Positions 1-28,645 of a stretch of 28,645 nt of DNA are shown piece by piece. Below the pieces are notes generated by a model. That model made no database searches, was not told the DNA's origin, and saw only the letters and a program-made list of their open reading frames with translations. The position numbers and the translations under genes were made by a program. Location: positions 1 through 28,645 of the IMG/VR virus record IMGVR_UViG_3300037499_000324, one strand, 5' to 3'. Source of the stretch: a virus. Lineage: Duplodnaviria > Caudoviricetes. The stretch's first letter is position 1. The number at the start of each line of letters is the position of its first letter.

Positions 1-1
1 A

Positions 2-241
2 GCGAAGATCCTGAAGGCCCTCGCCCAGGCGGGCCCCACCGGAGCGAGCACGAGGGAACTGCAACGGGCCCTCTTCGCCCCGGCCGACCCGGCGTGGAAC
101 AAGGTGCCTACCCGCCTCAAACTCCTCGCCACCCTCGGCCTGGCGAAACGGTGGACAGAGACGAGGGCGGAGGCCGGCCAGCACTTCCTCGTCTACGAGA
201 TCACCGCCGCCGGCACCGACGCCGCGAGGGACGACCAGTGA
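2..241 (+). CDS. Partial (5'-truncated) winged-helix DNA-binding protein
   Basis: My translation of frame 2: AKILKALAQAGPTGASTRELQRALF...VPTRLKLLATLGLAKR...VYEITAAG*. The helix-helix-wing pattern ending in YxITxxG is wHTH-like. The TGA overlaps the next GTG (GTGA at 238-241). Confidence 0.6.
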   Translation, partial: AKILKALAQAGPTGASTRELQRALFAPADPAWNKVPTRLKLLATLGLAKRWTETRAEAGQHFLVYEITAAGTDAARDDQ

Positions 242-723
242 GCGACCGGGCCCTCACCCTCCACCAGCCGTGGGCGCAACTCATCCGCGACGGCCGCAAG
301 CTCGTGGAGACGAGAAGCTGGCACACCGCCTACCGGGGCCCGCTCAGCATCCACGCCGGCAAGACCGTCCACCGGGCCGCCGCCCACGAATTCGGCTACC
401 ACCCCGACGCCCTCAACGTCGGCGCCCACATCGCCATCACGACCCTCGCCGCCTGCATCCCCACCGAGAGCATCCACTGGGACGACCTCGACGGCGAGTA
501 CGGCCTCGCAGAGCACCACGCCTGGCGCCGGGTGATCAAGGGGCCGCTTCCCCTCGACTACGACGCTACCGACGACGCGAGGTGGGAGACCATCGTGGAC
601 AGCGACCAGATCGGAATGGGCGACTTCACCGCCGGCCGGTACGCCTGGCTCCTCACCGTGCCCGAGCAGATCGACCCGGTGCGAGCCCGAGGACGCCAGG
701 GCCTGTGGAGGGTCGAGGCGTGA
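238..723 (+). CDS. ASCH domain protein
   Basis: ALTLHQPWAQLIRDGRKLVETRSWHTAYRGPLSIHAGK is the ASCH GxKxxExR signature, and the C-terminus reads ARGRQGLW. Start reassigned to the coupled GTG at 238. Confidence 0.9.
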   Translation: MSDRALTLHQPWAQLIRDGRKLVETRSWHTAYRGPLSIHAGKTVHRAAAHEFGYHPDALNVGAHIAITTLAACIPTESIHWDDLDGEYGLAEHHAWRRVIKGPLPLDYDATDDARWETIVDSDQIGMGDFTAGRYAWLLTVPEQIDPVRARGRQGLWRVEA

Positions 724-1199
724 GCGGCCATGCCATCGAGGAGGGCCCCTACCGCTACTACCTGCGGCGAGCCTGGGGCGCAGACCTGGACCGCCTCGCC
801 TGGATCATGCTCAACCCGAGCACCGCCGACGCCACGACCGACGACCCGACCATCCGCCGGTGCATCCGCTTCACCCAACGGGAGGGGTACGCCGGCATGA
901 TCGTCGTCAACCTCTTCGCCCTCCGCGCCACGAACCCCGCCGGCCTCCACGACCACCAGGACCCCGTCGGACCCCGCAACCGACGCATCGTCGACGGCGC
1001 CCTCCACAGAGCAGACGCCGCCGTCGCCGCCTGGGGAGCGACCGTCGACCGCCACCCGGCCGCCGGACCAGAACGAGACTACGCCCTCGCAGTCGCAGCC
1101 CGCCACCACCGCATCGTCTACGACCTCGGCACGACGAAGGCCGGCCACCCCCGCCACCCACTGTACGTGGCGGCCGACACGCCCCTCCACGCCACATGA
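720..1199 (+). CDS. DUF1643 family protein
   Basis: Motifs YRYYLRRAW, IMLNPSTAD..DDPTIRRC, VNLFALRATNP, AAWG and TKAGHPRHPLY. GTG start overlaps the previous stop. Confidence 0.9.
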   Translation: MSGHAIEEGPYRYYLRRAWGADLDRLAWIMLNPSTADATTDDPTIRRCIRFTQREGYAGMIVVNLFALRATNPAGLHDHQDPVGPRNRRIVDGALHRADAAVAAWGATVDRHPAAGPERDYALAVAARHHRIVYDLGTTKAGHPRHPLYVAADTPLHAT

Positions 1200-1435
1200 A
1201 GTGCCGCAGCTGCCCGACCGACATCCACTGGGTGAAAAGCGCCACGACCGGCAAGCCAGCCCCGATCGAAACGAGGGAACACCCCGACGGGAACATCACC
1301 ATCCGGGACGGCCGCTACCACGTGCTCACCGGCGTCGAACTCGAGGCCGCCCGCAACGACCCCGACGAGCCGCTCCACCTCAACCACTTCGCCACCTGCC
1401 CGAAGGCGGCCCGACACAAGAAAGCACCAGCATGA
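1196..1435 (+). CDS. Small Cys/His (Zn-binding) phage protein
   Basis: MKCRSCPTDIHWVKS...HFATCP (CxxC...HxxxC); ATGA coupling on both sides. Confidence 0.75.
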   Translation: MKCRSCPTDIHWVKSATTGKPAPIETREHPDGNITIRDGRYHVLTGVELEAARNDPDEPLHLNHFATCPKAARHKKAPA

Positions 1436-2940
1436 GCCCGACCCCAGCGAAACCCATTTCGGCGACGAAAGACGTCCGCCTCGACACCCTCACCCCCCAC
1501 CCGGAGAACCCGCGGCGGGCAGACACGACCGCCCTCCGGGAGAGCCTCGCCCGGTTCGGCCAGTACCGGCCGATCGTCGTCCAGAAGGCCACGAACCACA
1601 TCATCGCCGGGAACCACACCGCCCGAGCCGCAGCCGAGGAAGGCTGGACGACCGTCAAAGCGACCATCATCGACGTCGACGACGCCACCGCCCGAGCCAT
1701 CCTCGTCGCCGACAACCGCCTCGCCGACCTCGGCACCTACGAACAGGCCGACCTCACCACCCTCCTCCGCACCATCGACCGGGAGGGCGGCCTCGGAGGC
1801 ACCGGCTACACCACCCAGGACCTCGCCGACCTCCTCGCCCCCACCCGAGCGGCGAGCAAACCCCTCACCGACAGCTTCCTCGTCCCCCCCTTCTCCGTCC
1901 TCGACAGCCGCCAGGGATACTGGAGGAGCCGCAAAGCCGAATGGACCGCCCTCGGCATCCGGTCAGAACTCGGCCGAGAAGGCGACCTCGCAATGGCGTC
2001 GCTCAGCGGCCGGGTGCCCGACTACTACGACCAGAAGCGGACCATCGAGGCGTACCTCGGCAGGACCGTCCCCAACCCCGAATTCGAGGAACGCTACCTC
2101 CGCCTCCCCGACAACGAGTCGACGATGGGCGCCACCGGCACCTCGATCTTCGACCCCGTCCTCACCGAAGTCGCCCTCCGCTGGTTCGCCCCCACCGGCG
2201 GCCACATCCTCGACCCGTTCGCCGGCGGCAGCGTCCGAGGCGTCGTCGCCAGCCTCCTCGGCCACACGTACACCGGCGTCGACCTCAGCGAGGCACAGAA
2301 CCAGGCGAACCGAGACCAGTGGACCGCCATCGACGCCGCCCTCCGAGGAGACAGCGGCCCCCCACCGACATGGGTCACCGGAGACGCCGCCACCGACATC
2401 CCCGACGAGCCCGCCGACATGATCCTGACCTGCCCCCCATACTTCGACCTGGAGAAGTACAGCGACGACCCCGCCGACCTGAGCAACATGACCTGGCCCG
2501 CCTTCCGCAAAGCCTACGAGACCGCCATCCAAGCCGCCCTCGCCCGACTGAAGAACCACCGGTTCGCCGTCTGGGTCGTCAGCGACGTCCGGGACAAGGC
2601 CGGCCACTACCGGGGACTCACCGCCGAAACCGTCCGCATCTTCCAGAAGGCCGGCGCCCACCTCTACAACGAGGCGATCCTCGTCACCCCCACCGGGTCG
2701 CTGGCGGTCACCGCAGGCAAACAGATGAAGGCGGGACGGAAGCTGGGCCGCCAACACCAGAACGTCCTCATCTTCGGGAAGGGCGAAGGGCCCATCGCCG
2801 AGGCCGTAGAACGCGACTTCACCGAGGCGTGGCGGCTGGGCCGCAACCACGACAACATCCTCGTCTTCGCGAAGGGCGACGGCCGCAAAGCCGCCGACCA
2901 ACTGCCCGACATCAACGTCGACGACCTCCCCCAACTATGA
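1432..2940 (+). CDS. ParB/Srx-like N-terminal domain fused to an amino (N6-A/N4-C) DNA methyltransferase
   Basis: The N-terminus LTPHPENPRR...SLARFGQYRPIVV...IIAGNHT...ADNR is ParB_N-like. The C-terminus has SAM motif ILDPFAGGS followed by catalytic-type TCPPY. ATG at 1432 is coupled to the upstream stop. Confidence 0.85.
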   Translation: MSPTPAKPISATKDVRLDTLTPHPENPRRADTTALRESLARFGQYRPIVVQKATNHIIAGNHTARAAAEEGWTTVKATIIDVDDATARAILVADNRLADLGTYEQADLTTLLRTIDREGGLGGTGYTTQDLADLLAPTRAASKPLTDSFLVPPFSVLDSRQGYWRSRKAEWTALGIRSELGREGDLAMASLSGRVPDYYDQKRTIEAYLGRTVPNPEFEERYLRLPDNESTMGATGTSIFDPVLTEVALRWFAPTGGHILDPFAGGSVRGVVASLLGHTYTGVDLSEAQNQANRDQWTAIDAALRGDSGPPPTWVTGDAATDIPDEPADMILTCPPYFDLEKYSDDPADLSNMTWPAFRKAYETAIQAALARLKNHRFAVWVVSDVRDKAGHYRGLTAETVRIFQKAGAHLYNEAILVTPTGSLAVTAGKQMKAGRKLGRQHQNVLIFGKGEGPIAEAVERDFTEAWRLGRNHDNILVFAKGDGRKAADQLPDINVDDLPQL

Positions 2941-3218
2941 GCCCGCCCATCCCCCCGGCCGGCGACATGAACCTGCCCTACGAGAGCCAGGACGAAACCC
3001 ACCTCGACGACACGTTCTTCGTCAGCGCCGGCGTCGTCATCATGGCCGCCACGAGCGAAGGCCAGGCCGCCCTCGTCCTCCGCTTCGCCCACGCCGACGG
3101 CAGCGGCTTCGCCCACCCCGTCCTCCTCATCCTGAAAGACCACGAAATGGCCGCCCTCGTCCCCCTCGTGGAGAAGGCCACCAGCGACGCCATCAACGCC
3201 GCGAGGAGGCAACGATGA
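2937..3218 (+). CDS. Hypothetical protein
   Basis: MSPPIPPAGDM...; ATGA overlap; typical codon usage. Confidence 0.7.
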   Translation: MSPPIPPAGDMNLPYESQDETHLDDTFFVSAGVVIMAATSEGQAALVLRFAHADGSGFAHPVLLILKDHEMAALVPLVEKATSDAINAARRQR

Positions 3219-3445
3219 TCCCCGGCCCCGTCCCCCGCCACCGCCTCGACGACCTCCGCACCCGCCTCGCCGTCTACGCCTACGAGCTCACCGAACCCGA
3301 GGACGGCGACGAATTCGGCATCCACCCGGGACGGCCCGCCATCCTCACCGACCAGGCCCTCGACGACCTCCAAGACATCGTCGACGACTACCGACGCCGC
3401 CACCACTACCGCCAAGTCGATACGATCGCGACAGCCAAGACATGA
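3215..3445 (+). CDS. Hypothetical protein
   Basis: SD GAGGAGG upstream, ATGA overlap, typical codon usage. Confidence 0.75.
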   Translation: MIPGPVPRHRLDDLRTRLAVYAYELTEPEDGDEFGIHPGRPAILTDQALDDLQDIVDDYRRRHHYRQVDTIATAKT

Positions 3446-3792
3446 CACCCGAGACCCGCCACCACATCCTCGCCCTCTGCGACCGCCTCAGCGACACCTG
3501 CGGAGTCCAATGGGACCGAGGCACAAACCCGGACGGACAGTACGCCCTCTACGGCTGGATCGCCCGGCCCGGCGACGCCCGCGACTTCGTCGTCCTCCAG
3601 TTCGGACCCGAAGACGACGGCGGAGCCTGGATCGGCTGGGTCACGTCGAGCGCCGAGCACTCGCCACACATCCACACAGCAGCCCAGCAGGCCCCGTTCA
3701 CCACCTACGGCTCCGACCGCCACGCCGACATCGCATGCCAGCCCATCCGCGACCTCTTCCCCGTCCGCGACGTCACCCCCTGGCAGGAATGA
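3442..3792 (+). CDS. Hypothetical protein
   Basis: ATGA overlaps at both ends; typical codon usage. Confidence 0.75.
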   Translation: MTPETRHHILALCDRLSDTCGVQWDRGTNPDGQYALYGWIARPGDARDFVVLQFGPEDDGGAWIGWVTSSAEHSPHIHTAAQQAPFTTYGSDRHADIACQPIRDLFPVRDVTPWQE

Positions 3793-3965
3793 CCGACCAG
3801 CGCCCCCTCCCCGACTGCACCCGCTGCGGCCAACCCATCGAAGGCCCCCGCACACCAGGAGCAGCCCTCCTCGACCCAGAAACCGACACGTGGGCCTGCG
3901 GCCACTGCGCCACCACCACCGAACACTCCACCCACCTCCGCCGCCTCCTCAACCAACATGGCTAA
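3789..3965 (+). CDS. Small zinc-ribbon protein
   Basis: MTDQRPLPDCTRC...WACGHC (2x CxxC); ATGA coupling. Confidence 0.65.
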   Translation: MTDQRPLPDCTRCGQPIEGPRTPGAALLDPETDTWACGHCATTTEHSTHLRRLLNQHG

Positions 3966-4515
3966 AACCGGCAGACCCCCCAAATTCACCCCCGCCCTCG
4001 GCGACCTCATCGTCACCCTCATCGAAGGCGGCGTCCCCCGCGACCACGCAGCCCGAGCCGCCGGCATCGCCCCCAGCACCTTCTACAAGTGGCTCGCAGC
4101 CGGCCGCAACGAAACCGACATCGACCCCACCGCCCACACCGCCGCCGAACTCCGCCAAATCGCCGCAGACCGCAACGTCGACATCACCGGAGCCCGCCGC
4201 AAAGCCGACATCGCCGCCAACCTCAACGCCGCCCAAACCCCCTTCTCGGAGTTTGCAGAGCGCGTAGACCAGGCCGCCAGCCGGTTCCTCGCCAGCGCCA
4301 TCGGCAAGATGCGCGAAGCCGGAGACGGCGACTGGCGCATGTGGGACCGCCTCCTCGAACGCCGGTTCCCCGAACTCCGCCTCGGCTACAACCCCGACGC
4401 CGCCGACGCCGCAGCGAACACCGACGACATGGTCGGCACCGAGGAGGACGCCCAGCGGGCCCTGGAGCGAGGCACAGACATCCGAGTCAAGATGCTGGAG
4501 GCCAGGACCGGATGA
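3958..4515 (+). CDS. terS: Probable terminase small subunit (HTH) with inserted Rho-N/HeH-like motif
   Basis: GRPPKFTP...AARAAGIAPSTFYKWL HTH, then FSEFAERVDQA...DWRMWDRLLERRFPE, a pattern typical of HTH-type TerS-like proteins. Lies upstream of TerL. Confidence 0.6.
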   Translation: MAKTGRPPKFTPALGDLIVTLIEGGVPRDHAARAAGIAPSTFYKWLAAGRNETDIDPTAHTAAELRQIAADRNVDITGARRKADIAANLNAAQTPFSEFAERVDQAASRFLASAIGKMREAGDGDWRMWDRLLERRFPELRLGYNPDAADAAANTDDMVGTEEDAQRALERGTDIRVKMLEARTG

Positions 4516-4715
4516 CCCCGAAACGCGGCACCCGAGCAGAGGGCGTGAGGAGCCGGGTGGCCCGCACCGCCGCCGAACGGGTCACCCGCAGCCCGGGCCG
4601 GCCCGGCTGGACGACCGTCCGCCAACACGGCGACGCCTGGCTCGAACACGACGCCTGCGGCCGCACCTTCTTCCAGGCGACCGACCAGCGGGCCCACGAG
4701 AAGACCTGCACGTGA
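4512..4715 (+). CDS. Small basic protein with possible Zn finger
   Basis: HDACGRTF...RAHEKTC; coupled start and stop. Confidence 0.6.
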   Translation: MTPKRGTRAEGVRSRVARTAAERVTRSPGRPGWTTVRQHGDAWLEHDACGRTFFQATDQRAHEKTCT

Positions 4716-5455
4716 TCGCCGTCAGCCGCCACCAGGGCACCCTCGTCGTCCGCGACGACCTCACGCCGGGAGGGACGAAAACCCGGGCCATCGCCACCCT
4801 CCTCGAGGACACCGCCGACGACGTCGCCTACGCCGGCCCCGCCTACGGCTACGCCCAGGTCGCCCTCGCCGTCGGAGCCCGAGCGGCCGGCAAGACCGCC
4901 CACGTGTTCGTGGCCAGGAGGAAACACCGCCACCCGAGAACCCTGGAAGCCAGCGACGCAGGAGCCCGCATCCACGAACTCGCCCCCGGCTACCTGAGCC
5001 AACTGCAACACCACGCCCGAACCTGGGCCGAAGCGAACGGAGCAACCGTCCTCCCCTTCGGCTTCGACACCCCCGCCTTCGCCGAAGCCCTCGCCGCCGA
5101 CATCAGCGACGACCTGAGAAGCCTCCCCGACCCGCCAGCCGACGACGCCGACCTCGCCGAACGGGTCACGACCCTCACCCGCCCACGCGAGGTGTGGGTG
5201 GCAGCGGGCAGCGGCACCATCAGCCGAGCCCTGCAACGAGTCTGGCCGGAGGCGGAACACCACGCCGTAGCCGTCGGCAAGACCGTCGCGAACCCGGGAC
5301 GAGCCACCCTCCACGAGGCGCCGGAACGGTTCGAGGACGACGCCCGCCAGCCGCCCCCCTACCCGAGCACCAGCAACTACGACGCCAAAGTCTGGCAGTT
5401 CGTCGCCCACCGGCCCGACCCGGCCGGCCGCCTCGTCTGGAACGTCGCCGGCTGA
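4712..5455 (+). CDS. PLP-dependent enzyme, fold type II (Trp synthase beta/ACC deaminase-like superfamily)
   Basis: VRDDLTPGGTKTR (Schiff-base Lys motif), VWVAAGSGT (phosphate-binding Gly loop), YDAKVW, and C-terminal LVWNVAG. Confidence 0.8.
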   Translation: MIAVSRHQGTLVVRDDLTPGGTKTRAIATLLEDTADDVAYAGPAYGYAQVALAVGARAAGKTAHVFVARRKHRHPRTLEASDAGARIHELAPGYLSQLQHHARTWAEANGATVLPFGFDTPAFAEALAADISDDLRSLPDPPADDADLAERVTTLTRPREVWVAAGSGTISRALQRVWPEAEHHAVAVGKTVANPGRATLHEAPERFEDDARQPPPYPSTSNYDAKVWQFVAHRPDPAGRLVWNVAG

Positions 5456-5468
5456 TACCATCCCGAGC

Positions 5469-5560
5469 CGGGCCGGCCCAAGTGGCGACTGACACCGCCC
5501 GCGCCTTGACCGGAGGACCCCTCGGGGACGTCGCCTCCGAGTGCAACCAGGGCCGGCCCG
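5469..5560 (+). ncRNA. Candidate structured small RNA
   Basis: An extended -10 (TGA-TACCAT, 5453-5461) lies 7 nt before an 11-bp closing stem (5469-5479/5550-5560) with internal hairpins. No family recognised. Confidence 0.35.
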
Positions 5561-5565
5561 CCGGC

Positions 5566-5606
5566 TTCCGGTTTCAGCCCCCTCCCGGAGGCGCACAAAA
5601 CCGGAA
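5566..5606. terminator. Long hairpin, putative terminator
   Basis: TTCCGGTTT (5566-5574) pairs with AAACCGGAA (5598-5606), enclosing CCTCC/GGAGG. No + strand U-tract. Confidence 0.4.
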
Positions 5607-5680
5607 ACCCACCCGCCCCCAACCCCCCGCCGCTACGCTGGACCCCCACAACGGGAGCCACGAGAAGGGAGCCTCCTCCA

Positions 5681-6160
5681 ATGAGCAAAACGCTCACCCC
5701 GTACCAGGGCATCGCCACCCTGGGCAGCACCGTCAGCATCCGCAACACCGGCGACGGCCTCAGCCACGCCATGAAGGTCGACCCCGTCGAACTCAAAATC
5801 GGCAGCAAGGTCTACGTCGTCCTCGAATGCGAAGTGGAGAAGCACCGCCACGAGGCAGCCATCGCCGACGCCCCCACCGCCGGCCTGACCCTCGTCAACA
5901 TGCTCAAAGCCGGCCGGGCCACCCTCGTCGACGCCGAGCTCGTCGCCACCGCCCTCGACGAGCAGACGAAACGCCTGGAGGAGGCCGAGGGCGTCCAACG
6001 CCTCCCCGGCACCGACGAGGCCGACATTGCCAAGAAACCGAGCGGCATGACCGACGAGGAGTGGGAGGCGAGCGCCGGCCAGACCGACGCCACCATCACC
6101 GACCTCGGCGAGGCGAAAGCGAAGACCCGAGGCGGCCGCCCGGGGAAGGCCGACAAGTGA
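5681..6160 (+). CDS. Hypothetical protein
   Basis: SD GAAGGGAG upstream, TACGCT -10-like box at 5634, typical codon usage. Confidence 0.8.
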   Translation: MSKTLTPYQGIATLGSTVSIRNTGDGLSHAMKVDPVELKIGSKVYVVLECEVEKHRHEAAIADAPTAGLTLVNMLKAGRATLVDAELVATALDEQTKRLEEAEGVQRLPGTDEADIAKKPSGMTDEEWEASAGQTDATITDLGEAKAKTRGGRPGKADK

Positions 6161-6486
6161 GCCTCAACCTCGCCGAGCAGGTCCGCTGGCTCCGCAGCGA
6201 GCACCACACCCTCAGCATGATGAAGGACCGGGTCGACCGGGCAGCGGAGGAGAAGGGCGACACCGACCACAACCCGGCGTACAGCCGGCGCAACAGGACC
6301 AGCCTCTACGACCTCAGCGACGCCCTCGCCGCCGCCCGGGACCAGGCCGAGGCGACCCTGGACCGCATCGCCCCCCACTGGGACGACCCGCCCGAGGACG
6401 CCACCCGACCCCTCAACGTGAGGGACCCGAACAGCCTCCACGACACCGACACCGACGCCAGCGACCGGCGAGGCCGGGCAGGATGA
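6157..6486 (+). CDS. Hypothetical protein
   Basis: GTGA-coupled start (MSLNLAEQVRWL...). Confidence 0.7.
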   Translation: MSLNLAEQVRWLRSEHHTLSMMKDRVDRAAEEKGDTDHNPAYSRRNRTSLYDLSDALAAARDQAEATLDRIAPHWDDPPEDATRPLNVRDPNSLHDTDTDASDRRGRAG

Positions 6487-7286
6487 AACAACGCTTCGGA
6501 CTGCGCATCGACGGCACCGCCCTCGACGAGTTCGCACGGACGATCACACCAGCCCCCGGGGCCTGGGGAGGAGACACCATGAGCAACATCGACATCGAAC
6601 ACACAGCCCTGAGGCGCATCAACCAGATCGCCCACAACGCCACCGGCGACAACGCCGCCGCCATGAGCCACCACGACACGACCGACCGTCTGATCGAGGA
6701 CGCCGCCCACCAGGCGGCCCACCAGGCGGAGATCCGCACCACCGAACGCCTCCGCCACCTTCGAGACGTCGTGGAGGCCCACCAGGCCCGAGACGACGCC
6801 CGAGGACGCCTCGCCTACCTGGAGCGAGGGATCATCGAGGCCGGCCCGGGAGCAGCGGAGATCGCCCACGAGCGAGCCCGCCAGCAGCAGGAGGAGGGCT
6901 ACCACCCGATCAACGATCTCCACGACCACAAGGCGGGCGACCTCGCCGCCGCCGGCGTGGCCTACCTGGCCGCAGCGCTGGCGGCCTACGACCACGAGCG
7001 CCTCCCCACCGACTGGGCGGAGGCCAGGAACATGCCCCACCCCGAATTGTGGCCGTGGGCCGAGGAGCACTGGAAGCCGAGCGACGACCCGCGACGCAAC
7101 CTGGAGAAGGCCGGCGCCCTCATCGCCGCAGAGATCGACCGCCTCGACCTCGATCGGGCCCAGGCCCACCTCGCCGCGGAGGACCCGATGCCGCCCACCG
7201 CCGGCGACATCATGGAGGCGATCCTCGACGACGCCTACCAGAACCGGGCCACCCGCCGCCGGGTCAGGGACAACCCGCAGGCCTAA
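6483..7286 (+). CDS. Conserved phage protein of unknown function (alternative start 6579)
   Basis: Contains the recurrent phage motif EIAHERARQ..EEGY...WPWAEEHWKP...RRNLEKAGALIAAEIDRL. SD GGAGGAG precedes ATG 6579. Confidence 0.8.
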   Translation: MKQRFGLRIDGTALDEFARTITPAPGAWGGDTMSNIDIEHTALRRINQIAHNATGDNAAAMSHHDTTDRLIEDAAHQAAHQAEIRTTERLRHLRDVVEAHQARDDARGRLAYLERGIIEAGPGAAEIAHERARQQQEEGYHPINDLHDHKAGDLAAAGVAYLAAALAAYDHERLPTDWAEARNMPHPELWPWAEEHWKPSDDPRRNLEKAGALIAAEIDRLDLDRAQAHLAAEDPMPPTAGDIMEAILDDAYQNRATRRRVRDNPQA

Positions 7287-7294
7287 GCCAACAC

Positions 7295-7495
7295 GTGCCC
7301 GGCTGCAACCACCCGGAGAAGGAACGCTACGCCGACAAGGCCGACGCCCTGACGGCATGGCGGGCGCTCCGCCGGGCCGACCAGCAGCAGGGCCGGCGAG
7401 GGAAACGCCGCAAAGCGAAGGACGTCACCCCGTACAGGTGCCGGGCGGGCCACTGGCACCTCGGCCGACGACCCCGCAAGATGCGAGAACTGTGA
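7295..7495 (+). CDS. Small basic phage protein (C..K.RY...Y.C..GHWHL type)
   Basis: CNHPEKERYADKADA...PYRCRAGHWHL; the stop overlaps the next GTG. Confidence 0.7.
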   Translation: MPGCNHPEKERYADKADALTAWRALRRADQQQGRRGKRRKAKDVTPYRCRAGHWHLGRRPRKMREL

Positions 7496-7833
7496 CCAGC
7501 CTGCCGCCGCTCACCGAGGCGCAACTCCAGGAGAAGACCACCGCCCTCGCGCACGCCCGCGGGTGGCTCGTCCACCACGACCGGCCGGCCCCCGACCCCC
7601 GGCAGGGCGGAGCACTCCGCACCGTCATCGACGGCGACAAAGGCTTTCCCGACCTCGTCCTCGCCCGAGGCGGCCGCATCATCATCGCCGAGCTCAAGAG
7701 CGAGAAGGGCCGCACCAGCCAGCAGCAGGAGCAGTGGCTCGACGCCCTCGGCGTCAACACGTACCCCAGCACGGTCACCGTCACCGTATGGAGGCCCCGA
7801 GACTGGCCGGACATCGAACGGGCCCTACGCTGA
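7492..7833 (+). CDS. VRR-NUC domain nuclease (PD-(D/E)xK)
   Basis: TEAQLQ...GFPDLVL...IIIAELKSEKGRTSQQQEQWLDAL...VWRPRDW. Confidence 0.88.
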   Translation: MTSLPPLTEAQLQEKTTALAHARGWLVHHDRPAPDPRQGGALRTVIDGDKGFPDLVLARGGRIIIAELKSEKGRTSQQQEQWLDALGVNTYPSTVTVTVWRPRDWPDIERALR

Positions 7834-7838
7834 GGGCC

Positions 7839-7934
7839 ATGCGCGCCATTCTCGCGGCCGTCGCCATCGCAGCAGCCGCCCTGACCATCGGCTACCTCCG
7901 CATCCTCCTCCGCCACCACACGTGGGACGAGTGA
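7839..7934 (+). CDS. Small membrane peptide
   Basis: MRAILAAVAIAAAALTIGYLRILLRHHTWDE has one hydrophobic helix and fills the gap before TerL. Confidence 0.5.
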   Translation: MRAILAAVAIAAAALTIGYLRILLRHHTWDE

Positions 7935-7935
7935 C

Positions 7936-9540
7936 GTGCCCGCCACCGCAGCACAGATCGCCGCCCTCGAAGCCGACCCCCTCACCTGGCGGGCCACCCT
8001 CTTCGAGAAATACCTGACCGACACCCAGGGCCGCCTCGTCCCCGACGCCCCACACCACCGCCGCTACTGGACGTGGCTCTGGTCGATCGAACGAGGCAAG
8101 CGGAGCCCCGCCTTCGTCGGCATCTGGGCCCGAGGAGGAGCCAAGAGCACGAACGCCGAACTCGGCACCATCGCCGTCGGCGCCCGACGAGCCCGCCGCT
8201 ACGCCTGGTACGTCAGCGACACCCAGGACCAGGCCGACGACCACGTCGAAACCATCGGCCAAATGCTCGAAAGCCGCCAGGTCGCCACCTTCTACCCCGA
8301 CCTCGCCGCCCGCCGCGTCGGCAAATACGGCAGCAGCCGAGGCTGGCGACGCAACCGCCTCCGCACCCGCTCAGGCTTCACCGTCGACGCCATCGGCCTC
8401 GACCGGGCCAGCCGAGGCGTGAAGGACGAGGAGGTCCGCCCCGACTTCTTCATCCTCGACGACATCGACGACCAGGACGACACGGCCGCAGCCACAGAGA
8501 AGAAAATCAACACCCTCACGAAAACGATCATCCAGGCCGGCAGCGAGGACCGGGCCATCACAGCCATCCAGAACCTGGTGAAACCGGGCGGCGTCTTCGA
8601 CCAGCTGGCAACCGGCGACGCCGACTACCTCGCCAACCGGATCCTCAGCGGCCCCATCCCCGCCATCGAGGACCTCACCTACGAAACCCGCATCACCGAC
8701 GAAGGCCCCCGCATCGAAATCACCGGAGGCACCCCAACGTGGATCGGCCAGGACCTCGCCCGCTGCCAGGACGACATGAACGAGGTCGGCATCACCGCCT
8801 GGCTGCAGGAGGCCCAACACGAAGTCGCCGACCCGCCCGGCGGCATGTTCGACCACATCGACCTCGCCAGCCTCCGCCGCCAACCCGAACACATCCCGCC
8901 CCTCACCCGAGTCGTCTGCTGGGTCGACCCGGCCGTCACGAAGACCGACCAGAGCGACGCCCACGCCATCCACGTCGCCGGCATCGACGGAGACCGGGAG
9001 ACCGGCACCATCTGGGACCTCTGGTCGTGGGAGCAGCGAGCCACCCCACTCGCCAGCCTGAAAACCGCCATCCGGGAGGGAGCCCGCTGGGGCGCCAACT
9101 ACGTCGGCGTTGAAACCGACCAGGGCGGCGACACGTGGAAAGTCGTGTTCCGAACGGCGAAGAAGCGAGCCGTCGAGGAGGCCGAAGCGGCCGGCGACAC
9201 CGACCTCGCCGCCCGCATCCGACACCTCGCCTTCAAGGAAGCGAAGGCCGGCCAGGGCGACCAGCCGAAGGCGCACCGGGCCAGCATGATGCTCGCCGAC
9301 TACGAACGGCCCGGCTGGACCATCCTCCACGCCATCGGCACCCACACCCTCCTCGAACGGGCCCTCAAACGGTTCCCGAAGACGAAACCCCTCGACCTCG
9401 TCGACGCCAAATACTGGGCGTGGGACGACCTCCGGAACGGCCACGAGGTCGCCGCCGGCGGAGGCGACGACCCCGACGACGAACCCGACGAGGACGACGA
9501 CCCGTACGCCGCCGCCCGCAGCAGCCGCCTCTGGGCCTAA
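7936..9540 (+). CDS. terL: Terminase large subunit
   Basis: Walker A-like WARGGAKST, Walker B FFILDD, nuclease motifs WVDPA..SDAHA, GVETDQGG and DLVDA; upstream of the portal. Confidence 0.9.
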   Translation: MPATAAQIAALEADPLTWRATLFEKYLTDTQGRLVPDAPHHRRYWTWLWSIERGKRSPAFVGIWARGGAKSTNAELGTIAVGARRARRYAWYVSDTQDQADDHVETIGQMLESRQVATFYPDLAARRVGKYGSSRGWRRNRLRTRSGFTVDAIGLDRASRGVKDEEVRPDFFILDDIDDQDDTAAATEKKINTLTKTIIQAGSEDRAITAIQNLVKPGGVFDQLATGDADYLANRILSGPIPAIEDLTYETRITDEGPRIEITGGTPTWIGQDLARCQDDMNEVGITAWLQEAQHEVADPPGGMFDHIDLASLRRQPEHIPPLTRVVCWVDPAVTKTDQSDAHAIHVAGIDGDRETGTIWDLWSWEQRATPLASLKTAIREGARWGANYVGVETDQGGDTWKVVFRTAKKRAVEEAEAAGDTDLAARIRHLAFKEAKAGQGDQPKAHRASMMLADYERPGWTILHAIGTHTLLERALKRFPKTKPLDLVDAKYWAWDDLRNGHEVAAGGGDDPDDEPDEDDDPYAAARSSRLWA

Positions 9541-9581
9541 GACCGCACCACCGGCCACGACGCCCTTAGGGTGGACAGCCA

Positions 9582-10934
9582 ATGACCACACCGACCCACG
9601 GAAGCCTCTGCACCGGCTACGGCGGCCTAGAACTCGCCCTCGCAGGCACCGGTGCCCTGAAGTGGGTGGCCGAGATCGACGCCGACGCCAGCCGAGTCCT
9701 AGCCGACCGCTTCCCCGGCACGCCCAACCTCGGCGACCTCAAGACAGCCGACCCCGAGCCGGTCGACGTCATCACCGCAGGATTCCCCTGCCAGCCGCTC
9801 AGCACCGCCGGACGACGAAAGGGCATGGACGATGACCGATGGATCTGGGACGACATCGAGGCGCTTGTTGGCCGAATGGAGCCACGACCAGGACTGCTCC
9901 TCCTCGAGAACGTGCCAGGGCTGCTCACTGCAAACGGCGGGGACGCTATGGCCCGAGTCGTTCACGGCCTGGCCGGCCTCGGCTACGTGGGAACCTGGAG
10001 GACTCTACGAGCAGCCGACGTCGGCGCCTGCCACGGACGACGCCGGGTCTTCATCGCTGCTGCCCACGCCGAACGCCTTCGAGAGCGACCCGAGCGAGGA
10101 GATGGTCGAGGAGATGAGGGAGGCGGGCATCGACCCGGACGCCCGCCTCTACCTGCCCAACCGGAAGTGGCACACCCAACGGACACTGAGACGGACGATC
10201 GCGGCGCTCGCCTCCTCCCCACGCCAGCAGCCTGGGACGGAAGCCGAGGTCCCGACTACGCCCGCCAGCGGGAGCGAGCCGCCACTGGAAGCGGAGGCGA
10301 CGACCTCACCACCGCCGTAGCGAAGCTCCTCCCCACACCCCAAGCCCGAGACGAGAAGGAGTGGACCGACAGCCGCGCCACCCCCGACACAATCGGCCGG
10401 GCCCGAGGAGCGGGCGGCGCCGGCAGCCTCGTGGATCTCCCGAAACTGCTGCCGACCCCGACCAGCGTCATGGGATCAGGAGGTAACACCAGCCGCAGCG
10501 GCGACCGCAGCGACGAACTCCTTCTCGGAGGGCTCCTCCGCCAGGTGGGCCGAAACCTTCCCACCCCGACGGCAGCCGACGCCAAGATGGCCCGCAACGA
10601 GACGGCCTGGCGGGCCGACGGGACAACAGGGACCGGCCGCACCATGAGCGACGTCGCCCACGCCGAGATGTGGGGCGACTACGTCGACGCCATCAACCGG
10701 CACATGAACGCCACCGGCCAGGAGGCACCCGACCCCGTAGACGAGGGCCGCCGGCTCAACCCCGCCTTCGTCGAGTGGATGATGATGCTCCCACCCGGCT
10801 GGGTCACCGACATCCCCGGCCTCACCCGAGGCGCACAACTCCGCATCCTCGGCAACGGCGTCGTGCCGGCCCAGGCCACCACCGCCTACGCCGAGCTCCT
10901 CACCCGCCTCCAAAGGCCGCACCACTCCCCTTGA
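9582..10934 (+). CDS. DNA (cytosine-5) methyltransferase
   Basis: Motif I SLCTGYGG, IV GFPCQ, VI ENV, VIII HGRRRVF, and IX/X RLNPAFVEWMM..LGNGV. Four LPTP repeats in the variable region. Confidence 0.92.
   Translation: MTTPTHGSLCTGYGGLELALAGTGALKWVAEIDADASRVLADRFPGTPNLGDLKTADPEPVDVITAGFPCQPLSTAGRRKGMDDDRWIWDDIEALVGRMEPRPGLLLLENVPGLLTANGGDAMARVVHGLAGLGYVGTWRTLRAADVGACHGRRRVFIAAAHAERLRERPERGDGRGDEGGGHRPGRPPLPAQPEVAHPTDTETDDRGARLLPTPAAWDGSRGPDYARQRERAATGSGGDDLTTAVAKLLPTPQARDEKEWTDSRATPDTIGRARGAGGAGSLVDLPKLLPTPTSVMGSGGNTSRSGDRSDELLLGGLLRQVGRNLPTPTAADAKMARNETAWRADGTTGTGRTMSDVAHAEMWGDYVDAINRHMNATGQEAPDPVDEGRRLNPAFVEWMMMLPPGWVTDIPGLTRGAQLRILGNGVVPAQATTAYAELLTRLQRPHHSP
9832..10320 (+). CDS. Overlapping +1-frame ORF inside the C5 methyltransferase
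   Basis: Reads ...PESFTAWPASATW..LYEQPTSAPATDDAGSSSLLPTPNAFE...TLRRTIAAL and contains its own LLPTP unit. Start uncertain. Confidence 0.45.
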   Translation: MTDGSGTTSRRLLAEWSHDQDCSSSRTCQGCSLQTAGTLWPESFTAWPASATWEPGGLYEQPTSAPATDDAGSSSLLPTPNAFESDPSEEMVEEMREAGIDPDARLYLPNRKWHTQRTLRRTIAALASSPRQQPGTEAEVPTTPASGSEPPLEAEATTSPPP

Positions 10935-10959
10935 CGGCCAGCCGCAGCGGAGGCATAGT
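10931..10959 (+). promoter_or_regulatory. Housekeeping sigma70-type promoter
   Basis: TTGACG (10931-10936), 17-nt spacer, CATAGT (10954-10959); SD AGAGGAG before GTG 10997. Confidence 0.65.
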
Positions 10960-10996
10960 GACCTCACGGACGGACAACCAAACAAGAGGAGCCACC

Positions 10997-11191
10997 GTGA
11001 GCACAGAGAAGACCGACCCCCGCTGCGGCACAGCCGCCGGGTACAACGCCCTCGGGACGGAGCACCGCCGAACCTGCGAACCCTGCAAGGCCGCATCACG
11101 AAAGTGGATGCGAGGCTTCCAGCGAGCCGCCCGCACCGGCACCCACCTCGCATGGGCGGAGGCGAACCCGCCGAGGACCGTCTCGGCATGA
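10997..11191 (+). CDS. Small Zn-binding protein (CGT..GY...CxxC)
   Basis: RCGTAAGYN...HRRTCEPCKAA; strong SD. Confidence 0.75.
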   Translation: MSTEKTDPRCGTAAGYNALGTEHRRTCEPCKAASRKWMRGFQRAARTGTHLAWAEANPPRTVSA

Positions 11192-11454
11192 GCGGCCCCA
11201 ACGACTGGCTGGACTTCACTGACCCCGAGCAGGTCGCAGGAGCCGTAGCCGCACAGATTGAGGACCTCACCCCGACCGAGCGGATCACCGTCCTCAGCGA
11301 CGCCCTCCGGGAGGAAACAGCCGCCGCCACCTTCGGACCCCGCCAACTTGAAATCCTCGACTGGATGCTCGAAACCGCCGTTGAGAACAACCCAAGCGAC
11401 GAGGAGATCACCTGCCTCCAGGACAAAGTGCGCCGCCTGCGAGGGACGCCGTGA
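11188..11454 (+). CDS. Hypothetical protein
   Basis: ATGA-coupled (MSGPNDWLDF...). Confidence 0.7.
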   Translation: MSGPNDWLDFTDPEQVAGAVAAQIEDLTPTERITVLSDALREETAAATFGPRQLEILDWMLETAVENNPSDEEITCLQDKVRRLRGTP

Positions 11455-11753
11455 GCCGCCGACGAGCGGGCAGCGTCCGCTTCGACCCCTACTGGAAGAT
11501 CCAATGGTGGGACGCCACCAGCCTCGCCTGGCGCGACCTCCAGGAGGCCATCCACGACGAGGAGATCGCCATCGTCAGCGCCCGAGCCGAAGCCACCCAC
11601 CGCCAGACCAGCACCCGCCTCATGCGGATCACCGAGACCGGCCGGGAGCCGACCCGCGAGGTCCGCTGGCCCGCCGCCGAGGCGGAGGAATACTGCGCCA
11701 CCCACGACCTGTACAACTGCCCATTCGCCCACGACCCGAGGAGAATCCGATGA
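11451..11753 (+). CDS. Hypothetical protein
   Basis: GTGA-coupled; C-terminal CxxHxxxxCxxxH. Confidence 0.7.
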   Translation: MSRRRAGSVRFDPYWKIQWWDATSLAWRDLQEAIHDEEIAIVSARAEATHRQTSTRLMRITETGREPTREVRWPAAEAEEYCATHDLYNCPFAHDPRRIR

Positions 11754-12040
11754 CCGGACCCGACGCCCGCCAACTCGCCCACCACTTCGAGGAGGGCCGC
11801 CGCGGGGAAACCAACTTCACCGCCAAGCTGTTCGCCCTCCTCGTCAAAGCCGACCCCGACAACCGGGAGCGCATCCGCGCCGGCTTCCCCAACGAGGTCG
11901 CCTGGTGGGAAACCTGGATGGCCAGCCCCAACGGGGAGCAGTGGATGCAAGCCCACCTCGACGGCCGCCTCGACCACAACGACTACGAGCGGTTCGCCAT
12001 CCGAGCCACAGCCCGCACCCTCATCGGAGCCACGCCATGA
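11750..12040 (+). CDS. Hypothetical protein
   Basis: SD GAGGAG, ATGA overlap; motif FTAKL..LLVKADPDNRERIRAGFP. Confidence 0.75.
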   Translation: MTGPDARQLAHHFEEGRRGETNFTAKLFALLVKADPDNRERIRAGFPNEVAWWETWMASPNGEQWMQAHLDGRLDHNDYERFAIRATARTLIGATP

Positions 12041-12222
12041 GCGGCCGAGAGAAGCGAGCCCTCGCCATCCTCGAACGGGCCGGCATCGAACTCCAGAACA
12101 GCAAACCCGACGACGGCCCGCGCCGCTGGTTCGCCGGCCCGGCGAGCCCGACCATTCGAGGCCTGGAGCAACTGGAGACCGTTGCCCACTACGTCGACCT
12201 CGCCCACCGGAGGATCAAGTGA
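12037..12222 (+). CDS. Hypothetical protein
   Basis: ATGA-coupled (MSGREKRALAIL...). Confidence 0.65.
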   Translation: MSGREKRALAILERAGIELQNSKPDDGPRRWFAGPASPTIRGLEQLETVAHYVDLAHRRIK

Positions 12223-12629
12223 GCGGCAGCGGCACCCGCCACTGGGTGCTCGACCCCGCCGGCCACCGGGAGACCGCAGCCGTCGACCGGCCGAAGACCG
12301 GCGACGACGCCTCAGACTTCTTCGGCGGAGAACCCGGCGTGTGGATCGTCATGGACGACCACCTCGACCCCGACGAGTGGATCTGCGACGTTTGCAACGC
12401 CACCATCCTCACCCGCTGGGGAGACGAACCGATGCCCGTACCCATGCTGGGCAGCAACGCCCTCTGCGGCGACTGCCGACACGCCGTCGAAGCGACCGAG
12501 GGGCCGTGGCCAGCCGCCGGCTGCACCTGCGCCGCCTGCGGCGTCCGGTTCCTCATCTGGGCGGACGAGATCGCCGCCGCCTACAACCTTCGAGCGACGG
12601 CCCGCCACCCGCGCCCGGACCTCAACTAG
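12219..12629 (+). CDS. Cys-rich (Zn-binding) protein
   Basis: CDVC, CGDC and CTCAAC motifs; GTGA-coupled. Confidence 0.75.
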   Translation: MSGSGTRHWVLDPAGHRETAAVDRPKTGDDASDFFGGEPGVWIVMDDHLDPDEWICDVCNATILTRWGDEPMPVPMLGSNALCGDCRHAVEATEGPWPAAGCTCAACGVRFLIWADEIAAAYNLRATARHPRPDLN

Positions 12630-12670
12630 AGTCCGGTCCGAAAGGGCAAGGTCATTCAGCCCGAGCGAGA

Positions 12671-12693
12671 GAGCGCCCCCACGAGGGGCGCTC
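12671..12693 (+). terminator. GC hairpin, putative terminator of the small-gene cassette
   Basis: GAGCGCCCC-cacga-GGGGCGCTC, a perfect 9-bp stem. Confidence 0.55.
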
Positions 12694-12694
12694 C

Positions 12695-12717
12695 CGCGTC
12701 TAGCATCCCCACCCATG
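12695..12717 (+). promoter_or_regulatory. Leaderless promoter CGCGTC-TAGCAT-N8-ATG
   Basis: TANNNT box 8 nt before an ATG with no SD; the motif recurs at 15346, 19650, 23024, 24526 and 26751. Confidence 0.65.
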
Positions 12718-12966
12718 ACGGACACCAGGACCTGCCCGCTGTGCGGCCTTGAGGCCGACCCGGCCACGACCGCGGAGCACGCCGAGCGAACCCACGCCGC
12801 AGCCCTCGCCGAACTCGAGGCCCGAGCAAGAGCACCCCGCCCCGACGCCGCCGACAAGCTCGCAGCCCACCTGACCGACACCCACGGCTACGCCATCATC
12901 GACCTCGGGCCGCCCCCCGGCGACGAACCCCGCCGGCCGGCGATGAGGAGGGGCGGCTACCTGTGA
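12715..12966 (+). CDS. Small Zn-finger-like protein
   Basis: CPLC...HAERTH; the stop overlaps the portal start. Confidence 0.7.
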   Translation: MTDTRTCPLCGLEADPATTAEHAERTHAAALAELEARARAPRPDAADKLAAHLTDTHGYAIIDLGPPPGDEPRRPAMRRGGYL

Positions 12967-14456
12967 CCCTCGCCGACAGCCTCAAAGCGTTCCTCACCCG
13001 AGGGCCCGCCGGACCCGCCGCCGTAGCAGCCGCCCACTTCGAGGAGGCCACCGGAAGCGTCAACGTCGACCCCGACGACGACCTCTACCGGAGCGTCAGC
13101 GCCGGCTACCGGGACCTGGTCGGCCCCCTCCTCAGCCGAGCCCAAACCATCAGCGTCAATCTCTACCGGAAGAACCCGCTGGCGAACCGCATCATCAAGA
13201 TCTACACGACGTACATGGCCGGCGAGGGCTTCACCGTCGAGGCGGCCAACCCCGATGTCGCAGCGGTCGTCGACGAGTTCTGGCAGGCGGAACGCAACCA
13301 GATGGAAAGCAACCACCGCCGGTTCGCCCGAGACGGCCTCATCTTCGGCGAGGCGCCCCACCCCGTAGCGGCAGACGAGACGGGTAACACGACCGTCGGC
13401 TACCTCGACCCCCACTCGATCGACCACGTCAAGACCGACCCCCGCAACCAGCTGATCCTCACCGACCTGGTCCTGCGCCGGGCGGGAGGCGACGAGGAGA
13501 AACTTCGTATCGTCCGCCGGGACGAGGACCCGTTCAGCGAGACGGCCGGCCTCCTCGCCGGCGACGTCTTCCTCTGGCTCCACGACCGCATCGGAGCGGC
13601 CACCCGAGGCACCCCCTTCCTCCTCCCCGCCGTCGACTGGCTCGACGCCTACGACCAGATCCTGTGGGAGCTCCTCGAACGGACGAAAGCGGTCCGGGCG
13701 TTCTTCTGGGACGTCGAGGTCGACGGAGGAGCCACCGAGATCGAGATCGCGAAGAAAGAGTGGGGCCGCACCGCACCCCGCAGCGGCAGCGTCCGGTTCC
13801 GCACCCCCGCCATCCAAGTCGCAGCCTCACAGCCGCAGCTGGGCGCCTACGAGGACGTCAACACCGCCCGCTTCATCCTCCGCCACATCGCCACCGCAGC
13901 AGGCGTCGCCCCAACCTGGATCGGCGACCCCGAGGACGCCAACCGGTCGACCGCCGAGCAGATGGACAAGCCGGTACTGCGAGCCCTCACCGACACCCAG
14001 GCCCAATGGAAGTACAACATGGAACGCCTCCTCGCCTACGCCGTCGACCAGAAGATCGGCGCCGGCATGCTCGACCGGGTCGTCGAACGGTTCGACAGCA
14101 CAGGCCAGGGCACCGGCGACATGCAGCCGGCGAGCAAACTGATCAAAGTCACCGCCCCCGCCATCACCGACGACGACGTCACCGGAGCAGCCGCAGCCCT
14201 CACCAGCGTCGCCCAGGCGTTCATGCAACTCGACGTCATCGGCATCGGCGACCCGGAGACCATGCGCCGCATCGTCCGGACCATGCTCCCCGCCCTCGGC
14301 CTCCCCGCCGACGAGCTCCCCGACCCGGACGAGGCCGACGACCGCCAGATCGCCCAGGCCGTCGAGAGCATCCGCCGGCGGGCCATCGCCAGCGGCAAGC
14401 TGCCAGAACTCGAGGAGCGCCTCCGCAAACTCGACGAGGAACTCACAGCCGCCTGA
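12963..14456 (+). CDS. Portal protein
   Basis: 497 aa; LYRKNPLANRII..YMAGEG, FW....N, LIFGE, RGTPFL, GDPEDANRSTA; located between TerL and the head genes. Confidence 0.85.
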   Translation: MTLADSLKAFLTRGPAGPAAVAAAHFEEATGSVNVDPDDDLYRSVSAGYRDLVGPLLSRAQTISVNLYRKNPLANRIIKIYTTYMAGEGFTVEAANPDVAAVVDEFWQAERNQMESNHRRFARDGLIFGEAPHPVAADETGNTTVGYLDPHSIDHVKTDPRNQLILTDLVLRRAGGDEEKLRIVRRDEDPFSETAGLLAGDVFLWLHDRIGAATRGTPFLLPAVDWLDAYDQILWELLERTKAVRAFFWDVEVDGGATEIEIAKKEWGRTAPRSGSVRFRTPAIQVAASQPQLGAYEDVNTARFILRHIATAAGVAPTWIGDPEDANRSTAEQMDKPVLRALTDTQAQWKYNMERLLAYAVDQKIGAGMLDRVVERFDSTGQGTGDMQPASKLIKVTAPAITDDDVTGAAAALTSVAQAFMQLDVIGIGDPETMRRIVRTMLPALGLPADELPDPDEADDRQIAQAVESIRRRAIASGKLPELEERLRKLDEELTAA

Positions 14457-14467
14457 GAGGAGGCCCG

Positions 14468-15316
14468 ATGCCGGCCACCCCGGCGGAGTACCGGCGGGAA
14501 CTCGCCCGCCTCCTCCGAACCCTCGACACCCAAATCGACACGTACGCCGACGCGATGGAGGCGATCCTGGACGACGCCCGCCGACAGATCATCGGCGACC
14601 TCGCCCAACTCGACCTGGACAGCCCGAGCCGGCCGATGCTCGCGCGGGCGCTCGCGGGCGTGGACGAGGCCCTGACCAACATGCGGCGACGCCTCGCCGG
14701 GGAGATGACAGCCGGGACCGCCGCCACCTTCGACACCGGCACGGCGATCGCGACCACCCCCCTCGGCGCCGAGTTCACCATCGCCGGCAGCGCCGTCACC
14801 ACCGACACCCTCGCCATCGCCAGCCAGTTCTCCGCCGAACTCATCCAGGACATCAGCAGCACCGCCCGCCGGCGGATCAACGCCGAACTCACCAGCGTCA
14901 TGGTGGGAGCGCGAACCCCCGGCGAGGCAGCAAAGGCGATCGGCCGCAACCTCCACGACCCCAACCACTTCAGGACGATCGCCCACCGGGCCCGAGCGAT
15001 CGTCGTCACCGAACTCGGCCGGGCGCAGGCCCTCGGCACCCAGGCCGCCCAACAGCAACTGGAAGACACCCAGGCGGGCATCGGCGGGCCGGCGCCACGG
15101 AAACGCTGGCTCAACGCCCACCTGCCAGGAGCCCGAGCGACCCACCTCGAAGCGGAGGCCCGGTACGCCCCGGACGGCAGCGAGGGACCCATCCCCGTCC
15201 GGGCCCTCTTCACCGTCGGAGGCTTCCAAGCGCTCTACCCGAGGGACCCGAGCCTCCCCGCCCGCGAGAGCGTCCACTGCCACTGCGTCAGCGTGACGAC
15301 CATCCCCGCCGACTGA
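14468..15316 (+). CDS. Head morphogenesis/minor capsid protein (MuF/SPP1 gp7-like)
   Basis: RARAIVVTELGRAQ, RKRWL, YPRDPSLPARESVHCHC; SD GAGGAGG; follows the portal. Confidence 0.85.
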   Translation: MPATPAEYRRELARLLRTLDTQIDTYADAMEAILDDARRQIIGDLAQLDLDSPSRPMLARALAGVDEALTNMRRRLAGEMTAGTAATFDTGTAIATTPLGAEFTIAGSAVTTDTLAIASQFSAELIQDISSTARRRINAELTSVMVGARTPGEAAKAIGRNLHDPNHFRTIAHRARAIVVTELGRAQALGTQAAQQQLEDTQAGIGGPAPRKRWLNAHLPGARATHLEAEARYAPDGSEGPIPVRALFTVGGFQALYPRDPSLPARESVHCHCVSVTTIPAD

Positions 15317-15339
15317 GAAACCACACAAACCCTCACACC

Positions 15340-15362
15340 CGCGTCTAGCCTTCCCGCCCATG
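15340..15362 (+). promoter_or_regulatory. Leaderless promoter CGCGTC-TAGCCT-N8-ATG
   Basis: Same architecture as the 12701 site. Confidence 0.65.
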
Positions 15363-15887
15363 ACCGACTTTGACCGCGCAGCCGCCGAGCAGACCCTGAA
15401 GGACGCCGGCGCCAAGAAGGCGAAGAACAGCGCCTGGTGGACCCTCCCCTTCAACGGCGAGGACGGCACACCGGCGCGGGCCAACGGAGCCAAAGCGGCA
15501 CTCGCAGCCCTGGAACGCGGCCCGGGAGCGGCCGCGCCAGCCGTAGCGGCGAGCGACCCCGAGGCGGAGGAGAAAACGGGGAAGGGCACCGGCGAGCCCG
15601 GGACCGCCACCGAGGTCGCCGCCGGCGAGACCGCCACCCTCGACGAGGACGGCGACGGCGAGCCGGCCGCCAGGGTGGGCGTCCCCACACAGCCCGAGAA
15701 GGGCGGACTCACCCCCGTCGAGCGGGCAGCCTTCGACGACAAGGGGCCCGCCGCCGCAGCGGCGAAGACCCGACCGGCGGGCCCGAGCCACACCGGCGCC
15801 GACATCAAGGCCGGCATCGGCATCCCCACCGAACCCGACCGGGGCGGCCTGAGCGACCTTGAGAAAGCACTCCACGGCGTGACATGA
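15360..15887 (+). CDS. Hypothetical low-complexity head-region protein
   Basis: Ala/Gly/Glu rich, with an internal duplicated motif; ATGA-coupled to the capsid gene. Confidence 0.75.
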   Translation: MTDFDRAAAEQTLKDAGAKKAKNSAWWTLPFNGEDGTPARANGAKAALAALERGPGAAAPAVAASDPEAEEKTGKGTGEPGTATEVAAGETATLDEDGDGEPAARVGVPTQPEKGGLTPVERAAFDDKGPAAAAAKTRPAGPSHTGADIKAGIGIPTEPDRGGLSDLEKALHGVT

Positions 15888-18307
15888 ACCGGCTCCGGCG
15901 ACTTTTGGAAGCCACCGGGACGGCGGAGGGGACGACAGAAAGCTTCTCAGACCCGACGAGCCTGAGCGGACAGGTCGAGGCCGTCCACCGCGCCTTCTCC
16001 GCAGCGTTCCCGAGCGACGACGACGGCCCCTACAACTACGTCGAGGAGGTGTACGACGACGCCGTCCTCGCCCGCATCGGCAAGGCCACCTTCTCCGTCC
16101 CCTACACCTACACCCCGGACGCCGACGACGCCGTCACCTTCGGCGAGCAGACCCGAGTCCGAGTCCAAATCGTCGCGGAGCCGGTCACCGAAGCCGCACC
16201 AGCGGGAGCGCCCGCCGGGACCGCGACCACACCGGCGGGCGCCCCGGAACGGTTCACGAGCGCCACGAACCTGGGCGGCACCATCCTCGAAAGCCTCGAC
16301 GAGGGCGAGGGCTGGGTGTGGCGAGTCACCCTCGTCCGCCCCGGCATCAGCCACAACGGCCGCCGGTACACGCCGGAGGTCCTGGGCGAAGCCATCCAGC
16401 TGTACGAGGGCGTCCGAGCCTTCGACGGCCACCGAGACCAGGCGGAGCGGAAGCGGAGCGCCATCGCCAACCTGGCCGGCCACTACGAGAACGTCCTCCA
16501 GGAGGGCGACGGCCGCCTCACCGCCGACTTCCGCATCAGCAGCGCCAGGGACGACATCCGCCAGCAGTTCCTGAGCGCCTGGAAGGCCCAACGCCCGAAC
16601 CTGTTCGGATTCAGCCACGACGTCAGCGCCTTCGCCGAAGCCGCCACCGTGGGAGGGCGCCGCATCAGCGACGTCCGGAAAATCGTCGAAGTCCACAGCG
16701 TGGACATCGTCGCCGACCCGTCAGCCGGCGGGCGGCTAGAGCGCCTCGTTGCATCGAGGCAAGAGGAGGACCCAATGGAACTCACTGACTTCCTCCGTCG
16801 CCTTCGCGCCGGGGAGCTCACCAGCGAGCAACTGACCGAGGCGTACGAGGCGCACCCCGAGTGGGAGCAGATCGCAGAAGCGATCGACGAGGCCCGCACC
16901 ACCGCGGGCGAACCCGCCGCGGGCGACCCGCCGGCGGCACCGACCCGAGTCCAGGAGGCCGGCGGCCTCGGCCAGACCATGGTCGGCCTGCTCGTCAGGG
17001 CCGCCACCGACGGCATGCCCGAGGCGGCCGTCACGCAGATCAGCGAAGCCCTCGCGGAGCGGGAGACCGTCACCGAGGAGGACATCACGACCCTCGTTGA
17101 GAGCACCAGAACCATCTGGGACGCCGCCCTCGCCGCCGCCCCGAGCCCGCTGCCGGGCCAGGGCAACGTCCAGGTCGGCCAGGAGGACGAGGAGAAGCGC
17201 CGCCACGCCCTCGACGCCATGATCGCGGGCGAACGCGAAGTGGAGGGCACCCCCGCCTTCCGGTCGCTGAAAGAGGCGTACGTCGCCTTCACCGGCCGCA
17301 ACCCCTACGCGATGGGCGAGGAGGACTTCAACAGGTGGATCCTCGCCGAAAGCGTCGGCGGCATCCCGTACGCCGGGGCGCAGAGGCTGAGCGAGTCGAT
17401 CGAGAGCGGCACCTGGGCCGAAGCGTTCGGCGACAGCATCCGCCGGCGCCTCGTCCGGGAGTACGCCCTCCCCGAGCTCAACGCGTGGCGCCAGATCGTC
17501 AGCGACATCGGCAACCTCACCGACTTCCGCACCAACCGGCGCGTGAGGATCGGCGGCTACGACGTCCTGCCGACCGTCGGCGAGGGAGCGCCCTACCAGC
17601 CGCTCACCAGCCCCGAGGACGAGGAAGCCACCTACGCCCCGACGAAGAAGGGAGGCACCGAGGACTGGACACTCGAGGCCATCGCCAACGACGACCTGAC
17701 CAGCCTGCGGAAGATCCCCCGCTCGCTGGGCCGGGCGGCAGCCCTCACCCTCTACCGGGCGATCTTCAACACGACCATCGCTGGCAACGCGACGGTCTAC
17801 GACAGCGTCGCCCTCTTCCACGACGGCAGCCACGCCAACGACAACGCGACGACCCCCCTCGCCGAGGCGGGCATCGCGCTGCTCCGCCAGCGCATGGTCC
17901 GCCAGAAGCAGCAGGGCGAGGACTCAGGGTTCATCGGCATCACGCCGAGGTTCCTCCTCACCCCGCCCGAGCTCTACGTGACGGCCTTCAAGCTGACACG
18001 GAGCAACGTGGCCGTCGTCGGCAGCGACGAGAACGCGACGACCCCGAACCCCTGGCAGGGCCTGATGCCGATCGAAGTGCCGACGTTCACCGACACGGAC
18101 GACTGGTTCCTGGTCGCCGACCCGGCGAGCGTGGAGACCATCGAGGTCGGCTTCTACCAGGGCCGCCAGGAGCCCGAACTGTTCGTCCAGGACCAGCCCA
18201 ACGTGGGCGCCGTGTTCACAGCGGACAAGTTCACCTGGAAGATCCGCCACATCTGGGGCCTCGCAGTCATCGACTACCGCGGCTTCCAGCGAGGCGTCGG
18301 CTCATAG
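15884..18307 (+). CDS. Prohead protease-scaffold-major capsid fusion (Mu gpT-like capsid)
   Basis: Protease-like GISHNGRRY..AFDGH..GFSH..SVDIVADPSAGG, an acidic helical linker, and a capsid C-terminus PRFLLTPPEL...WFLVADP..IEVGFYQGRQEPELF...KIRHIWGLAVIDYRG. Confidence 0.88.
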   Translation: MNRLRRLLEATGTAEGTTESFSDPTSLSGQVEAVHRAFSAAFPSDDDGPYNYVEEVYDDAVLARIGKATFSVPYTYTPDADDAVTFGEQTRVRVQIVAEPVTEAAPAGAPAGTATTPAGAPERFTSATNLGGTILESLDEGEGWVWRVTLVRPGISHNGRRYTPEVLGEAIQLYEGVRAFDGHRDQAERKRSAIANLAGHYENVLQEGDGRLTADFRISSARDDIRQQFLSAWKAQRPNLFGFSHDVSAFAEAATVGGRRISDVRKIVEVHSVDIVADPSAGGRLERLVASRQEEDPMELTDFLRRLRAGELTSEQLTEAYEAHPEWEQIAEAIDEARTTAGEPAAGDPPAAPTRVQEAGGLGQTMVGLLVRAATDGMPEAAVTQISEALAERETVTEEDITTLVESTRTIWDAALAAAPSPLPGQGNVQVGQEDEEKRRHALDAMIAGEREVEGTPAFRSLKEAYVAFTGRNPYAMGEEDFNRWILAESVGGIPYAGAQRLSESIESGTWAEAFGDSIRRRLVREYALPELNAWRQIVSDIGNLTDFRTNRRVRIGGYDVLPTVGEGAPYQPLTSPEDEEATYAPTKKGGTEDWTLEAIANDDLTSLRKIPRSLGRAAALTLYRAIFNTTIAGNATVYDSVALFHDGSHANDNATTPLAEAGIALLRQRMVRQKQQGEDSGFIGITPRFLLTPPELYVTAFKLTRSNVAVVGSDENATTPNPWQGLMPIEVPTFTDTDDWFLVADPASVETIEVGFYQGRQEPELFVQDQPNVGAVFTADKFTWKIRHIWGLAVIDYRGFQRGVGS

Positions 18308-18322
18308 GACCCAGAGGAGCGA

Positions 18323-18345
18323 GGGGCCCCGACACCAGGGGCCCC
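18323..18345. other. Hairpin/direct repeat after the capsid gene
   Basis: GGGGCCCC-gacacca-GGGGCCCC (self-complementary 8-mers); possible partial terminator or mRNA stabiliser. Confidence 0.4.
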
Positions 18346-18371
18346 GACCCCCTCCCACAGAGGAGAACCAC

Positions 18372-18782
18372 ATGACACAACTCAAGGACCTCTCCGGGTC
18401 CCACAAGGTCACCACCCGCATCCCCGTCGCCGGGGCCACCGCCGGCACCGACTTCGAGGTGGCCGCCTTCCGGGCGCCCTTCAACCTCACCATCACGGCA
18501 GCCCGCTACCTGCCCAACGCGGACCTCACCGGCGTCACCGCCACCGAGGCGACGCTGGCAGTGGTCAACAAGGGAGCCCTCGGAGCGGGCACCGCCGTAG
18601 CGGCGAGCGTCAGCTTCGACGACGACACCGACGCCGTCGACTTCATCCCCCTCGACCTGACGCTGGGCGCCGGCGTCAACGTCGACGCCGGCCACGTGGT
18701 GACCATCCGGAAGACCCACACGTCGACCGGCCTCGCCCTCAGCGGCGACGTCGAAATCGAGTTCGTCAACCGCGGGGCGTAG
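18372..18782 (+). CDS. Probable capsid decoration/minor structural protein
   Basis: 136 aa, beta-rich, strong SD AGAGGAG, directly after the capsid gene. Confidence 0.6.
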   Translation: MTQLKDLSGSHKVTTRIPVAGATAGTDFEVAAFRAPFNLTITAARYLPNADLTGVTATEATLAVVNKGALGAGTAVAASVSFDDDTDAVDFIPLDLTLGAGVNVDAGHVVTIRKTHTSTGLALSGDVEIEFVNRGA

Positions 18783-18888
18783 ACCCCCCACGAAGTAGAG
18801 TCACACCGCCGGTGGCAGCCAGCAGCAGCCGAACCACTACTCGGCCTCCCAGCGGCCGGCCGCCACCGGCACTAGCGTGGACCCCGCC

Positions 18889-19620
18889 ATGACGTGGAGC
18901 CGCCAGCAGTACGAGGACGCCATCCGAGCCCACCTGGGCGACCTCGGCGTCCTCCAACACATCGACGACACCCGCATCCCCCTCGCCCTCCGCCGGGCGC
19001 TCGCCACCTTCTCGAAGGACAAGCCGAGGGTCACGACCGCAGCCCTCGACGGGACCGGCACCGCCCGCACCTTCGACCTGACAGCGGAGGCGGACTGGCA
19101 GACCGGGTGGAGCCGGGTCGAAACCGTCGAACACCCGACCGGCCAGATCCCGAAGGACTACCTCGACAGCCACACGTGGGAGGTCGACGACGAGACCGGC
19201 ACCATCACCTTCAACGAGGCGCCCGCAGCCGGCACCGGCAACCTCAGAGTCCGCTACACGACGACCTGGCCGATGCCCGACGACGACCCGAGCGACGACA
19301 CGGCCCCCCTCCACGACGTGTTCGCCGAGGCGATCGCCGAGCTTGCCGCATCGATCATCATCCGGGGCGTCGCCAACGAGTACGCCCGCCAACAGTCGAC
19401 GAGCGTCCAGGGCAACCTCTACGTGCGGAACCCGACCGACCTTTACGCCGCGGCCGGCAGCCTGAAGAAGGCGTACGAGGAGACGGTCCTGGGCCGCCCG
19501 GCCGGCGCGGGGACGGCGAGCGCAGTCGCCATTGCAGTCACCGACGTCGACGTCTTCCCCGACAGCCTCTTCCACACCCGCCAGGAAACCCTGGACGAGG
19601 AGGACGCCTTCTCCGCCTGA
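18889..19620 (+). CDS. Probable head-tail adaptor
   Basis: Position, plus N-terminal helices, a central beta insert and a helical C-terminus (LAASIIIRGVANEYA). ATG 18889 follows a TAGCGT box. Confidence 0.6.
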   Translation: MTWSRQQYEDAIRAHLGDLGVLQHIDDTRIPLALRRALATFSKDKPRVTTAALDGTGTARTFDLTAEADWQTGWSRVETVEHPTGQIPKDYLDSHTWEVDDETGTITFNEAPAAGTGNLRVRYTTTWPMPDDDPSDDTAPLHDVFAEAIAELAASIIIRGVANEYARQQSTSVQGNLYVRNPTDLYAAAGSLKKAYEETVLGRPAGAGTASAVAIAVTDVDVFPDSLFHTRQETLDEEDAFSA

Positions 19621-19663
19621 GAAAGCCGGGAGGCAGCCGCCGACCGCTCTAGGCTTCCCACCC

Positions 19664-20374
19664 ATGCGAAACCACTCCGCCCTCGCCCCCGCCGGCGACG
19701 TAGCCCTCCGGGTCATCCGCCCGGCACCGGCCGCGGCGAGCCCCGGCCACGAGCTCACCCTCCCCGAGGTTCTCCGGTACGCCAGCCCGGCGAGAGGGGA
19801 GCACCCCGAGACGAACGCGTGGAGGGCGGCGAACACTCGACACATCCTGCGGGGCGTCCGCCGGCAGGGAGCAGCCCGGGCGGCAGCCCGAGCCCTCGGC
19901 CTCCCCTACATGTGGAGCCAACTGTGGCTGGCGAAGACGACCGCCGCCGGCCAACGCTTCGACCTCGGCCTCGCGGGCGTGCGCGTGGTGACGACCGCCG
20001 GCGTCGGCTTCCTCGTCGACGCCCTCCAGGGCAGCGTGGAGCCGGAACTCCTCCGCTTTCACGGCCTCGGGGAGGGGACGACCGCCGAGAACAGCGCCGA
20101 CACCGACCTGGAGACCGAACTCACCACCGAGTACGCCAGCGACAACACGCGGGCGACCGGCACCCTCGCCGAGGGCGCCACCGCCAACATCTTCCAGACG
20201 GTCGCGACGAACACGGTCGACGCCGCAGCCGCCGTCACCGAGCACGGCATCCTGTCCGACGCCGACGTAGGCCAGGGCGTCCTCCTCGACCGGACCGTGT
20301 TCGCAGTGGTGAACCTCGCCGACGGCGACAGCCTCGAGTCGACCTACGAGCTCACCCTGACGGCGGGCAGCTAG
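19664..20374 (+). CDS. Virion structural protein
   Basis: VVTTAG..FL, HGLGEGTTAENSADTDLETE and VTEHGI..LLDRTVFAVVNL resemble fibre/baseplate-type beta domains. Leaderless ATG at 19664. Confidence 0.65.
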   Translation: MRNHSALAPAGDVALRVIRPAPAAASPGHELTLPEVLRYASPARGEHPETNAWRAANTRHILRGVRRQGAARAAARALGLPYMWSQLWLAKTTAAGQRFDLGLAGVRVVTTAGVGFLVDALQGSVEPELLRFHGLGEGTTAENSADTDLETELTTEYASDNTRATGTLAEGATANIFQTVATNTVDAAAAVTEHGILSDADVGQGVLLDRTVFAVVNLADGDSLESTYELTLTAGS

Positions 20375-20376
20375 AC

Positions 20377-20529
20377 ATGGCAGCGAAGGCGAAGACGAGG
20401 GCAGTCACCTGCGGCGCCTGCGGGCACAAGACCCGCACCCGGAACCACGCCGAACGGCCGCAAACCTGGGAGTGCCCGGCCTGCCACGCGCCGAACGTCA
20501 TCGAGGCCAAGACCGCCGCGACGAAGTAG
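20377..20529 (+). CDS. Zinc-ribbon protein
   Basis: VTCGACG...WECPACHAPN. Confidence 0.7.
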   Translation: MAAKAKTRAVTCGACGHKTRTRNHAERPQTWECPACHAPNVIEAKTAATK

Positions 20530-20539
20530 GGACCCCGCA

Positions 20540-21031
20540 ATGCCGGAGGTCGCCTTCCCGCCGGGCCGTTTCTTCCGCACCGGATACCGGGTATTCGTCG
20601 ACGACGGCAGCATCATCAAGACCGTCGACAACCCGCACTACCCGCGGGGCGAGACGGCGAGGGACCCGCTGACCGCAGCGGAGGCCGGCGAGCTCACCAT
20701 CAGCCGCCACCGGTTCGAACTCACCGTCATAGGCGACGGCGCCTGGGTCGACGAACCCGACCCCGAGGACCCGACACAGACCATCCGCCGCCTCGACGGC
20801 GTCGTCATCGGCTACGACTGGAAGGCCCGAGACGTCGCCGCCCGGGAGGAGATCAAGATCAGCCTCCACGTGCGGGGCGCCGTCCGCACCGAGCAGACGA
20901 AGACCGGCCTCGAAGGCCAAGTCCGCTTCCCGCCCCAGGACCGGAGGCCACCGGAGGACATCGCCATCGGCGTCGAATGGCGACAGAGGCCGAGCCGGAC
21001 CCCAACCCGGACGCCGGCGAGGGACCGCTAG
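20540..21031 (+). CDS. Hypothetical protein
   Basis: 163-aa ORF with typical codon usage. Confidence 0.75.
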   Translation: MPEVAFPPGRFFRTGYRVFVDDGSIIKTVDNPHYPRGETARDPLTAAEAGELTISRHRFELTVIGDGAWVDEPDPEDPTQTIRRLDGVVIGYDWKARDVAAREEIKISLHVRGAVRTEQTKTGLEGQVRFPPQDRRPPEDIAIGVEWRQRPSRTPTRTPARDR

Positions 21032-23026
21032 GTGGCCGCCCCCGAACTCGTCACCGCCGACACGCAGAACGGCGGGGCCGTCAGCGGCACGTCGGCGACA
21101 GTGCCCAAGCCGACCAACCTGGCGAACGGCGACGTCGCCTGGGTGAGCACCTGCATGTGCTTCGACGGCGGCGACATGATGCTCCCCACCGGCTTCGTCG
21201 AGGTGTTCGCCTTCTCGAACTCCACCCCCGCCGACCACCAGATCGCCGGCTACAAGGTGATCACCGACGCCGCAGGCGAGCCCGCCAACTACGTGACCAC
21301 CGTCGACACCAGCCAGACCCGACTCGTCTCGGCGTCGGCCCGGATCACCGGCTGCGACCTCACCGACCCGATCGACGTGTTCGCCACCGACGGCGCCGGA
21401 TCGTCCAACGCCATCCCCCAAGTCACCACCACCGTCGACGAGACGCTCCTCCTGGCGACGGTCTACGTCCGCACCGGAGGCACCCCCGCCACGTTCACGC
21501 CGCCGTCCGGGTTCGCCGAGGAGTGGGACTTCTTCTTCGGCGCCGGCGGCCTCAACGTCACCGGGTCGGGCCCGCGCCTCTCCCACGGCGGAGCGACCGA
21601 CGAGAAGGCCACGGCGGGCCTGACCGCGACCGGCACGTACGCCGACACCTCGGCGAGCAGCCCACTCCTCCGCACCCAAGTAGCGTTTCAGCCGGGAGGC
21701 GGAGGCACCCTCTTCGAGGAGGCGATGGCCGGAGCGGTCACGCCCGCGGCCGCGCTCGCACGCGAGGCCCACCTTCACCGAGGCGGCAGCGTCGGCCCGA
21801 CCGGAGCAGCGCAGAGGACGACGACGAAGACCCCGGCGGGGACGGCAACACCCGCAGGGACGGCGACCCGGGAGACGGCCAAACGGCACGCCGGAGCGGC
21901 CACCCCCGCCGGCGGCGAACAGCACACCCCGCAACTCACCCGAGGCGGCACCGTCACCCCGGCGGGGACGGCAACACGGACCGCAGAGAAGACCCACACC
22001 GCCACCCTCGGAAGTGCGGCCGCACTTCGCCGGACGACCGCCAAGCCGACAGCGGGGACGGTCACCCCGACGAGCCTGCTCGCCACGACCAAACGGAAGC
22101 TGCTGGCCATCGCCGCCGCCCTCGGCCTCGCCGGCAACGTTTCACGTGAAACACGCCAGCCCCACACCGCCACCCTGAGCCCAGCAGGAACCCTCCGCCG
22201 CGACCTCGCCCAACTCCTCGACAGCAGCATCACCCCGACGGGAGACACCACGAGGGCGACGGCAGCGAGCCACGAGGGGACGGCAGGACCCGCGGGGAAC
22301 GTTTCACGTGAAACAGCCACGAGACCGGCGGGGACGATCACCCCGACGGGAACAGCAGCGAGGACGGCGAGGACCGCCATCGCGGGCGCCCTCGCGGGCG
22401 CGGGCGCCCTGGCGCGGAGGACGGCGAAGACCCTCGCGGGAGCGGCCGGCGCCGCCGGGACCGTGGCCACCGAACTCACCGGCACCATCCAACAGCTGCT
22501 CGAGGGCGTCCTGGGAGCGGCGGGAGCGCTCCGGAGGCGGACCAGCAAGGCGCAGACGGGAACCGTGGCACCAGCGGGCGCCCAGGGGCCCACAACCGTC
22601 GCACAGGCCCACCAGGGGACCGTAGAGCCGGCCGGGGCGGCAACAACCACCAGAACAGTCGCCCGCCTCGTACAGGGAGCCCTAGCGGCCGCAGCGACGC
22701 TTGTGAGACGGGCGGGGAAGCGGACGGAGGGGACGGCGGCCCCGGCGAGCACGCTCACGAGGACGACGAGAGCGGCCAGGGCGAGCACCCTCGACGTAGC
22801 AGGCCACCTGACGAAGACCGCAGCGAAGGCCCTCGCAGGCGCGGCCGCCGCGGCCGGCAGCCTCGCCCGCCAGGTGTTCGACTTCGTCGCGCCGCCCATC
22901 GCGGCCCGCATCCCCCACCAGGGCCGGCCGACACAGACGGTGCCGAGCCCGACGACGCCGCCGGTGCCGGGCGCCGGGACGGAGGCGACGGTGCCGCACC
23001 AGGGCAACGACGGCGGACCCGTCTAG
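21032..23026 (+). CDS. Fibre-like structural protein: N-terminal beta domain plus long Ala/Thr/Gly/Arg degenerate repeats
   Basis: About 230-aa globular N-terminus, then recurring GT.TPAG...R.T.K units of about 18 aa. Confidence 0.7.
   Translation: MAAPELVTADTQNGGAVSGTSATVPKPTNLANGDVAWVSTCMCFDGGDMMLPTGFVEVFAFSNSTPADHQIAGYKVITDAAGEPANYVTTVDTSQTRLVSASARITGCDLTDPIDVFATDGAGSSNAIPQVTTTVDETLLLATVYVRTGGTPATFTPPSGFAEEWDFFFGAGGLNVTGSGPRLSHGGATDEKATAGLTATGTYADTSASSPLLRTQVAFQPGGGGTLFEEAMAGAVTPAAALAREAHLHRGGSVGPTGAAQRTTTKTPAGTATPAGTATRETAKRHAGAATPAGGEQHTPQLTRGGTVTPAGTATRTAEKTHTATLGSAAALRRTTAKPTAGTVTPTSLLATTKRKLLAIAAALGLAGNVSRETRQPHTATLSPAGTLRRDLAQLLDSSITPTGDTTRATAASHEGTAGPAGNVSRETATRPAGTITPTGTAARTARTAIAGALAGAGALARRTAKTLAGAAGAAGTVATELTGTIQQLLEGVLGAAGALRRRTSKAQTGTVAPAGAQGPTTVAQAHQGTVEPAGAATTTRTVARLVQGALAAAATLVRRAGKRTEGTAAPASTLTRTTRAARASTLDVAGHLTKTAAKALAGAAAAAGSLARQVFDFVAPPIAARIPHQGRPTQTVPSPTTPPVPGAGTEATVPHQGNDGGPV
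22139..22152. promoter_or_regulatory. parS: parS site 1
   Basis: Perfect palindrome GTTTCACGTGAAAC; 15/16 match to the consensus TGTTTCACGTGAAACA. Confidence 0.85.
22301..22314. promoter_or_regulatory. parS: parS site 2
   Basis: Second identical GTTTCACGTGAAAC, 162 bp downstream. Confidence 0.85.
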
Positions 23027-23037
23027 CATCCCCACCC

Positions 23038-23385
23038 ATGACCCAGGCGATCGCGAACCTCGGCGAGATCGGCCTCGCCGGCACCGGCACCCTCCGCCCC
23101 TTCGACCTCACCCTCCAGCGGGGCGGCACCACCTGGGTGCTGAACGGCTACACGGACCCGACGATCGTCGCCTGGCGGCTGGAGACAAGGGAGGCGCTCG
23201 CCGCCCCGGGCACCGTCGCCGTCCAGGACGCGGCGGAGGGCGTCGTCCGCTGGACGCCGGGCGCGGACGTCGCCGCCGAGAGCGGCACCTTCGAGGGCCG
23301 GGTGCTGGCCACCCCGAGCGGCGGCGGCACCCCGGAGCCGAGCGGCGTGTTCCGCTGGTCGATCGGAGCGGGAGCGAACCCGTGA
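23038..23385 (+). CDS. BppU N-terminal-like Ig-fold structural protein
   Basis: GTLRPFDLTL...VQDAAEGVVRWTP..DVAAESGTFEG pattern; leaderless start. Confidence 0.55.
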   Translation: MTQAIANLGEIGLAGTGTLRPFDLTLQRGGTTWVLNGYTDPTIVAWRLETREALAAPGTVAVQDAAEGVVRWTPGADVAAESGTFEGRVLATPSGGGTPEPSGVFRWSIGAGANP

Positions 23386-23531
23386 TCACCCTCCTCCGAC
23401 CCGTCGACCCGGACAAGCCGATCCGCATCAGCAACGCCACCGCCGTCGAAATGGAGGAGCCGCCGCCGGCGTGGTTCACCGAACAGGCAGCCTTCATCAT
23501 CGAGACCGGCAACGTCGAGGTGGACGAGTGA
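23382..23531 (+). CDS. Small hypothetical protein (49 aa, not in the ORF track)
   Basis: MITLLRPVDPDKPIRISNATAVEMEEPPPAWFTEQAAFIIETGNVEVDE; GTGA overlaps at both ends. Confidence 0.65.
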   Translation: MITLLRPVDPDKPIRISNATAVEMEEPPPAWFTEQAAFIIETGNVEVDE

Positions 23532-24022
23532 AGATCCAGGCCCGCATCGTCCCCAACCGGTTCCCCGACGACGCCCGCCGAGCGGCGAAGATCACCCCCC
23601 TCCTCCTCACCGGCCTGGTCGAGGAGGTCCTGCACCGGGGCCGGACGAACATTGTCAGGCGGACGCCGGTCGGGTGGAGCGGCCAACTCCGCAACGCCTA
23701 CCAGGTCGAAGTGCGAGGCCGGGGCACCCGCCACATTCGGGGAGCGATCACGAACCCGACGAAATACCACGACGCCGCGGAGGACGGCCGACGGGCGGGA
23801 CGGCCGCCACCGGTCGACGCCCTCATCCCCTGGGTCGGGTCGAAGCTAGGCATCCCCCCCGGCCCCGAACGAGAGAGCGTCGCCTTCCTCGTCGCCCGGA
23901 AGATCGGCCGGCAGGGCACCGAGGGCGCCCACCAGGTCCGCGACGGCTGGGAGGAAACCCGCCACGAGATCAGACCCCGCCTGAAAGCGTTGGGCGTCCG
24001 CATCGTCAGGACGATGAAGTGA
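23528..24022 (+). CDS. HK97 gp10-like tail completion/neck protein
   Basis: RTPVGWSGQLRNAY, EDGRRAGRPPP and ARKIGRQGT; basic protein. Confidence 0.7.
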   Translation: MKIQARIVPNRFPDDARRAAKITPLLLTGLVEEVLHRGRTNIVRRTPVGWSGQLRNAYQVEVRGRGTRHIRGAITNPTKYHDAAEDGRRAGRPPPVDALIPWVGSKLGIPPGPERESVAFLVARKIGRQGTEGAHQVRDGWEETRHEIRPRLKALGVRIVRTMK

Positions 24023-24528
24023 CAGCGAGCAGCGAATACGACGGCCAGGTGACCGCCATCCGGACGACGCTCCTCACCGTCGAAGGCATCGGCAGGGTCC
24101 ACGACCGGCCCCGCCTCGGCGACTTTCGGGAACGCTGGGTCGTCGAACTTGCCGGCGTCCCCGAAATCCGAGCCTGGGAAATCCAGACGGGCAACACCCG
24201 CACCGTCCGCAGGGAGCAGGGCCGCCGCCACCGCTACCGCGAATGGCAGGTCAACGGCATGGTCGGCCTCGCCGACCTCCCCCTCGAGGACAGCGAGAAC
24301 CCGACCGGCGACAGCAACCTCGACGCAAGCTGGCACACCATCAACCGCCTCGCCGGCGAAGCGGCGGACGCCGTCGACGCCGCCCGGGAGGCCTGGGTCG
24401 CCGCCGAGCTCTTCATCGAAACCGAACCGACGGAGACGGCCGAGCCGACAGTCATCCAGATCGGCGGCGGACCGATCTGCTGGGGAACGACCCTCACGAT
24501 CCGCGGCTACACGATCCTCACCCCGTAG
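24019..24528 (+). CDS. Probable tail terminator
   Basis: Position before the tail tube; AIRTTLLTVEGIGRVHDR N-terminus. Confidence 0.55.
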   Translation: MTASSEYDGQVTAIRTTLLTVEGIGRVHDRPRLGDFRERWVVELAGVPEIRAWEIQTGNTRTVRREQGRRHRYREWQVNGMVGLADLPLEDSENPTGDSNLDASWHTINRLAGEAADAVDAAREAWVAAELFIETEPTETAEPTVIQIGGGPICWGTTLTIRGYTILTP

Positions 24529-24539
24529 ACTCCCGGCCC

Positions 24540-24743
24540 ATGACACGCAAGGCCACATGGATCGGGCCCGACCGGAGCATCCGCCTCCAGGGCCAACCCG
24601 CCCGCCTCATCAAGAGGGGCGACGAGTTCACCATCGCCACCGGCGAGACCGTCGGCGGGGAGGGGAAACTCTGGAAGGCGCAGGCGGCCAAGAAGCCGAC
24701 CGGCAAGAAAGCCGACACCACCCCGACGACACCCGAGGAGTAG
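24540..24743 (+). CDS. Small basic protein
   Basis: MTRKATWIGPD...IKRGDEF; leaderless ATG after TAGACT. Confidence 0.7.
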   Translation: MTRKATWIGPDRSIRLQGQPARLIKRGDEFTIATGETVGGEGKLWKAQAAKKPTGKKADTTPTTPEE

Positions 24744-24749
24744 CACCCG

Positions 24750-25772
24750 ATGCCGACAGTCCCTCTTTCCCCGGCGGACAGCCGCAGCTACCTCGGCCTC
24801 GGCGTTCAGAGCGCCAAAGGCACCGCCGTCGCCCCGACCCACTTCGCCACCTACGTCGGCCAGATCACCCACGCCCACAACCCGAACCTCCGCGACGTGC
24901 GGGAGGCGGGCGGCGGAGCGGTTCCCGCCCGCCAGGTGAAGGACTTCCTGGCACCGAACGGCCAGTTCGCCGCCCCGCAGCGGCCCGACTTCATCGCCTT
25001 CCTCGCCGCCCTCTTCCTCGGCGGGGAGACCGGCGTCACCGGCGTCGGCCCCTACGTCCACGAGTTCACCTACAGCGACGTCCGCCAGCTGATGACGGTC
25101 GAACGGAACATCGCCGACGACGTCGTCGAGCGGATCGTCGACGCCGTCGTCCACCAGATGACCCTCAACTTCCAGAAGCGGGACAGCGGCCCCGAGGTCA
25201 TGGCCACCGCCGTCTACGAGGGCCGGACCCCGACCAACGAGGGCAGCACGGCGACGAGCGAAAGCTACGAGACGGACCGGCCGTGGCTGCGGAGCGACTG
25301 CACATGGGTGATCGACACGAGCCTCACCCCGACGAACGTTGAGAGCGCCACCATCGACCTGACGAAGGAGTACGACGCGACGATCCTCGCCGACGCCGTC
25401 GTCCGCAGCGACATCGTCCCCCTCCGCCTCGGCGTCAGCGTCGAGGTCGTCCAACTGTTCGAGAGCGCCGACGAGGCGGCCGCCTACCGGCTCACCCACT
25501 ACTACGACGGAACCGGCACACCGGCGGCGGCACCCGGCGAACTCGTCTACCCGGGCGACCTCGCAGTCACCGCCACGTACGGCGCCGGCGCAGCAGCCCG
25601 CACCCTCCTCGTCGAACTGCCAGCCGTCAACTGGGGCGAGGCGGTCCTGACGGAGAACGACCCCGAGGCCAGCGAGGCCGTCCGGATCACCCGCCGGGGC
25701 ATCGTCGTCGCCAGCGCCGAGGAGCCCGTCACCATCACCGTGACCAACGACGAGGACGGCGACTACCTGTAG
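24750..25772 (+). CDS. Major tail (tube) protein
   Basis: 340 aa; YLGLGVQSAKGTAVAPT, PYVHEFT, LMTVER, and C-terminal ITVTND..DY; precedes the chaperone and tape measure genes. Confidence 0.8.
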   Translation: MPTVPLSPADSRSYLGLGVQSAKGTAVAPTHFATYVGQITHAHNPNLRDVREAGGGAVPARQVKDFLAPNGQFAAPQRPDFIAFLAALFLGGETGVTGVGPYVHEFTYSDVRQLMTVERNIADDVVERIVDAVVHQMTLNFQKRDSGPEVMATAVYEGRTPTNEGSTATSESYETDRPWLRSDCTWVIDTSLTPTNVESATIDLTKEYDATILADAVVRSDIVPLRLGVSVEVVQLFESADEAAAYRLTHYYDGTGTPAAAPGELVYPGDLAVTATYGAGAAARTLLVELPAVNWGEAVLTENDPEASEAVRITRRGIVVASAEEPVTITVTNDEDGDYL

Positions 25773-25851
25773 GAGAAACCCGCCGGGCGACCGAGCGGAG
25801 GGCTACAGTCCGAACCGACGAACAGCTGCTCACGAGAAGGGAGCCACCACG

Positions 25852-26424
25852 ATGAGCACGAGCAACGGCCGACACCTGACCCGGGCAGACATCCTCGCCA
25901 GCCCCGACCTTCCCGAGGAGACCCTCGAAGTGCCCCGCTGGGGCGGCACCATCCTCGTGAAGGCGGTCCCCACCAGCCACCCCCGCTACATCCAGTACTG
26001 GAGCGGGAAGGCGAGGGAGGAACTGAGCGACGAGGAGAAGCAGGTCCGACGCCTGGTCGGAGCGGCGATCATGGCCGCCCACGACGTCGACACCGGAGAA
26101 CGCCTGTTCAAGTTCACCGACGCCGACGAGCTCCGGGAGAAGCACTACAACAGCGTCATCCAGGTCGCGAACCTGGGCCTCACCCTCGCCGGCAACACCG
26201 AGGACGAGGAGCAGGCCCTCACCCTCAACGCCCTCCTCAGAGTCGCGAACTACGCCCAGGCCCACGCATGGCCCGACGGCCAGCAGGACCAACTCGCCGC
26301 CATGCTCACCAGCCTCATAACGCCCGACGAGAACGTGGAGGCGGAGATCATCGACGACCCCGACGACGAGGACGACGAGGGCGCTGACCCCGAGCCGGCC
26401 GCCGTCCCTTTAGCCGAGGCCTGA
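25852..26424 (+). CDS. Tail assembly chaperone (gpG-like)
   Basis: LTRADILASPDLPEETLEVPRWGGTILVK...DTGERLF; lies between the tube and tape measure genes. Confidence 0.8.
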   Translation: MSTSNGRHLTRADILASPDLPEETLEVPRWGGTILVKAVPTSHPRYIQYWSGKAREELSDEEKQVRRLVGAAIMAAHDVDTGERLFKFTDADELREKHYNSVIQVANLGLTLAGNTEDEEQALTLNALLRVANYAQAHAWPDGQQDQLAAMLTSLITPDENVEAEIIDDPDDEDDEGADPEPAAVPLAEA

Positions 26425-26732
26425 GGCCCCCCACCCACCACTACAACGACCTGGTCGAGGAGCACGAACGGTTCCTCGCCACCCACCCGGCGGTGGAGGA
26501 CATGTACCAGCTGAGCGTCCTCCACCTCCACCGCCTGCCCTACGAGGTCATCGCCGACGCGCAACGACGAGGAGCCGACCACCAGGTGTACCTCGCCCTC
26601 GCCATGCTGAGCCGGGAGGCGAAACGCCAGCGGACGGCGAACCGGCGGGCAGCGTGGACGGCCGCCAACCCGAAGTGGGCCCGCATCCACAACAGGGTCG
26701 ACGCCGCCGCAGCCGCCCTGAGCAACCTCTAA
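26406..26732 (+). CDS. -1 frameshift extension of the tail chaperone (gpGT-like)
   Basis: Slippery C CCT TTA at 26406-26412. The -1 frame is open from 26409 to TAA at 26732 and includes ORF 26493..26732. Confidence 0.75.
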   Translation, partial: PFSRGLRPPTHHYNDLVEEHERFLATHPAVEDMYQLSVLHLHRLPYEVIADAQRRGADHQVYLALAMLSREAKRQRTANRRAAWTAANPKWARIHNRVDAAAAALSNL

Positions 26733-26763
26733 ACGAACCCCGCCCGCGTCTAGCCTTCCAGGC

Positions 26764-28645
26764 GTGACCACCCGCGAGAAGATCATCCTGGAGGCCGAGG
26801 ACCGGGCCAGCAGGGAGTTTGACAACGCGACCGGCGGCTTCGAGCGGATGGACAAGACCATGCGGCGGGCGGCGGTCGCCGGCGGCATCGCCATCGCAGG
26901 AGCGGCCCTCGTCCGGGTCGGCGCCCACATCACCAGCATGGCCGTCGACGCGAAAGAGGCCGAAAGCGCCTTCGAAACCAGCTTCGGGAAGGCCCTGCCG
27001 CAGGCGAGCGCCTTCGTCGAGGAGTTCGCCATCAAGGCCGGGTTCGCCACCCACGAGCTCCAGCAGATGCTCGCCGTCACCGGGTCGGTCGTCCAGGGGA
27101 TCGGCGCCACGGAAGCCGAGAGCGCCGCCCTCGCCGAAAGCATGGCCCGCCTCGCCGGCGACGTAGCCAGCTTCTCCAACGCGCAGGGCGGAGCCGAGGC
27201 CGTCATGATGGCCCTGCAGAGCGCCATCAACGGCGAACGGGAAGCCCTGAAGACGTACGGCCTGGCCCTCAGCGAGGCGGAGGTCCAGGAGCGAGCCCTC
27301 CAGGAGACGCAGAAGACCCGAGCGGCGGACCTCACCCGCCTGGAGAAGGCGCAGGCGACCGTCACCCTCGCCTACGAGAAGGCGGGGAAAGCGGCCGGCG
27401 ACCTCGACCGCACCGAAGACTCGGCGGCCAACACCCTCCGCCGCCTCCAGGCCCGCGTGCGGGAGGCCGGCACCGAACTCGGCGGCACCCTCCTCACCGC
27501 CCTCGACGGCGTACTCCCGAAGCTGGAGGAGGCCATCCCCCTCATCGCCGACGCTGCCGGCGGCATCGCACAACTGGCAGCGAGCGCCCTCACCGCGGCG
27601 AGCGGAGGCGTCCCCGCCTTCATCGGCGTCCTCGACGGCCTCGCGATCGCCGCCAACTCCGTCGTGCACGTGGGCGCGGGCCTGGGCGCGATCCTCGGCG
27701 AAATCTGGACCCTCGGAAAGTTCGACAGCAGCGGCAACGAGGCCCTGGCGAAGGCGAGCGCCCACGCCAACGACCTGCGGGTCATCAGCCGGGAACTCCG
27801 CGGCGACATGGCAGCCGGAGGGGACGCCGCCACCGTCTACGCCAACGGCCTCGCAGCCCTCGCAGCCAGCACCGGGATCAGCGCCGACGGCCTCGCCCGA
27901 TTCCAGCAGGTCACCGGAGCGACCGCCGAGGAGCAACGAGCCGCCCTGACCGCCCTCCAGGACCTGGGCCGGCAGGAGAACTGGCGCCCGGAGAACATGA
28001 CCGCCGTCGCCGTCGCCCTCGCCAGCGTCAACGAGCAACTCGGCGGCGCGCCCACCGACTCGTGGATGCACGGCCTGAACGCCATCACCCAGGAGGCGCC
28101 CGAGACGGCAGCGGCCCTCGACGAAATCCCCTCAGAGGCGGAGGCCGCAGCGAAGGCCATCACCGACATGGCGGAGAAGGCGACCGAAGCCGCCGCAGCC
28201 TTCCGCGACGACCTCGCCGCCGAGGCGAACGACTTCATCACCGGCTTCGAGAAGCTGCCCGACAAGGTCGACACGACGATGAGCCAGTTCGAGGCGAACA
28301 TGACGGCACGCATCGAAACCCAGGCCGGCTTCTGGGAGGGCCTCACCACCCTCGCCGCCGCCGGCCTCGGACACCTCGCCGAGGAGATCAGAGCGGAGGG
28401 CCCGACAGCGGCGGGACTCCTGGAGGACATGGTCGGCGACATGGAACGCGCCGCCGAGCTCGACGACATGATCCGCAGAGGCGGCGAACAGATGGGCGAC
28501 GTGACCGACGCCTACGCCACCGCCCTCGAGGACCACGGCGACAGCGTCCTCACCCCACTCGGCGAGTTCGGCACGAGCATGATCGAGGCGATAGCCGAGG
28601 GCATCGAAGCCGGCGACCTGTACGGCCCGCTCCTGAGGAAGGTGC
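26764..28645 (+). CDS. Tape measure protein (3'-truncated by the window)
   Basis: My translation: MTTREKIILEAEDRASREF...LAGDVASFSN...ALQSAINGEREALKTYG...AAGDLDRTEDSAAN. Ala-rich, helical, and open to the window end. Confidence 0.9.
   Translation, partial: MTTREKIILEAEDRASREFDNATGGFERMDKTMRRAAVAGGIAIAGAALVRVGAHITSMAVDAKEAESAFETSFGKALPQASAFVEEFAIKAGFATHELQQMLAVTGSVVQGIGATEAESAALAESMARLAGDVASFSNAQGGAEAVMMALQSAINGEREALKTYGLALSEAEVQERALQETQKTRAADLTRLEKAQATVTLAYEKAGKAAGDLDRTEDSAANTLRRLQARVREAGTELGGTLLTALDGVLPKLEEAIPLIADAAGGIAQLAASALTAASGGVPAFIGVLDGLAIAANSVVHVGAGLGAILGEIWTLGKFDSSGNEALAKASAHANDLRVISRELRGDMAAGGDAATVYANGLAALAASTGISADGLARFQQVTGATAEEQRAALTALQDLGRQENWRPENMTAVAVALASVNEQLGGAPTDSWMHGLNAITQEAPETAAALDEIPSEAEAAAKAITDMAEKATEAAAAFRDDLAAEANDFITGFEKLPDKVDTTMSQFEANMTARIETQAGFWEGLTTLAAAGLGHLAEEIRAEGPTAAGLLEDMVGDMERAAELDDMIRRGGEQMGDVTDAYATALEDHGDSVLTPLGEFGTSMIEAIAEGIEAGDLYGPLLRKV

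Follow-up and report, generated by a model that had tools for sequence, protein, structure and literature searches.

Partition sites on non-integrated phage genomes are known from the cluster A mycobacteriophages, P1 and N15, all of which encode their own ParA and ParB and carry a private parS beside these genes. The non-integrating Bacillus phage phi29 carries five parS sites and uses the Spo0J protein of its host for entry into the prespore (PMC2731898). The phi29 genome (EU771092) contains five sites within 2 mismatches of parS; three of these are in frame (V-S-R-G-T/I) in the late genes 10, 12 and 15. The use of a host parS by a phage, and its concealment in a virion gene, are already known from phi29. 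The original prediction for the DNA analysed here, namely that a phage recruits the host ParABS and SMC machinery through parS sites of its own, is consequently less new than supposed, since phi29 uses the host Spo0J on its own parS. On bacterial chromosomes, the 16-bp parS consensus is TGTTTCACGTGAAACA (PMC7383237); one chromosomal parS together with its par operon stabilises unstable plasmids (PMC7022226), and one parS in Corynebacterium leads to ParB spreading over 32 kb and to SMC action (PMC7083940).

The window, i.e. the whole stretch of DNA analysed, is an entire virus contig of 28,645 bases (G000; linear, CheckV completeness 40%, approximately 70% GC). Its genes are, in order, a ParB_N-methyltransferase, small and large terminase, portal, head-morphogenesis protein, protease-capsid fusion, tail assembly chaperone and tape measure, a content from terminases to tape measure that is therefore the late region of a tailed phage. 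By comparison with the relative G001, approximately 14 kb of early region are absent; the full genome is probably about 42 kb, about a third of it being absent from the contig, and an integrase or a ParB of this phage could consequently sit in the missing early region. Other features of the window were: a threonine-dehydratase-like gene (PHROG 7093; 4712-5455), which directly follows the small terminase and is close to the ParB_N-methyltransferase; a C-5 cytosine methyltransferase and approximately eight small ORFs with no assigned function between the large terminase and the portal (9582-12966), where G001 and G003 likewise have small ORFs; and the tail assembly chaperone followed by a short overlapping-frame ORF ahead of the tape measure (25852-26732), possibly the usual programmed frameshift. 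The protease-capsid fusion (807 aa, Phage_capsid_4) has no close counterpart among cultured phages, the best being 32% identical.

Table 1 Positions of the features discussed (in the window unless another record is named).
Feature	Position	Strand	Remarks
parS site 1	22139..22152	.	exact 14-bp palindromic core; common 18-mer 22136-22153; in frame V370-S-R-E-T
parS site 2	22301..22314	.	exact 14-bp palindromic core; common 18-mer 22298-22315; in frame V424-S-R-E-T
664-aa late-region protein, likely virion-associated	21032..23026	+	bears both parS sites; no Pfam/PHROG match
ParB_N-N6/N4 DNA methyltransferase fusion	1432..2940	+	Pfam/PHROG; unlikely as the phage's own parS binder
Protease-capsid fusion	15884..18307	+	variable N-terminal linker, with the parS word in G001, L261 and L262, not in the window phage
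Terminase large subunit	7936..9540	+	C-terminal extension with the parS word in the G003 orthologue is absent here
parS sites of Arthrobacter phage Emotion (L576, OQ709216.1)	4448, 6605, 18001, 19680, 20042, 25114, 44985		exact sites

The parS words and the repeat gene that carries them

A scan of the whole window found GTTTCACGTGAAAC exactly at the two positions of Table 1 and at no other place with up to 3 mismatches, so the two perfect copies originally predicted are confirmed. Both sites match the 16-bp consensus at 15/16 positions and its core at 14/14. They are read in frame as N-V-S-R-E-T, and the codons, which had been called strongly atypical, are the only GTT (2/40 Val), TCA (2/30 Ser) and CGT (2/40 Arg) codons of the 664-aa gene; given VSRET, the chance of this five-codon set is 3e-7 per site (codon usage from 16 other ORFs of the window). 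Markov models of order 2 to 5 predict 0.6-3e-5 copies per window, against the two observed. The sites are 162 bp apart, the length of three 18-residue repeat units, and the two repeat copies are identical at 18/19 bases over the site, compared with 32-46% in the flanks, which is the background for a three-unit repeat lag (42%). Both sites recur with 0 differences in a contig from the probable source run, which is not independent evidence. Because the third frame of the word holds a stop, inside genes it can be read only as VSRET or FHVK. Judged from their letters, both sites are chromosomal-type parS with an exact core, and selection acts on the DNA itself, as had been proposed from the atypical codons and the diverged flanks.

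The 664-aa protein consists of an N-terminal domain followed, in its second half, by Thr/Ala/Gly/Arg-rich 18-aa repeats whose motif (G-x-x-x-R-x-T) can accommodate VSRET. Pfam and PHROGs searches assigned it no name, the N-terminal domain retrieved only unnamed viral clusters from the ESM Atlas, and a direct search of viral contigs confirmed no relatives of the protein. VSRET is present twice in 1/38 repeat-protein homologues (protein level only). The earlier description as a virion structural gene holds in part: the position between head and tail genes and the Laminin_G_3 domains of some homologues make a virion-associated protein likely, and the structural role, which has no Pfam or PHROG name behind it, is deduced from these.

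Relatives of the phage and its likely host

Relatives of the window phage were reached via capsid, tail-tube and terminase searches, and a scan of them for parS, integrase and parA, which had been suggested as a check, supported the original prediction in part. The exact word recurs in four lineages of close relatives, spread over four genes (repeat gene, capsid linker, terminase tail and replication initiator). G001, which is the same phage as G002 and G189, bears an exact site in the orthologous repeat gene and a second in the N-terminal linker of the capsid; L261 and L262 (mutually 85% identical) each have an exact site at the capsid-linker location; in G003 (= L263) the large terminase has a C-terminal extension with one exact site, and this extension is missing from the terminases of the window and of G001; and in G187 the exact site is in the linker of an O-like replication initiator (L487:3989-4990). 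The latter site perhaps adjoins the phage origin, as chromosomal parS lie near oriC. The window phage and its close relatives have 1-2 copies per genome, inside genes. At protein level only, VSRET was found in the same capsid linker in 3/50 capsid homologues; where close relatives have VSRET, all seven places (15 loci) are spelled with the exact parS letters, and homologues encoding VSRET with non-palindromic codons, which would have spoken against the sites, were not found among them. Matches to the word were limited to close lineages (6/174 loci, 5/123 loci and 1/44 whole records in successive searches); no site was present in the 22 of 40 kb searched of L260, a close relative, or in the rows sister to G003 (G004, G005, L265, L267, L268 and L273; fragments of 3-26 kb). 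In the sequences compared, the word is retained while its location shifts, every time into a protein segment of low constraint. Retention with changing place argues for a position-independent DNA function, and against the regulation of one gene; such a function would fit a centromere-like loading site.

G003 has a 144-bp terminal repeat and the ends of G001 are bridged by G189 with a 152-bp overlap, therefore both genomes appear circularly closed; despite the closed ends, their CheckV completeness is 68% (G003) and 59% (G001). Neither has a match to PF00589, PF07508, PF13614, PF01656, PF17762 or PF08535. Tyrosine integrase, serine recombinase, HTH_ParB and KorB had no match in G000, G001, G003, G187 or G189 (the early region of G000 being outside the contig); CbiA/ParA was found in 0/5 of these records and AAA_31 in 0/3 (G000, G001, G003). 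The view that the phage has no ParA or HTH-bearing ParB is thus upheld in the window and extends to the two closed relatives: the features expected of a phage-encoded ParABS system, namely an own ParA Walker ATPase and an own ParB with CTPase motif and HTH beside parS, were not detected in these sequences. The gene layout of the closed relatives is mostly co-oriented and, with its O-like initiator, lytic-looking, and no repressor or plasmid-type maintenance gene was identified in them. G003 also encodes a small SAP-domain protein before the capsid gene (L432:11614-11958) and an SLH/Ig-like/beta-helix protein in the virion module (L432:16575-18065).

The ParB_N-methyltransferase gene is located approximately 19 kb from the parS sites. 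Its ParB_N aligns with Spo0J over the N-terminal fold only and the likeness ends before the HTH, in agreement with the earlier remark that no HTH is evident; in addition, it reads IIAGNHT where Spo0J has IVAGERR, and the GxxR arginine is absent. The same domain was present in 16/297 loci, 13 of them from other phages, without parS in the available DNA, and ParB_N-methyltransferase fusions are described as common in phages (PMC12704722).

The host likely belongs to the Actinomycetota, and probably to the Acidimicrobiia, on sequence grounds. G003 encodes WhiB, and in a quick capsid tree five capsids of Actinomycetota genomes form the sister group (SH-aLRT 99, no bootstrap) of the 19-row clade with the window. 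Three of these genomes have titles at the level of Acidimicrobiia or below, one belongs to the same class sample, and one is Catelliglobosispora. WhiB, the GC content and this tree point to Actinomycetota, not to an endospore-forming Bacillota host. The exact word was found in 49/81 genomes of the class of an Acidimicrobiaceae MAG, in 1-3 copies each, compared with 0/81 for the reversed control word, and 6/6 loci examined were among jag, gidB, parA and parB; the phage word is therefore the centromere of the likely host, the host assignment itself being indirect. The chromosomal host type claimed for the sites is thus sustained both by the consensus and by the occurrence of this word at parAB in the class of the likely host. 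Three other Actinomycetota MAGs with distant capsid relatives had no exact word in their incomplete genomes, and searching the DNA of 401 genomes from the likely host class gave no CRISPR-spacer-like or close prophage match (approximately 2 candidates per genome scored; a weak search).

Distribution among viral records and cultured phages

The word is present in approximately 8,400 stretches of IMG/VR (extrapolated from 134 in 1/64 parts), compared with approximately 190 and 29 stretches for control palindromes of the same composition; contig redundancy inflates all these counts, those of the word and of the controls. The flanking bases outside the query were T and A, as in the consensus, in 115/162 matches, and at the 162 sampled sites the longest stop-free stretch was in the VSRET frame in 97 and in the FHVK frame in 56. 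We compared a parS-positive sample (50 of approximately 126 contigs, taken mostly from the longer of the first 80 loci; 49 analysed) with a control sample (50 of 120 loci in list order, with giant-virus, several short and one very long record skipped; 49 analysed). Considering all records, integrase did not differ (3/49 parS-positive, 5/49 controls); in the records at least 90% complete it was found in 0/13 parS-positive and 4/7 controls (Fisher p=0.007; a small, non-random sample). HTH_ParB or gidB was found in 0/50 parS-positive virus records (47 sampled plus G000, G001 and G003). A tyrosine integrase was present in 5 and absent from 39 of the 44 parS-negative relatives.

Searching parS-centred 30-mers against the cultured phages of INPHARED retrieved 194 and 518 records at E up to 10, mostly unconfirmed as exact, led by phages of Listeria, Clostridium, Bacillus, Microbacterium, Arthrobacter, Pseudomonas and Gordonia. 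These parS-like matches included Listeria P100-like and Gordonia Woes-like phages, Microbacterium and Arthrobacter groups, Lactobacillus phages, microviruses and Pseudomonas phiPsa374-like phages, the latter with the match in the terminal repeat. The hosts of the P100-like, Woes-like, Microbacterium, Arthrobacter, phiPsa374-like and Lactobacillus phages are presumably non-sporulating. In scanning cultured phages for sites, the control palindrome at 2 mismatches was disregarded, as it overlaps parS itself.

Among 97 phages with a capsid related to that of Arthrobacter phage Emotion, fourteen phages of Arthrobacter and Microbacterium were picked across subgroups. Exact parS number 7 in Emotion, 6 in JasmineDragon and 6 in VroomVroom (some in frame as VSRET), and none of the three has a recombinase; the remaining 11/14 have a recombinase and no parS within 1 mismatch. 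PP978861.1 and OQ938592.1 are the other two integrase-less AZ4-type records with exact parS. In Emotion, a recombination directionality factor is still annotated although there is no integrase. Emotion and VroomVroom form turbid plaques despite having no integrase, according to the cluster AZ preprint (bioRxiv 2025.05.26.655371), whose main text contains 0 occurrences of ParB or CACGTG, so that the sites of these phages are undescribed there. Emotion, JasmineDragon and VroomVroom are probably one lineage on one host species, and so they count as one evolutionary event. The mutual exclusion of parS and integrase is compatible both with parS replacing integration and with the purging of ectopic parS from prophages.

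Readings of the sites and comparison with known systems

It is very probable that the host ParB binds the two phage sites. Partition or positioning of a non-integrating phage genome by the host machinery is the main purpose to which we assign them, with a confidence somewhat above even. After injection and circularisation of the phage DNA, host ParB-CTP clamps would load at the sites and spread over several kb; the host ParA, pole anchors and SMC would act on the ParB-coated circle, positioning the phage DNA and delivering copies to the daughter cells, and the phage would thus stay in the cell lineage in a non-integrated carrier or pseudolysogenic state, in place of integration.

That host ParB would instead aid the lytic cycle, with no role in inheritance, by compacting incoming DNA, placing it at the pole or nucleoid, or loading SMC to untangle replicating copies, is possible, if rather unlikely. 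The mostly co-oriented closed relatives with their O-like initiator and no identified repressor speak for it, as does the G187 site inside the initiator gene, the place where lambdoid origins lie. The same is true of the 30-mer BLAST matches, which include Listeria P100 and phiPsa374-type phages (sites not individually confirmed), phages that we take to be virulent. Against it are the turbid plaques of two integrase-less, parS-rich AZ4 phages and the role in the phi29 precedent, which is segregation.

We give a low probability to titration, by which the multiplied phage genomes would sequester host ParB and so prevent segregation of the host chromosome or cell division. Genomes of the likely host class have only 1-3 exact sites, compared with two per phage copy, so a replicating phage would soon outnumber them; a ParB sponge would presumably be a dense array of non-coding sites, but here there are 1-2 sites per genome, in genes. 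Equally doubtful is the proposal that ParB spreading silences late genes, or marks the phage DNA as chromosome-like and dampens defences such as MksBEFG/Wadjet. ParB does repress neighbouring genes at an inserted parS (PMC7022226), and MksBEFG lowers plasmid copy number in Corynebacterium (PMC7083940). Silencing of late genes, an idea of the original prediction, is nevertheless weakened because in relatives the site can lie within the initiator or the tail of the terminase, and overall its place wanders among initiator, terminase, capsid and repeat gene; furthermore, no sigma-70-like promoter turned up near the sites in the 19.5-25 kb region, a scan of little power given the GC-rich genome. 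As for escape from defence, no paper linking parS to Wadjet was found in the parts of the open-licence literature covered.

That the phage itself encodes the reader, be it the ParB_N-methyltransferase or an HTH protein of the missing early region that went unrecognised, is very improbable. The ParB_N domain is present, about a third of the genome is missing and relatives encode small HTH proteins; nevertheless, the domain departs from Spo0J in its motif and has no HTH, it occurs in 13 other-phage loci without parS in the available DNA as one of a common type of phage fusion, no HTH_ParB or KorB match appeared in the five records, and the word is identical to the centromere of the host class. 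It can practically be set aside that the words arose by chance, through selection for VSRET in the protein, by a recent duplication of the repeat or through contamination with host DNA: the repeat motif is compatible with VSRET and duplication could explain the second copy, but these stand against the codon probability, flanks at background identity, recurrence of the exact word in non-homologous genes of relatives and the lack of gidB in the 50 parS-positive virus records.

Partition by the host machinery may extend well beyond the window phage. We tentatively propose, at a confidence somewhat short of even, a protein-free alternative to integration, in which thousands of phages of sporulating and non-sporulating hosts write the host centromere into their genes, swap it between genes and persist extrachromosomally via the host ParABS-SMC, the gain of parS going with the loss of integrase, as in the Arthrobacter AZ4 phages. 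If true, this would explain turbid-plaque phages with neither integrase nor partition genes. Provided that the host ParB reads the sites, phages drawing on the chromosome segregation machinery of the host would be recognisable by a word of 14 bp that gene annotation overlooks, and this word would serve as a sequence marker of a non-integrating lifestyle and as a candidate answer to the persistence of integrase-less turbid-plaque phages. Emotion, VroomVroom and JasmineDragon are cultured models with harmless hosts for a direct test by synonymous recoding. In the main texts of the open-licence literature searched, we found neither a survey of host-type parS across phages nor any account of it in actinophages, and likewise no paper on site turnover between genes or on a tie to integrase loss.

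Compared with chromosomal ParABS (e.g. that of Corynebacterium glutamicum, with parS TGTTTCACGTGAAACA, a ParB-CTP clamp and SMC loading), the 14-bp core is identical; the difference is that the word of the window is on a phage without parAB, away from the host origin, in 1-2 copies that move between genes. In contrast to the cluster A mycobacteriophages, P1 and N15, the window and the closed relatives yielded neither a ParA nor a ParB-HTH. The AZ4 phages Emotion, VroomVroom and JasmineDragon share the exact parS and the lack of a recombinase, and are not close kin of the window phage. The likeness is to phi29 (and Nf), in which the host chromosomal parS is on the phage and partly embedded in virion genes; phi29 is a 19-kb protein-primed linear phage of an endospore former, with prespore entrapment involving Spo0A boxes, whereas the window phage is a terminase/portal phage of approximately 42 kb, with an O-like initiator (in its relatives) and a likely Actinomycetota host. 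Endospores are not known from Acidimicrobiia, so the purpose of the sites must differ from the prespore entrapment of phi29. Three points go beyond phi29, namely that the host is likely a non-sporulating actinobacterium, that the site has moved among four genes, and that its presence is tied to the loss of integrase: an idea that until now rested on spore entrapment by phi29 would reach likely non-sporulating Actinomycetota, with turnover of dual-coded sites.
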